Of a stretch of DNA of 64,000 bases, positions 1-64,000 are shown one piece after another. The stretch's first letter is position 1. The number at the start of each line of letters is the position of its first letter. The notes beneath the pieces were generated by a model. The model was not told the DNA's origin. It did no database searches and worked only from the letters and a program-made list of their open reading frames with translations. Origin of the DNA: a virus. Made by a program: the position numbers and the translations under genes. The stretch is from the IMG/VR virus record IMGVR_UViG_3300035698_026680, positions 38,500-102,499 of that record. One strand, written 5' to 3'.

Positions 1-1
1 C

Positions 2-457
2 AAAAAGTATATTTCTCAACGAACTGCAAATAAGGCTCTCAAAGTATTAAAAGTATCGGCTTTGCTAGACAACAGGGACGAAGCTAGTTACAAAGACCTA
101 GAAGAACTGCGCTATGTTCTTTGTGTCTTAAATCGAAGAATGGAAGAAGCAATCTTTGACGCTGTTTATGAGAAACATATTGGCAAGGCAGAAGAAGAAA
201 GAGTTACGCTTCAAGACCTAAAAAATGTAGAAGAAAAAGTCAAAAAAATGCCTGATAATTTCGATGGTCTGCCAGATAAAGAATTTATTGGCAAAATGAG
301 AGAATTGAATGAGTATGTCCACTTACTTGAAGGCATTGATAGTCCAACTCAAAGGACTTCGCAAAAAAGAGATACGATTCTTACAGAGATAAGAAAGTTA
401 ATCGCTGACAATAGGGACAAGTTATTTAAAAAACAACAGGCAAACCCAACGCCATAA
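2..457 (+). CDS. RavA/MoxR-family AAA+ ATPase, C-terminal part (5' truncated by the window edge)
   Basis: Frame is open from nt 2; YISQRTANKALKVLKVSALLDNRDEASYKDLEELRYVL resembles the MoxR/RavA lid; a VWA gene lies downstream. Confidence 0.65.
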   Translation, partial: KKYISQRTANKALKVLKVSALLDNRDEASYKDLEELRYVLCVLNRRMEEAIFDAVYEKHIGKAEEERVTLQDLKNVEEKVKKMPDNFDGLPDKEFIGKMRELNEYVHLLEGIDSPTQRTSQKRDTILTEIRKLIADNRDKLFKKQQANPTP

Positions 458-901
458 GGAGAAAATATGAAAAGAAAAACTTTAAATGAAGATAGGGTTC
501 CATACTTTTTGCACGCTGTGATAGATTTTATTGCTTATTTCACAATATACAAAGTATTTGGCTTTGAAATCTGTGTAGTTTTTGCCCTATCCAATATTAG
601 CACAGACATCTCAAGAAGAAATAAATGGCTAGGAAGGTAAATATCTATGAGTAATACTTGTATGACAAAAAAGGAACAGTTGGATTGGAGCAAACAAAAG
701 CATAAGGAAACTGTTCATAACACAATTTGTACTTTTCATTTAGACAAAAATTGTGGTTGTTTAAGATGCAGGGGAAAACATGAAAAATAAAGACAACAAG
801 TCCTATATATTCAAAAGAATGGACACCGTAATAGAGAAATTTTATCGTGATTGCGATAATTTTAAAGAGAAGTTAAGTGAAAAAACTAAAAAGGAGAAAA
901 C

Positions 902-1393
902 ATGAAAAATAGTGCTTGTGATTGTAGAAGGTGTAAAAATTGTTGTTGGCGCAGTATGGGATGGTTTGGATCAATTAAAGAAGTTAGGAGTGCGGCTAAG
1001 ATTCTAAAAATGTCGGTAAGAAAATTTGCTAAAAAATACTTAATCAGAGAGTGGCACGCAGGGAAAGACGAGATAATGGTTCCTGCTCCTAGAAAAAACT
1101 TTAATAGAGAACCAAAAGCAATAAAAGAAATGGAAGTAGAAGGTAGAGATGCCTGGAAAGATGAAAAATTAAGGAATGGTAAGGGATTTATTCTGGCTAG
1201 TTGGGGACACAACCTTATGACAGGATTCGCTTGTATTTTTTTAACCAAAGATGAAAGATGTGGCATTCATAAAAGTAAGCCAACAGAATGTAGGGAGTCT
1301 TTTGCTTGTAAAAAAAGTAGCTTTAATAAAAGAAAACCCCTTTTATCTTATTGGAAAAAACATCAGGACTTTATTAGATATTTAACGGAGTAA
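902..1393 (+). CDS. YkgJ-family (CxxCxxCC) cysteine-cluster protein
   Basis: CRRCKNCC ... CIFL ... CGIHKSKPTECR. Confidence 0.85.
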   Translation: MKNSACDCRRCKNCCWRSMGWFGSIKEVRSAAKILKMSVRKFAKKYLIREWHAGKDEIMVPAPRKNFNREPKAIKEMEVEGRDAWKDEKLRNGKGFILASWGHNLMTGFACIFLTKDERCGIHKSKPTECRESFACKKSSFNKRKPLLSYWKKHQDFIRYLTE

Positions 1394-1395
1394 AC

Positions 1396-2853
1396 ATGAG
1401 AATAACTAAAAAAAGACTGCTTAAAAGAGAAGGCAAAAAAATAGTCAAAATGGTTGATAATCTAGTGACTGTTAAAGACTTCACTTTGTCCGTTGATTTT
1501 GCCAAAGATGCTTTTGCTCTATTCAAAGAAGAAATCAGCAAGCGCAAGATGCTTAAAAGCTATTGGGAACTCTTTCAAGATGTTCGAAAGCTATATGCTA
1601 GGTATCAAATAGGCGACTTGATTAAGAATGTCAATTTTTATGTGAAGACTCGGAGTTTTTTCCGCGACTTCATTTATTCTAGCCTATTCCACGAGCTAGA
1701 CAAGCTAGACCCAGTGGAAGCCTTAGAGAAGTTTCTAAAGATGTTCCAGCCACCACCACCGCCGCAACCACAGCCTAAGCCACAACCAAAGAAGGGGCCA
1801 AAAGGGGGCAAAGGGAAGGGTAAGGGTAAGGGAAAAGGGCAAGGCCAGCCACAACAAAAACAGGGAAAAGGGGGAAAACAGGGGCAAACTCAGAAACAGG
1901 GAAGCGGCAGTCCAAGCGGTAAATCACAAGACAAAAAGGGTCTTAGTGCCAACGAAGCTAATCTGCCAATCGACATGACTAAATTTCGCAAAAATCTGCC
2001 TAAAATAGAAAAGGCTCTTGATAGTGGCATTCTTAATAAGGGTGATTTTCAAAAATATTTAAGTAAGAGTGCCGGAATTGGACATAAAGAAATCGAAATC
2101 GGGAATATTGTTAAATTAATTGAAAAGATAGCAACTGAATTACATGAAAGGGAACTAGATATATTTTATATTGCTAGAAAGAAAGAACTTACAGAAAAGT
2201 ATCGCAGGGAAAAGGTGCTTAAAAGCGTTCCTTTTCCTGACAATGAAATGTCAGTTGATCGTCTTAAAAAACATGAAGATTTATTAAAAACTGTTCCCAC
2301 ACAGTTTGCTCTTGACGATGACCTTTTCTTTCAGAAGTTCTTAAAGAAGGAGCTTCTAGTAAGAGACTATCAATCAAGAAGACTCAAGAAGCAGGCTCTA
2401 TACATGCTAATTGATGTTTCGGGAAGCATGAGATCTGCGAGAAATACTTATGCTTCAGGAGTTAGTTTATCTCTTGTTAGACAGGCCATTGATGAAGGAG
2501 CGACATACTTTTTAAGATTCTTTGATGGTAGTCCGCATGATCTACATAAAATCACAACTAAAAAGGAAGCAGAAGAAATGGCGAGTGTTTTAGTGAAGCA
2601 ACCCTATTCAGGTGGTGGAACCAATATTGAAGCGGCTATTGAAAAAGCGATAATAGATATTAAGAAAGATCCTATCAAGTTTGAAAAGGCAGAAATCATG
2701 GTGATTACTGATGGCGAAGATGGTGTTAATTTAAGTAAAAAAGACTTAAAAGGGATCAAGGTTCACTCTACTATTATTGATGGGGATAACAGTGGCTTAG
2801 AAGATATTTCAGAAACCTATACTAAGTTGGATTCCAACGACATTGAAAATTAG
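1396..2853 (+). CDS. VWA-domain protein (ViaA-like partner of a MoxR ATPase)
   Basis: MIDAS motifs DVSGSM, GGGT and ITDG; P/Q/G/K low-complexity linker. Confidence 0.85.
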   Translation: MRITKKRLLKREGKKIVKMVDNLVTVKDFTLSVDFAKDAFALFKEEISKRKMLKSYWELFQDVRKLYARYQIGDLIKNVNFYVKTRSFFRDFIYSSLFHELDKLDPVEALEKFLKMFQPPPPPQPQPKPQPKKGPKGGKGKGKGKGKGQGQPQQKQGKGGKQGQTQKQGSGSPSGKSQDKKGLSANEANLPIDMTKFRKNLPKIEKALDSGILNKGDFQKYLSKSAGIGHKEIEIGNIVKLIEKIATELHERELDIFYIARKKELTEKYRREKVLKSVPFPDNEMSVDRLKKHEDLLKTVPTQFALDDDLFFQKFLKKELLVRDYQSRRLKKQALYMLIDVSGSMRSARNTYASGVSLSLVRQAIDEGATYFLRFFDGSPHDLHKITTKKEAEEMASVLVKQPYSGGGTNIEAAIEKAIIDIKKDPIKFEKAEIMVITDGEDGVNLSKKDLKGIKVHSTIIDGDNSGLEDISETYTKLDSNDIEN

Positions 2854-2861
2854 TAGAAACG

Positions 2862-2890
2862 TTGATTTTCACTTATAAATAAGTTATAAT
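2862..2890 (+). promoter_or_regulatory. sigma70-type promoter
   Basis: TTGATT-N17-TATAAT; near-identical copy at 10951-10979. Confidence 0.75.
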
Positions 2891-2911
2891 TAAAGCAGAG
2901 AAGGAGAATTT

Positions 2912-3211
2912 ATGAAATATAGAGAAGCAGATTTGGACTACATCTTCATAAGAGCCCAAGACCAAGACGGTAAGTGGCAAAACCTATCCCTTAATGCAAT
3001 TTCTGACGAGCAATTTCTTGATTGGGCTGAAAGAAGGTTTGGGATAGAAGTTAAAGACGATGCTAACGCAACTGGAACCCCTTGGACATCCGCACAAAAA
3101 GTAGATTTCCTTAATGATATGAATAAGCGCTTAGGCAATAAGCCTTGTGTTACTATGATTAGAAAAGAAGCAAGAAACAAGTGGGGTAAAAATGAAAAAG
3201 AAGGAGCCTAG
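2912..3211 (+). CDS. hypothetical phage protein
   Basis: AGGAG RBS, directly after a promoter. Confidence 0.7.
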   Translation: MKYREADLDYIFIRAQDQDGKWQNLSLNAISDEQFLDWAERRFGIEVKDDANATGTPWTSAQKVDFLNDMNKRLGNKPCVTMIRKEARNKWGKNEKEGA

Positions 3212-3431
3212 AAAACAAATTAGCCTAGACAATGGAGTTTTAGTTACTATCCCTGTTAGATTCAGCTACGCTAGTTGTCGGTGTGGAAAAAAAGATATTG
3301 TTTGGGCGATAACAGAAAAGAATAAAAGGCCGACTCCTGTTCGCTGGAGTGAGCTTAAAGAAGCCTGGATTAGCCATTTTGCAGATTGTCCATTAGCAAA
3401 AGATTTCAGAAAGAAAGGAAACAAAAAATGA
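3192..3431 (+). CDS. hypothetical Cys/His protein
   Basis: CRCG ... SHFADCP motif; overlaps neighbouring genes. Confidence 0.65.
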   Translation: MKKKEPRKQISLDNGVLVTIPVRFSYASCRCGKKDIVWAITEKNKRPTPVRWSELKEAWISHFADCPLAKDFRKKGNKK

Positions 3432-3862
3432 GTTTTAAAAAAGGCGATAAGGTTAAAATAACTAAATGTACCCATGTGTATGAAAATGGAAAAGACAATA
3501 GGCCTTGTAAGCTTTGCAAGGGCAAAGAAGGAACTATCAAGAGCGTTGATCTTAGTGAGCTCTGTCCTTATACAGTTAAATTTAAAAAGGAAATTGCCAT
3601 AGGACACAGTCCGATATACGAAGCAAAAGAATTGCAATTGCTTAAAAGAAAACAAATTAAGTATGTTGTTCTTTATGACGAAGAAGATGGAGATCCAGCT
3701 AAAACATTCTCTAATCTCTTGAGTCTCAAAACTTGGTTATTTACTGCTCTTTTCAAAAGTGAAATTAAATACGAGACAATTCAGATCTTTGAAGTAAAAG
3801 ATGAGTTTCAACCAAAGAATGTAGTTGGTTTAACTAAAATGAGTAATGATGAAAATGTCTAA
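3428..3862 (+). CDS. hypothetical protein with SH3/KOW-like N-terminus
   Basis: FKKGDKVKI ... GKEGTI ... PYTVKF; ATG at 3428 overlaps the upstream stop. Confidence 0.6.
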   Translation: MSFKKGDKVKITKCTHVYENGKDNRPCKLCKGKEGTIKSVDLSELCPYTVKFKKEIAIGHSPIYEAKELQLLKRKQIKYVVLYDEEDGDPAKTFSNLLSLKTWLFTALFKSEIKYETIQIFEVKDEFQPKNVVGLTKMSNDENV

Positions 3863-4261
3863 TTGGCTTAGACACTCAGTTCAATGGTTTTTAGAATTAA
3901 TTAATAAATTAACAGGCTGGCCGTGGGGAGACAATGTGCCAGAAATGAAATAAAGGAGACTATTATGGCCTATATGCGCGGCACTTGGTACATTTTTAAA
4001 GATTGGAGTGAAATATTCCATATTCACGGACAAGATGGAGAATTTTATCTTCCAAAAGAGATATTGGATCAACTTGTGGTAATGAGATTCGCTCAACTGA
4101 GTCCCGAAGAAGTAGAGAAAGCAGAAAAAAAAGCTGTCACTAATCACGCTGGAAATATTGGTTGTGATGCTCTTTGTAAAAAGCATGGCCTACCAACTGC
4201 GACAGAAATCATTGATAGAAGAACTGAAGAAGCATTAAAAAAGAAAAAGAAAGGAAAATAA

Positions 4262-4774
4262 ATGGAGAATTTAAACGCTCTCACAGAAGAATTAGGACTA
4301 GACACAAATACTATAGTCCCTATTAAAAGAAATGTTGGCTTGATCGCCTATCGAAAATACCTTTGGGCCTTAAAGTTTATCGGGGAAAAGGTCGTTAAGT
4401 TAAAGGAATACCGATCTCAAATCGTTGAAGATGTTGATATTGAGATTAAAAAGCAAGAAGCGAATATCGACAGGATCAAAGAAGAAATTAAGCAAAATGC
4501 TCTCGTTGATCCAATATCCGAAAGAACAAAAACAAAGGGAAGAAAGCTAGTTTTGCCTGACATTGCAACTGTGTCGGTAAGCAAAGAAAATAGAAAAGTC
4601 GACATAAACGATTCAGAAGCAGTTTTGGACGAATTAGGCAACGAGTTCATAAGAGAAACAAGGCCATCTCTCGATACTACTAAGGCCAAGCAACACATTT
4701 TGGAAACAAATCAAGTTCCAAAAGGGGCAACCATAGAATCCAGTCGCACATTATCAATTAGATTTAAGAAGTAG
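4262..4774 (+). CDS. Mu Gam / siphovirus gp157-like DNA-end protection protein
   Basis: N-terminal coiled coil, then KLVLPDIATVS ... LDTTKAK ... VPKGATIESSRTLSIR. Confidence 0.65.
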   Translation: MENLNALTEELGLDTNTIVPIKRNVGLIAYRKYLWALKFIGEKVVKLKEYRSQIVEDVDIEIKKQEANIDRIKEEIKQNALVDPISERTKTKGRKLVLPDIATVSVSKENRKVDINDSEAVLDELGNEFIRETRPSLDTTKAKQHILETNQVPKGATIESSRTLSIRFKK

Positions 4775-5106
4775 TTGGGTGTATCAATCGTATCCTGAGA
4801 AGTCGCTAGATTCACCCTTGTGTATCCCAACGCTTTTCGGGGTACGGTTAATGTAAAACTATGCCAGAACCAATAGCCTACGAAGATTTAGACATAACAG
4901 AAAAAATTCCGCTTTGTCAAAGGTGTTATAAAAAAGTGGGCTTTAAATTCCATAACGAAGTTTGGCTTTGCAAAGGTTGCTATAAAATTGCCGAAAGAAA
5001 GGATATAGTTCATTAATGGCTGGTAAGTCTAGAAAAAAGAAGAATCTTGCTAAAAGAAGAAGGAAAAGGTTAAAGAAAAAGTTAAAAAAGTTAGGAGTTA
5101 AATAGT

Positions 5107-5484
5107 ATGAAAGGTGAAAAAGTTGTTGCCCAAAGAATTCTGAAAGATTTTATTTGGCAAGTGACTAGCAAAAGAAGGGTCATTTGTCGTAATAAAAAAT
5201 CAAAAGGATACTTCGCTTTCGACATTACTCGATACATTTCTTTTCTTAAATTCGCGCCTAGTGTTTTGAATAAGATGCGAATAGAGATCAGCAAAGAACT
5301 GCGCTTAAATTTAAGGGGAAAGATTCAAGATATCAGATTATTGAGACAAGATATCAAAAAACTGAAAAAAGAGATTCGGGAATTAAAAAAGGAAGTCAGA
5401 GTAACGAAAAAGCAAAGACCAGTACAGCAAAGCGTCTTTGCTCGCGCCAGAAAGGTTAAAAGTGAAAAAAGCGATAATAATTAA
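5107..5484 (+). CDS. hypothetical basic coiled-coil protein
   Basis: ORF with AGGAG RBS. Confidence 0.6.
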   Translation: MKGEKVVAQRILKDFIWQVTSKRRVICRNKKSKGYFAFDITRYISFLKFAPSVLNKMRIEISKELRLNLRGKIQDIRLLRQDIKKLKKEIRELKKEVRVTKKQRPVQQSVFARARKVKSEKSDNN

Positions 5485-5821
5485 AAAGTTAGAAAAAATG
5501 CTTCGTCATTCTGAAGCTCGCTGTGCTAATCTAAAATGTAGTCAAGATGGCTACGAATTTGGATTAGAAGACGCATTACAAGCTATTAAATCCCAAGGAA
5601 GGAAAACATGACTGACCTAACAAAAGAAGAAAAAAAAGAAATAGACACAGAAATTTTTAGTATTATTCGTTTCCACTTAATGGCCTTAAAAATGCCAGCT
5701 ACAAAAGAAAATGTCAACGCAGGAACTGTGATGTTTATTGAAGGCGTTAAGTACATAAGGAAAAAATTAGAAACAGAACAAGAAAAGTTATTAGAAGGTT
5801 TTAGTTACAAGAAAAAGAAAA

Positions 5822-6319
5822 ATGGGAAGAAAAGGACTACTTAATTACACTACTCAAATAGAGCCTGGAAAAACGATTGCCGAGATTCAGGCTGAGTTGG
5901 TAAAGCACGGGGCTAAGTCTATCATGTGCAATTACGATGATGATGGGAAAATTGAGTCTCTTTCTTTCGGTATAAAAATGGATAAGAAGGAGCTTGGAAT
6001 AAAGCTCCCTTGCGACCCTGGGCCAGTTTTAAAGGTGCTAGAGCAACAAGTTGAAGAAAGATTGATTCCTAGAAGTTTTGCTAACGAACACCAAGCTCTT
6101 AGAGTAGCCTGGAGAATAACTAAAAACTGGGTAGAAGCTCAAATGGCTATTTTGGAAACAAGGATGGTAAAAATGGAGCAAATCTTCTTACCTTATGCGA
6201 TTATGAGAGATGGAAAAACTTTGTTTGAAACTATGAAAAAGAAGGGGTTTGCCTTACTAGAAGCTAAAATTACAACATTTAGGCCTGAAGCCGAAGAAGG
6301 AGAAGTTGAACATGAATGA
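5822..6319 (+). CDS. conserved phage hypothetical protein
   Basis: LLNYTT ... QALRVAWR ... FLPY pattern typical of a widespread phage family. Confidence 0.7.
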   Translation: MGRKGLLNYTTQIEPGKTIAEIQAELVKHGAKSIMCNYDDDGKIESLSFGIKMDKKELGIKLPCDPGPVLKVLEQQVEERLIPRSFANEHQALRVAWRITKNWVEAQMAILETRMVKMEQIFLPYAIMRDGKTLFETMKKKGFALLEAKITTFRPEAEEGEVEHE

Positions 6320-6625
6320 TTTTTTTTCAAAAATAAGTGAGTTTGTCGGCATAGCATTAATAATTCTTGCGTCGGGTTTTGTTCTTTGGATAGCACTGCC
6401 ATACATCTCAAACGAAAGCGAAAAGTTTAAAAAGACCATCGCTCAGACTTATGAAGATGGATTTCGTGATGGCTGGAGAAACAATACCGACATGGAATTG
6501 TGCATGTTGGGTGGCAAGTTTGCAGTAGAATCGCTAGAAATACCTTTTTATAGAGATTGTATCCCATTGGAAGACAAAGAAGGTCACTCAGGTTCTTATT
6601 TAACAGATGAAGGCCCAGAATAAAA

Positions 6626-7060
6626 ATGAATTCTAAAAATTTAGTAACCAGTTTAAAGCTCAGTAAACGCCTAGCCAAACTCTTGAAAGAGAAGGGGATG
6701 GAAGTGGAGACTTTATTCTCCTATGCTCTTTGGAACAAAAAAGAATGGAAATTGCAATATAATCCCAACATTGAATTGCCCACGCTTCCAGAAAATACTA
6801 TACCCGCCTTTCTTTCAGTAGAGTCAGGGGAGTTGTTGCCAGCAATTCTAACTAAAACAACCTTAAATAATTATGAGCTTAGAACTCAAAAGCTAGACGA
6901 TAATGGAAAATGGGAGTGTTTTTATAAAGATTGGAATGTTCCTGAAATCGGACATGGACACCTTAAAGGGCAGACCTTTAAAGCCAAAACCGAAGCAGAA
7001 GCCCGTGGCCTGCTTTACGAATACCTACTTAAAAATAATTTAATAGAGAATGACAAATAA
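6626..7060 (+). CDS. hypothetical phage protein
   Basis: VTSLKLSKRL ... TEAEARG pattern. Confidence 0.6.
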   Translation: MNSKNLVTSLKLSKRLAKLLKEKGMEVETLFSYALWNKKEWKLQYNPNIELPTLPENTIPAFLSVESGELLPAILTKTTLNNYELRTQKLDDNGKWECFYKDWNVPEIGHGHLKGQTFKAKTEAEARGLLYEYLLKNNLIENDK

Positions 7061-9194
7061 ACAAAAGTTCAAATTCTTAATAGGAGACTTCCTAGTAGAC
7101 CTACGAATACTAAGAGCCAACATTCCCATCACTAAGGGGCTAGGCGGTGGCAAGATAGCTAGGGGAATGATTAAAAAGTTGATTGAGAAGTGGGAGAAAC
7201 ATGAAAAAATGACTGGCGGCTGCCATGGTTACCATGATGTAGGGGAGTTTTATAAAGAATGAAAAATAAATCAACTGTAAAACTAGAGTATGCAAACCCA
7301 GACTGGTTCATAACCATTGGTGATAATGATGTTGAACACACCTGGGCTGTTTCAAGCGAAGAACTGGCTGAACTAAAGCGTAAATTAAATAATATTAATT
7401 TCGATGAAAACTAATAAAGAGCTGATAAACTGGGAAAAAGAATTTGATCAAATAGGCTTCGGCAATCAAGCTAGAATTGTCGGGGTAAAGAGAGTAGAGC
7501 TAAAAGATTTTATAATAGAAGCCCTGGATAGAGCAAGAGAAGAAGGCTGGCAAATAGGACACAAGCAAACCAAGGAAGACTATCAAGACTTCCTAATAAA
7601 GATAATCAAAAACAACACAGATAGACTCGATCAGGTAGACTATGACGGAATAGCGAAAGATATTATAAAAATAGCGGAGGGAAAATGAAAAACAAACTGT
7701 TGTGCTTACTGCTAGGTCATGTTGTTCATACATATAATAAGGGTAGACCTGATAATCCGGAGCAGGCATGGGGTTGTTTGGTATGTGGAAAAGAGTTATT
7801 AGGTGAAGAGAAAATAAGCAGTTTTTTTGAATATATAAAATACGTTAAGGAAAAAAGAGAAAAAAAGCTTGAAAAGGTGAAAGATTCAGAAAATCTCCCA
7901 TTCTAACAGCTAGAAAGATTATTAAAATAGCAAAAGGAGGATAAGGTGATTATAATACACAGTTGTCCGCATTGTGGTTCCGGCGATATTCTCTCTAACA
8001 CAGGTGGTTATTATTGCAATTCATGTTATCAGTGGCTAGGGCTTGGACAACAAAAAGAAAAGCACTTTATGAAACGATATTATGAGAAAACAAGTGCCAT
8101 TAATAGCTAAAACAAATACTATAAAGATTTAATTAGTTATACAAAATGAGAAGAAAAATGAAAACAGTAGAGAAGATTAAAGAATTCAACAATGGAGTCT
8201 GGAATGCTGGTGGCGGCCCAGAGTCGAGTATTAGTCCGAGTGGTTTTTTGACTAATTCTTCATATAAGAATAAGCAAAAGTTAGACATGATTAGACTAAA
8301 GATAAACGAAATGATAGGGGTTCTAAATGAGAAAAAATAAAACTAAGAAAATGAAGAAGAAAAAACTTACAGAACAGATATTAGCAGAACTTTGGGACGT
8401 TATTAACGAAAAGGGACTAGGTGTTTGGGGGAATATAGGGTCAGATGATTGGAAGTTGGCTAGAGAACTATTTAGGCTAGAAAATTTAAATAAAGAAAAA
8501 ATAGAAAAGAGTATCAATGACTAAATGTAAACGCAAACTAAAAGGAGGGGAGAAAATGAAGAAAGTAAAGAAAAAGGTTATCTTTGGGAAAAAGTGTAGC
8601 CTTTGTAGAAGGGAGCCAATAATTGGGTTGATTGACTTGACTGAAAAGGGAGACAATATTTGTTTGTGCGAGAAGCATATAAAAGAGTTTTGTAAAAAAA
8701 CACTAAAATCAAAATGACCAACTGTAAATGCAAACCAACCGACATGGCGACAGGAAAAAGTATTTCTGGGGAGTGTCCGGTGTGTGAGAAGGGGAAGGGG
8801 AAAAATAATTGTCCCAGGTGTGGATCAAAAGTTAACTGGATAAATAAAAATGTTTATGTTTGCCCTGATTGTAATTGGGGGGAAGGAAAAGATGAACAAA
8901 AAAATAGTTTACTTAATTAAATTTGGCCTGATTTACTTGATACTGTTAGCAATTCTTATCAATATTTTAAGGCATATCAGGATAGATTTTATAACTTACT
9001 GTCCGACTGGATGTCTTAGAGCGTGGGAGTTCCGTTTTATTTGGTTAAGATAATGCCATGACTAAACCCAAACACAAGATTAGTAAGGAACATGAAAAAC
9101 CAAAAAAATTATCCAAGGAAGTGACTAGGGTGTTAGCAAAAATTATAATTAAAGATAAGTCGTTGTTTAAAAGTTTTATTTTGAGTTTTTAAAA

Positions 9195-9953
9195 ATGAGT
9201 AAAATATTCGCAATATCCGATATTCATGGGTGCTATGATGAATTGATGGCTTTAATGAAAAAGCTACCCTTGAATCCAATAAAAGACAAAATGGTCTTTC
9301 TTGGTGACTATATTGATCGTGGTCATCAGTCAATGCAGGTAGTCAAGCAATTAATAAAATGGGATAAGAAGTATCCCCATTGGGAATTTCTCTATGGGAA
9401 CCACGAAGACCTGATGCTTGATGCTTTAGTCTATAAAGGTCGGATCTATCATTCCTACGATCTCTGGTACGGTCAGGGGGGCAAAGAAACAGCTAAGAGT
9501 TACTTTCGTAAGAACATGAATAAATACGACATGGCTATTAGTCAACCGAAGGATCACATAAAATGGAAACATTTAGATTGGCTCAGAAAACGACCAATTT
9601 ATCACGAAACGGAGAAATACTTTTTTGTCCACGCTGCGGTTTTGCCAAATATAACCCTGGCGGAGTTCAAGCATCATATTGATAATAACGAAGCTCCTGT
9701 TAGGGGAGCGGCGATTTGGGCAAGAGAAGACTTTATTAATTGTAAATACGATTGGGGGAAAAAGATTATTTTTGGACACACCGCCAATAGTAGCAATCGA
9801 AAATGGGGAAAACCTTTTGAGCCGATTGTGATGGAAAACAAAATAGGAATAGATACGGCAGTTTGTCCAGGTCGATGCAATAAATTAACGGCAGTCGAAT
9901 TGCCAATAGAAAAGTTTTACTTTCAGGAGTACATATGGAAAAACAAAATATAA
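9195..9953 (+). CDS. Metallophosphoesterase (PPP/PphA-like Ser/Thr phosphatase)
   Basis: SDIHG, GDYIDRG, GNHE, FVHA, GHT and IDT motifs. Confidence 0.92.
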   Translation: MSKIFAISDIHGCYDELMALMKKLPLNPIKDKMVFLGDYIDRGHQSMQVVKQLIKWDKKYPHWEFLYGNHEDLMLDALVYKGRIYHSYDLWYGQGGKETAKSYFRKNMNKYDMAISQPKDHIKWKHLDWLRKRPIYHETEKYFFVHAAVLPNITLAEFKHHIDNNEAPVRGAAIWAREDFINCKYDWGKKIIFGHTANSSNRKWGKPFEPIVMENKIGIDTAVCPGRCNKLTAVELPIEKFYFQEYIWKNKI

Positions 9954-10306
9954 CTGTTTTCAAAATCAGAATAGATAGCATTAAAAAACACGCAATAGGT
10001 TTTGAGTTATTCTCAGGGGAAAGAGTCCAAGATACCTATGTTAATGTTTTGGCTAAAGGCGGCTATGGAGTTAAGGGAAGATTTCTACTTACTCCTAAAC
10101 AATTTGCCGATTTCGCCAATAGACTAATTGCCTATGTCTATCTCAGTCCCAAAGCTTTCAATGACGAAGAACTCTTTGTTCTCTGGGGATTGAGATTGAA
10201 TATTTTTGATTGTGAAACACAACAGATGTCAGGGACTATTTTTACACATGAAAGACTAAGAAGAATCAAGGAAATATTAAAAACATTAAAAAATAAAAAG
10301 ACCTAA
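9935..10306 (+). CDS. hypothetical protein
   Basis: ORF with RBS, overlapping the upstream gene. Confidence 0.6.
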   Translation: MEKQNITVFKIRIDSIKKHAIGFELFSGERVQDTYVNVLAKGGYGVKGRFLLTPKQFADFANRLIAYVYLSPKAFNDEELFVLWGLRLNIFDCETQQMSGTIFTHERLRRIKEILKTLKNKKT

Positions 10307-10315
10307 GGAGGCCAC

Positions 10316-10942
10316 ATGTCAGAAAATGAAGTAAAAGTAAAAGTAAAATATCCTTCTGATGAAGCGATAGTTTTAGACCCAAGGCTTATCAAGCAAGCTA
10401 AGGATTGGGAAGAAATTGTTAGTCTTTGGACTATTTCCAAAGAAATTGATATTAAAAATCAATGGATCAAGGGCGACATTATTAATCGGGCGATTGCTGT
10501 TCATGGAGAAGGCTGTCTAAAAAAGTTTGCCGAACAAGTCAACGAGTCGATTAGAACAATAGAGAATTATCGTAGAGTAGCAAGGGCATTTCCCGCATCA
10601 ATGAGGAATTTGAATATTAGTTGGACCCATTATCTTATTTCTTCTTACTCTGATTCTTATAATCGAAAACTAAAGAAGTTCGTTACTAGAAATCGGTTTG
10701 ACTGGCTTAGGAAAGCTCACGATAATAGCTGGTCTTGTCCCAGGCTAACACAAGAGATTAAAAAGTCTGGAGCAATAGTTGATAGGGGCGATGTCTTTAA
10801 CTATTACGAAGCCTATATCAAAAAGGTCAGACACGTCTTGCTTCATATCGAAAAAGACAAGCTTAAACCAGTAGAAAAGAAAAGGTTAATCGGTATATTA
10901 TTGCACGTCTATAACGAGTTCATGGTTTATCTTGCAAGCTGA
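10316..10942 (+). CDS. hypothetical DNA-binding protein
   Basis: WIKGD ... YRRVARAFP ... SWTHY pattern; strong RBS. Confidence 0.6.
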   Translation: MSENEVKVKVKYPSDEAIVLDPRLIKQAKDWEEIVSLWTISKEIDIKNQWIKGDIINRAIAVHGEGCLKKFAEQVNESIRTIENYRRVARAFPASMRNLNISWTHYLISSYSDSYNRKLKKFVTRNRFDWLRKAHDNSWSCPRLTQEIKKSGAIVDRGDVFNYYEAYIKKVRHVLLHIEKDKLKPVEKKRLIGILLHVYNEFMVYLAS

Positions 10943-10950
10943 TTTCAGCG

Positions 10951-10979
10951 TTGATTTTAGCCTTGAAATAAGTTATAAT
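10951..10979 (+). promoter_or_regulatory. sigma70-type promoter
   Basis: TTGATT-N17-TATAAT. Confidence 0.75.
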
Positions 10980-11003
10980 TAATATAGAAAATTAGGAGAA
11001 TAA

Positions 11004-12047
11004 ATGGAAAAAAAATACGGTCTAAAACTTGTGGAAGAGTTAAAAAGCGGGAAGAGAAAGAAACTTAAACAAAGTGATACGATTCCCTTCAAATGCACTG
11101 CTTGTGGTAAATGCTGTTTTAACACTGATATTTTATTAAACGCTTACGACATAATTCGATTAAGACATGGGCTTGGAATTTCGACAAAAGAACTACTCCA
11201 GAAAAAATACATTTCTTTTCATATTGGGCCAAGTTCTGGCTTGCCAGTTGCTATGATTGAATTTCAGCAAGTAGACGAAAAACTGTTTCGATGTCCTTTT
11301 CTTTCTCCTGCAATAAGAGCGCAAGTAATAATGGAAGAATTGAAAAAGCTGAAAAAGGTAAAGAGCAAATCAGAAATGAAAAGACTAATGACGATTTTTA
11401 AAGAAAATCCAAGTCAAATAATGAAGGAAATTGGCAAAGTTAAAATTGAAAGATGGCTTTGCTCTGTTCATTCCGATCGACCAATTGTTTGTCGCTTTTA
11501 TCCAACGGGAAGAATTAAATCTGGTAAGAAAAACCAAGAAATTCGAGATTATGAAAACACCTTCTTTCTTCAAGATCCGCCAAAATATTGCAATGGATTC
11601 AAAACTAAGGAAAAACAGACCTTAAAAAAGTTTTTAAAAGATGCTAACTTCTATCAGTATGACGAAGGAAGTGCCAAGTTCTATGAAATCATAGAAAAGC
11701 TAGCTAAATCAGGCCTTTTTGCATCTACAAAAGAGAACAGTAAAAAGTTAGCGACCCATAAACCACTATTATCTGATGGTTCAAAAGTATTTTTCATTAT
11801 TGCTAATATGCTCTACAACTTTGATTCCTTCATTTTTTTCTCGGAAGATAACTTGGTTCAAAGAACAATTACTGAAAAAGATCAGACACACGAAAATTTT
11901 ATGTATGTCCTTAGAAAAATAGAAATGATGATTAATTTGCTAATCAAAATTTATAAAACACAGGGCGGAGAAGCCGCCTTTGATCAATTTACAAACATGA
12001 TGCCTAACAAAGGGGGTGAATCGAACAATGGCAAAAGCCAAAACTAA
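11004..12047 (+). CDS. YkgJ-family cysteine-cluster protein (long form)
   Basis: FKCTACGKCC ... CPFL ... CSVHSDRPIVCRFYP. Confidence 0.85.
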   Translation: MEKKYGLKLVEELKSGKRKKLKQSDTIPFKCTACGKCCFNTDILLNAYDIIRLRHGLGISTKELLQKKYISFHIGPSSGLPVAMIEFQQVDEKLFRCPFLSPAIRAQVIMEELKKLKKVKSKSEMKRLMTIFKENPSQIMKEIGKVKIERWLCSVHSDRPIVCRFYPTGRIKSGKKNQEIRDYENTFFLQDPPKYCNGFKTKEKQTLKKFLKDANFYQYDEGSAKFYEIIEKLAKSGLFASTKENSKKLATHKPLLSDGSKVFFIIANMLYNFDSFIFFSEDNLVQRTITEKDQTHENFMYVLRKIEMMINLLIKIYKTQGGEAAFDQFTNMMPNKGGESNNGKSQN

Positions 12048-12777
12048 AACTATGAGTAGTTTAACGAAAAAACTAAACGAACCTTTACCAAAAGAAGCTA
12101 TTAAGCAAAGAGAAGGTGGTCGTGGCATGATGCTCGATTACCTAGAAGGCTGGTGGGCGATTAAAAACGCTAACAAGCTTTTTGGTATTGATAATTGGAG
12201 TTACGAAGCTGTTTGGGAGAGATTAGAACACATCACTTTGCCTAATACAGCAAAGGGCAAAAAATCAGGTCTTTACACTGTTCCCGTGATTCTTAAAGTC
12301 AAAATTGGTGATAAAGAAGTAGTTAGAAGCGATATTGGAATGACGCAGTACTACGGAGAACAAGGTAAGGAAATGGCGATTAAAGGTTGTGTTACCGATG
12401 CTCTAAAGAGATGTCTTAGAACCTTTGGTGCTCAATTCGGATTGGAGCTTTACGACAAAGGAGATATTACTCCGCCAACTACCAGGGTTCAGGGTAGAAA
12501 GCCTTATTTATCTCAACAGCAATTAATGGAGCAGTTCAAAATGGATGTTAACCAAAAACCGCCAACTTGCCCTGATTGTCAGTCGGGAATGAAGTTAGTG
12601 CCGAGAAAAGACGGATCTAGTCTATTTTGGAGTTGTCCAAATTGGAGAAGTAAGGGTTGTAAGGGTTACAATGTCGATGATGTCGATATTGATGGAAACC
12701 TTACTCCAAAAAAAGGGGCTATTCCAAAAAAGCCCGTAAAAAAGGATGATGTCAAGACAGACGACATCCCATTCTAA
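12028..12777 (+). CDS. Rad52/Rad22-family ssDNA annealing protein with C-terminal topoisomerase-type zinc ribbon
   Basis: IKQREGG ... YLEG ... ANKLFG ... W ... AIKGCVTDALKRCLRTFGAQFGLELY; CPDC ... FWSCPNW ... C. Confidence 0.9.
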   Translation: MAKAKTKTMSSLTKKLNEPLPKEAIKQREGGRGMMLDYLEGWWAIKNANKLFGIDNWSYEAVWERLEHITLPNTAKGKKSGLYTVPVILKVKIGDKEVVRSDIGMTQYYGEQGKEMAIKGCVTDALKRCLRTFGAQFGLELYDKGDITPPTTRVQGRKPYLSQQQLMEQFKMDVNQKPPTCPDCQSGMKLVPRKDGSSLFWSCPNWRSKGCKGYNVDDVDIDGNLTPKKGAIPKKPVKKDDVKTDDIPF

Positions 12778-12786
12778 TTAAAAACT

Positions 12787-12816
12787 GGGGGGTTTGTTAA
12801 AACTCACAAGCCCCCC
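12787..12816. terminator. GC-rich hairpin, probable intrinsic terminator
   Basis: GGGGGGTTTGT / ACAAGCCCCCC stem just after the Rad52-like stop; U-tract is weak on the + strand. Confidence 0.5.
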
Positions 12817-13388
12817 TTGGATCATTACTATGAAAAAAACACATAAACAACTATTCGAAATACTTATCAAATTTTTAGACGTTAAGTCATGGGATTTTAT
12901 GGGGTGGAAGGAGAAAATGGTGTATTGGAGAGTTGGTAACTATTCAGCATCAGACTTACTTTCATTGATGATTTTATGCGATTTTGACTCCAAGGAAATA
13001 ATTTACGACCTTGCAACAATCCTAGGCCAGGAGGAAGTAAGGAAGTTGGTTTTTGGGGAAGAGATATTAGACATTGAAGAACTAGGATTTGAAGCAATTA
13101 CCGATAAGACAAAGACGGTATCTTTTAAATTTCACTCACTCGCTATGATTCTCACCGGCAACCCCATAGACTGGTTAAAATATGCAATCAGGTTTATTGA
13201 AGGGAAAAAATGAAAAAAATACTTGTCTATCGCCGAACAGTTATCTGGGAATTCAAATTCAAAAGATGCTTTAGATGCAAAAGAAGGGTTTGGCCTTTCG
13301 AAAAAAGGGCAAAATCAATAGTATTTTATAAACATAAAAAGAAGCGAAAAAGATTAACTTATTGTATTAAATGTTTAAAGGAGCTAGC

Positions 13389-14147
13389 ATGAGAAATTAT
13401 GATTGCCAAGATTCACATAATGAAGGACAGTTCCCGGGGTTCCCAGAGAAGCTACAATATCAATCATGGCAATTTCCATCTATCATTAATGGTTTTGTTC
13501 ATTCGTTAACAGGGGCAGAATTTAAGGTTCTTTGGTACATTTTACGACACACTTTTGGATGGCAAAAAAACACCGATAGACTATCAATTTCACAGATACA
13601 AAAAGGAATTACTAAAAAAAACGGGGAAATTCTCGATAGTGGAACAGGCCTATCACGACCTAGCGTTATAAAATCAGCTAGTAATTTAGAAACAATGGGG
13701 TTTATTGAGACTAAAAAAGCCCCGGGGAAAGTAACTGTTTATACAGTTCGACTAGTAAAGAATTTTAACCAGACTAGTAAAAAAAGTTTACCAGTCGCTA
13801 GTAAAGAAATTTTACCCACAATAAATAATAATACAAAAAATAATAATACAAATATTCACGAACAAAAAATTCGTGTGTATAAAAGATTCCCAAAAGAGAA
13901 ACAACAATGCGTTCATAGACTTTGTTATCACTTAGAAGATTTGACTGGAACAAGAATCGTTAATTGGGGCAAGCAAGGAAAAGCGATGAGTGCAATGTTA
14001 AGAGCTGGTTTTACCGAAGAAGAAATTAAAAGAACAATCACTTATATGGCTAAAGGCGATGAATTTTTTAGCGATAAAGGTTTTGATCTCGTAACTGTAA
14101 GCAATAGCATTGGCCGTTATAAATCAATGTCAGAAAGGAAATTATGA
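13389..14147 (+). CDS. Phage replication initiator (lambda O-like, HTH)
   Basis: LTGAEFKVLWYILRHTFGWQK ... ISQ ... TGLSRPSV; internal iterons. Confidence 0.8.
   Translation: MRNYDCQDSHNEGQFPGFPEKLQYQSWQFPSIINGFVHSLTGAEFKVLWYILRHTFGWQKNTDRLSISQIQKGITKKNGEILDSGTGLSRPSVIKSASNLETMGFIETKKAPGKVTVYTVRLVKNFNQTSKKSLPVASKEILPTINNNTKNNNTNIHEQKIRVYKRFPKEKQQCVHRLCYHLEDLTGTRIVNWGKQGKAMSAMLRAGFTEEEIKRTITYMAKGDEFFSDKGFDLVTVSNSIGRYKSMSERKL
13750..13856 (+). repeat. Putative replication origin: three iterons plus an AT-rich tract
   Basis: CTAGTAAA...ACC repeats at about 13750, 13772 and 13797, followed by an AATAATACAAA-type AT-rich run. Confidence 0.65.
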
Positions 14148-14436
14148 AACTAACAAAAGAAGAAAGAAACCTTTTACTGTTTCTCGAATACACTGCAGTA
14201 GATCAATGGGGCTGGGTCAAAGACATAAGACATTTAAACGCAGGAGATCTTGAGATTATGAAACAGTGGAATAAGTCTGGTTTTGTTTTATCAAAGCGAG
14301 CCCATAAAAGTAAAGGCAAGCTAACCCAACTCACCTATGTTGTTAAACTTTCTCCTGAAGCATGGGGGATGGCTCACAAGCTAAGGAGAGAAAAAGCAGA
14401 AAGACATATTCCAGAAAAATTTAATAAGGAGAAAAT

Positions 14437-15618
14437 ATGAAAGTAATAAACAAAAAAAACTATAAAGTACCAGTTTTTAATTGGTGTCCAGAAATTGAAG
14501 ATGGTGCTATGGCTCAAATAGACAACTTGGCACAATTGCCATTTGTATTTAAAAGAATTTCAATAATGAGTGACTGCCATCAAGGGTACGGGATGCCTAT
14601 TGGTGGAGTTATGGCCGCCGAAGGCGTAATAGTTCCAAATGCTGTCGGTGTCGATATTGGTTGCGGAATGTGTGCGGTCAAAAGCAATTTGCGAGCAATT
14701 GATACCGATTTGCTTAAAAAGATAATGGGGGAGATTAGGAAAGTAATTCCTTTGGGATTTAATAAGCATGATAAAGAACAAGATATCAAATTAATGCCCG
14801 ACAATGAAGAATTAAAGCTAATAGTTTATCAAGAGTATAACAACGCCCTAAAATCTCTCGGCTCTCTCGGTGGTGGTAACCACTTTATCGAAATCCAAAA
14901 AGGCGACGATGGTCATATTTGGATTATGATTCATTCTGGAAGTAGAAACTTGGGGTTCAAGGTAGCCCAACACTACAACAAACTGGCGGTTGAATTAAAC
15001 GAAAAATGGAAAAGCGAAGTTCCTAAGAGTTGGGGGTTAGCTTTTTTACCAGTGGATTCTCAGGAAGGTCAAGACTACATAAAAGAAATGCAATACTGTG
15101 TTGACTTTGCTTTGGCCAATCGCAAGTTGATGATGGAAAGAGTGAAGGGAATTGTTGCTAAGGTTATTCAGGAAAGTTGGATTGATGGAATAATATCTAT
15201 TGGATTCGAGCCAATGATAAATATAGCCCACAACTATGCTTCTTTAGAGAATCACTTTGGGAAGAATGTATGGGTACATAGAAAAGGGGCCACAAAAGCG
15301 ACCAAGGGGTTAGTAGGCATAATTCCTGGCTCACAAGGGACTAAAAGCTATATTGTCGAAGGCTTGGGCAATAAAGAGTCGTTTATGTCTTGTTCTCATG
15401 GAGCGGGTAGAAAAATGAGTCGAAGCCAAGCAAGGAAAGAACTAAGCCTTGTGGAAGAACAATACAAAATGGAAGGTATTGTTCACGGGATCAGAAGCGC
15501 TCAAGACTTAGATGAAGCCCCAGGATCTTATAAAGACATTGGCAAAGTGATGGAAAATCAAAAAGACCTAGTTAAAATTTTAGTTGAGTTAACACCACTA
15601 GCTGTTATTAAAAGTTAA
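14437..15618 (+). CDS. rtcB: RtcB RNA-splicing/repair ligase
   Basis: DCHQGYGMPIG, VGVDIGCG, GGGNHFIE, HSGSR, HNY, HRKGA, SHGAGR, DEAP. Confidence 0.96.
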   Translation: MKVINKKNYKVPVFNWCPEIEDGAMAQIDNLAQLPFVFKRISIMSDCHQGYGMPIGGVMAAEGVIVPNAVGVDIGCGMCAVKSNLRAIDTDLLKKIMGEIRKVIPLGFNKHDKEQDIKLMPDNEELKLIVYQEYNNALKSLGSLGGGNHFIEIQKGDDGHIWIMIHSGSRNLGFKVAQHYNKLAVELNEKWKSEVPKSWGLAFLPVDSQEGQDYIKEMQYCVDFALANRKLMMERVKGIVAKVIQESWIDGIISIGFEPMINIAHNYASLENHFGKNVWVHRKGATKATKGLVGIIPGSQGTKSYIVEGLGNKESFMSCSHGAGRKMSRSQARKELSLVEEQYKMEGIVHGIRSAQDLDEAPGSYKDIGKVMENQKDLVKILVELTPLAVIKS

Positions 15619-15627
15619 AGGAGAATT

Positions 15628-16065
15628 ATGTATAACCAAGGCCAACAATCAAACAGGGCTTTAAAGCAAGAAAAAGATAAACTTGAAATGCGGAAAACAA
15701 TGCTTGAAAGAACAACCGAAGTTACGACCTATCTGGCTTGGGGTCAATTACCACCATTAGAAAAGCTAAGGATTAAAAATGAATGGATTGCCTATTATGC
15801 AAAAGTTTCCCAAACTCAATCTTTTAAAGAGTTTATGGAAATGAGAGACGCTTACAAAGAAAACAAAATGGCCAGAGTAAAAGAATTGACTCTTAAAGCT
15901 AAGAAAAGAAGGGAAGATAAAAACTTTATGCCCAAACCACAAGATACTGATCCCTGGGAATTCTCTCATGGAGTGTGTGGAACCTATCAGGGTGTTTGCA
16001 ACCGAATTGAACAAATTAGTTTAAAGTTAACAGGAGTTAAAGATGTCCAAGAAATTTTTAAATAA
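15628..16065 (+). CDS. hypothetical protein
   Basis: ORF with AGGAG RBS. Confidence 0.6.
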   Translation: MYNQGQQSNRALKQEKDKLEMRKTMLERTTEVTTYLAWGQLPPLEKLRIKNEWIAYYAKVSQTQSFKEFMEMRDAYKENKMARVKELTLKAKKRREDKNFMPKPQDTDPWEFSHGVCGTYQGVCNRIEQISLKLTGVKDVQEIFK

Positions 16066-16649
16066 AGTTAATATTCTGAATCGCTGGGTAATAACCAGGA
16101 TTCCGGTAGGGAAAGATGCTGTTCCACTAAAGTGGCGAGTTAGCACTAGGTATAATATCTTAGGTTTTAAATTTATTATTTGGGAGTTAAAATGAAAAAA
16201 AGAAAAAGTAAAATATTAAAAATCGCTCTCGTTTTTCTAATTCTTGGTCTATATGTAGATGTTCGAATGATGCGTAAAGGCGATGGTATTTGTGTTGGGA
16301 CTGCCAAACAAAGGACTTTTAACATTCAAGTTATCGTTCCTTTTAGACCCCAAAGAGAAATATTTTATTTTGGAGTCGGAAATAGACACTACAATCATAA
16401 TCGTTATACTACTTATTACATTGACAAAGAAAGAGTTGACGATGAAGGATCGCCTATTGTTTTAGGAAAAAAGACTATTGAAAATGGCTGTTCTGTAAGA
16501 TACGAAGGAGAAGATAGAAGTTGGTTTGGCCGCCATGCTCATTATATTAATTTAAGACCCTTTAATCGAATCAGAGAAGACGGGATAGTTGATTGGCATT
16601 TTGACGAAAGATACATGACTCAAGAAGATTACAAGGAGTGGTACAAATA

Positions 16650-17006
16650 ATGTACGGAAAAGTAGCTATCGACCAATTCGGATTGTTTATTTGCGAGTTT
16701 CCCGTTAGGGGGGCGAATGGCGAACTGGAAACTTGCAAGCATAGGGCCAAAGATCTAGTAAGGCATCTTAGAAGTCATGGAATAAGCTCCAAAGACTATA
16801 AAAAGATGCTCGGGCTAAATCGGAAGGAGTCGCTCCTTAGTGAAGAAACACTAAAAAGTCTCAGGAAGGCCAACATCAAGTACAAAAATTATGAGAATCT
16901 CGAAAAGGGCAAACCGTTTAGATTTAGAAAGGGCAGTTCCCATGCACAAAAGTATGATCGAAGCGAACAAACAAAAAAGAGATTACGGGGCTTGCGAAAA
17001 AAGTAA
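16650..17006 (+). CDS. MucR/Ros-like zinc-finger DNA-binding protein
   Basis: ICE ... C ... LVRHLRSHGISSKDYKKMLGL. Confidence 0.55.
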   Translation: MYGKVAIDQFGLFICEFPVRGANGELETCKHRAKDLVRHLRSHGISSKDYKKMLGLNRKESLLSEETLKSLRKANIKYKNYENLEKGKPFRFRKGSSHAQKYDRSEQTKKRLRGLRKK

Positions 17007-17020
17007 AAAAAGATTATAAT
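16992..17020 (+). promoter_or_regulatory. sigma70-type promoter upstream of the recA block
   Basis: TTGCGA-N17-TATAAT. Confidence 0.6.
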
Positions 17021-17040
17021 ATACTCAGAAAAGGAAAATT

Positions 17041-17325
17041 ATGAAAACAGAAGAAAAAGAGAAGAAATCCTACGATACGACCAACTTCCACATTTTTGTT
17101 TGGCTTTTAATGAACGATGTTCCCTTGATTAAAGTCTTTTGGGCCAGTGATAAATCGGGTGACAGAGATCAGGCACATTTTGTTTTTGAAGACTTCCCTA
17201 AAAGAAAAGAATTGATTGACAAGTTTTTTGAACAAAAGCAATTACAAAAGTGGATTATAACTACTCAGGAAGCTAAGTCTCGAATGTACGCCAATCGGAC
17301 ACCTGTTGAATATGACCGTAAATAG
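17041..17325 (+). CDS. DUF5659-like protein
   Basis: YDTTNFHIFVWLL ... HFVFED ... FF ... KSRMY pattern. Confidence 0.5.
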   Translation: MKTEEKEKKSYDTTNFHIFVWLLMNDVPLIKVFWASDKSGDRDQAHFVFEDFPKRKELIDKFFEQKQLQKWIITTQEAKSRMYANRTPVEYDRK

Positions 17326-18295
17326 CCTAGACAAAGTTGTTCTGAAATTAAACAAGAAATTCGGCCAAAACACTATCGGCAGGGTTAATGTAATGCCGGA
17401 TCTTAAAATCAAAAAGATTTCTTCTGGATCTCCCTATCTTGATTGGGCTCTTGGTGGTGGTTGGCCTTTAGGTAGGTCAATCGAACTATATGGCCCTGCT
17501 TCCGCAGGCAAATCTCTAACTGCTCTAAGAACCATTATCGAAGCTCAGAAATTAGGCAAAAGATGCGTTTATTTAGATGCTGAAAATACCTTCGATCCCG
17601 ACTTCGCTAAGTCAGTTGGCGTTGACACTGATAAGCTAGTTGTCTCTCAAATGACGGGGGGAGAAAATGTATTTGATACAATTAATCTTCTTTTAGAATC
17701 CGATGTTTCTATTATTGTTGTTGATACTGTGGCTTCATTACTTCCTGAATACGAAGAAAACGAAGAAACGGGGAAAATGACAATAGGCTTGCATGCTCGA
17801 TTGATGAGTAAGGCAATGAGAAAAATAACAGGGAAAGCTTCTAAAAACAAGACTCTCATTTTTTTCATTAATCAGATAAGAGAGAAAATAGGGGGCTATG
17901 GAAATCCTGAAATAACAACAGGTGGTAGAGCCTTAACATTTTATGCTTCGTTAAGAGTTGAAGTTAGGCGCGGTGAATTTTTAACTGAAGGCAAGAAAAA
18001 AATCGGCCATCAAATCAAATTTAAGGTTACTAAATCTAAAATCGGCCAACCCTGGCGAAATGGCTACTTCTTATTTTACTGGCCTGACTCTCAAAATCCC
18101 AATCTTGAATTATTTGATAATGCCGATGAGTTAGTCTCAATGTTGCTAATTCAAGGTAAAATTAAAAGGCGTGGGGCTTACTATGATGTTGTTGGTAAGA
18201 CTTTTCAGGGCAGAGAAGAATTAGAACAGGAAGTTAGAAGTAATCCAAAATTTAATAAAAAATTAACAGAGCTATGGAATCCACAGGACCAGTAA
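17312..18295 (+). CDS. recA: RecA/UvsX recombinase
   Basis: Walker A GPASAGKS, LDAE, IVVDTVA, ARLMSKAMRK, FINQIREKIG, TTGGRAL. Confidence 0.95.
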   Translation: MTVNSLDKVVLKLNKKFGQNTIGRVNVMPDLKIKKISSGSPYLDWALGGGWPLGRSIELYGPASAGKSLTALRTIIEAQKLGKRCVYLDAENTFDPDFAKSVGVDTDKLVVSQMTGGENVFDTINLLLESDVSIIVVDTVASLLPEYEENEETGKMTIGLHARLMSKAMRKITGKASKNKTLIFFINQIREKIGGYGNPEITTGGRALTFYASLRVEVRRGEFLTEGKKKIGHQIKFKVTKSKIGQPWRNGYFLFYWPDSQNPNLELFDNADELVSMLLIQGKIKRRGAYYDVVGKTFQGREELEQEVRSNPKFNKKLTELWNPQDQ

Positions 18296-18828
18296 GTATC
18301 TTTGAAGAAGACCTAAAATTTAGCGAAGATGCAACAACAGAACAAATTATCAAAGAGATTTTGCTTAAATACATTCCTGGGGCAATCGAAGTAAAAAAAG
18401 CCGAGAAATGGCAAGATAAACAGGGAACGGATTATTGGGTTCATTGCGGTACTAAAAGACCACCTTTATCAATAGATGCAAAGGTAAGAAGTGTCGATCC
18501 CGTAGAAGAAATGAATAAGGGAAAAATGGGATTTAAGGACGATTTAGCACTTGAAACATGGAGCAAAATTGGAACACAGGTTGGCTGGACAAGAGACAGA
18601 AAAAAAAGAACCGATTATATTCTTTGGTTTTTTGAGTCAACTAGAAGATGGGCTCTTGTTCCGTTCATAATGTTATGCGGAGTTTTTGAAAAATATTGGG
18701 AAGAATGGAAAGGAATTTATAAGGTGAAGACCCACACCTGCAGGGGAGATCTTGACACTTGGGAAAGTGAATGCGTTTTTGTTCCTAGACAAGTAATTTG
18801 GGACAAAATGCAAGAAATGTATGGTTAA
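18274..18828 (+). CDS. PD-(D/E)XK nuclease-like protein
   Basis: QDKQGTDYW ... IDAKVR ... LETWS ... GW ... TDYI. Confidence 0.55.
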   Translation: MESTGPVSIFEEDLKFSEDATTEQIIKEILLKYIPGAIEVKKAEKWQDKQGTDYWVHCGTKRPPLSIDAKVRSVDPVEEMNKGKMGFKDDLALETWSKIGTQVGWTRDRKKRTDYILWFFESTRRWALVPFIMLCGVFEKYWEEWKGIYKVKTHTCRGDLDTWESECVFVPRQVIWDKMQEMYG

Positions 18829-19047
18829 TTAATAAACGAAAGGGGGCTAAAATGGGACCATCATTAGAAAAACAAATTGAATCAATAATGAAAAAAGTGA
18901 GAGATTATCAAAAAGAAGCTGGTCGATCAGAAAAAGGAAGAATGTGGGCGATTGTTAACACTCATTTAGAAACAGCAAAACTGTACGCTAAAGAAATTAA
19001 AACAATAGAATAAACTAATCATTATATTAAAACGAAAGGATATTGAA

Positions 19048-19548
19048 ATGTCACGATCATTAAACAGAATAGAATTAATTGGGAACTTGACGAGAGATGT
19101 AGAGTTAAAATATACTCCACAGGGAACAGCGGTCTGTACTTTTTCAGTCGCTACCAATAGGCAATGGACTGATTCTCAGGGAAATAAAAAGGATGAAGCA
19201 ACCTTTCACCGAATAGTTGCTTGGGCTAAACTAGCTGAGATTTGTTCCCAATATCTTGCTAAGGGAAGAAAAGTCTATATCGCAGGTCGATTATCTAATA
19301 GACGATGGAAAGACGATCAGGGAGTTGACCATTTCGCGACAGAAACAGTCGCTTCTGATATGATTATCTTAGATCGAAAAGATCAAGGGGCAGGTCAACC
19401 ACCCGCTCCCCAGCCACCCGCTCCAACTCAAGGAGTAGCACAATCTGAGCCTGCACAAGCAGCCCCAGAGCCTGCTCCTGCTCAACCAGAGCCAGAGCAA
19501 ACAAGTATTAAACAGGCTGAAAAAGTCTTTAAAGCAAAAGCAGTTTAA
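19048..19548 (+). CDS. ssb: Single-stranded DNA-binding protein
   Basis: LNRIELIGNLTRDVELKYTPQG ... HRIVAWAKLAE ... KGRKVYIAGRL; lacks the DDIPF tail. Confidence 0.95.
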   Translation: MSRSLNRIELIGNLTRDVELKYTPQGTAVCTFSVATNRQWTDSQGNKKDEATFHRIVAWAKLAEICSQYLAKGRKVYIAGRLSNRRWKDDQGVDHFATETVASDMIILDRKDQGAGQPPAPQPPAPTQGVAQSEPAQAAPEPAPAQPEPEQTSIKQAEKVFKAKAV

Positions 19549-19567
19549 TTGTTAACAACCTAAGGGG

Positions 19568-19834
19568 GTGATAGTTATGGTGTTTTTAGCAAGCGGAAAT
19601 GGTCCTGGCAGTAAAGTTGGACCTATTGTGGTGGTAGAAGAAACTCCAACAGCGGTTCCAACAGAAACCCTTGAAGTTAAGCCTACAGAAATTGCTACCG
19701 AATCAGCTCAATCAACTCCATTACCTACCCCAACTCCCGAAGACGGTGGTCTTGGCGTTGTTGGTTGGTGTCTTTTAGGAATAGTCGGATTGTTCGTTTT
19801 GGTTTTAGGTGCGAAAGCAGTTTTTAAGAAATAA
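19568..19834 (+). CDS. Small membrane protein with P/T-rich linker
   Basis: TPTAVPT/PTPTP linker and a C-terminal transmembrane helix. Confidence 0.6.
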   Translation: MIVMVFLASGNGPGSKVGPIVVVEETPTAVPTETLEVKPTEIATESAQSTPLPTPTPEDGGLGVVGWCLLGIVGLFVLVLGAKAVFKK

Positions 19835-20142
19835 TGGAGAAGTGGCAAAAAAAGGAAAAGGATGATGCTAAATCTTTTGGTGGTAAAAGAACTCCCAAAA
19901 GCGGTGGTTATTGGTCTTTCCCTGGAGATGTAACCACCAAGCATTTCCTTATTGATAGTAAAACTACAGAAAAAAAAGGCTTTAGAGTTACAGAAAGCAT
20001 GTGGAAAAAGATCTACTATGAAGCCCTAAAAGCAAGAAAGCTACCAGTTCTTTCAATTTCACTTATCAATGAGGATATCGAACTGGTAGTTCTTGATAAG
20101 AACGATTTTATTTCTTTTCTTAAAGATGATAGGATGAAATAG
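19834..20142 (+). CDS. Holliday-junction resolvase-like PD-(D/E)XK protein
   Basis: GGKRTPKSGG ... PGDV ... IDSKTT. Confidence 0.65.
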   Translation: MEKWQKKEKDDAKSFGGKRTPKSGGYWSFPGDVTTKHFLIDSKTTEKKGFRVTESMWKKIYYEALKARKLPVLSISLINEDIELVVLDKNDFISFLKDDRMK

Positions 20143-21125
20143 ATATGAAAAACAATGTACTCACTAACAATTTTGATTTAGTTATTTATAGTAAAGAATA
20201 TCCCCAAGTCCCTGAAGGCTCACTAATTCCTAAAGTTAAAAACTCTCCTGTAATTTCCGATGATGTGCTAAAATAAGCGACTATAATGCTTATTCTTCTT
20301 GCAGGAATAGGAGTGTCAATCTTGTTTGTGATAGTCTTTATTTTTCTCTTTAAAGGAGAGCAAAGATTCCCGCCACAAGAAAAATAGAAGACTTGAGTAA
20401 AAGAATACTTTGCTGTACTATGTTCCTATAGTTATAGAAAGGAGATATAGTGAGACTTTATCAATACGACGATATTAAAAAACTCAATCAAGCACTAGGA
20501 AGTTTTAAAAGAAATACACTCAAAGTAATTGATGTTAAAATCATAACAGTCGAAGGTAAGAATCAATTTTTCGTAGTGGCAGATCCGCCTTACGACTCAA
20601 AACCAAAGAAAAAGAAGGCCGAAAAGGAAAAGGTAGAGAAAAAAGTAGAAGTAAAAGAGCCCGCTAAGAAGAAAACGGAGAAAAAATGAAAGAAATTAAA
20701 TATGTAGAATGTCAGGGTTGCGGACAAATTCATTACATTGTCGGTAAAAAAGAAGCAGAAACTTTGAAGAAAAAGGGTTATAAAGCAGACGGATTTTCCG
20801 ATAGAAATATGCAGCACTGTTCAAACTGTGGTTCAAAAAAGCAATTCTCAGGAGTAACTCAATCTTATGCGAATCAATATTCGCCAGGTGGAGAAATTCA
20901 CCCGATTCTCTTAACCGATGAGAAGCTTAAAGAACCAAAAGTCAAACCTTAGCGAGTTTCTGGAAGAAATGGCACAATTAGAAGGACTCTTGAAGTCTTC
21001 TATTAAAGTGTCATTAAAAAGAAACATTGAGTGGTATTGTAGTAATAGGATTAAACGATACTACAGACAGTACCGAAAGAATCGTGGTGAAAGCTAGACA
21101 GATAGTGTATAATAAAAAACAATAA

Positions 21126-21193
21126 AGGTCGGGCGCTGGGCGCAAGAAGCACTCCAAACGCTTCTCCGCCGGGTTCAATCCCTGGACGGCCTG
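21126..21193 (+). tRNA. tRNA-Trp(CCA), atypical with a truncated D-arm
   Basis: Anticodon loop CT-CCA-AA; T-arm CCGGG-TTCAATC-CCTGG; acceptor AGGTCG/CGGCCT. Confidence 0.7.
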
Positions 21194-21248
21194 CAAAAAC
21201 TTAACGGGCAACTATTGAGAAGTGTGAGAGCAGGCCACTTCTCAAAAA

Positions 21249-21319
21249 GCGGGGTTAGTTGATTGGCTCAACGAGTCCCTTCCAAGGATTAAAAGCGAGT
21301 TCGATTCTCGCATCCCGCT
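21249..21319 (+). tRNA. tRNA-Gly(TCC)
   Basis: Cloverleaf; AGTCC-CT-TCC-AA-GGATT; U73. Confidence 0.9.
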
Positions 21320-21369
21320 CTATGAGTATTAAAGGAGAGTTTTACCATCGAAGCACAATCACCAAACAT

Positions 21370-21442
21370 GGTGTCGGTAGCTTAGTGGTTGAAGCGCTGG
21401 CCTGTGAAGCCAGAGACGGGAGTTCGATTCTCCTTCGATACC
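21370..21442 (+). tRNA. tRNA-His(GTG)
   Basis: Cloverleaf; encoded G-1:C73; CTGGC-CT-GTG-AA-GCCAG. Confidence 0.92.
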
Positions 21443-21489
21443 CAAGTAGCACTTTAAATCAACAGAATTAATTACATTAAATCGGATAT

Positions 21490-21560
21490 TCCGAGATAGT
21501 GTAATGGCAGCACGGCTGGCCTTGGACCAGCTAATGTAGGTTCGACTCCTACTCTCGGAA
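21490..21560 (+). tRNA. tRNA-Gln(TTG)
   Basis: Cloverleaf; U1-A72; GCTGG-CC-TTG-GA-CCAGC (C33). Confidence 0.88.
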
Positions 21561-21569
21561 CACAGAAAA

Positions 21570-21640
21570 TGGCGTGTAGTATAACGGCAACACGCTCGGC
21601 TGTTAACCGAGAAATCTGGGTTCGATTCCCAGCGTGCCAG
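21570..21640 (+). tRNA. tRNA-Asn(GTT)
   Basis: Cloverleaf; CTCGG-CT-GTT-AA-CCGAG. Confidence 0.9.
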
Positions 21641-21645
21641 CAAAT

Positions 21646-21822
21646 GCGGCGATGGTGTAGTGGTAGCACATCCTTTATCGAGCAACACCCTGGGACAAGC
21701 TCCCCAGTTCGGTACCGCTCACAATATAAATTCACTAGGTTTAAAGGTCTAGAGTTTTCTCGAGAACCTTTAAGCGGATGAAGTTACAATGGAAGACAAG
21801 GGTTCGAATCCCTTTCGCCGCT
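21646..21822 (+). ncRNA. tRNA-like RNA with a ~113-nt structured insert in place of the anticodon loop
   Basis: Perfect acceptor GCGGCGA/TCGCCGC plus U73; D-arm GTGT-AGTGGTA-GCAC; T-arm AAGGG-TTCGAAT-CCCTT; anticodon-stem halves separated by 21676-21788. Confidence 0.8.
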
Positions 21823-21828
21823 CAAAAT

Positions 21829-21901
21829 GGGCTTGTAGCTCAGTCGGAAGAGCATTCGCTTTGCAAGCGAAAGGCCGAGAGTTCGATTCTCTCCAGGTCC
21901 A
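21829..21901 (+). tRNA. tRNA-Ala(TGC)
   Basis: Cloverleaf; G3-U70; TTCGC-TT-TGC-AA-GCGAA. Confidence 0.93.
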
Positions 21902-21906
21902 CATAT

Positions 21907-21980
21907 CAGGGATTGGCGGAGTTGGCCACCGCGCTCGGTTTGGAACCGAGAGATCATAGGTTCGAATCCTGTATCCCTGA
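21907..21980 (+). tRNA. tRNA-Pro(TGG)
   Basis: Cloverleaf; C1-G72; CTCGG-TT-TGG-AA-CCGAG. Confidence 0.9.
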
Positions 21981-21985
21981 CTAAA

Positions 21986-22056
21986 GGCTTGTTGATTTAA
22001 TGGTAGAATGTCGTCTTGTCAAGGCGATTGCAGGAGTTCGATTCTCCTACAGGCCG
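21986..22056 (+). tRNA. tRNA-Asp(GTC)
   Basis: Cloverleaf; TCGTC-TT-GTC-AA-GGCGA; G73. Confidence 0.88.
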
Positions 22057-22088
22057 CTAAGTAATGAGTATTAGGAAAAGGAGAAGAA

Positions 22089-22421
22089 ATGGGCAAAGCA
22101 TGGAAAGATTTAGAAAGAACTGCCGCTAAAATTCTTGGTGGCAAAAGAATAATCAGAGAACATTTTGGCGTTAAAAAGCCGGATGTAAAACTAAAAGACT
22201 TCCCTAACTTCAAGATTGATACTAAACGCTATAAAAAGTTTAGAGTTTTTTCTTTATACGAAGAAGTCAAAAAGAGATATTGCAAAAAGCCTGTAGATCA
22301 GGTTATTCTTGTTTTAAGACAACACAATAAACAAACCAAATTAGCAGTCATAGACTTAAATCTATTGGCAAAGCTTATTAATTTTGTAAGAGAAAAGGAA
22401 GGTCAAAATGGTTTTCGTTAA
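22089..22421 (+). CDS. Holliday-junction resolvase-like PD-(D/E)XK protein
   Basis: WKDLERTAAKILGGKR ... PDV ... IDTKR. Confidence 0.55.
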   Translation: MGKAWKDLERTAAKILGGKRIIREHFGVKKPDVKLKDFPNFKIDTKRYKKFRVFSLYEEVKKRYCKKPVDQVILVLRQHNKQTKLAVIDLNLLAKLINFVREKEGQNGFR

Positions 22422-22908
22422 AAATTTACTTTCTAGATTTCGAAAGGATAAAATGAGAGATAAAAGATATTTCTTAAATGCGGAAATAAAGTTTGATTCC
22501 GCTCATCGTTTGTCTAATTATAAGGGAAAATGTAGCAATCTTCATGGTCATACTTACCGGGTCATAATCACTGTTAGTTCAAACAAATTGAATAATTGGG
22601 GAGCCGTAATGGATTTTGGTAAATTAAAGCATCTTCTAAAAGAGAAGGTTGATGAAAAATACGACCATAAAACGATTCTCTATATCGGAGATAAAGAAAA
22701 CCAAGTTATTGGCAATGTCTTAACAGAAGATGCTATTGCTTGGATGAACAGCAATCCAACTGCCGAAAATATGGCAAGAGAGATTTTTCAAGACTTAGTT
22801 CCAAGCATAAAGGCAGAAAGAAAAAATATTAAATTAGAAGTAGTGGCAGTTTACGAAACAGAGACAAATGTTGCCCGCTATTCAGAAGACTATGAAAAAA
22901 ACAAATAA
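22408..22908 (+). CDS. queD: 6-carboxytetrahydropterin synthase
   Basis: FDSAHRL ... CSNLHGHTY ... MDFG ... DH ... NPTAENMA ... VYETE. Confidence 0.95.
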   Translation: MVFVKNLLSRFRKDKMRDKRYFLNAEIKFDSAHRLSNYKGKCSNLHGHTYRVIITVSSNKLNNWGAVMDFGKLKHLLKEKVDEKYDHKTILYIGDKENQVIGNVLTEDAIAWMNSNPTAENMAREIFQDLVPSIKAERKNIKLEVVAVYETETNVARYSEDYEKNK

Positions 22909-23599
22909 AAAACTTCTAGTAAGTAAAGATGGTGTTTTCTTCTCTTTACAAGGAGAAGGCCCGACAATGGGAAAGCCCGCTATTTTTTTGAGACTTCAAT
23001 TATGCAATCTTCATTGTGCATGGTGCGATACTAAACACACCTGGAATTCGCAAGATGGCGAGTCTTGGAGTATCACTAAAACAGTAATAAAGCTAGGCAG
23101 ATACATGGATAGCGAGCGCTATCGTTATCAGCGTATTGTTATTACAGGCGGCGAGCCACTTCTTCAATCAGATGCGATAGATGAGCTTTTAGGCCAATTT
23201 TGCTATCCACATAGAGTAGAGATTGAAACAAACGGAACAATTAGTCCAAGTCAGGCGATGATTAGTGATGGAGTTAGATTTAATGTTTCTCCAAAATTAG
23301 AAAATTCTGGCAACCTAAAGGAATCAAGATACGCACCTGCAATTCTTCAAGTATTTAATGAAGTGAAAAAGACGAGTTTTAAATTTGTTGTTACTGGACC
23401 AAAAGACATTGCTGAAATTGAAAGAATAGTTAGAGAATGCGATTTGGATTCTGAAAAGATTATTTTAATGCCCGAAGGCAGAAGCCAAGAAGCCATTTCT
23501 AAGCATGGAAAAGCAGTCGCTGAAATATGCAAAGAAAAAGGCTGGCAGTTAATTCCGAGATTACAAGTTATGCTTTGGGGAGACGAAAGGAAAAAATGA
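22892..23599 (+). CDS. queE: 7-carboxy-7-deazaguanine synthase (radical SAM)
   Basis: SLQGEG, CNLHCAWCDT, TGGEP, IETNGT, SPKL. Confidence 0.95.
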   Translation: MKKTNKKLLVSKDGVFFSLQGEGPTMGKPAIFLRLQLCNLHCAWCDTKHTWNSQDGESWSITKTVIKLGRYMDSERYRYQRIVITGGEPLLQSDAIDELLGQFCYPHRVEIETNGTISPSQAMISDGVRFNVSPKLENSGNLKESRYAPAILQVFNEVKKTSFKFVVTGPKDIAEIERIVRECDLDSEKIILMPEGRSQEAISKHGKAVAEICKEKGWQLIPRLQVMLWGDERKK

Positions 23600-24426
23600 A
23601 AAGAGCAATAGCAGTAATTGGATATACAGGTATGGTTGGCAACCCTACTTATAGATGGTTGCATAAGCAAGGACACGAAGTAATGGGAATGGCTCTTGAA
23701 AGCAAAACGCATAGTTGGGACGAGATTAATGCTCGTGCTGAATACATTATTGTCGCAGTCCCGACTCCTTTTGATTGGAAAACAAAAAAATATAAATTAG
23801 ATATTCTTGAAGAAGTTTTGGAAAAGATAGGCAAAAACAAGAAGGTAATTATTAAGTCAACTATTGTACCAGGAACAACCGACAGACTTCAGGCGAAATA
23901 CCCAGAAATGTTCCTTTTCTTTAACCCAGAGTTTTTAAGTGTAAAAACTGCATGGGAAGACTTTGTTAATCCCGATAGACAGATAATTGGACACACACAA
24001 AAGAGTTATAAATACGCCCAAGATGCTTTAAGTCTACTACCCCAAAGTCCATTTGATGTAATTATGAGAGCTAGTGAAGCTGAAATTTGTAAGTATGTCA
24101 ATAATTTCCACGGAGCATTAATGGTAATGTTTACTAATTTATTCTACGATATTTCTCAAAAAATTGGAGCACAATATGAAATGGTTAAAAAAGGAAGCCT
24201 TGCTTCTAAATGGGTAGGATCACCAATGGGAAGAATGTATTGGGACGTGTTTCACAAAGGCAAAAGGGGCTATGGGGGTGGATGTTTCCCTAAAGATATT
24301 AACAGTCTAATTCAGTGGTGTAAAGAAAACAAAATTGATGCTGAAATTCTTGAAGCCACTAAAAAAGCCAATATGCGTATATTAAAAACTCAGGGCTTGA
24401 CTGAAGAAGCCGCGGAGAAAAAATGA
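23596..24426 (+). CDS. UDP-glucose/GDP-mannose dehydrogenase family protein (short form)
   Basis: GYTGMVG, VPTP, KSTIVPGTT, NPEFL, GYGGGCFPKD. Confidence 0.88.
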   Translation: MKRAIAVIGYTGMVGNPTYRWLHKQGHEVMGMALESKTHSWDEINARAEYIIVAVPTPFDWKTKKYKLDILEEVLEKIGKNKKVIIKSTIVPGTTDRLQAKYPEMFLFFNPEFLSVKTAWEDFVNPDRQIIGHTQKSYKYAQDALSLLPQSPFDVIMRASEAEICKYVNNFHGALMVMFTNLFYDISQKIGAQYEMVKKGSLASKWVGSPMGRMYWDVFHKGKRGYGGGCFPKDINSLIQWCKENKIDAEILEATKKANMRILKTQGLTEEAAEKK

Positions 24427-24575
24427 AAGAACTATTTTTATCAACTTTAACAGGAAGTGTTTGCGGATTTATTTTTAGCAAACTAGGACTTCCTATTCCT
24501 GCCCCTGGCGTATTAGCAGGGATCATGGGAATTATAGGAATCTTTCTAGGTTATAAACTTGCAGGATTAATATGA
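24423..24575 (+). CDS. XapX/DUF1427-like small membrane protein (50 aa, absent from the ORF track)
   Basis: MKELFLSTLTGSVCGFIFSKLGLPIPAPGVLAGIMGIIGIFLGYKLAGLI; ATGA-coupled to both neighbours. Confidence 0.75.
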   Translation: MKELFLSTLTGSVCGFIFSKLGLPIPAPGVLAGIMGIIGIFLGYKLAGLI

Positions 24576-25240
24576 AAACCAAAAAAACAATTTTAGTTAT
24601 GTCGGGCGGAATTGATTCTTCAACTCTTGCCTATTACCTAAAAGACAAGGGACATGAAGTTAAAGCCCTAACTTTTAACTATGGCCAAAAACATGATAAT
24701 GAAATAGATGCTGCGGCTAAAATTTGCGTAGAAGCAGAAATTCCCTGGAAACTCGTTGATATTTCTGCGGTGAAATATCTTCTTGATTCAGCTTTAACCA
24801 ACGATAAAAGAAAAATTCCCGAAGGCCATTATGCTGATAAAAACATGGAATCAACGGTTGTTCCAAACAGAAATATGATTATGCTATCAATCGCTGCGGG
24901 CTATGCCAAGTCGATTGGGTTTGATTATATTGCTTTTGCTGCTCATGGTGGTGACCATTTTATCTATCCTGATTGTCGCCCTGGATTTGTTGATATACTT
25001 ACTGCCGCCATTAGGTCTGCTTTTGGACACTCAGACGATGCCCCTAAATTAATCGCTCCCTTTGTCGATTTCGACAAAACAGATATTGTTAGAATGGGCC
25101 ACATGTTAAAAGTCCCTTTTAAAATTACTTGGTCTTGTTATAAAGGAAGGGTAAAGCACTGCGGCAAATGTGGGACTTGCGTTGAGCGCAAAGAAGCGTT
25201 CAAGCTCGCTAAAGTGTCTGATCCAACAAAATATGAATAA
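24572..25240 (+). CDS. queC: 7-cyano-7-deazaguanine synthase
   Basis: SGGIDS, YGQKH, VPNRN, YPDCR, TWSCY ... CGKCGTC. Confidence 0.96.
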   Translation: MKTKKTILVMSGGIDSSTLAYYLKDKGHEVKALTFNYGQKHDNEIDAAAKICVEAEIPWKLVDISAVKYLLDSALTNDKRKIPEGHYADKNMESTVVPNRNMIMLSIAAGYAKSIGFDYIAFAAHGGDHFIYPDCRPGFVDILTAAIRSAFGHSDDAPKLIAPFVDFDKTDIVRMGHMLKVPFKITWSCYKGRVKHCGKCGTCVERKEAFKLAKVSDPTKYE

Positions 25241-25270
25241 ATATTACTATCCATGGGAGATTAACGAAAA

Positions 25271-25882
25271 ATGAGCTTACAAAGCGGATCAACCAAACCA
25301 TCTAAAAACAAAATTAATAGCGTAAAGCTTTTTAAAGCGGCAGAGATGCTTCTAGATGCAATAGAAGGGCCAAACAGGAGAGAAGGAACGGAAAGAACAC
25401 CAGAAAGAATAGCCCGTGATTGGCCAGAGATTTTTGAAGGCTATAATTACAAAGCAAAAGATGTTCTTAATAGGACATTTCAGGCAGAGCGCTATGATGA
25501 AATGATTATCGTGAGTACTGATTTTACTAGCACTTGCGAACACCATATATTGCCATTTAAAGGTAAAGCCTGGATAGGCTATATTCCCAAAAAGAAGATC
25601 GTAGGGCTAGACAAGTTGATTAAACTTGTTTGGATGTTCTCTAAAAGACTTCAAAATCAAGAAAGAATTACTCGCCAAGTAGCAGAATCGGTTGATAAGG
25701 TTCTAAAACCCAAAGGAGTTATGGTCGTACTAAAAGCTACGCATGACTGTGTTTCACTAAGGGGAACAAAGTCAATAAATAGCATTACGACAACTTCTGC
25801 TTGCTTCGGAGCGTTTAGAAAGAAAATCGCGGCAAGAAATGAATTTTTAAGCCTTATTAAAACAGACTTCGACAAAAAATGA
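25271..25882 (+). CDS. folE: GTP cyclohydrolase I
   Basis: TPER, CEHHILPF, RLQNQERIT, HDCVSLRG. Confidence 0.95.
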   Translation: MSLQSGSTKPSKNKINSVKLFKAAEMLLDAIEGPNRREGTERTPERIARDWPEIFEGYNYKAKDVLNRTFQAERYDEMIIVSTDFTSTCEHHILPFKGKAWIGYIPKKKIVGLDKLIKLVWMFSKRLQNQERITRQVAESVDKVLKPKGVMVVLKATHDCVSLRGTKSINSITTTSACFGAFRKKIAARNEFLSLIKTDFDKK

Positions 25883-26694
25883 GATTATATTTCGCAGGAT
25901 ACAGTCCTTACTGGAGAGAAGCCAAGAAAGCGAAGATTGAAAACCTGCTTGAGTCTTATTTGAAGTTTAGAAGGGGATCTGGAAAGAGTGGGTTTATCCA
26001 ATGGCATAAAAGAAAGGGTTTGCTAGGAAAGAAGATTTTTATAGACTCTGGAGCCTTCTCAGCGTGGACTAGGGGCGTTTCAATCGACATTGATAAGTAT
26101 GCGGCCTTTATTAAAAAGCATCTTTCTCACATAGAAGTTTACGCCAATCTTGATGTTATTGGAGATGCAAAGGCAACCGCTAAAAACCAGGCTTACTTAG
26201 AAAGCAAAGGACTCAAACCCTTAGCCACTTTTCACATTGGCTCTCTCTATTCCGAGTTAGAGAAAATGGTTAAGCAATACGAATATCTTGCCCTGGGCGG
26301 CCTAGTTGGTGTTACTCAAAAAAGAAGAATAAAGCATTTGGATAAATGTTTTAGGATTATCCGCTTGAATGCCAAGGTTCATGGTTTTGGCATTGGTGAC
26401 TTAAAATTATTGCTGCGCTACCCTTTTTATTCAGTTGATAATACAAACTGGATACTTGGCGGAAGAATAGGGGCAGTCTATAAATTCGATAAAAAAAATC
26501 TTAAACTACAAAGCACATTCTATAAAGATAAGCGGATTCTTGATAGAATAAGAAAAGTAGATGTCTACAAGTTTTTTGAACACAAAAGCGTAGCACATAA
26601 AAATCGCTGTTTTGAAAATGCAGTAATATTTAAAGAATTAGAGTCTTTTGTAACCCGTGTTTGGGAAGCAAGGGGCGTGAAATGGAGTAATTAA
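25879..26694 (+). CDS. DpdA/TGT-like 7-deazaguanine transglycosylase
   Basis: IDSGAFS, LDVIGD, ALGGLV, VHGFG and SVD TGT-fold motifs; no CxCxxC zinc site; follows the preQ0 genes. Confidence 0.75.
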   Translation: MRLYFAGYSPYWREAKKAKIENLLESYLKFRRGSGKSGFIQWHKRKGLLGKKIFIDSGAFSAWTRGVSIDIDKYAAFIKKHLSHIEVYANLDVIGDAKATAKNQAYLESKGLKPLATFHIGSLYSELEKMVKQYEYLALGGLVGVTQKRRIKHLDKCFRIIRLNAKVHGFGIGDLKLLLRYPFYSVDNTNWILGGRIGAVYKFDKKNLKLQSTFYKDKRILDRIRKVDVYKFFEHKSVAHKNRCFENAVIFKELESFVTRVWEARGVKWSN

Positions 26695-26695
26695 T

Positions 26696-27355
26696 ATGCC
26701 TAAAAAATATCAGCACCAGATAAAGCTTATTAAAGTAAGCGAGATTCGACTCAATAAATATAATCCAAATGTCATGGATGTTGAGTTGAAAGACCAGTTA
26801 AAAAGAAGAATCGCACAAGAAGGAATGCTTCAACCCATTCTTTTAAGAAAAATTAAGCCTGAGAAGGAAGTTAAATACGAAGTGGTTGATGGCGAACACC
26901 GCTTTCTTGCTACTAAAGAAAATGAATATGAAGAAATTTTAGCACTTGTTCTTGATAAAAGTCTTCCTGAAGCAATGATCTCGACAATTAACATGAATAA
27001 GATTAAAGGCGAGTTCGACACCTTAAAGCTCGCTGGGGTAATTCACGAGCTTCATAAAACCTATTCAATGGAAGAATTGGAAGAAAAACTCGGATATAGT
27101 CCTGAGCAAATGGAAGGAATGGAAAAGCTGTTAACTTATGATTTTGATTCACTTAGCAATGAAGGAATTGATGGCCTAGATAAAACTGCTCCTGAAGAAT
27201 ACGAATTCAAAATAATGTTGACTGCAAAACAAAACGATATTATCAATAAAGCAATCGAAGCGACAGGCAAAGAAGGAATCCCCGATGCTTTGGTTAAAAT
27301 TTCTTTAGAATATCTAGCTAAACATGGCACAAAATCAAATAAAGGACGAACTTAA
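26696..27355 (+). CDS. ParB/Srx-domain protein
   Basis: YNPN ... GMLQPILL ... VVDGEHR. Confidence 0.85.
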   Translation: MPKKYQHQIKLIKVSEIRLNKYNPNVMDVELKDQLKRRIAQEGMLQPILLRKIKPEKEVKYEVVDGEHRFLATKENEYEEILALVLDKSLPEAMISTINMNKIKGEFDTLKLAGVIHELHKTYSMEELEEKLGYSPEQMEGMEKLLTYDFDSLSNEGIDGLDKTAPEEYEFKIMLTAKQNDIINKAIEATGKEGIPDALVKISLEYLAKHGTKSNKGRT

Positions 27356-27977
27356 AGGTCTAGACAAAGTTACAGCTATTGCCCAAAACGCAGAAGCTGA
27401 TAATGTAAATAGGATTGCTCTGCGTAGGGCTAAAGTAAGAGAATTGATGCGCATGGGCTGTGAATCCCATCAAATTCTGCTTATTCTTCAAAAAGGCATC
27501 AAGGTAAGTGACGGAAAAACTGTTAAAATTCGCGTTACGGAATCTATTATTAAAAACGACATCGAGTATGTTCGACAAGAAAATACTGCCGTAGATACTG
27601 ACTTTCGCGAAAAAAGAGCAGGCATTCTTGATAAACTTAGTTATCTATATAATAGAGCCATTACCGAATATGCCAATGCAAAAGGACAAACTAGAAATAG
27701 CTTTTTAAACACAGCCTTGGCGGTTCTTACTAAAATATCAGACATAGAAGGAATAAAAATAGGAGAAGGGGGCAGTGCCGAATTAAGTCAAGAAGCAGAA
27801 ATATCAAAATTCGCTGAAGATGTTAATAAATTAGAAAAAGATGAGCAAACTACTATTCTCGCCGCGATTCACAAAGTTCGTGAACAACGCAAGCTTAAAA
27901 CAACTGGAGACGCTAGAGTTCCTAGCAAAAAACCCGGAGTACCAGCACAAACCGGTGACAATGAAGGAGTATCTTGA
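27324..27977 (+). CDS. Putative terminase small subunit
   Basis: HTH-like N-terminus; directly upstream of and overlapping TerL. Confidence 0.55.
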   Translation: MAQNQIKDELKGLDKVTAIAQNAEADNVNRIALRRAKVRELMRMGCESHQILLILQKGIKVSDGKTVKIRVTESIIKNDIEYVRQENTAVDTDFREKRAGILDKLSYLYNRAITEYANAKGQTRNSFLNTALAVLTKISDIEGIKIGEGGSAELSQEAEISKFAEDVNKLEKDEQTTILAAIHKVREQRKLKTTGDARVPSKKPGVPAQTGDNEGVS

Positions 27978-29520
27978 AAATCCGACCTTTGTTAATCCAC
28001 AAGATACGGCAAGACCCTTCAATAAAAAACTTTTAATAGAAATCTTTGACACAGGAACAACAGCGGAAGATTTTATTAATCTAGGAAAATACGAAGAAAT
28101 ACTCTATATTGCTGGAATTGGATCAGGAAAATCCTATGTTTCTTCAATGGCGATAACCTACATTATCTATCGCCTACTTTGTTTAAGAAATCCCCAAAAG
28201 TACTTTCGCTTTGCTAAGGGAACCAGAATCGCCTTTGTCAATATTTCCAAATCATTCTCTCAGGCCAAAGACATTGTTTTTGGAGAAATCAAAAATAGAA
28301 TTGACCATAGTATTTGGTTCCAAACCTACTACCCTTCTGACCCGCGAATTAAATCAAAAATAAGGTTGCCTAAAAATATCTTCATTTTACCGTTGGGTTC
28401 AAATGAAGAATCTCCATTGGGATACAATATTTTTGGTGCTGTTATTGACGAAGCTTCATTTCATACCATGACAAAAGATAAGGACTATGCCGAAGAATCC
28501 TACAATCAAATTAAAAAGCGTATTCGCTCGCGATTCTTTAGCAAAGGGAAAATGTTTATTATTACTTCTCCTAGATATATTTATGACTTTGCTGAAACAA
28601 AATGGAAAGAAGAAAAGAATAATCCCAAGGTGCTTAGACGAAGAACTCCCCTTTGGGACGCAATGCCTGCCGATATGTTTTGCGGAGATAGATTTGACCT
28701 GGGTGATTATCTTCCAAGATACAGGGGCAAAAAGTTAATGATTCCCGTTGAGTATGAAGGTGAATTTAAACAAAATCCAGAAAGAGCAATGCGAGATTAC
28801 GGAGCCGAACCTTCAATGGCTATTCAGGGCTTCTTTAACGATCCCAATATAATCGAAAGACATGTCAATGATGGGAGAAAACACCCAAAGAGTCCTAGAA
28901 CAGGAAAGTTTTATCCCTGGTTCCATAATAGAATAAGTAGTGAAACCTTTGATTCAGATAAGCGATTTATTCATATCGACTTGGGACTTAATAAAGAAGG
29001 CAAAGGAGATTATGCAGGACTTGCTATGGGTAAATTCAATGGTTGGATGGAAGCAAAGAGCGCAGAAGGCAAAAAAGAGAAACGACCCAAGGTCTTTATT
29101 GATTTGATGTTAAGGATTAAAGCAAAGCCAAAAGATGAAATTCAATTTGAAGATATCCGCAAAATCATTTACCGATTAAAAGATATAGGCTACAACATTC
29201 ACAAAATTACTTTTGATGGTTGGCAATCAGTTGACAGCATTCAAACTTTAAAATCGGCAGGATTTAATGCTGACTTTCTTTCGGTTGATAGAAAACCAGA
29301 AGCATACTACACATTGAAAGCAGCCATTTTAGATAAAAGAATGGACTATTATTATTACCAGCCGTTTGTTGAAGAATTGCAACAATTAGAAGAAGTTAGG
29401 GGAATGAAAATTGACCACCCAAGGGGCGGAAGAAAAGATGTTGCTGATGCTGTCGCAGGAGTTTGTTTCCATGCAGCCCAAGGAACCCCTGGAAGGGGAT
29501 TTAAAGTAATCGGTAAATAG
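27841..29520 (+). CDS. Terminase large subunit
   Basis: Walker A GIGSGKS, Walker B VIDEAS, ITSP; RNase H nuclease motifs HIDLG, FDGWQS, DHP..GRKDVADA. Confidence 0.92.
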   Translation: MSKLLFSPRFTKFVNNASLKQLETLEFLAKNPEYQHKPVTMKEYLENPTFVNPQDTARPFNKKLLIEIFDTGTTAEDFINLGKYEEILYIAGIGSGKSYVSSMAITYIIYRLLCLRNPQKYFRFAKGTRIAFVNISKSFSQAKDIVFGEIKNRIDHSIWFQTYYPSDPRIKSKIRLPKNIFILPLGSNEESPLGYNIFGAVIDEASFHTMTKDKDYAEESYNQIKKRIRSRFFSKGKMFIITSPRYIYDFAETKWKEEKNNPKVLRRRTPLWDAMPADMFCGDRFDLGDYLPRYRGKKLMIPVEYEGEFKQNPERAMRDYGAEPSMAIQGFFNDPNIIERHVNDGRKHPKSPRTGKFYPWFHNRISSETFDSDKRFIHIDLGLNKEGKGDYAGLAMGKFNGWMEAKSAEGKKEKRPKVFIDLMLRIKAKPKDEIQFEDIRKIIYRLKDIGYNIHKITFDGWQSVDSIQTLKSAGFNADFLSVDRKPEAYYTLKAAILDKRMDYYYYQPFVEELQQLEEVRGMKIDHPRGGRKDVADAVAGVCFHAAQGTPGRGFKVIGK

Positions 29521-29581
29521 TTGTTTTTTTTAAAAAAACAGTGTAAGATTCTCTTTAGAAGCAAAGATCTCTAAAAAAACA

Positions 29582-31147
29582 ATGAAAATTCCAAAATTTT
29601 TACGAAAAACCGTTTTTAACAGCGATGATGTTAAGACCAAAATAAAAGATGAAGTTAAGGCGGCAATAGACAAGTCAAAGACGGATAATCAACAGGAACT
29701 AAAAACCCAGTATAATGTAGAAGTCGTTAAAACAGTTGATAGGGCCTTAAAGGCAGCCAAAAAAGATTGGGCATTAACTACAGCCAAGGCTATTGATAGA
29801 AAATTCGGCAAATCAAGAAAGTATGTTTCGAGTTCTGGCTTCGGTACAAACAAAAACTCATTCACTGCCCGTGTTTATCAATCAGGTAAAAACTACAGCA
29901 CGCTTGATACTCTCTTTAGCAATACCCCTGGATCAATTCAAAGCGCTTCAAGAATTAGAGACTCGGTTTTAGGAAGTGGTTATGTTATTAAACCACCAAT
30001 TTTGGGGAAAAAGGGGAAGAAAAGCGATTTAAAGAAACTGATTAAATTCTTTGACGCTCCTAATCCTGACGATACAATCGAAACTCTTTTGGGAGTTTGT
30101 ATTGAAAACTATCTTGCTTACGGAAATTGCTATCTTGAAAAAGTTCCCACAAAAGGAAGTAGGCGAGTAAAAACAATGGAAGTTGCCGCCCTTTATAATC
30201 TTGATCCTACAAGAATGACTATCCTGATTGATGCGGCAAAAAAGAAAAAGGGAGTTTTGGAAAAAACAGGATACAAAAGAAAAACAAGTCAAAATAAACC
30301 AGTAATTTATAAACTAGACGAAGTATTTCACACAAGACGACCACATAGAAAGGCAGGCTTGTATGGCCGAGCAGTTTTAGAAGATAACATGGCAGGTAAT
30401 CAACTTTTGCTTAGTGCTCTTACTTACAATATAAACATTCTTAAAAATGGGGGTAGACCACCACTTCAATTAATTCTTCCAGAAGATTCTACCGAAGCTG
30501 ATGCCGACGCTGTTTCAGCTTATTTCGAAAAGAACTACATGGGGTCACATAATGCAGGCAAAACACTTGTTTCGTTTAAAGGTGCGAAAGCTGATCCTTT
30601 AGGTATTAAGCCTTCAGAAATGGCCTATCTAGAGCTTTTTAAATATGGTATCAGGCTTGTTTCGGGTCAATATGGTGTTCCCCTGTTATTAATCGGTTTT
30701 CCAGAAGGCACAAATCGTGCTACGGCTTCTGAAGCTCGAAGATCCTACTATCTATCAAATATTTTCCCGATTAGAAAATTGATCTCACAAAAGATAACTA
30801 AAGAGATAATTCAAGATAGTTTTAAAATTGAAGGATGGAGATTAGACTTTAAATCGGCAGGACTAGAAGAATCAGAAGCGTCAAGACGAGACTTTATGAT
30901 GGCCTGGACCAAGGGATTATATAGCTTCAATGAAACTAGGGTTGCCATGGGTCAAATGCCAATTGATGAAAAATGGGCAAATAAGTACTTCCTGCTAAGT
31001 TCGAAAAATGATGCTATGATTCCTATTGAAGATGCGATTGGAAGAGAACCAGATGATTCTTCTCAAGATTCCGCGAATATTAAACCTGGCCGCGGAAAAG
31101 GGGAAGAAGATCCAGGACAAGATGACCAATCTCACGATGAAGGCTAA
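29582..31147 (+). CDS. Portal protein
   Basis: GNCYLE, LYG, KNGGRP, NAGK, YGVP, NETR; follows TerL. Confidence 0.9.
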   Translation: MKIPKFLRKTVFNSDDVKTKIKDEVKAAIDKSKTDNQQELKTQYNVEVVKTVDRALKAAKKDWALTTAKAIDRKFGKSRKYVSSSGFGTNKNSFTARVYQSGKNYSTLDTLFSNTPGSIQSASRIRDSVLGSGYVIKPPILGKKGKKSDLKKLIKFFDAPNPDDTIETLLGVCIENYLAYGNCYLEKVPTKGSRRVKTMEVAALYNLDPTRMTILIDAAKKKKGVLEKTGYKRKTSQNKPVIYKLDEVFHTRRPHRKAGLYGRAVLEDNMAGNQLLLSALTYNINILKNGGRPPLQLILPEDSTEADADAVSAYFEKNYMGSHNAGKTLVSFKGAKADPLGIKPSEMAYLELFKYGIRLVSGQYGVPLLLIGFPEGTNRATASEARRSYYLSNIFPIRKLISQKITKEIIQDSFKIEGWRLDFKSAGLEESEASRRDFMMAWTKGLYSFNETRVAMGQMPIDEKWANKYFLLSSKNDAMIPIEDAIGREPDDSSQDSANIKPGRGKGEEDPGQDDQSHDEG

Positions 31148-31150
31148 CCG

Positions 31151-31179
31151 TTGATAAATTTCTTGTTCTGAGTTATAAT
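31151..31179 (+). promoter_or_regulatory. sigma70-type promoter opening the post-portal accessory block
   Basis: TTGATA-N17-TATAAT; same CGTTGAT...AGTTATAAT frame as 2862 and 10951. Confidence 0.7.
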
Positions 31180-32684
31180 ATTATTAGTTTAAGCGTCAGG
31201 TTAAGTAAGGAGTTTTTTTATGACAAATGGAGCACCACAAAGTGCCGTACCAGGCCAACGGCCACAAAGAACTATTTTGGCCCATATGAAAGTGAGATCC
31301 TTCATCTCACCACCTTCCCCAAATGAAAAGCAGTTAAAAGAGTACGATAAGAAATTGAGTACTTTTTTAAAGACTGTTGATAATACAAATAGGATGCTCA
31401 ATGGTAGAAATTCCTATGCTGTTGGAGATCGTGTTTACACCCTAGTTTGGATTTTGGATAGGATTGCTGATAAGCCAGTTACTACTCCATTTGGAAAAGG
31501 GGTAAAACCTGGACAGCCAATTATCACAGATGACAAAGATAATAGTCCCAAAAAAGAAACAAATAAATGAGACGGAGCAAGTAGCCCTGCCTTATGTTAA
31601 ATGCTGTGTCTGCGGTTGCTTGACACAAACGGGATTGCATCAAATTAGATTAATAATGGTTAAGCCAGGAAGACTGGTAAAGCACAAGGTAACAAAACAG
31701 GTTGTAAGAATACCACCTGTAATGAAAAGAATAGATGTCTACATGTGTACCAAGTGCGTAAAGGGAAAGAAAAAATGGCCAGGAAGAAATCCGATCTATC
31801 CAAAAAAATAAAAACATTTATATCAATAGCATTTAAACCAGAAGTCGATTCAGATGGGGACAGTTTTGATAAAAAAGCATTTGATTTCGGTCTATTAAAA
31901 AGGGGTATTAATCAATGTCAGTAGATAGAGCTAAGGAGTTAGAAAAGATAGCTAAGAAACTGGGAATTGGACTGAATAGAAAAGTTAAGTGTATCGGTTG
32001 CGAAAAGGAGATTTCTTTTAAAAAGGCAGTCGCCCTAACCGATAAAGAAGAAGTCGCTTATCTTTGCAAGAAATGTCTTAAAAGATTAAAAAGGGGTGCT
32101 TTCACTCAACAGCAAATAGATAAGAGTGATATCTTAAAAGAATTAGAAAAGCTCAGAAAGGAAAAAGTTCCAATCTTGCCCTGGCCACCAGATACAGATG
32201 TTTCACCAGTACGAATACCACCGCCAATCCCACAAGATCGCTGGATTGAGCCTTACAAGGTCACTTGGGGAACAGATCGAAATATAAAACTTGCGGGATC
32301 AGCTTTAAAAAATCCCGAGATTACAAAAGAACTTTATGTTCTAAAAAATGACAATCAAACAAACCCAACCACCGCCAACTAATCCAATTTTAGGAGCTGA
32401 TGGCAAACCAACAGGAGAAAAAGTAGAACAAAAACCTTTGCTAAATATAAATTTGCCAGCACCGAAAAGTGGCGATCCAAATGCTCCACTTCCTGTTAGA
32501 CAACACAATGCCTGCGCTCAAAAAAACTTTAATCAGGTTGCCAATATAATGCTGATGATTATTAATAATCAGAAAATAATGGGCCTTGCAATCACCAAGC
32601 AAGATAAGCAAGTAAAAGAATTGCAAGAGAATTCAAAGAAAATTGCCGACAATATAAGAAAATTAATAAAGGAAGAAGATAAAA

Positions 32685-33344
32685 ATGACCCCAACACCGC
32701 TAATGCCTAATCCTGGCATAAAATTAAAAGAAGCCTTTGGGCTTGATGTCTTTAAAGAAAGATTAAAGAAAAGGGAAATTTGGATCAATGGACCAATAGA
32801 TGACTCCTTGGTTGAAAAACTCTATGTCCACCTTATAAAACTTCAGGAAGAATCTCGGCAAATTGACATAACAGTTGTTATTAATTCTCGTGGTGGTAAT
32901 TTTTACGAATCATCAGTTGCTACAGACCTGATGGGAACTGCAAAGCCGTTAATAAGAACTATTGCTTTAGCAGAAGCGACTTCGGGCGGATTTATTTTAT
33001 TCATGGGCGGCAAACATAGAATTTGCCATGACTATACAAACCTGATGATGCACGCAATAAGTTTTGGACCAGGGGGCAAAGTTCCCAACATAGAAGATCG
33101 GGTAAATCACATTAAGCACCTTCAGGAAAAATTAGCAAAATTCTTTTCCTATCAAACAGGTGGAAGAACAACCCCTGAATATTGGATAGAGTTATTTAAA
33201 AGCGAAAAGGACAAATGGTTTTCAGCCGAAGAAGCCGTTAAATTAGGAATTGTCCACCAAATTATTAAAAGACCAGAAATGGTTGACAAAAATTTTAGTT
33301 CTCGACTTCCCTATACCTGGGATATAGTCGTTGGAGAAATATGA
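32685..33344 (+). CDS. ClpP-family serine protease
   Basis: INSRGG, ATSGGF (Ser), MMH (His), DKWFSAEEAVKLG (Asp). Confidence 0.88.
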   Translation: MTPTPLMPNPGIKLKEAFGLDVFKERLKKREIWINGPIDDSLVEKLYVHLIKLQEESRQIDITVVINSRGGNFYESSVATDLMGTAKPLIRTIALAEATSGGFILFMGGKHRICHDYTNLMMHAISFGPGGKVPNIEDRVNHIKHLQEKLAKFFSYQTGGRTTPEYWIELFKSEKDKWFSAEEAVKLGIVHQIIKRPEMVDKNFSSRLPYTWDIVVGEI

Positions 33345-34330
33345 CAAACGGATTCCAAAAATTATCAATAGCGGGAAATCAGACAAGAACTTTAGGTTTT
33401 GAAAAAGCAAAGGGGAATATAATTCCAGTTCATCCCGGACAGTGTCCACATTGTTTAAGAAGAATGGGTGAAAAAGGAAGACAATCTGCGCAAGTGAAGG
33501 TAATAACCGCAGAAGGACAAGACTATTGGTGTCAAGAATGCGTTGAAAAAGGAGTCGAAGAAAAGATTTGTATTAAATATCGAAGACTATCTAAAAAAGA
33601 AAAAAAGCAATTAAGAAAACAGTTGAAAAAAGAAAAGAGATTAAAAGAAAATGACCGACAAAGTCAATCGTTTAAAGGAGTTAAATAAATTATGGTTTAA
33701 ACTCACTAGGCCAAAACTTGGAGATCGAATTCAATTTAGGTTTGTAGGGGGTAAAAAGTTATACACGGGAAAAATCATAGAAGAGATTCTAAATGAAGAA
33801 AAAAAGTCTGTTAAATATCGGGTCGAATCAAACGGAACCCCTGTCGGAAATAAAGTAATAGAAATAGTCAAATGCAACAATATTATGTTTAGCGGAAAAT
33901 CATTAAAGTATTCGGTACCATTAGATAAATTTAAACCTTTATGAAAGTAAAAGAACCTTGTATAAAAAATAAATGTATAATTTGTGCATTAGTTATTGGA
34001 ATTAGCATTGGAATAGTAATTGCGCCTTTATTTTTAATATTTGCATCTAAAAATATGCAAAATAGAGAAGAAGCCTATTTAAAAAGACTTGAAATTTGTT
34101 TGCCTTATCGAAAAGACGCTAGTAATTATGTTTGGAGACATGAGTTTTGTGAAAATGCAGAAAAAGAATATCTAGAATTATTTAAAAAGAATTGGGAAAT
34201 TAAAAATGAGTGAAGAAGATAACAGCGGTTGTAGTGTAGGATGTATGGGTTGCTTAATTGAAATCTTAGGATTATTAGGTCTTTTATATTTATGGTTTCA
34301 TAGGGCTGAAATCTGGGGGCTTATAATAAA

Positions 34331-35506
34331 ATGAAAATATTAATATACGGAGATTATTACAAATTCAGATCGGGCTACGCTCGAGAAATAAAGGATATTC
34401 TGCCTTTTCTTCAAAAGAACAATGAAGTAAGACAGGTAGCTTTAGGCTATAATGGCTATCCGATAGATAAGGACATGGTTGTTTACCACACCAAGACCCC
34501 TGAAGTTAAAAACCATTACGCCCAAGAAGTCCTACACTATGCCTTAGACGATTTTAACCCTGATATTGTTTTAACAGTCCAAGACTTTTGGATTCTTCCC
34601 AAAATATCTTTTACCCTAGCCCATCCAGGTAAATTTAAGTGGATTCATTGGGGAACACTAGATTGTGATCCTTTAGATTTTTATTCAAGAGAGTCTTTAA
34701 GATGGATGCATTATTGTTTCTTTCAATCTCACCACGCCGCTATTGAAGTAAAATTACAACAACCAGGATTATTGGGAGAAGTCGTTTATCCTTCTGTTGA
34801 CCCGAAAATCTTTCACAAGTTAAATAAAAAGGAGTTAAGAAAAGAAGTTCAACTAGAAGGTTTTAATATTCTGATCTGCAACGCTAGGGGACAGCAAAGA
34901 AAAAATGTTCCCGTATTGCTAGATGCCTTAAAAGAAGTTATCAAAGAAATTCCCAATACTTGCCTTATTTTGCCTTCGGGAATTAAAAGAGCAAAAACAG
35001 ATTCAGGCGGACTCGATGGTTACGATTTAGAAAGATTCGTACATGAATTAGATATAGTCGAATATGTCCTATTGCCACGCAATCAAGACAAGGGGCCAAT
35101 AGACGATAAGACTCTTAATGTGCAGTATAATCTTGCCGACATAAACATTCTTCCTAGCTGGGGAGAAGGATTCGGACTACCATTTATTGAAGCAGGCATA
35201 TCTGAGATTCCTTCGATTGGTGTGGATCATTCTGCAGTACACGAGATTGTTAAGGGCAGGGGAGAACTGGTAAAGCCAAGGGCCTATACCTACAACTTAG
35301 ATGGTTCTCGCTATGGTCTTTGCCATCCAGAAGACTTAAAAGAAGCCATAATCAAATTGATTAAAGATAAGAAATTAAGAAAGAAATATGGAAAGGAAGC
35401 CTACAAGCTCGCCAGTAGGTTAACTCCTGAAAGCAGGGCAAAACAAATGTTAACAAGATTCAAGCAATTAATTAAAGACGATGCTCAACCATTAGCAAGA
35501 AGATAA
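34331..35506 (+). CDS. Glycosyltransferase, GT4 family (GT-B)
   Basis: SGY, RKN, PSWGEGFGLPFIEA. Confidence 0.92.
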   Translation: MKILIYGDYYKFRSGYAREIKDILPFLQKNNEVRQVALGYNGYPIDKDMVVYHTKTPEVKNHYAQEVLHYALDDFNPDIVLTVQDFWILPKISFTLAHPGKFKWIHWGTLDCDPLDFYSRESLRWMHYCFFQSHHAAIEVKLQQPGLLGEVVYPSVDPKIFHKLNKKELRKEVQLEGFNILICNARGQQRKNVPVLLDALKEVIKEIPNTCLILPSGIKRAKTDSGGLDGYDLERFVHELDIVEYVLLPRNQDKGPIDDKTLNVQYNLADINILPSWGEGFGLPFIEAGISEIPSIGVDHSAVHEIVKGRGELVKPRAYTYNLDGSRYGLCHPEDLKEAIIKLIKDKKLRKKYGKEAYKLASRLTPESRAKQMLTRFKQLIKDDAQPLARR

Positions 35507-35683
35507 TATGTGTTTTTTAATGTTTGGCCATAAATATAAAATAATTGATGCCTGGCACGGCCATAATCTTATGGGCGGTGGTGGTACAGCAATAGAAAAA
35601 GTTTGTAAGAAATGCGGACATTTTAAAAGATCCACAGTCCCAGGCCATATCAACCTAGAAAAATTATTAAGCAAGAAGATAAA

Positions 35684-36436
35684 ATGAACTATAGAAAAAA
35701 CTGCTTCACTTATTGGTTTCCTAAACTAAGTAGACAGGAAGTTAATCTTCCAGGAACCCTTGTGTTTAATACAGACAAACTTGATAAAAATATTACTGTG
35801 GCATTACGGAAGGCTTTCTGGATGAAGCCACTAACAAAAGAAGATAAGGTATCGCTAGGAAGATTTGCATCTATTCTTAAACACATGGCTAAAACAATAG
35901 GTGGCTATCCCTTCTTTTTAAGAACAGGCCAGACAAGTCATAAGCATGACTGGATGCAAACTTGCTATATTGCTAACGAAGAAGCTTTATTAAAAAACGC
36001 CCAAAACTTAGCCGAAAAAAACATTATGGTTGATTTTAAAGACGGTCTTCCAATCAATATTTGGGTAGCAAGGAAGCTAATTAAAACAAAGGTTGCTTTT
36101 AAAGCCTTTTACGGATTTCCAATTACTTTAGAAGCAAGATTCTTTTTTAAAGATAAGAAATATCAATGCCATCATCCTTATTGGCCAAAATCAGCAATTA
36201 GCGGTTGTGATGACAAGGATTGGGAGAAAAAACTAAAAAGATTAAACAATATTCGGGCGACAGAAATAGAAAGACTTAAAGCATTAACTGAGAAGGTGGC
36301 TAAAAATTTTAATGGCTATTGGTCAATAGATTGGCTCAAGGGAGAAGATAAAAAATGGTATGCTATTGATATGGCCACAGGAAAAGATTCTTATCATTTC
36401 CCAGGGTGTAGATTCGCTGATAAATCTAAATCTTAA
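35684..36436 (+). CDS. ATP-grasp domain protein (R2K/Cdc123-like)
   Basis: PFFLRT ... SHKH ... EARFF ... WSIDW ... WYAID. Confidence 0.6.
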   Translation: MNYRKNCFTYWFPKLSRQEVNLPGTLVFNTDKLDKNITVALRKAFWMKPLTKEDKVSLGRFASILKHMAKTIGGYPFFLRTGQTSHKHDWMQTCYIANEEALLKNAQNLAEKNIMVDFKDGLPINIWVARKLIKTKVAFKAFYGFPITLEARFFFKDKKYQCHHPYWPKSAISGCDDKDWEKKLKRLNNIRATEIERLKALTEKVAKNFNGYWSIDWLKGEDKKWYAIDMATGKDSYHFPGCRFADKSKS

Positions 36437-36551
36437 AAATATGTCAAAGAAAAAGTTTTACCCTAAAGATAATAGTAAAAGGAAAGGTCAAAACGCTCCC
36501 CATGGGAAAAGAGAAAGAAGAGCAAAAAACCCAAGGGGGGGCAGAAGATAG

Positions 36552-37358
36552 ATGAAGGATAAAGTTTCGATCATTGCGCCAACATGGAATAAGGTCAAGT
36601 TTTTAAAGCAGATGATGGAGTCTGTCGAGAAAAATACAAAATGGCCTTTTGAGTTAATTATCGTTGATAATGCTTCCGATGATGGCACGCAAGAGTTCGT
36701 TCTTAATGCTAATTTCAAAATGGACGGACAGTATCTTAGAAATGAAAAAAATCTAGGGTTTTCAATCCCAAATAACCAGGGAATGAAGGTCGCAAAAGGT
36801 AATTTTCTTTGTTTCTTAAATAACGATACGATTGTTACTAAAGGGTGGTTAACCGCCATGATGAATGTTTTTAACGAAGAAAAGGCGGTAGGAATAGTGG
36901 GGTCGCGGTTAATCCACCCTGGTCGGGGAACAATTCAACACGCAGGAATCTTTGAACACGCTTCTTCTAAACTACCAGACCATATCTACTTTAAGAAGCC
37001 AATGGATTATGCCCTGGCAATGAAAAGGAAACAGTACTTTGCCGTTACAGGGGCTTGTATGGTCACTCCCAAGACTCTTTTTGAAGGACTAGGTGGATTC
37101 GATGAAAAGTATTGGTGTGGCTGGGAAGACATGGATTATTGTCAAAAAGTTAGAAGAATGGGACATAGAATTTATTATGAACCCACTTCCCTTGTTTATC
37201 ATTATGAATCAAGGACGGAAGGCAGATATAGCAACGAAGGTTCTAATTTTAGTTTATACATGAGCAAGTGGATTTTAGGAAAACAAATTATTGATAGCAT
37301 CGGTGTAAAAGATGTCGATGCTAGTAAAATTTCCGTAGGAGAATTAAATGAAAAATAG
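36552..37358 (+). CDS. Glycosyltransferase, GT2 family
   Basis: VDNASDDGT, NLGF, FLNND, VTGAC, EDMDYC. Confidence 0.93.
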   Translation: MKDKVSIIAPTWNKVKFLKQMMESVEKNTKWPFELIIVDNASDDGTQEFVLNANFKMDGQYLRNEKNLGFSIPNNQGMKVAKGNFLCFLNNDTIVTKGWLTAMMNVFNEEKAVGIVGSRLIHPGRGTIQHAGIFEHASSKLPDHIYFKKPMDYALAMKRKQYFAVTGACMVTPKTLFEGLGGFDEKYWCGWEDMDYCQKVRRMGHRIYYEPTSLVYHYESRTEGRYSNEGSNFSLYMSKWILGKQIIDSIGVKDVDASKISVGELNEK

Positions 37359-37921
37359 AAGAATGCATTATAAAAAACTTTATTGTAAACACTGTGGTCG
37401 CAAATTATCTTTTATTGAAAGAAAAGTCGCTTACTATGATTGGATAACAGGCGAGCCGACTTACGAAAAAAATTATAGATGTCCCAAAATAGGTTTTTTT
37501 GGCAAACTTGTAGGATCAGTCCATTCAGAAATGCGCATAATTGAAGGCAGGGGTCTAGATGGAAAATATAGAGAAACAATATTAGCAACATTTCCTTAAA
37601 AAATGAAAAAGGTAGTTAAAAAAGGAGTTAAGACAGCGATCATTATTTATCAAGATCCTGATTTAAAAGAAGGTCGTAGGTTTATTTTTGGCGACCCTAT
37701 GCGGTTAATGAGTTTAATGTTAGACCAGTTTCCCATTCTTTGGAAAAGAGTACAAACACTACTAGGAAAAAATCTTAGTATGCAAGAAGCGATGACTCTT
37801 TACGAAGAAACAAAAGAAGAATGGACAAAAACGCATGGAGTGGGTTTTTCGGAAAAAGAAATGAGAGTAAGTTTGAGTTATGAAATAAATAAGTTAAAAT
37901 AAAGATAAGGAGGTGAAAAAT

Positions 37922-38188
37922 ATGGAAAATAAGAAAAAATTGTATGTAGGCAATCTTAGTTACGATGTATCCGATGAGCAATTAGGAAGTTTGTTCGCTC
38001 AAGCAGGTACGGTAACAAGTGCCCAAGTTATTATTGATAAATTTTCGAGTCGATCCAAGGGATTCGGTTTCGTTGAAATGAGTACCGAAGAAGAAGCTAA
38101 GAAAGCAATGGAAATGTTCAATGAGCAAGATCTTGAAGGAAGAAAAATGCTTGTAAAAGAAGCACGACCACAAAAACCAAGAGTTTAA
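37922..38188 (+). CDS. RRM RNA-binding protein
   Basis: RNP2 LYVGNL and RNP1 KGFGFVEM; AGGAGGT RBS. Confidence 0.93.
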   Translation: MENKKKLYVGNLSYDVSDEQLGSLFAQAGTVTSAQVIIDKFSSRSKGFGFVEMSTEEEAKKAMEMFNEQDLEGRKMLVKEARPQKPRV

Positions 38189-38525
38189 GGAGAACGATTA
38201 TGGATATGACAATTAAAACGCCCGTCCAGATCTTTATTAATGGAAGATTCTTTTGTATCGCCAGTGAAGCTGAAATTAAGCGCAGAGATCCAAGGTTCAA
38301 AAAAAGTCTTATTCCTGACAATGTAAAATTGCAACCAGGAGAATGGACGGGAACTGTCATCAATATTAAAAGGCCGCTACGAACAAAAGAAGAAAAAGAA
38401 GCGGTAAGAAAAATATTAAAAGCAGAACCCTATGATGAATTTTATACACGAATGGTAAAGGCTAAAAGTAAACACATACCAGTCGAATTAGATGCAGTGC
38501 AATTTACTAAAGAAAGGGGAGAAAG

Positions 38526-39083
38526 ATGACAGAAAAAGCAAAAGCAAAAAAATCTAAAGCGGAGAAACCTGGAAAAAAGGGGCCCGAGACGGGCACTCCA
38601 AAAAAGACTGAACCAGTTGTAAAACAAAAAACCCTGAAAGAAAGGCTTAATGAAACAGTTGATAAACACTATAAAGAGAGAGAAGAATTAAAGAAGCAAT
38701 TATTTAGTTTAATGCAAAGGGTTCTTTATCCAGAACAATTTTGCCCAGAATGCGATGAAAGACTATTCTTTACCCCTTCTAATGGCGGCTATAGTTGCCC
38801 TAACTGTGGTTATGTGGCTACGGCTACAGTAACCGCTCTTATTCAACCAGTAAGTCCACAGGCAAGAGTAGTTCAAGACGGCAATGTTTCGCCACAAGTA
38901 GAAAATGCAATCAAGGAATCGAATGCGGCAATGAAAGAACCTAGAAGGGTTGTAGCCCCAACAGCGATAGGGGATAAAATTAGAAAGTTAGTTGATGGCA
39001 GGGAATCAACTGCACCAACACAAGCAGATGAAAGCGCTGTTAGGAGAAATCCGGCAGTAAAAGGGCCTATTAATTGGTGTTAA
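38526..39083 (+). CDS. Zinc-ribbon hypothetical protein
   Basis: CPEC ... CPNCG. Confidence 0.55.
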   Translation: MTEKAKAKKSKAEKPGKKGPETGTPKKTEPVVKQKTLKERLNETVDKHYKEREELKKQLFSLMQRVLYPEQFCPECDERLFFTPSNGGYSCPNCGYVATATVTALIQPVSPQARVVQDGNVSPQVENAIKESNAAMKEPRRVVAPTAIGDKIRKLVDGRESTAPTQADESAVRRNPAVKGPINWC

Positions 39084-39085
39084 CT

Positions 39086-41407
39086 ATGAAAGAATTTTTT
39101 AAGAAAATACGGATTGGCTGTTTGAATGACCACTTTGATATTTTAGGTGGCGGCACAGTCCATTCTTTTAAGTTTCTAGAATACCTAAGTAAGTTTTATG
39201 ATGTTGATGTTTATGTTCCAAAAAATCCAAAGACAGAAGAATGGATGAAAGTCTTTTTAAACTTGGAAACAAAAGGTCTTGCTTTTTATAAATACGCCAA
39301 GGGAATAGGTAAAAAATATAACTATATGTTTCTTAACATTTCTCATTGGCGAACAGAAGAAACTAACGCCTTTAAAAAGTATATGCTTGTTTTCTTTCCC
39401 CAGTTTTTCTTTCCGCTTTATGACTATAAATTTTTGGCTAATTCAGAATACACCAAAAAACACATAATCAAACTTTGGAAAAAGAAGGCAAAGGAAATTA
39501 ACGTAGTCTATCCGCCAATTATGACTTCGCAATTCAAGTCTGGACATAAACAAAACATTATTCTTCATGTAAGCAGAATCACTCCCCCAAGACCAGAAGC
39601 CGATAAGGGTCATGTGCAAATGATCGAAACCTTTAAAAAGATGTGCGACAAAGGACTTAAAGACTGGGAATTTCACCTAGTGGGACAGATAGAAGACCAA
39701 GACTATTATAATCATCTTCTTTCATTATTAGAAGATTATCCTATTCGTATTCAGGTAAGTCTTCCTTTCAAAAAACTTCAAGCTCTTTATAAGAAGGCTA
39801 AAATCTATTGGCACCTTACGGGAATTACTCTACCTAAACAAGCAGGAGCTCAAGAACATTTTGGAATGACAATCGTTGAAGCTATGTCTTCTGGTGCTGT
39901 TCCAGTCTCTTTAAACACGGGTGGACCAAGGGAAATTATTGATAGTGGCCTAAACGGACACCTGATTAAAGATGCAGAAGAACTAAAATTAATAACTGAT
40001 TTACTTATAGAAAAGCCAAAAATGTTAGCTCATTTTCGCAAAGAAGCAATTAAGAGAGCCGAAAGTTTTAACGAAGAAGTATCTAAAAAACAATTGTACT
40101 CATCAATAAGTCAAACGGATAAAGTTAGCATTGTTATTCTTTGCTGGAACAATTCTAAATATACAAAAACCTGTGTTGATTGGCTATACAAAGTAACTCC
40201 GCCAGGATTCGAATTGATTCTTGTTGATAACAATTCTACAGATGATACCCATGATGTTTTAAAAAAGCTTCAAACAAAATATGCAAAATTAGGACATAGG
40301 GTAGTTATTCATAAGAATCCAACTAATTTTGGATTTGCTAAGGGAAATAATGTCGGCTTACAATATGCCACTCGTCCCTATGTTTGTTATTTAAACAATG
40401 ACACTATACCACAATGGGGATGGCTAGAAAAAATGATTGATGTTTTGGAGACAGATAAAAAAACTGGCGTAGTTGGAGCTAGGCTATATTTCCCACAAAA
40501 AAAAGATGGCTCTTGGATGGTACAACACTCAGGCATTTCTCTTAAAACTGGAAGTCCTAAGCATATTGACGGAAGAAGAAAAGAAACGGATATCAGAAAA
40601 ATTGGAGTCGAAGAAATGGACGCAGTAACAGGAGCTTGTATGTTGGTCAGAAAAAAGTTAGCTAAATTCAATGAAAAATTTATAAGGGGATATTATGAAG
40701 ATGTCGATCTTTGTTTGAGAGCCAGGCAAAAAAAATACAAGATTTATATTAATCACGAAGCAAGATTAATTCATCACGAAGGTGTAAGTCAAAATATTGC
40801 CAAGAGAGCTAATTCAAAAAAGTTCAAAGAAATCAGTCAGCAAAATAAAAAATTATTTCATAGTCTTTGGGAGAAAAAAATGAAAAAACTACCGAAAATT
40901 TCTAAAAATATAAATACCAAAGGGATTAATCATCCCAAAAAGATTGAGATAGGTGGTGGCGAAAATCCACTTTATCCTAATTATAAACAAGTGGATTTAA
41001 GAAATCTGCCTAAGATAAAATATCAAAATGATGCCAGAGCTTTACCTTTTCCTGCTAATTCTTTATCAGACATTTGTGCCTGCTATATTCTACAATGCCT
41101 ATCTGATCGAGACGCTAAAATGGCACTTAAAGAATGGCATCGCTGTTTAAAACCAGGGGGGAAACTAGAAATTCATGTTCCTGACCTAAATGAAATAGCA
41201 AAAATGTTTATTAGCACAAGCGAAGAAGGATTTTTAAAAGAAATTTATGGAGAACAACAACATGAATTAGACTTTTATAAATCTGGTTGGAACCTACAAT
41301 CTTTAGAGCGCTTACTTTCAAAAGTTAATTTTGTAAGACTTAAAATGGTTAAAAAGCCAAAACACAAACCTTATTCTTTATCTTTAGAAGGGTATAAGCA
41401 AAAATGA
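39086..41407 (+). CDS. Three-domain GT4 + GT2 + SAM-methyltransferase-like fusion
   Basis: EHFGMTIVEAM (GT4); DNNSTD, LNND, TGAC, EDVD (GT2); EIGGG ... LKPGG (MTase). Confidence 0.9.
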   Translation: MKEFFKKIRIGCLNDHFDILGGGTVHSFKFLEYLSKFYDVDVYVPKNPKTEEWMKVFLNLETKGLAFYKYAKGIGKKYNYMFLNISHWRTEETNAFKKYMLVFFPQFFFPLYDYKFLANSEYTKKHIIKLWKKKAKEINVVYPPIMTSQFKSGHKQNIILHVSRITPPRPEADKGHVQMIETFKKMCDKGLKDWEFHLVGQIEDQDYYNHLLSLLEDYPIRIQVSLPFKKLQALYKKAKIYWHLTGITLPKQAGAQEHFGMTIVEAMSSGAVPVSLNTGGPREIIDSGLNGHLIKDAEELKLITDLLIEKPKMLAHFRKEAIKRAESFNEEVSKKQLYSSISQTDKVSIVILCWNNSKYTKTCVDWLYKVTPPGFELILVDNNSTDDTHDVLKKLQTKYAKLGHRVVIHKNPTNFGFAKGNNVGLQYATRPYVCYLNNDTIPQWGWLEKMIDVLETDKKTGVVGARLYFPQKKDGSWMVQHSGISLKTGSPKHIDGRRKETDIRKIGVEEMDAVTGACMLVRKKLAKFNEKFIRGYYEDVDLCLRARQKKYKIYINHEARLIHHEGVSQNIAKRANSKKFKEISQQNKKLFHSLWEKKMKKLPKISKNINTKGINHPKKIEIGGGENPLYPNYKQVDLRNLPKIKYQNDARALPFPANSLSDICACYILQCLSDRDAKMALKEWHRCLKPGGKLEIHVPDLNEIAKMFISTSEEGFLKEIYGEQQHELDFYKSGWNLQSLERLLSKVNFVRLKMVKKPKHKPYSLSLEGYKQK

Positions 41408-42231
41408 GAATCGGTGTAGGAATCATATCTTGGGATAGACCGCAATATCTTGCACAGTTAATAGAGTCTTTGGAAAAAAACATTCTAACTGAAACAAATT
41501 TCCACTTGTTTCAAGATGGAGCGGTTTGTAAATTCACTAATGAAGAACTTGCAGATACAAATAAAATTGTTGAAAGCATAGGTGTTTTTTACAAATCAAA
41601 GCTTCCTAATAAGCATTATCATGTTCGAGACAAGAATGTATCTGTGGCTATTAATCAATTTGAAGCAATGCAGTATCTTCGGAAGAATTACGAACAGTTT
41701 ATTTTCTTAGAAAATGACGTGATTGTCAGTTCCAATTTTATGATTTTAACGAGAAGACTTTTGGAGCAATTCAAAAAGGACGAAAGAGTTGCTTGTATCT
41801 CCCCAGGATTAAGACTTCTTTGCAAAGAAAATGATATTGGAAAAAATCTTAATAAGTTGAAATATTCTAAAGGACATTTTTGGGCTGAAGCGTGCTGGTC
41901 TAGTAAATGGGAAAGAGTAGAAAAAGAATATATGACTTACTATAATATTGTGAAAAATACTCCTTATAGAAAAAGAGATGAAGTAGCAATAAGAGCCCTA
42001 TTCGCAAGAAATGGACATAAAGCACCTACTACTTCGCAGGATCAGGGAAAAGACTGGGCAATTCAAAAAGCAGGAATGAAAAGGGCAAGATTAATAGTCA
42101 ATAGAGCAACGGGAATAGGCGATCATGGAATACATAGTACTCCTGCAAAATTAAAGAAAAGCCTAGATGGACACAACCCGATTTATGTCTACAAGGAAGA
42201 ATTAGATATTAAAGAATTTAAACTTGGATGA
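41404..42231 (+). CDS. GT-A-fold glycosyltransferase
   Basis: DRPQYL ... FQDG ... FLEND; paralog of 50243-51106. Confidence 0.75.
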   Translation: MRIGVGIISWDRPQYLAQLIESLEKNILTETNFHLFQDGAVCKFTNEELADTNKIVESIGVFYKSKLPNKHYHVRDKNVSVAINQFEAMQYLRKNYEQFIFLENDVIVSSNFMILTRRLLEQFKKDERVACISPGLRLLCKENDIGKNLNKLKYSKGHFWAEACWSSKWERVEKEYMTYYNIVKNTPYRKRDEVAIRALFARNGHKAPTTSQDQGKDWAIQKAGMKRARLIVNRATGIGDHGIHSTPAKLKKSLDGHNPIYVYKEELDIKEFKLG

Positions 42232-42394
42232 AAACTTATAAGCTAGTTAAGAAGAACGGCCAAACAGGAATAAAATGCTTAATGTGTCGCAGAATAAGCT
42301 GGAATGAGAATGATGTCAAATACAAATATTGCGGTTATTGTCATAAGTTTCACGATCAAATGGCAGCGAAAATGGAAGAAAGTTTAAAGAAAAA

Positions 42395-43279
42395 ATGAAA
42401 CCAACAATATCAGTTTTTGTCATCACTCATTGGAGAGACAAATTTCATCTAAAAAACTGTTTAAGATCAATGGTTGATTTAAAACCTGATGAAGTTTGCA
42501 TTTTCGAAAATACCAAAAGCACAAAATTATCAAAAAGGTATCAGAAGTGGATTCGAGAATATGCTTCAAATCTGGGATTACCAATTAAAATTACCCATAG
42601 TCCTTGGACTGGAAGCTACAAAGACGCGTGCAACGCTGGTTTAAAGATGTGTACGAAAGAATGGGCAGTAAGAGTCGATTCAGACGAAATGCTGACTAAG
42701 GAGCTTTGTAGGGATCTTAGAGACAAAATTAAAAGCCTTCCACCTGAAACTCTTGTTTTAAGACCTAAGAGAATAAGTTTAATAGATGACAATCATTGTT
42801 TAGATAACTTATGGAAAGGTCCAAATCAAAGATTGCCAACAGGTTCTCATGGAAGAATATTCAAATTAGGTTATGGAAAATACACAGGAAGCAATATTCA
42901 CGAAACCTACGCCTATCCTGGAAGAACTGAGATTCCTTGGAATGATCCCAAACATCCAAAAAAAGATTGGCATGGTTACTATATTCTTCACCTTTGGCTT
43001 TATAAAGATAATTTTATGAGACGCTCTTGGGCGGCTGGTGATTTCCCTTATAGGCAATTAATGCAAGATGTTTTAGAAATTGGTTTACCCAAAGATGATC
43101 TCTGGAGAATAGCAAGATATTTGTTTTTGAAGAAAAGAAGATATAAAATAAGAAAGATGCCCAGAAACGGAATTTCATGGACTCCGATAAGATGGACAGT
43201 GGGGAAAGATTGGACAACAGCACATAAGAAATACTGGGAAAATCAGGTAAGCGAAAATATTAATAGAGAAGTAATATGA
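42395..43279 (+). CDS. GT2-like glycosyltransferase
   Basis: NAGLKMCTKEW ... VDSDE ... IHE. Confidence 0.8.
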   Translation: MKPTISVFVITHWRDKFHLKNCLRSMVDLKPDEVCIFENTKSTKLSKRYQKWIREYASNLGLPIKITHSPWTGSYKDACNAGLKMCTKEWAVRVDSDEMLTKELCRDLRDKIKSLPPETLVLRPKRISLIDDNHCLDNLWKGPNQRLPTGSHGRIFKLGYGKYTGSNIHETYAYPGRTEIPWNDPKHPKKDWHGYYILHLWLYKDNFMRRSWAAGDFPYRQLMQDVLEIGLPKDDLWRIARYLFLKKRRYKIRKMPRNGISWTPIRWTVGKDWTTAHKKYWENQVSENINREVI

Positions 43280-43899
43280 ATAAAAACTATTATCAGCTTA
43301 ATGACGAAAGAGAAGACTGGGCTAAGAAAACTGCAAAAGCCGATGACTCACTAGTTGGAGAAGATATCAAAGAAGAATTGTTTAAAAAATTAAGCAGATT
43401 GAATATTGAACTCAAAGGCAAAAGAATAGTTCAGCTTGGATGTTTAAAGGGATACTTAATGAAAAGTCTTTTGGAAAAAGGGGCCTATGTCCATGCGGTA
43501 GACTTTTCTCAAACAATGCTAGAAGTCACTCGCTCAAATTTACCCAAATTTCCAAATGAAGCCGAACGCTATCAATTATCTCCAATCATCCGCGACTTTT
43601 CGATTCTTACTGACTTTTCATTTGATCTGGTCATTGCAGTAACAATGTTGGGATATGTGCCAGAGAATATGACTAAAAGAATAATCGAAGACGCAAAAAG
43701 GGTGTTAAAAGAAAAAGGCGGTCTTCTTGTTTTTAGATTACCACTAGATAATAAACACACAACGGTAAAGGGCGGAATGCACCCGCACTTGGATATTAAT
43801 TTTTGGACACGAAAAGAGTTAGCAAAAATAGCACAAGAATATAAATACCACGCTGTTGACATTGATAGGGTTTCTATTTTTTACAAATCCAAACCATGA
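43276..43899 (+). CDS. Class I SAM-dependent methyltransferase
   Basis: QLGCLKG, VDFS, FDLV, RVLK. Confidence 0.8.
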   Translation: MNKNYYQLNDEREDWAKKTAKADDSLVGEDIKEELFKKLSRLNIELKGKRIVQLGCLKGYLMKSLLEKGAYVHAVDFSQTMLEVTRSNLPKFPNEAERYQLSPIIRDFSILTDFSFDLVIAVTMLGYVPENMTKRIIEDAKRVLKEKGGLLVFRLPLDNKHTTVKGGMHPHLDINFWTRKELAKIAQEYKYHAVDIDRVSIFYKSKP

Positions 43900-44924
43900 A
43901 GATAAGTCTTTATGATAGTTTTTCGAAATTATCCTATAATCCAAATACTGAAAGAAATGCTGGTGTTGGCGGAACACAAACAATCATTGTCAATGTCGCA
44001 AGAGAATTAGCCAAATTAGGACACGAAGTTACGGTTTTTAATAGATGCAATTTTCCCGATATCTACGATGGGGTTAAGTATTATCAATACTATGATTACA
44101 AATTGCTAGACGAAGATCTTTTAATCGGATTTGAAGGTTTGCCTAAAAATTATAATGTCGAACTTCATGGTAATCGCAAGGCATTTAATTGGTCAACAAG
44201 GGTAAATCCTTCCGAAGTAATAAAATATCAAGATGTCGATAAGTTAATCGTTTTAAGCGATTGGCATAGAGATAGATACGCTTCTGAACTCCCGTCAAAT
44301 TTAGTCAAAAAAATGGTTGTTATTGAACCGGGAGTTAGTAAAGAGTTTTTCAAAAATACCCTAAAAAGAAATCATAGTATTGCCTATGTAGGACATCCCC
44401 ATAAGGCAGGAATGGGTGCTTTAATTGAAACAGCAAAAAGACTGAAACCAAAAGTTCCAGAAGCAGAAATTCATGTTCACGGCAGTGGACATTTATGGGG
44501 TTGGGACGATAAGCAATACCGCAAACTTTATGATGATTTAATTCGCAATAAAATTTTATATCATGGGGGACGAAGTAGTGGCAAAAAAAGAATGGTCAAA
44601 ATACTAGGATCTTCTCAAATCTTTTTATATCCAGTTGGAAGTCACATTCAGGAAACATTTTGCCTATCCATTCTTGAAGCAATGGCATCGGGTTGTGCTA
44701 TTATCGCAAGCGACAATGGAAATATTAAACACCTAGTGGGAGAAACGGGATATCTTATCTCTGGTAATATTGCCGATTATAAGTGGCATTTGGAATCGGT
44801 AGGTATAATTACAAAGCTTTTTCAAAATCCTTCTAAAATGGAACAGTTAGGAAAACTTGCGAGAGAAAGAGCTAGTGTGTATACTTGGGAAAAGACAGCG
44901 AAGAAAATAGAAAACCTATTATAA
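43896..44924 (+). CDS. Glycosyltransferase, GT4 family
   Basis: VGGTQ ... LAKLGHEV ... ETFCLSILEAMASG. Confidence 0.92.
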   Translation: MKISLYDSFSKLSYNPNTERNAGVGGTQTIIVNVARELAKLGHEVTVFNRCNFPDIYDGVKYYQYYDYKLLDEDLLIGFEGLPKNYNVELHGNRKAFNWSTRVNPSEVIKYQDVDKLIVLSDWHRDRYASELPSNLVKKMVVIEPGVSKEFFKNTLKRNHSIAYVGHPHKAGMGALIETAKRLKPKVPEAEIHVHGSGHLWGWDDKQYRKLYDDLIRNKILYHGGRSSGKKRMVKILGSSQIFLYPVGSHIQETFCLSILEAMASGCAIIASDNGNIKHLVGETGYLISGNIADYKWHLESVGIITKLFQNPSKMEQLGKLARERASVYTWEKTAKKIENLL

Positions 44925-44928
44925 AAGA

Positions 44929-45693
44929 ATGAAAATCACCACAATCCTTTTGCACTATTATTCCCAACGAACTCAAAACATAGCAAGAATTATAAAAGAT
45001 TTGAAAGCTAGTTCTCGTCCCCCAGATAAACTAATAATTTTCAATAATAATCCAGAAGTAACCTATCCCACTGGCAAAGGGTTTACTGTAATAAATAGTG
45101 ACAAGAATTATGGGGGCAGGGGTAGATATCCAATCGCCCTTCTTGAGCCAAGCGACTATTATCTTTTTTTAGATGATGATGTTTCAGTTTGTAAAAACAC
45201 AATAAAAAACTTCTCGAAATATGCCTACGATGGTTGTTGTAATGGATATTGGGGAAAAATAGTCAATCCAAAAGCTAGACAGTGTTATGTAACAGGCAGA
45301 GAGATTTATGGCAAAAGTATAAGTGAACCCAAAGAAGTTGACTTATTAGTTGGGGAAGCACTGCTTTTTGTATCATTTTCAGCTTTTAAAAATATATTTA
45401 AAACAGAAGAAATGTTGTTGAAGGAAAATTATATTTTTGGAAGGGAAGAAGATTTAATTACAAGTATGAGTAATCGTCCATTTGTTATCCCTGCAAAAGC
45501 AGATGAATATTATACCCGATTAGATACAAAGGGAGTAGGATACTGTAAGACTCCTGGTCATTTTCCACTCAGAAATCTTATGGCTAAAAAATTATCTCCG
45601 ATAAGAAGACAAGCAGATTCTATTCCTATTCCTGATAAACTTAAAATAAAGACAGAAAATAAGACAAAAGAAAATAGTTATAAGCCCATATAG
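44929..45693 (+). CDS. GT-A-fold glycosyltransferase
   Basis: IIFNNN ... FLDDD ... EEDL. Confidence 0.7.
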   Translation: MKITTILLHYYSQRTQNIARIIKDLKASSRPPDKLIIFNNNPEVTYPTGKGFTVINSDKNYGGRGRYPIALLEPSDYYLFLDDDVSVCKNTIKNFSKYAYDGCCNGYWGKIVNPKARQCYVTGREIYGKSISEPKEVDLLVGEALLFVSFSAFKNIFKTEEMLLKENYIFGREEDLITSMSNRPFVIPAKADEYYTRLDTKGVGYCKTPGHFPLRNLMAKKLSPIRRQADSIPIPDKLKIKTENKTKENSYKPI

Positions 45694-45810
45694 TTAAGTT
45701 TGCAATTAAAAGAATAAAAGGGTAAACTCAATAAAGAATAAACGATAATTTAGAAAACCTGTTATAAAAGTTAAAAGAAAAGGACCTATTGTTATAAAAA
45801 TAGGAAAAAT

Positions 45811-46257
45811 ATGGTCATAGGATACGCCTATGTAGTTGCCGATCTACTTCACATCGGCCAGCTCAAACATCTCCAAGCCTGTAAAGCTCTTTGTGATAGA
45901 CTTATTGTTGGTGTTCTTACTGACGGGGCTACTATGGAAAGAAAGCCCAAGCCGATAATGTCTTTCGGAGAACGCTTAGAGTTGGTTAAAAACATCAAAG
46001 CTGTTGATGTCGCAGTAAAACAAGAAACTTATTCTCCGATTCCTAATGTTCAACAACTTCATGTTGATATCCTTTTTGAAAGTACCAGTCATGCTCCCAG
46101 CGCTCTTAATGAAGCAAAATCCCTAATGAATATGACGAAGAGTCGATTGATAGTAATGCCCTATTATGCAGGGCAAAGTTCTACAAGTATTAAGAATAAA
46201 ATTCTTAAAAAATGGAAGCATAAGAAAGAAGAACATCCTAAAGTTATAAAGGAATAA
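45811..46257 (+). CDS. Cytidylyltransferase-like (HxGH nucleotidyltransferase)
   Basis: DLLHIGQ, LIVGVLTD, ER, SSTSIK. Confidence 0.85.
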   Translation: MVIGYAYVVADLLHIGQLKHLQACKALCDRLIVGVLTDGATMERKPKPIMSFGERLELVKNIKAVDVAVKQETYSPIPNVQQLHVDILFESTSHAPSALNEAKSLMNMTKSRLIVMPYYAGQSSTSIKNKILKKWKHKKEEHPKVIKE

Positions 46258-46260
46258 AAC

Positions 46261-46641
46261 ATGACTAGTCATAAATTGTCACTATTAAAATCATTTATTT
46301 GGAGAGTAATGGGGGTATTTATTTACGCCATTATATTTTTTATATTCACTGGAAAATTTCAACTTACAATAAAAAGCACACTAACACATCACGCAACATT
46401 TCTATTAGTGTTTTATTTACACGAAAGACTTTGGATTTGGCTTAAAAAACCAAATAGCAAAATAAAGGCCTGGACCTACGAAGTCATTCTTGGAATGGGA
46501 CTAGGTGGATTAATAGTCTACTATTTTACAGGTACATGGAAAACGGTTACATTAATAACTGGTACTTATACGGTTGTTAAAATTATTATATATTACATTA
46601 ATGAAAAAATTTGGCATAAAATAGAAAGGAAAAATGGCTAG
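46261..46641 (+). CDS. DUF2061-like membrane protein
   Basis: SLLKSFIWR ... YLHERLW ... YYINEKIW (tandem repeat). Confidence 0.65.
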   Translation: MTSHKLSLLKSFIWRVMGVFIYAIIFFIFTGKFQLTIKSTLTHHATFLLVFYLHERLWIWLKKPNSKIKAWTYEVILGMGLGGLIVYYFTGTWKTVTLITGTYTVVKIIIYYINEKIWHKIERKNG

Positions 46642-47137
46642 AATACCCCCAGCAGACAAAGTAAAAGAAGCAGACCTATTTTTAGAATTGTGGGATGATA
46701 TTTGTACTAAGTTAGAAATTCCACATCTATTAATTTATGGTACGGCTTTAGGTTTTTATCGAGAAAATGGATATATTAAAGGCGATAGCGACCTTGATGT
46801 TAGGTGTATATGTAAAAGGGATGTGTGGGATAAAATGGTGGCAGAGTTAAAGAAAAATGGTGTTTCCCAAAGTCTTCCGCACGGAGTCGGCTTCTATAAA
46901 TATAGTATTCTTATGTGTATCGAAAGGTGTGAAAAGGTTGGCGTAGTAACTTACGATGATGGTTGGGAGATTACATGTTTGCCTTATTACGATTTCGAGA
47001 CTGTTGAGCATAATGGTAGAAAATATAATGTTCCACGCCCAATTGAAAAATATCTTGAGCAAAGATATGGAGCAGATTGGAAGACACCTAAGCCGGGAGC
47101 AAAAGCCCAGCCTGGTGTTGGTATTCGCATAAAATAG
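46634..47137 (+). CDS. LicD-family nucleotidyl/phosphotransferase
   Basis: GTALGFYRE ... DSDLD ... YLEQRYGADW. Confidence 0.85.
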   Translation: MARIPPADKVKEADLFLELWDDICTKLEIPHLLIYGTALGFYRENGYIKGDSDLDVRCICKRDVWDKMVAELKKNGVSQSLPHGVGFYKYSILMCIERCEKVGVVTYDDGWEITCLPYYDFETVEHNGRKYNVPRPIEKYLEQRYGADWKTPKPGAKAQPGVGIRIK

Positions 47138-47151
47138 AAAGGAAAAATAAA

Positions 47152-48126
47152 GTGAAACGCATACTTGTTACGGGAGCGGGTGGATTTATAGGCCACCATC
47201 TATGTAGGTTTCTAAAGAAAAAAAAGTACTGGGTTCGGGGAGTTGATTTGGAAAAACCTAAGTTCAGTGGGACGGAAGACTTCAATGAATTTTATATCAG
47301 AGACTTAAAAGACCCACAAAGTTGTCTTGAAATGACAATGGGCATTGATTGGGCATACAATTTGGCTGCACTTAATGGAAGCATTGAATTTACAACCGGC
47401 AATAGAGCCGAACTTATGCACAACAATGCTTTGATTAACTTAAACATGGCAGAAGCCTGTTGGAAGAATGGTGTGAAAAGAGCCTTCTATGCCAGTAGTG
47501 CTTGTGTCTACCCAATGCACCACCAGGAAACTGACGAGATTCACGCCTTAAATGAAGATGATGTCGCCCCGGCAGACCCAGACACAGAATATGGCTGGGA
47601 AAAGCTATTCTCTGAGCACATCTGGATGTCTTACGAAAAAGACAGGAGTCTTGAAGTCAGAGTGGCAAGATTCATAAATATTTACGGGCCAGAATGTTTA
47701 ATAGACACTCTCAAGAGCAAGGCTCCAATGGCTCTTACAAGAAAGGTCATAGAAGCGGGAGAAAACGGAGATGTTCATATTTGGGGAGATGGCGGACAAA
47801 AGAGAACTTTTTGTTATGTCGATGACTGTGTAAAAGGGATCCAAGCATTAATGGAGTCTAATGTGAATTTCCCAATAAATCTCGGAAGTGATAATCTTCT
47901 GTCTATCAATAAATTAGTGGATATTATCGCAGAGATTGAAGGAGTAAAAATAAATAAAATTCACCAATTAAACAAAACGCAAGGGGTGAGAACAAGACAG
48001 GCTGATTTAGGAAGAATCAAAACGCTTCTTGGTTGGAGTAATAAAATGGACATTAAAAAAGGCTTGACTATTATCAATAAATTCACTCATAAACAGTTAA
48101 AGAAAGGTCTAGTAAGCAATGGATAA
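47152..48126 (+). CDS. NAD-dependent epimerase (GDP-mannose 3,5-epimerase-like)
   Basis: TGAGGFIG, SSACVYP, YGWEK, KAP, WGDG. Confidence 0.9.
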   Translation: MKRILVTGAGGFIGHHLCRFLKKKKYWVRGVDLEKPKFSGTEDFNEFYIRDLKDPQSCLEMTMGIDWAYNLAALNGSIEFTTGNRAELMHNNALINLNMAEACWKNGVKRAFYASSACVYPMHHQETDEIHALNEDDVAPADPDTEYGWEKLFSEHIWMSYEKDRSLEVRVARFINIYGPECLIDTLKSKAPMALTRKVIEAGENGDVHIWGDGGQKRTFCYVDDCVKGIQALMESNVNFPINLGSDNLLSINKLVDIIAEIEGVKINKIHQLNKTQGVRTRQADLGRIKTLLGWSNKMDIKKGLTIINKFTHKQLKKGLVSNG

Positions 48127-48973
48127 TAAAGTCCAATTAATGATTTTTTCCTATAATCGGGCTATGCAATTAGACCTATTATTAAGAAGTATTAAAAAGA
48201 ATATTACTGGCTTTGACAAAATCATTGTTACTTTTAACTATTCTAATGATAAATTTCTTGAAGGATATAAAAAGTTGATGAAAAAAGGACTGGTAGATGA
48301 ATGGCATTGCGATAAAGATTTTTCACATACTTCTGGTTTCAAAGATTATCTTATTGGCTTGATGGGCACTAAATATCAATATACTTGTATATTCTCTGAT
48401 GATGATATTGTTTTTAGAAAAGTTTCTATGGATGAAGTTGTTAGTTTTGTAGCAAATGATGTTATCTCTTTTCCTTTAAGATCAGGCCTTAATGCTAATT
48501 ACAGTTTTTATGGGGGGAAAACCATAATCGAAAATCCATGGGGAAAGTATAAAGATTTGGGAAAATTTGTTAAATGGAATTGGACAAAATATAATCCTAA
48601 GCGCTGCAATGGTTATCCAATAGCATTCGGAGATGGTGGCATTTTCAATACTCAGATAATAAGAAAATTATTAAGAAGGGTTGAAGGGCAATCGCCTAAT
48701 GAATTAGAAAGATGTTTAAATAAAAATGAAAACAGAGATGCTATAACTCAAAAGAATTTAGTTGCATATAAACATAGCGTACTCGTAAGCACTCCTGTTA
48801 ATAATGTAAATACCTTTTCTCCTTTATTCAGTGGTGAAAAATTTAGTTACCCTGTTGAAAAATTGAATGATAAATATTTAGAAGGATATGTTGTCGATCT
48901 GGAAGCAATAGATTTCAGTAATATTAAAGGAACTCATCAAGAATTAGAATTGCCGTTAAAAAAGGAGTTTTAA
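48119..48973 (+). CDS. GT-A-fold glycosyltransferase-like protein
   Basis: FSYNRAMQLDLLLRS ... SDDDI ... SPNELE. Confidence 0.65.
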   Translation: MDNKVQLMIFSYNRAMQLDLLLRSIKKNITGFDKIIVTFNYSNDKFLEGYKKLMKKGLVDEWHCDKDFSHTSGFKDYLIGLMGTKYQYTCIFSDDDIVFRKVSMDEVVSFVANDVISFPLRSGLNANYSFYGGKTIIENPWGKYKDLGKFVKWNWTKYNPKRCNGYPIAFGDGGIFNTQIIRKLLRRVEGQSPNELERCLNKNENRDAITQKNLVAYKHSVLVSTPVNNVNTFSPLFSGEKFSYPVEKLNDKYLEGYVVDLEAIDFSNIKGTHQELELPLKKEF

Positions 48974-48974
48974 C

Positions 48975-49532
48975 ATGGCTTGTCCACCAATAAGGGCGTT
49001 TGATTTTTTACTTAAAGATAAAAAGAATTTAGTCGGTGTAGAAATAGGGGTATTGGCAGGAAGTCACGCTCTTAAAATGTTAGAGTGTCTTGATTTCAGA
49101 ACTCTTTATTTAGTTGATCCTTATTTCAAATATAAGGCAGGTGGATTAGAGTGGGATAATGCGCGACATGAAGAAGTTGCAAAAGAAAAGTTACGAAAAT
49201 ATAAAGATAAAATAATCTGGATCAAGACTACATCAGTTAAAGCAGTTCTTCATTTTCAAGATGAAAGTTTGGATTTTGCTTATGTAGATGCGAACCATGA
49301 TGAAAAATTTACATACGAAGACACTGAAATATGGACACCTAAAGTTAAGCTGGGTGGAATTGTAGGCGGACACGATCATGTGAAGGCTCATCCTGGAGTA
49401 GAAAAAGCAGTAAAAAAATATTGTAGTAAAAATAAAATTGACTATCAAACTAAATATTTTAAAAATAAGAAGGTTAATGTTGATTGGGCATTTAGAAAGG
49501 GTGGTAAGTTAGGAGCCTGGGGATATTCCTAA
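48975..49532 (+). CDS. SAM-dependent methyltransferase (Methyltransf_24-like)
   Basis: VEIGV, VDP, LDFAYVDANH, GGIVGGHD. Confidence 0.88.
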   Translation: MACPPIRAFDFLLKDKKNLVGVEIGVLAGSHALKMLECLDFRTLYLVDPYFKYKAGGLEWDNARHEEVAKEKLRKYKDKIIWIKTTSVKAVLHFQDESLDFAYVDANHDEKFTYEDTEIWTPKVKLGGIVGGHDHVKAHPGVEKAVKKYCSKNKIDYQTKYFKNKKVNVDWAFRKGGKLGAWGYS

Positions 49533-49596
49533 GGGCAATATGCATAAAGATAATGCGCCTAAAAATCATGCGTTTAAATCATTATAGGAAATCAAT

Positions 49597-50268
49597 TTGA
49601 AATTTATTACTGAACTTCACAATAAGCATCTTAGAAAAGAAATATTCATAGCAGGCTCAGATCCTTCTTTAGATGAATATCCTGATAACTTCTTGGATGG
49701 AAAAATTTCCTTTGCCCTTCACCTTGCCTATTTAAAGTTTCCAAATACAACTTATCGCTATGCCAATGAACAAGACAGAATAGTATGGTTTAAACAACAC
49801 AAACCAGAATACTTTGACAAAATTAATATTTTTGCCTTCCCTTTCTATAAAAAAACCGAAAGACAAATGAATCAACTAATAGACCTAGAAAGGCCTTATT
49901 TTTTGATTTTAAGACCCTTTCCTTCTGAAGATATAAAAATTATTAGTCAAATGGTAAAAGATGCTAAGAATGGTAAAAGAATAGATTTTGGGGGGCACGG
50001 GAGTTGTCTTCATGCCTGTATGTATACTGCGATAATGATGGGGGCCAATCCAATAAATATCATTGGCTGTAATCACGAGTCAAAAGATAAATTGGAACAT
50101 TTTAAGTTAGGAAATGACAATAATCAATATCGGAAGAATTCTACCCCTTATGCAATAAAGGGAAAGATTATGAAAAAAGGAACTGAACTTTTAATTAAAG
50201 CCTGTGTTAATAATAATATAAAAGTTAATTGGCTAAAAAACCATGAACAAGCTTTGCATATCAATTAG
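49597..50268 (+). CDS. DUF115/Maf-like (sialyltransferase-fold) protein
   Basis: LHNKH ... IFIAGSDPSL ... MGANPINIIG; paralog of 51090-51755. Confidence 0.65.
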   Translation: MKFITELHNKHLRKEIFIAGSDPSLDEYPDNFLDGKISFALHLAYLKFPNTTYRYANEQDRIVWFKQHKPEYFDKINIFAFPFYKKTERQMNQLIDLERPYFLILRPFPSEDIKIISQMVKDAKNGKRIDFGGHGSCLHACMYTAIMMGANPINIIGCNHESKDKLEHFKLGNDNNQYRKNSTPYAIKGKIMKKGTELLIKACVNNNIKVNWLKNHEQALHIN

Positions 50269-51106
50269 GGGTTTTAAACGACCTGGATATTTAAAACAAT
50301 GTTTAGAATCCTTAGAAAATAATTCAGATTTAGATGTTGATTTTTTCTTCATTCAAGACGGAGCAGTTAATCCATTTTCAGGAATAAGACGTGCAACCGA
50401 TGAAGAAATAAAGGAATCTTTAAGAGTTTTTCAAAATTCTAAATTGCCCAATAAAACAATTTTTGTTAGTCAACATAATTTGGGTCCAATTATTAGAAAT
50501 AAGCTTCAATTAGAATACATCTTTCCCTTATATGAATATGGTGTGCTTATTGATAATGACCTTATTTTTAATAAATATTATATTAAAACATTAAAGATTT
50601 TATTCGAGCAGTTCAAAAATAGCGATGCTGGCTCAATCCAAACATCTTTCAGACACCACGGGAATAATATCCAGTCTTTAGAAGATGCTATTAAACTTCA
50701 GAATAAAGTAACTTTTGGACATTCTCATAGATGGGAGATTGGATTATGGAGAGAAAGCTGGGACAAAATCAAACCCATTATTGCCCCGTATTTTAAACTA
50801 ACTGAAAGAGTTGATTTCAGAGAATTTTTATACAATAGTTCTGTTTACAAAGATATTCGAAATAAATGCAGGGATATTTACGGGTGTCAACACGGGTCAG
50901 GAGATACTCCGACAGAAGATTTTGTTTTAGAAAAATCAGTAGAAAAAGCAGGATATAAAGGATTGCATACATTGACATTACGACACAAAACAATTGGAGA
51001 AAAAGGAATGTTTAGTTTTAGGTCAACTCGATTTAAGGACGGAGAATACGGGAAAATCAAACTACATAACATCGGGAATATCGATAAATATGAAATTAGT
51101 AATTGA
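50243..51106 (+). CDS. GT-A-fold glycosyltransferase
   Basis: KRPGYL ... IQDG ... IDND. Confidence 0.72.
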   Translation: MNKLCISIRGFKRPGYLKQCLESLENNSDLDVDFFFIQDGAVNPFSGIRRATDEEIKESLRVFQNSKLPNKTIFVSQHNLGPIIRNKLQLEYIFPLYEYGVLIDNDLIFNKYYIKTLKILFEQFKNSDAGSIQTSFRHHGNNIQSLEDAIKLQNKVTFGHSHRWEIGLWRESWDKIKPIIAPYFKLTERVDFREFLYNSSVYKDIRNKCRDIYGCQHGSGDTPTEDFVLEKSVEKAGYKGLHTLTLRHKTIGEKGMFSFRSTRFKDGEYGKIKLHNIGNIDKYEISN

Positions 51107-51755
51107 ATTACACAACAAGCATAAAAACCAACCAATCTGGATAGTCGGATCTGATCCTACTATCAGTGACTATCCTGACGATTTCCTTGATAATAAAATC
51201 GGGATTACGCTTCATTTGGCACACATGAAGTTCCCAGACGCTACTTATAGATATGCCAATGAGCTAGATAGGGTGCTTTTTTTGAAAAAATGGGATAAAG
51301 ACTATTTGAGTAAAAAGAATCTTTTTGCCTGGCCCTTTTATAATAAGTCTGAAGAAAAATCTAAGGAAGCAACTAAAGGGGCAGATCTAGCATACTATCT
51401 GTTGTTAAAGCCTTACCCGTCTATAAAACTAATGAAATCAAGGGTAACTGAAGCAATTAATGCTAAGTCAAATTTATATGGTGGAGATGGTACTTGTCTT
51501 CATGCTTGTATGTATGTAGCAATAATGATGGGTTGTAATCCAATAAACATCATTGGTTGTGGATTTCAGACAATAAAAGGCAGGGAACATTTTGATAAGG
51601 CTAATAAAATTGACCAAAAAATGAGACCGAAACAACTACCTTTTTCTGCACCACTTAGAAGAAATAGAATGATACGGGGGTTTAATGCAATTATCGAAGA
51701 GTGTGCAAAACATAATATTACTGTAAATAGACACCTAAAATATCATGCCGAGTGA
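51090..51755 (+). CDS. DUF115/Maf-like protein
   Basis: LHNKHKNQPIWIVGSDP ... MGCNPINIIG. Confidence 0.65.
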   Translation: MKLVIELHNKHKNQPIWIVGSDPTISDYPDDFLDNKIGITLHLAHMKFPDATYRYANELDRVLFLKKWDKDYLSKKNLFAWPFYNKSEEKSKEATKGADLAYYLLLKPYPSIKLMKSRVTEAINAKSNLYGGDGTCLHACMYVAIMMGCNPINIIGCGFQTIKGREHFDKANKIDQKMRPKQLPFSAPLRRNRMIRGFNAIIEECAKHNITVNRHLKYHAE

Positions 51756-52263
51756 AATGCGAATAGCCATCTTTGGGGCTATGGAACACTATAAAAGGCT
51801 TTTAAAGCCCGAGAACAAGGGCTGGAAGGTCTTAGAAGTAGGAATTGACGGTGATCCGAAGCCTGGTGGAAACTATAAATACTTTGGAATAGGGAACGAA
51901 TATAAAACCCTAGACATTCTTAAAAGAGTAAATCCTGATATAGTAGCCGACATTTGCGATACTAAACTACCAAAAGAAAAATGGGATTTGATAATTCTAA
52001 GCCAAACACTAGAGCATATTTTTGATTTCAAGGCATCAATAAAAGAGTGTTATCGTTTGTTAAAATTCAATGGATATTTGATAGTTGACTGCCCATTTTT
52101 CTATCCCTATCACGGAGTAAGGGGGGATGAAGGCTACGAAGATTACTGGCGAATATCTCATACCGCCATGAAAAGATTACTAGAAGAAGTTGGCTTCAAA
52201 CACGGAAAAGCGGCTTGCTTTAATGACATATTAACATCAGCAATGGTGAGAAAGGCAAAATGA
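51745..52263 (+). CDS. SAM-dependent methyltransferase (type 11-like)
   Basis: VLEVG, LEHI, DYWR. Confidence 0.82.
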   Translation: MPSEMRIAIFGAMEHYKRLLKPENKGWKVLEVGIDGDPKPGGNYKYFGIGNEYKTLDILKRVNPDIVADICDTKLPKEKWDLIILSQTLEHIFDFKASIKECYRLLKFNGYLIVDCPFFYPYHGVRGDEGYEDYWRISHTAMKRLLEEVGFKHGKAACFNDILTSAMVRKAK

Positions 52264-52775
52264 AAACTTGTTTTTTAGATTTTGATGATTTTAGCGAAAA
52301 GAATAGTCGTCTAGATTGGCTTTGGCAATTAAGAGAAGCATTTCCCAATTTTAAGGTAAACCTATTTACTATTCCAGGTGATTGCAATGTAACATTTTTG
52401 AATTATATTAAAAACCTTGAATGGATTCAGCTTTGTGTTCATGGATATAACCATGAAAATAAAGAAGATGTTTCAGAAAAAGCCTTAAAAATGCTTACTT
52501 CATTTTATAGATATAAAAGGATTTACCGCGCCCCTTTTTGGCAACTATCAGACACTATGTACAAGAGACTTAAAAAGCTAAATTATAAAATAATGATCCA
52601 TCCTGACGATCCAAGAGAAGGAGTTAAGTACAACTGGAATATTAAAGACTCGCCACCGCCTTTAAAAATCCTTCACGGACATGGCCATATCCAAGATACT
52701 CAAGGAAATGGGCTAGTAGAAGCATTTGGAAATATTATGAAATTGCCGAAAGATACTAAGTTTAAATTTTTATGA
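52260..52775 (+). CDS. Polysaccharide deacetylase-like (NodB/DUF2334) protein
   Basis: DFDD, HGYNH, RAPFW. Confidence 0.7.
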   Translation: MKTCFLDFDDFSEKNSRLDWLWQLREAFPNFKVNLFTIPGDCNVTFLNYIKNLEWIQLCVHGYNHENKEDVSEKALKMLTSFYRYKRIYRAPFWQLSDTMYKRLKKLNYKIMIHPDDPREGVKYNWNIKDSPPPLKILHGHGHIQDTQGNGLVEAFGNIMKLPKDTKFKFL

Positions 52776-53338
52776 AAGTACCAAAAGATTACCAGGCAAT
52801 ACAAACAAGTAGATCTTCCACAAGTCGTGGGATTAAATGGGGAAAGCGAGCCAAAGAATCCGTAGATAGATATCTAAGTCTTTTTAAAGGCAAGATACTA
52901 GAAGTAGGCTGTAATGATGGTCTTGCTATGGAGCATATGCAAGGATATAGACTTGAAGTAGAAGGAATAGACATTGCTAAACATAAATTAGAAATTGCCA
53001 AAAAGCATGGTCTTAAAGTCCAATTCGCTTATCAAGAAAAGATGCCCTTTAAAGATAAATCATTTGATACAATCTTTTCTTCCCACACACTAGAGCATAG
53101 TTACGATGCAGAACAGACCGCCAGAGAATATCAACGAGTAGCCAAAAGAGCAATTATCATTGTTCCCATTGAGCCAAAGACAGCTTCGCCCGAAGTGCAT
53201 CTAAGCTCTTTTCGCTCAGGAAAAGATTTGATTAACCTGTTTAAAGACAAAGGGGTAATAATTTTAAAAGAAGCACGCAACGAAATTCAGCCTGAGTATG
53301 TAATTATTATTGATTTTGGAGTATCACATGCAATCTAA
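52772..53338 (+). CDS. SAM-dependent methyltransferase
   Basis: LEVGCNDG, GID, MPFKDKSFD, HTLEH. Confidence 0.88.
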   Translation: MKVPKDYQAIQTSRSSTSRGIKWGKRAKESVDRYLSLFKGKILEVGCNDGLAMEHMQGYRLEVEGIDIAKHKLEIAKKHGLKVQFAYQEKMPFKDKSFDTIFSSHTLEHSYDAEQTAREYQRVAKRAIIIVPIEPKTASPEVHLSSFRSGKDLINLFKDKGVIILKEARNEIQPEYVIIIDFGVSHAI

Positions 53339-53526
53339 GTTCGAAAAAATAATGAAATGGATTTCGAAAAATCACGAACATCATTATAATAGTGAAAATT
53401 TTTCTATTGACTTAGAAACAGGAAATAAAAAATACAACGATGGTAAAAAATGTAAATGTATAGACGGTAATCAAGCGTATGTTAACAGTTTAAAGTTAGA
53501 AAAATTTATTAAAAAATTATATAAAA

Positions 53527-54255
53527 ATGAAGCCAAAAATTAGTGTAATTATCGCCACTTATAATAGACCAGCTTTGCTTCAAAGAGCAATCAATAGTGT
53601 CTTGGCTCAAACATTTAAAGATTTTGAATTGATTGTCGTTGACGATCACTCAGATAAACCACCCAATTTCAAACTTCCAGATGGCGAAGATAGAGTTGTG
53701 GGGATGAGATTGCCATACAACACAGGATATTTTGTTAAGCCAAGAAACATAGGAATTATGATTGCTCGCGGAGACTATATTGCCTACTTAGACGATGACA
53801 ATGTTTATCTTCCAAACCACCTAGAAGTTCTTTATAAAGCGATTACTAAGAAAAATGCCGATATTGCTTACGGGGATAGAGTTTATAAAAGCACTAATCC
53901 CAATGAAGCGAAGTTTATGGGCAAACAAAGCTATCCCTACAATTTGAAGCAAATAAACCAAGGGAACTATATTGACACTTCAGATATTTTGCACACTATT
54001 CAAGCAATTAATGATGTCGGATTCTGGGATTTATTTTGGATCAGAAAAGCAGATTGGCTTTTAATGGTCAAGTTTGGAAAGGCAGGAATGAAGATAGTCC
54101 ATGCTCCCGAAGTAATTACCGAGTATTGGTGGCACGATGATAACATTGGACAGAAAAATCCCCTAGGTGGAGAGTTCCCACAATCAACAAAGCCATTTAG
54201 AAAACATGTAGTTAGTCTGGCAGGTGGCGTGGCTAAAGGAGATAAAAAATCATGA
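53527..54255 (+). CDS. Glycosyltransferase, GT2 family
   Basis: SVIIATYNR, VDDHS, RNIG, YLDDDN. Confidence 0.93.
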   Translation: MKPKISVIIATYNRPALLQRAINSVLAQTFKDFELIVVDDHSDKPPNFKLPDGEDRVVGMRLPYNTGYFVKPRNIGIMIARGDYIAYLDDDNVYLPNHLEVLYKAITKKNADIAYGDRVYKSTNPNEAKFMGKQSYPYNLKQINQGNYIDTSDILHTIQAINDVGFWDLFWIRKADWLLMVKFGKAGMKIVHAPEVITEYWWHDDNIGQKNPLGGEFPQSTKPFRKHVVSLAGGVAKGDKKS

Positions 54256-54580
54256 AACAATCAATAGCAAAAAAACAAATAGCTAAACTTCTAAACAAAA
54301 TGCCCGAAGTAAAATGGGATAGATATGTTCATTATCGAAAAACAGAATATGTTTTCTTTGGTTGGATTGATCGCGACAAAGATACATATAAAGATTTCTT
54401 TGTATTATTTATAACAACCAAAGAAGGGAAAGCAGATGCTTATACTTATGTTATATCATCAGCAAAGCTAACTAAAAAAGTTAGTCCAAGATACGGATTT
54501 CCAACCACAGAACATGAAGACTGTATTAGGGTAGAATCCTTATTTTCCAATAATGAAGTTAATACAATAAAGTTGTAAAC

Positions 54581-55261
54581 ATGAAAGTAGCTCTGTTCAC
54601 TCTAACAAAAGATAGACTGGAATATACAAAAAGAACTTTCGAAAGTCTTACAAAAAAGACTCATGTTTCTTATGACCATTTTATTTTAGATCAAAATAGC
54701 AAAGATGGCACTGTAAAATGGCTTGAGCAATTCACTCATCAATTAGGGAAATGCTATGTTTATCCGCTTACTTTGAATATTGGAATCAATCGGGGAGTGA
54801 ACTTTATTATAGAGAAAATTGGCAAAGAGTACGATATTATCGTTAAAATAGACAATGATGTCGAGATAAAAACTGATGGCTGGTTGCAGAAGTGCCTTAG
54901 TGTTTTGGATAAGAAAATGCTTATCTCTCCGTTTGTTAAGGGTTTAATAGACAATAGAGAAGGAGTGGGAAGAATCGGACTTGATAAAAAAAAGCTAGTA
55001 GGATGGACTTCTTTTATTGGCGGTATTTGTATGATAGGATTTAGAAGGGCATGGAGTGAAGATTCAGGCGGATGGGAATTTCCAGTTCCTAAGCATGCTG
55101 GCGGAGATAGATCATTTTGTAAAAAGCTTAGTCTAGTAGGGTATAGATTTGGTTACAAAGAAGATGTAGTTATTAGGCATATCGATACCACTGCTGGACA
55201 AAGAGAAAAGTATAAAGGCTATTTTTCGTTGAGAAAGCAAGAGAGAGTTAATATAATATAG
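54581..55261 (+). CDS. Glycosyltransferase, GT2 family
   Basis: LDQNSKDGT, NIGI, KIDND. Confidence 0.85.
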   Translation: MKVALFTLTKDRLEYTKRTFESLTKKTHVSYDHFILDQNSKDGTVKWLEQFTHQLGKCYVYPLTLNIGINRGVNFIIEKIGKEYDIIVKIDNDVEIKTDGWLQKCLSVLDKKMLISPFVKGLIDNREGVGRIGLDKKKLVGWTSFIGGICMIGFRRAWSEDSGGWEFPVPKHAGGDRSFCKKLSLVGYRFGYKEDVVIRHIDTTAGQREKYKGYFSLRKQERVNII

Positions 55262-55264
55262 TTA

Positions 55265-55750
55265 GTGACTAAAAAACTTACAGAGAAGCATAAAGAAAAA
55301 ATAAGACAGGCTCATTTGGGTAAAAAGCGTCCACTGCGATCTAAAAGATGGAGTAGAAAAATTAGTAAGGCTTTAACAGGAAAAAAACGCAAACCATTTT
55401 CGAGAAAACATAGAAGAAATATAGCCAAGACACATAGGGGAGTAAAAAGTAATTTTTGGAAAGGTGGAATTACGTCTGAGCATTTAAAAATTAGAGCATC
55501 TATTGAACATCGACTTTGGCGAGAATCGGTTTTTGCTAGGGATAATTGGACTTGCCAGAAATGCTTGGAAAGGGGTGGAGAATTACATCCACATCATATT
55601 AAGAACTTTGCTCGATATCTGAAATTACGATTTGTAGTAGACAATGGAATTACTTTTTGCAAAGAAGATCATGATAAATTTCATAAAATATATGGAAAAA
55701 AGAACAATACTAAAGAGCAGGTAGAGAAATTCTTAAAGAAGATGTTATAA
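55265..55750 (+). CDS. NUMOD3-HNH homing endonuclease
   Basis: HKEKIRQAHLG repeats, WKGG, RDNWTCQKC, HHIK, NGITFC...H. Confidence 0.9.
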   Translation: MTKKLTEKHKEKIRQAHLGKKRPLRSKRWSRKISKALTGKKRKPFSRKHRRNIAKTHRGVKSNFWKGGITSEHLKIRASIEHRLWRESVFARDNWTCQKCLERGGELHPHHIKNFARYLKLRFVVDNGITFCKEDHDKFHKIYGKKNNTKEQVEKFLKKML

Positions 55751-55839
55751 TCAAACACATTGAGACTACGACAGGGCAACACGAGAAATATCCTGAGTAT
55801 TTTAAAAAAAGAATAGTTGAAAGGCGAAAGGTGTTTTAA
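55735..55839 (+). pseudogene. Displaced alternative 3' end of the GT2 gene 54581-55261
   Basis: Reads KEDVIIKHIETTTGQHEKYPEYF, versus KEDVVIRHIDTTAGQREKYKGYF in the GT2. Confidence 0.8.
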
Positions 55840-55998
55840 ATGACAATGCTAAAAAAATATCAATGCCAAGACTGCAAGCACAAATTTACTAGAATTCCTA
55901 GTTTAAAATTCATTAAGACGGTACTACCACCATGTCCTACTTGCAATTCGGATGACATTCAAAGTATTAGCTATATTGAAAAAAAGAAAAAGAAGTAG
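55840..55998 (+). CDS. Small zinc-ribbon (FmdB-like) protein, absent from the ORF track
   Basis: YQCQDCKHKF ... CPTCNS. Confidence 0.6.
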   Translation: MTMLKKYQCQDCKHKFTRIPSLKFIKTVLPPCPTCNSDDIQSISYIEKKKKK

Positions 55999-56009
55999 TA
56001 TTCTTAGAT

Positions 56010-56039
56010 TTGACAAGTAGTTGTTCTATCTAATATACT
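56010..56039 (+). promoter_or_regulatory. sigma70-type promoter of the head operon
   Basis: TTGACA-N18-TATACT. Confidence 0.7.
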
Positions 56040-56169
56040 TGTTCCAGTTAAAGTTTTAGTTAAGAGTTCCAGTAAGAGTCTTGCATAGATTTTCTGAAAA
56101 TCTACATAAGTTTTGAGTAGATTTAGAAATTCTTGCGTAGATCTAGGCTCAGAAGGGAACTCTTTTTAT

Positions 56170-56472
56170 ATGTTTATTATCTATAATTGCGGATACCGAA
56201 GAGTCCTGGGCCTTCAAGGGAAGTACACTTATAAGCGGTACAAATTTGTAAAAAAGCATGTTACCGAAGTAGACGATAAAGATGGAGAAGCATTTTTGAA
56301 GATGACTTCTAAAAACATCACTTGGTGTCCTACTAATGATAAGTCACTACCGCCCTTTATGAGACTCAAAGAATGGTGTGCAGGTAAAAAGGGTCGTTTC
56401 GATTTTCAGCCTTTGAAAATATATGACCCTGAGAAGTATAAAAGTTTATTTCTTGTCAAAAAGGGGAAATGA
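56170..56472 (+). CDS. hypothetical protein
   Basis: ATG after a structured leader; precedes the protease. Confidence 0.6.
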   Translation: MFIIYNCGYRRVLGLQGKYTYKRYKFVKKHVTEVDDKDGEAFLKMTSKNITWCPTNDKSLPPFMRLKEWCAGKKGRFDFQPLKIYDPEKYKSLFLVKKGK

Positions 56473-56476
56473 AGTT

Positions 56477-57925
56477 ATGAAAAAAAATACCATACAAAAA
56501 TTTAGGTTTACGATCCCCATTATTAAGACAAGTGTTTTGGTAGTAAAAGACGAAAAGGGGAACGATGTAGAAGAAAGATATGTTGAAGGAATCGCTTCTG
56601 GAACAGAATTAGACAAGCATGGTGATAGAATGGCTCCTTCAGCCATTGAGTCCATGGCAAAATCTCTTAAACAGCATGTTATTGCTTTAAATAGTGAACA
56701 CGACACTTCTTGGCTGGGAGAATTGGGAGACATTGCTCACCTGGGAGTTTCTAAAGACGATGATTTGGAAATCAAAGCCAAGCTGAATGAGATGAGTTCT
56801 TCCAATGATTTATGGTATGCTCTTACAAAGCAAAATAAGAAACTCGGACTATCCATCGGTGGTTATGTAAAAGACTACGAAATGGTTAAGGAAGGCAAGG
56901 GCGAAGATGCAAAATGGGTTCGACTTTACAAAAAGATTGATTTAGACCACATTGCAGTTACTTCCCGACCAGCGTATCCAAAATCCTGGGTTTCAAATAT
57001 TGCCAAATCAATAAGCGATGATGATAAAAGTCTATTAAAGAAAGTAAAATCAAAGAAAGTAAAGAAAGGTGCAAGAACTGCACAAAAAGAAAAAGAAAGA
57101 AAATTAAGACAATTTGCGACAAGAATAGTAAGGAGTTTACAGGATATGGAAGCAGATTTGCTTCTAGAGTTAGCTTACGCAGGACTACAATTCTGTGACA
57201 AGGAACAGTTATTATTAATTGAAAGGATTCTTCCCATGAAAAAGCAAGATGTCTCACTGGAAGCTAAAAAGGCCAAGAAAAAGGCCGATGCCAAAGTCAA
57301 GTCCGAAGACGAAAAGGCTGAAAATTTAGCAGCCCCAGAGAATGAGTCATCCGAAGATGAATCTGAAGAAAAAGAAGAAGCCAAGGAAAAAGGCAAAGAA
57401 GGAAAAGAGAAATCTGATGCTTCTAAGTCTGATTCTAAGGAATCTAAAGATTCTAAAGAGAAGTCTAAAGATGAGTCGGACGATGAGAGTGAAGGTAAGG
57501 ACGAAGGCAAAAAGAATTCAGAAAAAGAAGAAGCTGATGAGTCAGACGATTCCGAGTCGGAAGACAAGGAAAAAGATGAAGAATCAGAGAAATCTTCTAA
57601 AAAATCTGAAAAGAAGGAAGGCTCTGGGAAACTTTTAAAGGCCATGAAGACTGTAGAGAAGGCCATGAAAAAGATTCTAAAAAGCAATGAGACTCTCGCC
57701 AAGAGAGTTAAAGAGCTTGAGAGTCAGCCCGCAGATCGTAAAACCATCGAAGTCCACAAGGAACTCGGTGATGATGACAACGCAAACTTCGGAAGCCCTG
57801 AAGAAGCGACAAAGAAAAGGGACAAAGAAATTGCGAAGGTAAGAAAATCTAGTGTCAACGATCCACAGCTTTTCGCTAAGATTCAAAAGGTCCGAGCCAA
57901 ATACGCTCCCTACACTAGCGAGTAA
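56477..57925 (+). CDS. HK97-type prohead protease fused to an acidic scaffold-like region
   Basis: VEGIAS ... DKHGD ... EH ... GLSIGG ... HIAVTSRPAYP, then an E/K/S/D-rich region and a coiled coil. Confidence 0.88.
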   Translation: MKKNTIQKFRFTIPIIKTSVLVVKDEKGNDVEERYVEGIASGTELDKHGDRMAPSAIESMAKSLKQHVIALNSEHDTSWLGELGDIAHLGVSKDDDLEIKAKLNEMSSSNDLWYALTKQNKKLGLSIGGYVKDYEMVKEGKGEDAKWVRLYKKIDLDHIAVTSRPAYPKSWVSNIAKSISDDDKSLLKKVKSKKVKKGARTAQKEKERKLRQFATRIVRSLQDMEADLLLELAYAGLQFCDKEQLLLIERILPMKKQDVSLEAKKAKKKADAKVKSEDEKAENLAAPENESSEDESEEKEEAKEKGKEGKEKSDASKSDSKESKDSKEKSKDESDDESEGKDEGKKNSEKEEADESDDSESEDKEKDEESEKSSKKSEKKEGSGKLLKAMKTVEKAMKKILKSNETLAKRVKELESQPADRKTIEVHKELGDDDNANFGSPEEATKKRDKEIAKVRKSSVNDPQLFAKIQKVRAKYAPYTSE

Positions 57926-57980
57926 AGAGTAAAAGTTTAAGTTTTTATATTATTTAACACTCAAGCAAAGGACTACAAGA

Positions 57981-59000
57981 ATGAAAAATCAGAAGCAAAA
58001 CGTTCTGAGACAAAACCTACTTGCAGCCGCCGCTCTTTTAGAAAAGTCGGCAAGGCTTGATCGTGGCGTGGATGAAGCAGCATCAATGCTGATGAAGGAT
58101 GCCATTTATACTACAACTTCTGGAGCGTTCGCGCAAAGGGAGCACCTTGACACACAAATCGGGGACATTACCCGAAGAAACACTCCGTTCTTGGACAGAG
58201 TGGCCAAGGTAAAGGCAAATGGTAAAACTCATGAATGGGACATGGTTACGGCACTCGGTTCTAACGACACAGCTGTCGCCGAATGCGGTACTCCAGTCGA
58301 AAATGACGCAACAATCACTCGCTATAGTGCACAAATTAAGACATACGCTACTTCGGTAAAGGTCTGTGATTTGGCACAATGGGCGTCAAGTGATTACTTT
58401 GACCTAATGAATCTTCATTTGGAAAAAGGAATGCGCAAGATTCTCCATGATGTAGAGAAAAAAATCTACTACGGTAATAACGCTGGCCTAAGTGCCAACG
58501 ATTTTACTGGCCTATACAAGCTGATCGCAGATTTTGCGGGTGCGGCAAATACCATTAACGCTCTGACGAATCCTATTTCTCAGACCTACATCGATAACGC
58601 TATTCAAGCGATTGTTGATAACGGTGGTATGCCAACCCACATGTTTATGGGAGCTAAAGACTTGAGAGATTTCGCAGCTCTTTGGGCTAACAAGGTCGTT
58701 TATAACGACCCAAAGGCTGGGATGACATTTGGATACAATGTAGCTCGCTACATGTCATGGGCCGGACCAATCGATATTGTTCTCGATCCGTTCTTGACAG
58801 CGGCTAATTCTCCAAATAATCCCCAGACCGATGTGTTCATCGTTGATATGAACGAAATTGCTCTTGCTCAAACAGAACCAATGTATAGGCTACCCGCCTA
58901 TCGTGCGCTAGACCTAGCTGAAACTCAAACAGTGGTCTGGAACATTGTATTGGAAGTGCGTGTCCCTCAGTGGCAATCTGTAATCAAGAACCTAGGTTAA
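57981..59000 (+). CDS. Major capsid protein
   Basis: Follows the protease; TPFL ... THEW ... EKKIYYG ... FTGL; higher GC than its neighbours. Confidence 0.85.
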   Translation: MKNQKQNVLRQNLLAAAALLEKSARLDRGVDEAASMLMKDAIYTTTSGAFAQREHLDTQIGDITRRNTPFLDRVAKVKANGKTHEWDMVTALGSNDTAVAECGTPVENDATITRYSAQIKTYATSVKVCDLAQWASSDYFDLMNLHLEKGMRKILHDVEKKIYYGNNAGLSANDFTGLYKLIADFAGAANTINALTNPISQTYIDNAIQAIVDNGGMPTHMFMGAKDLRDFAALWANKVVYNDPKAGMTFGYNVARYMSWAGPIDIVLDPFLTAANSPNNPQTDVFIVDMNEIALAQTEPMYRLPAYRALDLAETQTVVWNIVLEVRVPQWQSVIKNLG

Positions 59001-59040
59001 AAATCAGTCGTTTAACATTAGTATTAGTAAGAGATTATCG

Positions 59041-59078
59041 AAGAGGAAGGTCGGTCTACCCACTTGCCTTCCTCTTTT
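59041..59078 (+). terminator. Putative intrinsic terminator after the capsid gene
   Basis: AAGAGGAAGG / CCTTCCTCTT stem followed by TT. Confidence 0.55.
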
Positions 59079-59120
59079 ATCAAGTGTTATACTGCATTAG
59101 TTAGAGCAAGGAGATTTATT

Positions 59121-59546
59121 ATGAAAAAAGATTTAGTTATAGTCAGAAGTAAAACCGTAAACAATGAATCCGTTCCAGTTGTTTACTATCTAAGAAAAAA
59201 GTTTGGCGGAATTAAAGAAACAAGAGAAATCAGCCGAAGCTATGTTTTTACAAAGTTTCGAGCTAAAATGCTTTTAAGACACGCTCTTGCCTTGGTAAAA
59301 TCGAATCCTAAAGAATTTCAAATCCTTAAACCTGCTAGTAAGAGATTTAGCAAGAAGGTTGCACAGGCATTAAAGATAGTGATGGAAGAAAAAGTAAGTG
59401 AGATTGTTTGCAAAATCTGTAGAAAAGATGGATTTAAAAGCAATGCGGGATTAATAGGACACATTCGATTTAAACATCCAGAAAAGTTTCAAGAGATGTA
59501 TCCGTCTAAACCAAAGAAAAAGTCTAAAAAGAAAACTAAAAAATAA
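59121..59546 (+). CDS. Basic protein with a C2H2-like zinc finger
   Basis: CKIC ... GHIRFKH. Confidence 0.6.
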   Translation: MKKDLVIVRSKTVNNESVPVVYYLRKKFGGIKETREISRSYVFTKFRAKMLLRHALALVKSNPKEFQILKPASKRFSKKVAQALKIVMEEKVSEIVCKICRKDGFKSNAGLIGHIRFKHPEKFQEMYPSKPKKKSKKKTKK

Positions 59547-59564
59547 CTTTGATAGGAGACAATA

Positions 59565-59858
59565 ATGCAAGTATTCGGCAGTATGCATACTCAGTTAATA
59601 CCTTGTGCTAACAATGGTAATGCTGATGTTGATTTTGACAGTGTTGTTTCTACTGAAAAATTGTTCAAGATTACCCCAACGCAAGATGTTTATGTCAAGT
59701 TTACTCCCAAATCAAATACAGATGCGGCAGATAATACTGACTATTTCATCCCTGCAAACCAAGAAAGAGAATTCACTCTTGGCAGGGCACTTGATAGATT
59801 AGTCGTTAGAAATGAAAGTGGTAGCGTAGCAAACATTCATGTAGCTATTTTGTATTAA
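59565..59858 (+). CDS. Putative virion (head accessory) protein
   Basis: Beta-rich composition; located after the capsid gene. Confidence 0.45.
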   Translation: MQVFGSMHTQLIPCANNGNADVDFDSVVSTEKLFKITPTQDVYVKFTPKSNTDAADNTDYFIPANQEREFTLGRALDRLVVRNESGSVANIHVAILY

Positions 59859-59885
59859 ATAAAATAGAGTAAAAGGTTTAGTTTT

Positions 59886-60413
59886 ATGAAGATAAAAACA
59901 ATACAATGTATTGATTGTGGTATTACTTGTGAAAGAACAGGAAGTAATCAAAAAAGATGTCCTAGATGCCGTAAAATTAATAAACTTGAAAAATATCGCA
60001 AGAAGTATCGTCAAAAAGTAAAAGAATTCTCAAAAAAAGGTCTTAATTACAATAAAGAAAATTATAAGAAAAATAAAGAAAGTATCAAAAAAAGTCTCAG
60101 ACGATATTATTTAAGAACTCGTGGACAATTAAGACTTGGAGCACTTCAAACCATCGCTGACAATAAATCAATTCAATGTGCAAAACATAAAGACTGGTGT
60201 TGTTGTGGTAATTCTTCCAATTTAGACTACCTTGAATTAGATCATATAAAAAATGATGGAGCAATTGATAGGAAAAAATTTAGCAAAGGAAATACTTTTT
60301 ATAGATGGATAATAGATAATCCTGAAAAGGCACGAAAAAAACTACAGATATTATGTTCAAACGCTCAATGGATCAAAAGACGGATCCAGGAAGCTAGAAA
60401 GAGAAAGGAATAA
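59886..60413 (+). CDS. HNH endonuclease with N-terminal zinc ribbon
   Basis: CIDC ... CPRC; LELDHIKNDG ... LQILCSN. Confidence 0.75.
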   Translation: MKIKTIQCIDCGITCERTGSNQKRCPRCRKINKLEKYRKKYRQKVKEFSKKGLNYNKENYKKNKESIKKSLRRYYLRTRGQLRLGALQTIADNKSIQCAKHKDWCCCGNSSNLDYLELDHIKNDGAIDRKKFSKGNTFYRWIIDNPEKARKKLQILCSNAQWIKRRIQEARKRKE

Positions 60414-61423
60414 TGCGTATAATATTTGTTTTACCCAGTTTAAGGGTAAATGGTGCTACGGTTATATTTGAATTAGCAGATAGATTAGGCGACAGAGATC
60501 ACGATGTACGAATCACTTCTCTGGACGAATTAGTAAAACCCCTATATCCACTTAGAACAGCTCCACAAAAGCTGTCAGATAGTTTAAAGTTTTTTCAAGA
60601 AGCAGACGCAATTATTTCCTATTATCCCGCTTGTGCTTTTTATGTTAACGACATAGACACGCAAGCTAAGAAGTTTTACTTCATTATTGATGATATTAGG
60701 AAGCTCTATACTAAAGATGTCTTTAAAGCAAAGTTCCCCAAGTTAGATGAAGATAGAGTTAATATCGAACACAAGACCCATCAGAACTATTTAGAAGCTT
60801 CTTATCAATTACCCTTTTCATTTCTTTATACTAGCTGGAAAGCACAATACATTAAAAAGGGAACATTTGTTCCAATAGGAGTTAATCACAAATCATTTTA
60901 TCCCGAATTGGCCGTTTTAAAAGGAGATACAGTAAGAGTCCTTATCGAAGGGAATTTATTGCCCTGGAAGGGTGTCAACGATATCAATAGAGCCTTGTCT
61001 GATTTAAGGGGATTCGAAATTTGGACAATGAGTAATACGAAATTCACTATTAAAAGTCATAAACATTGGACAAACCCAACAGTTGATGACACCAGGAAAA
61101 TACTGTCTTCTTGTGATATTCTAGTAAAAGCATACTATGAAGATAATTCGGCAGAATTACAGGCTCAAGCAATGGCTTGCGGATGCGCTGTTTTGACTAG
61201 AAAAACAAATGGGTCATTCTTTTGTAAACATAAAAAGAACTCATGGGTATTCGAATCACAAACCCCAAAAGGAAGCTCAGACTCGATTAAAAAAGCCCTA
61301 GAAACACTAATAAAAGATAAAGCATTAAGAGAGAAATTCATAAGAGAAGGATTAAAAACAGCCAAAGGAATGGATTGGGAAAAATCAACTAATATTTTAG
61401 AAAAAGCACTAAAAGGAAAATAA
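60413..61423 (+). CDS. Glycosyltransferase, GT4-like
   Basis: RIIFVLP ... G ... KG ... QAMACG. Confidence 0.82.
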   Translation: MRIIFVLPSLRVNGATVIFELADRLGDRDHDVRITSLDELVKPLYPLRTAPQKLSDSLKFFQEADAIISYYPACAFYVNDIDTQAKKFYFIIDDIRKLYTKDVFKAKFPKLDEDRVNIEHKTHQNYLEASYQLPFSFLYTSWKAQYIKKGTFVPIGVNHKSFYPELAVLKGDTVRVLIEGNLLPWKGVNDINRALSDLRGFEIWTMSNTKFTIKSHKHWTNPTVDDTRKILSSCDILVKAYYEDNSAELQAQAMACGCAVLTRKTNGSFFCKHKKNSWVFESQTPKGSSDSIKKALETLIKDKALREKFIREGLKTAKGMDWEKSTNILEKALKGK

Positions 61424-61424
61424 A

Positions 61425-62582
61425 ATGGAAAAAGAAATAATGAAAGGCGACACTGCTCGGGGCGGCGAAGTTAAGTCCCTTGGAAGACTGAGAATTCTCT
61501 TTATTCCTAGAGATAATAAAGGTTGCGGTTTTTACCGAATGCTTGTTCCTGCCAATGAAATTAAAAGACAGGATTTAGCGGATGTAGTAGTAAATTTTGG
61601 CTGGAATTGGAAATTAGTAGAATGGGCTAACATTATTATCGTTCAAAGAATGACCGATATTCAAGCCTACGAAGCCTTTGATCAGGCTCACTCTTTAGGA
61701 AAGAAAATCATTTTTGAACTAGACGACTATGTTAATGCGATTTCTCCTTCGAATCCTTCATTTGACTTTTGGAGTCCTTTTGGGCCGAACTATGCTAGAT
61801 GCCTGAAAATTATGCAAAAGTGTGATGCCATGCAGACAACAACAACTAGGATTAGAAATGAGTATGCCCTTTGGCAACCAAGAATAGAAGTTTTGCCAAA
61901 CTGCCTAGATAAACACCTTTGGGATGTTCCTGCTTGGACTGCCACACATTGGGATAATTACTATAAAAGAAAGAATGATGGTATAATCAGAATTGGATGG
62001 GCAGGAGCGGCGAGTCACTATGAAGACTTGCAATTAGTAGAAGAAGTTCTCACTAAGATTTGTCAAAAATATAAAAATGTCCATCTTTGCTTAATGGGAT
62101 ATCATGGTGAGTCCAAAAGAGGGCCAGATCTTTTCAAAAATATCCCTTCAAATACATCACTCTGTCCGAACTGCAAAGAAGGGGGACAGCTTGAAAAGAT
62201 ACCAGGAATTGAGTTACTATACTACCCAAGCAAACTAAAGGAAGCGGCATTCGATATTGGGATCGCACCTTTAATTGAGACTGGATTTAATCAGTGTAAA
62301 TCTGATATAAAGATAAGAGAGTATTCAGCGCTGAGTATTCCCGTAGTAGCAACTAGGATGAAGCCATATAGTGAAAGTGTGAAGGAAGGATATACGGGGC
62401 TCTTAGCGACCACTGGGAAGGAGTGGTTTGACGCTTTGGAGCTTCTAATCAAGGATAAGGATTTAAGGGAAAGACTCGGTAGAAATAATTATCGATGGTA
62501 TAAAGAAAATACTATTGATAAGCATATCCATAAATGGATGACCTTCTATCGCCGGGTCACAAGTTTCAAGTTTAAGTGGTAG
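61425..62582 (+). CDS. Glycosyltransferase, GT-B (phage type)
   Basis: GCGFYR, ELDD, RIGWAG, DIGIAPL ... FNQCKSDIKIREY. Confidence 0.88.
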   Translation: MEKEIMKGDTARGGEVKSLGRLRILFIPRDNKGCGFYRMLVPANEIKRQDLADVVVNFGWNWKLVEWANIIIVQRMTDIQAYEAFDQAHSLGKKIIFELDDYVNAISPSNPSFDFWSPFGPNYARCLKIMQKCDAMQTTTTRIRNEYALWQPRIEVLPNCLDKHLWDVPAWTATHWDNYYKRKNDGIIRIGWAGAASHYEDLQLVEEVLTKICQKYKNVHLCLMGYHGESKRGPDLFKNIPSNTSLCPNCKEGGQLEKIPGIELLYYPSKLKEAAFDIGIAPLIETGFNQCKSDIKIREYSALSIPVVATRMKPYSESVKEGYTGLLATTGKEWFDALELLIKDKDLRERLGRNNYRWYKENTIDKHIHKWMTFYRRVTSFKFKW

Positions 62583-62611
62583 ATCTTTATTTATAAAAAG
62601 GAGGAACACTT

Positions 62612-63118
62612 ATGGCTGCTACATTTCAATGGTGGGGCGAATACGGGGCATCTGGTTCTCCAACAACCACTGACCTTGGTGTTTCTGGTAACCTTTTTAA
62701 CTTTAAGACATATAATGATTTGTCTTCTGCGGCAGATTACACATCTTATCCGATCACAGCGGGCAATAATTCTTATGATGTCTGGTTGAAAGGACACTTT
62801 ACCGGATCATTCAACAAGGTTCAAAATGCTAAGTTCTGGAAATCATCTGGAGCTTTGGGAACAGGAGAAACAGTTAAGTTCGTCGGTCACGTAACCGCTT
62901 ATCCCCAGCCAACAACTGGAGATAGCTCTTACGCATCAGCCGATGTCCTAACAGCATCACCAGGTTCAGCAAATGTGTCATTTGGTGGCGACCTAGCCGG
63001 TAACATTACTGGAGTAGGATACTCTGACTTCATTACGCTACAGTTGCGAACAACATCTGCGGCAGAAGCAGGAGACACCAATACATTCACATTTACTCTG
63101 ACTTACGACGAAAATTAG
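62612..63118 (+). CDS. Putative virion structural protein (S/T/G-rich)
   Basis: Strong RBS; beta-rich S/T/G/A composition; ends FTLTYDEN. Confidence 0.55.
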   Translation: MAATFQWWGEYGASGSPTTTDLGVSGNLFNFKTYNDLSSAADYTSYPITAGNNSYDVWLKGHFTGSFNKVQNAKFWKSSGALGTGETVKFVGHVTAYPQPTTGDSSYASADVLTASPGSANVSFGGDLAGNITGVGYSDFITLQLRTTSAAEAGDTNTFTFTLTYDEN

Positions 63119-63119
63119 T

Positions 63120-63148
63120 TTGACATCTAATGAGAATTGATATATAAT
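63120..63148 (+). promoter_or_regulatory. sigma70 consensus promoter carried by the LAGLIDADG cassette
   Basis: TTGACA-N17-TATAAT. Confidence 0.8.
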
Positions 63149-63158
63149 ATCAATTAAT

Positions 63159-63701
63159 ATGTCAAAAAAGCAAGAGATTCAGGTTCAGTTTTTAAGATGG
63201 TTAGCGGGATTTTGGGATGCAGATGGTTGCTTTTCAATTGCCTTGGCAAAACAAAGGACAGCTAATAATTACTTAGCAGTAAAACCAGTTGTTAGCGTAG
63301 GACAGAGGGGCGACCATGACTGGATTATTAAGTATATTTATAAAAAACTAGGGTTTGGTCGCACTTATCTTATAAATAGGGGCGCTATTATAAGTAAGGC
63401 GACATGGCAAACTACTAAAATTGATGACGCTATCAAAATTGCTAAACTGCTTGAACCTTATTTAATAATTAAAAAAAGGAAGGCACAGCGATTTATAGAA
63501 GCATTAGAGCTTTGGAAGAATACAAAACATAAAGTTGATTTTAGATCACAGGGAAAAAAATTAAGAACCAAAAAGGATATACTTAAAGTAATCAAAATCG
63601 CTACCACCTTAAATGAAGATAGACAAGAAAAAAGATATAAAGATTATAAACGATATAAAGATTGGAAAAAGTTAATTAATGAATGGTACGATGAGAACTA
63701 A
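63159..63701 (+). CDS. LAGLIDADG homing endonuclease
   Basis: WLAGFWDADGCF ... LGFG ... LEPYLIIKKRKA. Confidence 0.9.
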   Translation: MSKKQEIQVQFLRWLAGFWDADGCFSIALAKQRTANNYLAVKPVVSVGQRGDHDWIIKYIYKKLGFGRTYLINRGAIISKATWQTTKIDDAIKIAKLLEPYLIIKKRKAQRFIEALELWKNTKHKVDFRSQGKKLRTKKDILKVIKIATTLNEDRQEKRYKDYKRYKDWKKLINEWYDEN

Positions 63702-63727
63702 TAGTTTAAAGTAAAAGGAGTATTATC

Positions 63728-63967
63728 ATGGCAAAACGCATACCAATTAATCCTTTAGATAAGACGTTTGCTGGATTAATGAGAGACGCTGCTAAGGCTT
63801 TGCGAAAAGGTGACAAAAAACTTCTTGCGAAAACCAAGAAGGAGTTTGCCGAAGACGCAATTAGTCTCTTTTATAATCAAGAGAGCGATGTTATCAGAGT
63901 ATTAAGAAAGGACTGTCCGCCTATTGACTTTCCTGTAAGTAAATATTCGGGCTTGCCTAAAAAGTAA
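63728..63967 (+). CDS. hypothetical protein
   Basis: ORF with AGGAG RBS. Confidence 0.55.
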   Translation: MAKRIPINPLDKTFAGLMRDAAKALRKGDKKLLAKTKKEFAEDAISLFYNQESDVIRVLRKDCPPIDFPVSKYSGLPKK

Positions 63968-64000
63968 AAGTTAACGGTCATTTGCAATACAATGCGCCGA

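What the first reader, a model, noticed from the sequence alone, without database searches (positions are those of the whole stretch)
21646..21822. tRNA-like RNA whose anticodon loop is replaced by a structured 113-nt domain
Seen: intact acceptor, D and T arms with Gly-like identity (G1-C72, C2-G71, G3-C70, U73), in the middle of the tRNA array. Between the anticodon-stem halves TCCTT (21671-75) and ATGGA (21789-93) lie 113 nt forming two hairpins: GAGC..CTGGG/CCCAG..GCTC and TTCA..TTAAAGGT/ACCTTTAA..TGAA. I found no excision point that restores a canonical U33/purine-37 loop. The insert is too short for a typical group I/II intron, and one frame is open across it until TGA at 21779-81. Inference: it may be an intron-containing tRNA joined by the phage RtcB, a miniature tmRNA-like molecule charged with Gly instead of Ala, or a tRNA-scaffolded decoy/ncRNA.
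Basis: partly seen in the sequence, partly recalled or inferred. Interest (0 to 1): 0.85.

Follow-up and report, generated by a model that had tools for sequence, protein, structure and literature searches.

The report
Phage tRNA-shaped RNA with big insert
Inside a phage's row of tRNA genes sits one gene with an intact tRNA body whose codon-reading loop is interrupted by about 104-113 well-folded extra bases; it resembles the long-known but still unexplained tRNA-like stable RNAs of phages T5 and T4, has no relative in any database I could reach, and whether the insert is ever cut out is untested.

Summary
Window 21646-21822 (+) has a perfect 7-bp acceptor stem, a D arm, a T arm and U73. The anticodon arm is interrupted by a strongly folded two-hairpin insert (z = -4.3).

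One sub-claim is wrong. Shifting the anticodon stem by one base (CCTTT/AATGG) and removing 104 nt restores a 7-nt loop with U33 and a purine at 37. ARAGORN then scores it 115.8, inside this phage's range for real tRNAs.

The possible spliced products are incoherent:
- The anticodon would be CGA, CGU, CUU or GUU on a Gly-like class I body.
- The stem carries a U.U mismatch.
- UCG and ACG are the phage's rarest codons.

The phage already covers all 20 amino acids, counting a sub-threshold tRNA-Trp at 21126-21194.

The insert matches no known removable or tRNA-related class: not a group I/II intron, not a bulge-helix-bulge (BHB) intron, not a small ribozyme, tmRNA or Y RNA, and it has no mini-tRNA like the Lak-phage introns. 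The phage has RtcB but no EndA or Ro.

No homolog exists in any searched collection. The nearest relatives hold only tRNA-Pro at this spot.

Best reading (0.42): an unspliced tRNA-shaped stable RNA like T5 RNA1 or T4 RNAC. Rivals are a protein-spliced intron sealed by RtcB, and a disrupted gene. This scan has noted similar tRNA-scaffold RNAs on other phage DNA.

The parts
21646..21822 (+). Whole tRNA-shaped gene (177 nt, no encoded CCA)
   Evidence: Sequence. ARAGORN -i calls 21646-21823. Frame scan finds it, with 0 frames in 30 shuffles.
21646..21652 (+). Acceptor stem 5' strand GCGGCGA. It pairs 7 of 7 with 21815-21821.
   Evidence: Pair probability 0.84-1.0.
21655..21669 (+). D arm: stem GTGT/GCAC, loop AGTGGTA with G18 G19
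21671..21676 (+). 5' strand of the weak anticodon stem, TCCTTT. It pairs with 21788-21793 with a central T.T mismatch.
   Evidence: Pair probability about 0.01.
21684..21787 (+). 104-nt 'intron' as placed by ARAGORN (between positions 38 and 39). Equivalent registers exist from 21679/21783 to 21685/21790. CAA is repeated at both borders.
21680..21720 (+). Hairpin 1: GAGC/GCTC closing stem, ACC/GGT, CTGGG/CCCAG, 8-nt loop ACAAGCTC
   Evidence: Pair probability 0.83-0.99.
21721..21738 (+). 18-nt A/U-rich single-stranded linker
   Evidence: Unpaired in the full-element minimum-energy fold and centroid. Partly paired in the fold of the insert alone.
21739..21775 (+). Hairpin 2: 15-bp near-perfect stem with a TTTT loop
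   Evidence: Pair probability 0.5-1.0.
21673..21679 (+). CTTTATC: 5' strand of the alternative 7-bp helix with 21777-21783 (GATGAAG). This helix competes with the anticodon stem.
   Evidence: Minimum-energy fold. Constrained folds -58.0 against -54.8 kcal/mol.
21777..21783 (+). GATGAAG: 3' strand of the alternative helix
21788..21793 (+). 3' strand of the weak anticodon stem, AATGGA
21798..21814 (+). T arm AAGGG-TTCGAAT-CCCTT
   Evidence: Rfam tmRNA/tRNA partial matches.
21815..21822 (+). Acceptor 3' strand TCGCCGC plus discriminator T73
21126..22057 (+). The tRNA array that holds the element: Trp-like, Gly, His, Gln, Asn, X, Ala, Pro, Asp
14437..15618 (+). Phage RtcB RNA ligase gene (context only; no link to the element is shown)
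   Evidence: phrog_1075, E = 2.3e-118.

Best explanation
The element is a tRNA-derived gene that is co-transcribed with the array. It is released like a tRNA: RNase P cuts the 5' end, the 3' end is trimmed, and the host adds CCA. It then persists as a tRNA-shaped RNA of about 180 nt that cannot decode.

Its L-shaped upper body (acceptor, T and D arms, elbow contacts) is kept. The anticodon arm is replaced by a long branched arm: a 7-bp helix stacked on hairpin 1, with an 18-nt single strand and hairpin 2 branching off.

I think it most likely stays unspliced, like phage T5 RNA1 and T4 RNAC. If it has a function, it would act by presenting its insert on a tRNA body, or by occupying a tRNA-binding protein.

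Shown: the anatomy, the folding strength, the lack of any known intron or ribozyme signature, and the analogy with T5 and T4. Inferred: expression, processing, stability, lack of splicing, and any function.
For: The frame is intact and tightly spaced in the array. The insert is strongly structured.

The anticodon stem is weak: 4 pairs plus a U.U mismatch, a 2-nt connector after the D stem in the only register that restores a canonical loop, and pair probability about 0.01. A 7-bp alternative helix is favoured by about 3 kcal/mol.

No cutting mechanism is visible:
- Rfam finds no intron or ribozyme at E <= 10, while the same library finds a 196-nt group I intron in another phage tRNA (L044, 58.8 bits).
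- There is no BHB pairing (my reading of the sequence).
- There is no EndA in the phage.
- The insert has no anticodon-type hairpin (U33/R37), and I see no T-arm hairpin when reading it.

The spliced products would be incoherent. The anticodon would be CGA, CGU, CUU or GUU on a class I, Gly-like body. Serine identity needs the long variable arm and glycine identity needs C35/C36 (PMC9976931). UCG and ACG are the rarest codons, at 4.1 and 5.3 per thousand.

The phage's tRNA set is already complete: 27 tRNAs plus a Trp(cca) candidate.

There is a direct precedent. T5 RNA1 (144 nt) is annotated 'tRNA-like stable RNA with unknown functions' at full length. ARAGORN -i calls it tRNA-Leu(taa) with a 40-nt 'intron', score 110.3, the same kind of call as here at 108.2. 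T4 rnaC has a T arm plus large hairpins and lies in the tRNA cluster, and its role is unknown (PMC3014915, PMC9697503).
Against: No homolog was found, so there is no covariation and no evidence of selection.

A 104-nt excision does give a tRNA that scores as well as the phage's real ones (115.8), and the phage carries RtcB.

The analogy with T5 and T4 is architectural, not homology. Those RNAs have Leu-type bodies and shorter inserts.

The function of the T5 and T4 RNAs is itself unknown, so the analogy explains little about mechanism.
Confidence: 0.42

Rival explanations
1. The gene is an intron-bearing tRNA. The 104-nt insert is a ribozyme-free intron, cut out by a host or phage endoribonuclease that leaves 2',3'-cyclic phosphate and 5'-OH ends. 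The phage RtcB joins the halves into a working 73-74-nt tRNA. The most coherent product is tRNA-Thr(CGU), because G1-C72, C2-G71, G35 and U36 fit threonine identity.
For: ARAGORN -i call. Six spliced variants were built in silico: the five 104-nt excisions score 115.8 and the 105-nt one 113.8, against 105.6-123.1 for the phage's 27 tRNAs. U33 and R37 are restored. RtcB lies at 14437-15618. Ribozyme-free 'enigmatic' introns of similar size (93 nt) are published for Lak megaphage tRNAs (PMC6784885).
Against: - No BHB motif, and no EndA in the phage. The host is bacterial in type, since tRNA-Tyr has a long variable arm.
- No ribozyme or intron family matches.
- The insert lacks the T-arm mini-tRNA that marks the Lak introns.
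- The anticodon stem has a U.U mismatch, needs a 2-nt connector, and is out-competed by another helix.
- The splice register, and so the anticodon, is undefined.
- No intron-less allele was found.
- The candidate codons are rare or already served.
- T5 RNA1 gets the same ARAGORN 'intron' call yet is annotated as a full-length stable RNA.
Confidence: 0.25
2. The gene is a tRNA recently disrupted by insertion of a palindromic piece of DNA. The RNA may still be made and processed, but it has no function and will decay over time.
For: It is an orphan, with no relative in IMG/VR, JGI metagenomes, GTDB genomes or GenBank phages. The nearest relatives (TerL 80% identical) have only tRNA-Pro at the syntenic site. 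There is a 3-nt direct repeat CAA at both borders. The tRNA set is complete without it.
Against: All three tRNA-body stems (acceptor, D, T: 16 of 16 pairs) and the tertiary positions are intact. The insert is far more structured than chance (z = -4.3). There is no second copy of the insert in the genome or elsewhere, as a mobile element would leave. The 'pre-insertion' tRNA (class I body, anticodon CGA with G37, U.U in the stem) is not a sensible tRNA, which argues for long drift rather than a fresh hit.
Confidence: 0.25
3. The RNA is a Y-RNA-like or tmRNA-like molecule: a tRNA mimic that docks on a Ro60-type ring, or a mini tmRNA that enters stalled ribosomes.
For: Weak Rfam YrlA match at 21771-21865 (17.6 bits, E = 0.49). 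In bacteria RtcB operons travel with Ro and Y RNAs (my own knowledge; PMC7824862 notes Ro plus a tRNA-like partner in some phages).
Against: The YrlA match is far below the gathering score of 69 and runs into the neighbouring tRNA-Ala. The phage has no TROVE/Ro gene. The topology is the reverse of YrlA: the ends lie in the acceptor stem. ARAGORN finds no tmRNA. Rfam tmRNA matches only the T arm (12.9 bits against 47). The pair is G3-C70, not G3.U70. A full D arm is present.
Confidence: 0.04

Closest known systems
Phage T5 RNA1 (misc_RNA T5s03, NC_005859 30501-30644, 'tRNA-like stable RNA with unknown functions')
   Same: It lies in a phage tRNA cluster. It has a full tRNA frame (acceptor, D and T arms). 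The anticodon loop is interrupted by a folded insert. ARAGORN with the intron option calls it a tRNA with an 'intron' and gives a normal score (110.3, against 108.2 here). Its function is unknown.
   Different: T5 RNA1 has a class II Leu-type body and a 40-nt insert with one hairpin. Here the body is class I and Gly-like, the insert is 104-113 nt with two hairpins and a linker, and the anticodon stem is weaker. There is no sequence similarity. T5 has no RtcB (my own knowledge, not tested).
Phage T4 RNAC / species 1 RNA (AF158101 70908-71046) and RNAD
   Same: They are small RNAs encoded at the end of the tRNA cluster. RNAC has a T arm (CCGGGTTCGAATCCCGG), paired ends and two large hairpins. 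Their roles are still unknown (PMC3014915, PMC9697503).
   Different: RNAC has no clean D arm and no 7-bp acceptor stem. RNAD shows no tRNA features in my fold (z = -0.8). There is no sequence similarity to the element.
'Enigmatic' introns of Lak megaphage tRNAs (Devoto et al. 2019, PMC6784885)
   Same: They are ribozyme-free inserts of about 90-100 nt in the anticodon loop of phage tRNA genes, found with intron-aware tRNA finders. Their removal mechanism is unknown.
   Different: The Lak introns sit right after the anticodon in tRNAs of clear identity. They contain a T-arm or mini-tRNA motif, and intron-less alleles exist. None of these three holds here.
Group I introns in tRNA anticodon loops (Rfam RF00028), for example the tRNA-Asp of locus L044
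   Same: The position is the same: the anticodon loop of a phage tRNA gene.
   Different: The L044 intron is 196 nt and scores 58.8 bits. This insert is 104-113 nt and gives no match at E <= 10.

Membership tests
Canonical decoding tRNA (Rfam RF00005) | Cloverleaf with a 5-bp anticodon stem and a 7-nt loop, scoring above the family cut-off | tested here: not met
   No Rfam tRNA match at gathering score. Only 15.9 bits on the 3' part, against 29. ARAGORN default makes no call. No hairpin in the element has a U33/R37 7-nt loop apart from the T arm and a shifted reading of the D arm.
Canonical decoding tRNA (Rfam RF00005) | Acceptor, D and T arms and elbow nucleotides | tested here: met
   7 of 7 acceptor pairs, 4 D-stem pairs, 5 of 5 T-stem pairs, TTCGAAT loop, G18 G19, U8, A14, G15/C48.
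Group I intron | P3-P8 catalytic core detectable by RF00028; length of about 190 nt or more | tested here: not met
   No match at E <= 10. The insert is 104-113 nt. Positive control: L044 at 58.8 bits. The size limit is from my own knowledge.
Archaeal/eukaryal protein-spliced tRNA intron | Bulge-helix-bulge motif at the exon-intron borders | tested here: not met
   In either stem register the four loop bases form at most 2 of the 4 central-helix pairs with the intron's 3' end (my reading of the sequence).
Archaeal/eukaryal protein-spliced tRNA intron | Splicing endonuclease EndA available | tested here: not met
   PF01974 is absent from the complete phage genome. The phage's tRNA-Tyr is class II, the bacterial type. 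The host genome is unknown.
Lak-type 'enigmatic' phage tRNA introns | Insert contains a T-arm or mini-tRNA module | tested here: not met
   The only T-loop-like string in the insert, GTTCGGTAC, lacks A58 and flanking complementary stems. The Lak Tyr intron has ggttcgaatcc.
Lak-type 'enigmatic' phage tRNA introns | Intron-less alleles of the same tRNA in related phages | tested here: inconclusive
   No allele of any kind was found. The relatives lack the gene altogether.
tmRNA | tRNA-like domain with G3.U70 and no anticodon arm, plus a tag reading frame; detected by ARAGORN or Rfam | tested here: not met
   ARAGORN -m finds none. RF00023 matches only the T arm, 12.9 bits against 47. The pair is G3-C70.
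YrlA / Y RNA | Rfam RF02553 match and a Ro60 (TROVE) partner gene | tested here: not met
   17.6 bits against 69, running into tRNA-Ala. PF05731 is absent from the phage.
Small self-cleaving ribozymes (hammerhead, twister, pistol, hatchet, HDV) | Match to the Rfam models | tested here: not met
   No such family appears at E <= 10 on 141 nt with the laxest filters. CGGATGA differs from the hammerhead CUGANGA core at an essential base (my reading).
Phage tRNA-like stable RNAs (T5 RNA1, T4 RNAC) | Encoded within a phage tRNA cluster, with a tRNA frame and the decoding loop replaced by a folded insert | tested here: met
   The same architecture and the same ARAGORN behaviour are seen for T5 RNA1.
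Phage tRNA-like stable RNAs (T5 RNA1, T4 RNAC) | Accumulates as a stable, full-length RNA in infected cells | not testable with these tools
Phage tRNA-like stable RNAs (T5 RNA1, T4 RNAC) | Sequence homology to T5 RNA1 or T4 RNAC | tested here: not met
   blastn against GenBank phages found no match for the element. The class is an architectural kind, not a homologous family.

The most novel reading that the evidence does not exclude
The insert is a new, ribozyme-free kind of intron in a bacterial-virus tRNA. A protein endonuclease cuts at the base of the branched arm, and the phage's own RtcB reseals the halves. Bacteria-infecting viruses would then carry out protein-catalysed tRNA splicing of the archaeal/eukaryal chemical type without a BHB motif. 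The weak anticodon stem and the competing helix would act as a switch that keeps the tRNA off until it is spliced.
Probability: 0.15. Interest if true: 0.8.

Novelty: new variant of a known kind. Interest (0 to 1): 0.38.

Why it matters
Phage tRNA clusters have been known for fifty years to hold tRNA-like RNAs of unknown function (T4 RNAC and RNAD, T5 RNA1). Ribozyme-free inserts in phage tRNA genes, as in the Lak phages, remain unexplained.

This element adds a clean example with a different body (class I, Gly-like) and a larger branched insert, in a phage that also carries RtcB. It is a convenient test case for one question: are such inserts spliced by proteins, or are these RNAs tRNA mimics that work unspliced?

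On its own it is an orphan, with no conservation or expression evidence. Its weight is therefore modest.

Tried and rejected
**Homolog searches, all negative**
- blastn of the element against GenBank phages.
- blastn of the whole array: only ordinary tRNAs match. The MD18 hit is tRNA-Ala against tRNA-Thr plus a generic T arm.
- 47 IMG/VR loci around RtcB relatives and 28 of their whole records.
- TerL relatives in IMG/VR and JGI metagenomes: the same two fragments, holding tRNA-Pro only.
- Six IMG/VR pattern scans: D arm to T arm with a gap, 3' half, 5' half, two insert seeds, and the neighbouring tRNA-Ala. All gave nothing or chance hits in coding genes.
- One GTDB pattern scan: 3 hits, one of them a Gly-like tRNA with an 8-nt loop in a Chloroflexi MAG.
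- No other copy of the insert in the phage genome.

**Leads dropped**
- 'Missing tRNA-Trp'. The 27 called tRNAs lack only Trp, but a sub-threshold Trp(cca) gene with A1-U72 and G73 heads the array, and no CCA anticodon can be made from the element.
- Ro/Y RNA. A VWA protein at 1396-2853 looked Ro-like but has no TROVE domain.
- EndA-like role for the two small nucleases beside the array. Both match only phrog_2002, 'Holliday junction resolvase'.
- Antisense targets of the linker. Matches of at most 13 nt in the genome are at chance level.
- Excess of 6-bp palindromes in the insert. I counted 4 by eye against about 1.7 expected, which is not significant.

**Tools unavailable**

Full report
**Setting**

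The window is the right-hand 64 kb of a complete 102.5-kb IMG/VR phage record with direct terminal repeats. The phage has two tRNA arrays. One holds 20 genes on the minus strand and lies outside the window. The other lies at window 21126-22057 on the plus strand.

Around the second array lie:
- RtcB at 14437-15618;
- recombination genes and SSB;
- two small phrog_2002 nucleases;
- a 7-deazaguanine gene set;
- the large terminase.

The phage's tRNA-Tyr has a long variable arm (84 nt), which is the bacterial type.

**The observation**

Reading 21646-21822 confirms the tRNA frame:
- a 7-bp acceptor stem with no mismatch, and U73;
- a D arm with G18 G19;
- a T arm with the TTCGAAT loop;
- the usual elbow and core positions.

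The gene lies 4 nt after tRNA-Asn and 6 nt before tRNA-Ala.

A frame scan of my own asks for a T arm, a 7 of 7 acceptor stem, U8 and a D arm with GG. It finds 23 frames in the genome, of which this is the only one longer than 100 nt. It finds none in 30 shuffled genomes.

They form two hairpins with pair probabilities of 0.83-1.0, joined by an 18-nt A/U-rich strand.

ARAGORN in default mode and Rfam's tRNA model do not call the gene.

With the anticodon stem read one base further in (CCTTT/AATGG), removing 104 nt restores a 7-nt loop with U33 and a purine at 37. ARAGORN's intron mode reports tRNA-Ser(cga) with a 104-nt intron.

My enumeration shows a family of equivalent 104-nt excisions. Depending on the register they give anticodon CGA, CGU, CUU or GUU. 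CAA is repeated at both borders.

I built six spliced forms in silico. The five 104-nt excisions score 115.8 and the 105-nt one 113.8. The phage's 27 real tRNAs score 105.6-123.1.

**Is it an intron?**

I tested every removal mechanism I know of.

- *Group I or II introns and small ribozymes.* No Rfam family matches the insert, even at E <= 10 on a 141-nt stretch. The same library finds a 196-nt group I intron in the tRNA-Asp of another RtcB-carrying phage (L044, 58.8 bits), so the negative result means something.
- *BHB splicing.* The loop bases cannot form the 4-bp central helix with the intron's 3' end. The phage has no EndA, and the host is bacterial in type.
- *Lak-phage 'enigmatic' introns* (PMC6784885). 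These carry a T-arm mini-tRNA, which could recruit RNase P and RNase Z (my inference). This insert has no T-loop hairpin.

The spliced products are also odd:
- The body is class I with Gly-like acceptor features.
- Serine identity depends on the long variable arm, and glycine identity on C35/C36 (PMC9976931).
- The stem keeps a U.U mismatch and needs a 2-nt connector after the D stem.
- UCG and ACG are the phage's rarest codons, while AAG and AAY already have phage tRNAs.

Only tRNA-Thr(CGU) would have a coherent identity set.

In thermodynamic terms, the cloverleaf with the anticodon stem (-54.8 kcal/mol) loses to a 7-bp helix between 21673-79 and 21777-83 (-58.0). The anticodon-stem pairs have probability of about 0.01.

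**Is it the missing tRNA?**

The 27 called tRNAs cover 19 amino acids and lack Trp. At a lower threshold, ARAGORN finds a tRNA-Trp(cca) at 21126-21194. It has A1-U72, G73 and the loop CUCCAAA but a shrunken D arm, and it lies just after an extended -10 box. The set is therefore complete without the element.

**Relatives**

None were found. The searches covered:
- GenBank phages;
- 47 loci and 28 whole records of RtcB-related IMG/VR phages;
- the only TerL relatives (80% identity) in IMG/VR and JGI metagenomes, which are syntenic but hold just tRNA-Pro at this site;
- six IMG/VR pattern scans and one GTDB scan.

No covariation test is therefore possible. Read-level evidence could not be obtained.

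**What it resembles**

Phage T5 RNA1 is annotated as a 144-nt 'tRNA-like stable RNA with unknown functions'. It folds as a Leu-type tRNA whose anticodon loop carries a hairpin insert. ARAGORN's intron mode calls it tRNA-Leu(taa) with a 40-nt intron and a score of 110.3. That is exactly the behaviour seen here, for an RNA recorded as full-length and stable.

T4 RNAC has a T arm, paired ends and two large hairpins, and lies at the end of the tRNA cluster. Its role is still unknown (PMC3014915, PMC9697503).

Earlier notes of this scan report many phage 'tRNA scaffolds with inserts' on other DNA. I used them as leads only.

**Verdict**

The element is a real tRNA-derived gene. My odds:
- 0.42: it is processed like a tRNA and persists unspliced as a tRNA-shaped RNA with a branched arm in place of the anticodon arm. 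This would be a class I, large-insert variant of the T5 RNA1 and T4 RNAC kind.
- 0.25: it is a protein-spliced intron sealed by RtcB.
- 0.25: it is a functionless disrupted gene.
- about 0.04: it is tmRNA-like or Y-RNA-like.
- The remaining 0.04 is left for readings I have not thought of.

A single small-RNA experiment would separate the first three.

Noticed in passing
window 21126-21194 (+): Sub-threshold tRNA-Trp(cca) (ARAGORN 92.3) with A1-U72, G73 and loop CUCCAAA, a good T arm but a shrunken D arm. It heads the array and completes the phage's coverage of all 20 amino acids.
   Followed up: partly
window 21106-21113 (+): Extended -10 box TGTATAAT just upstream of the Trp-like gene. It is the likely promoter of the whole array. 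The simple promoter scan did not list it.
   Followed up: no
G000:C1:25460-25534, 25947-26021, 26123-26198 (minus strand, outside the window): All three tRNA-Leu genes of the phage are only 75-76 nt. They have a Leu-type D arm and A73 but an ordinary 5-nt variable loop instead of the long arm that bacterial tRNA-Leu normally has.
   Followed up: partly
G000:C1:23752-26328 (outside the window): The 20-gene tRNA array lies on the minus strand, while nearly every protein gene of the phage is on the plus strand.
   Followed up: no
L044:19945-20214: The tRNA-Asp(gtc) of another RtcB-encoding IMG/VR phage carries a 196-nt group I intron in the anticodon loop (Rfam RF00028, 58.8 bits).
   Followed up: partly
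L016:17870-18000: In a 183.6-kb RtcB-encoding phage, a 3' tRNA-half look-alike (T arm plus CGGGGGC) lies about 26 nt upstream of a 5' half look-alike (GCCCCCG plus D arm). The order is that of a permuted tRNA gene.
   Followed up: no
L089:2124-2196 (Chloroflexi MAG JABHWQ010000371.1): tRNA-Gly-like gene with the same acceptor stem as the element and an 8-nt anticodon loop, TATTCCAA.
   Followed up: no
window 19834-20142 and 22089-22421 (+): Two small paralogous nucleases (phrog_2002, 'Holliday junction resolvase') lie on either side of the tRNA array.
   Followed up: partly
window 22408-27355 (+): Directly downstream of the array lies a 7-deazaguanine gene set (QueD, QueE, QueC, GTP cyclohydrolase, a queuine tRNA-ribosyltransferase-like gene) followed by a ParB-like nuclease, as in phages that modify their DNA.
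   Followed up: no
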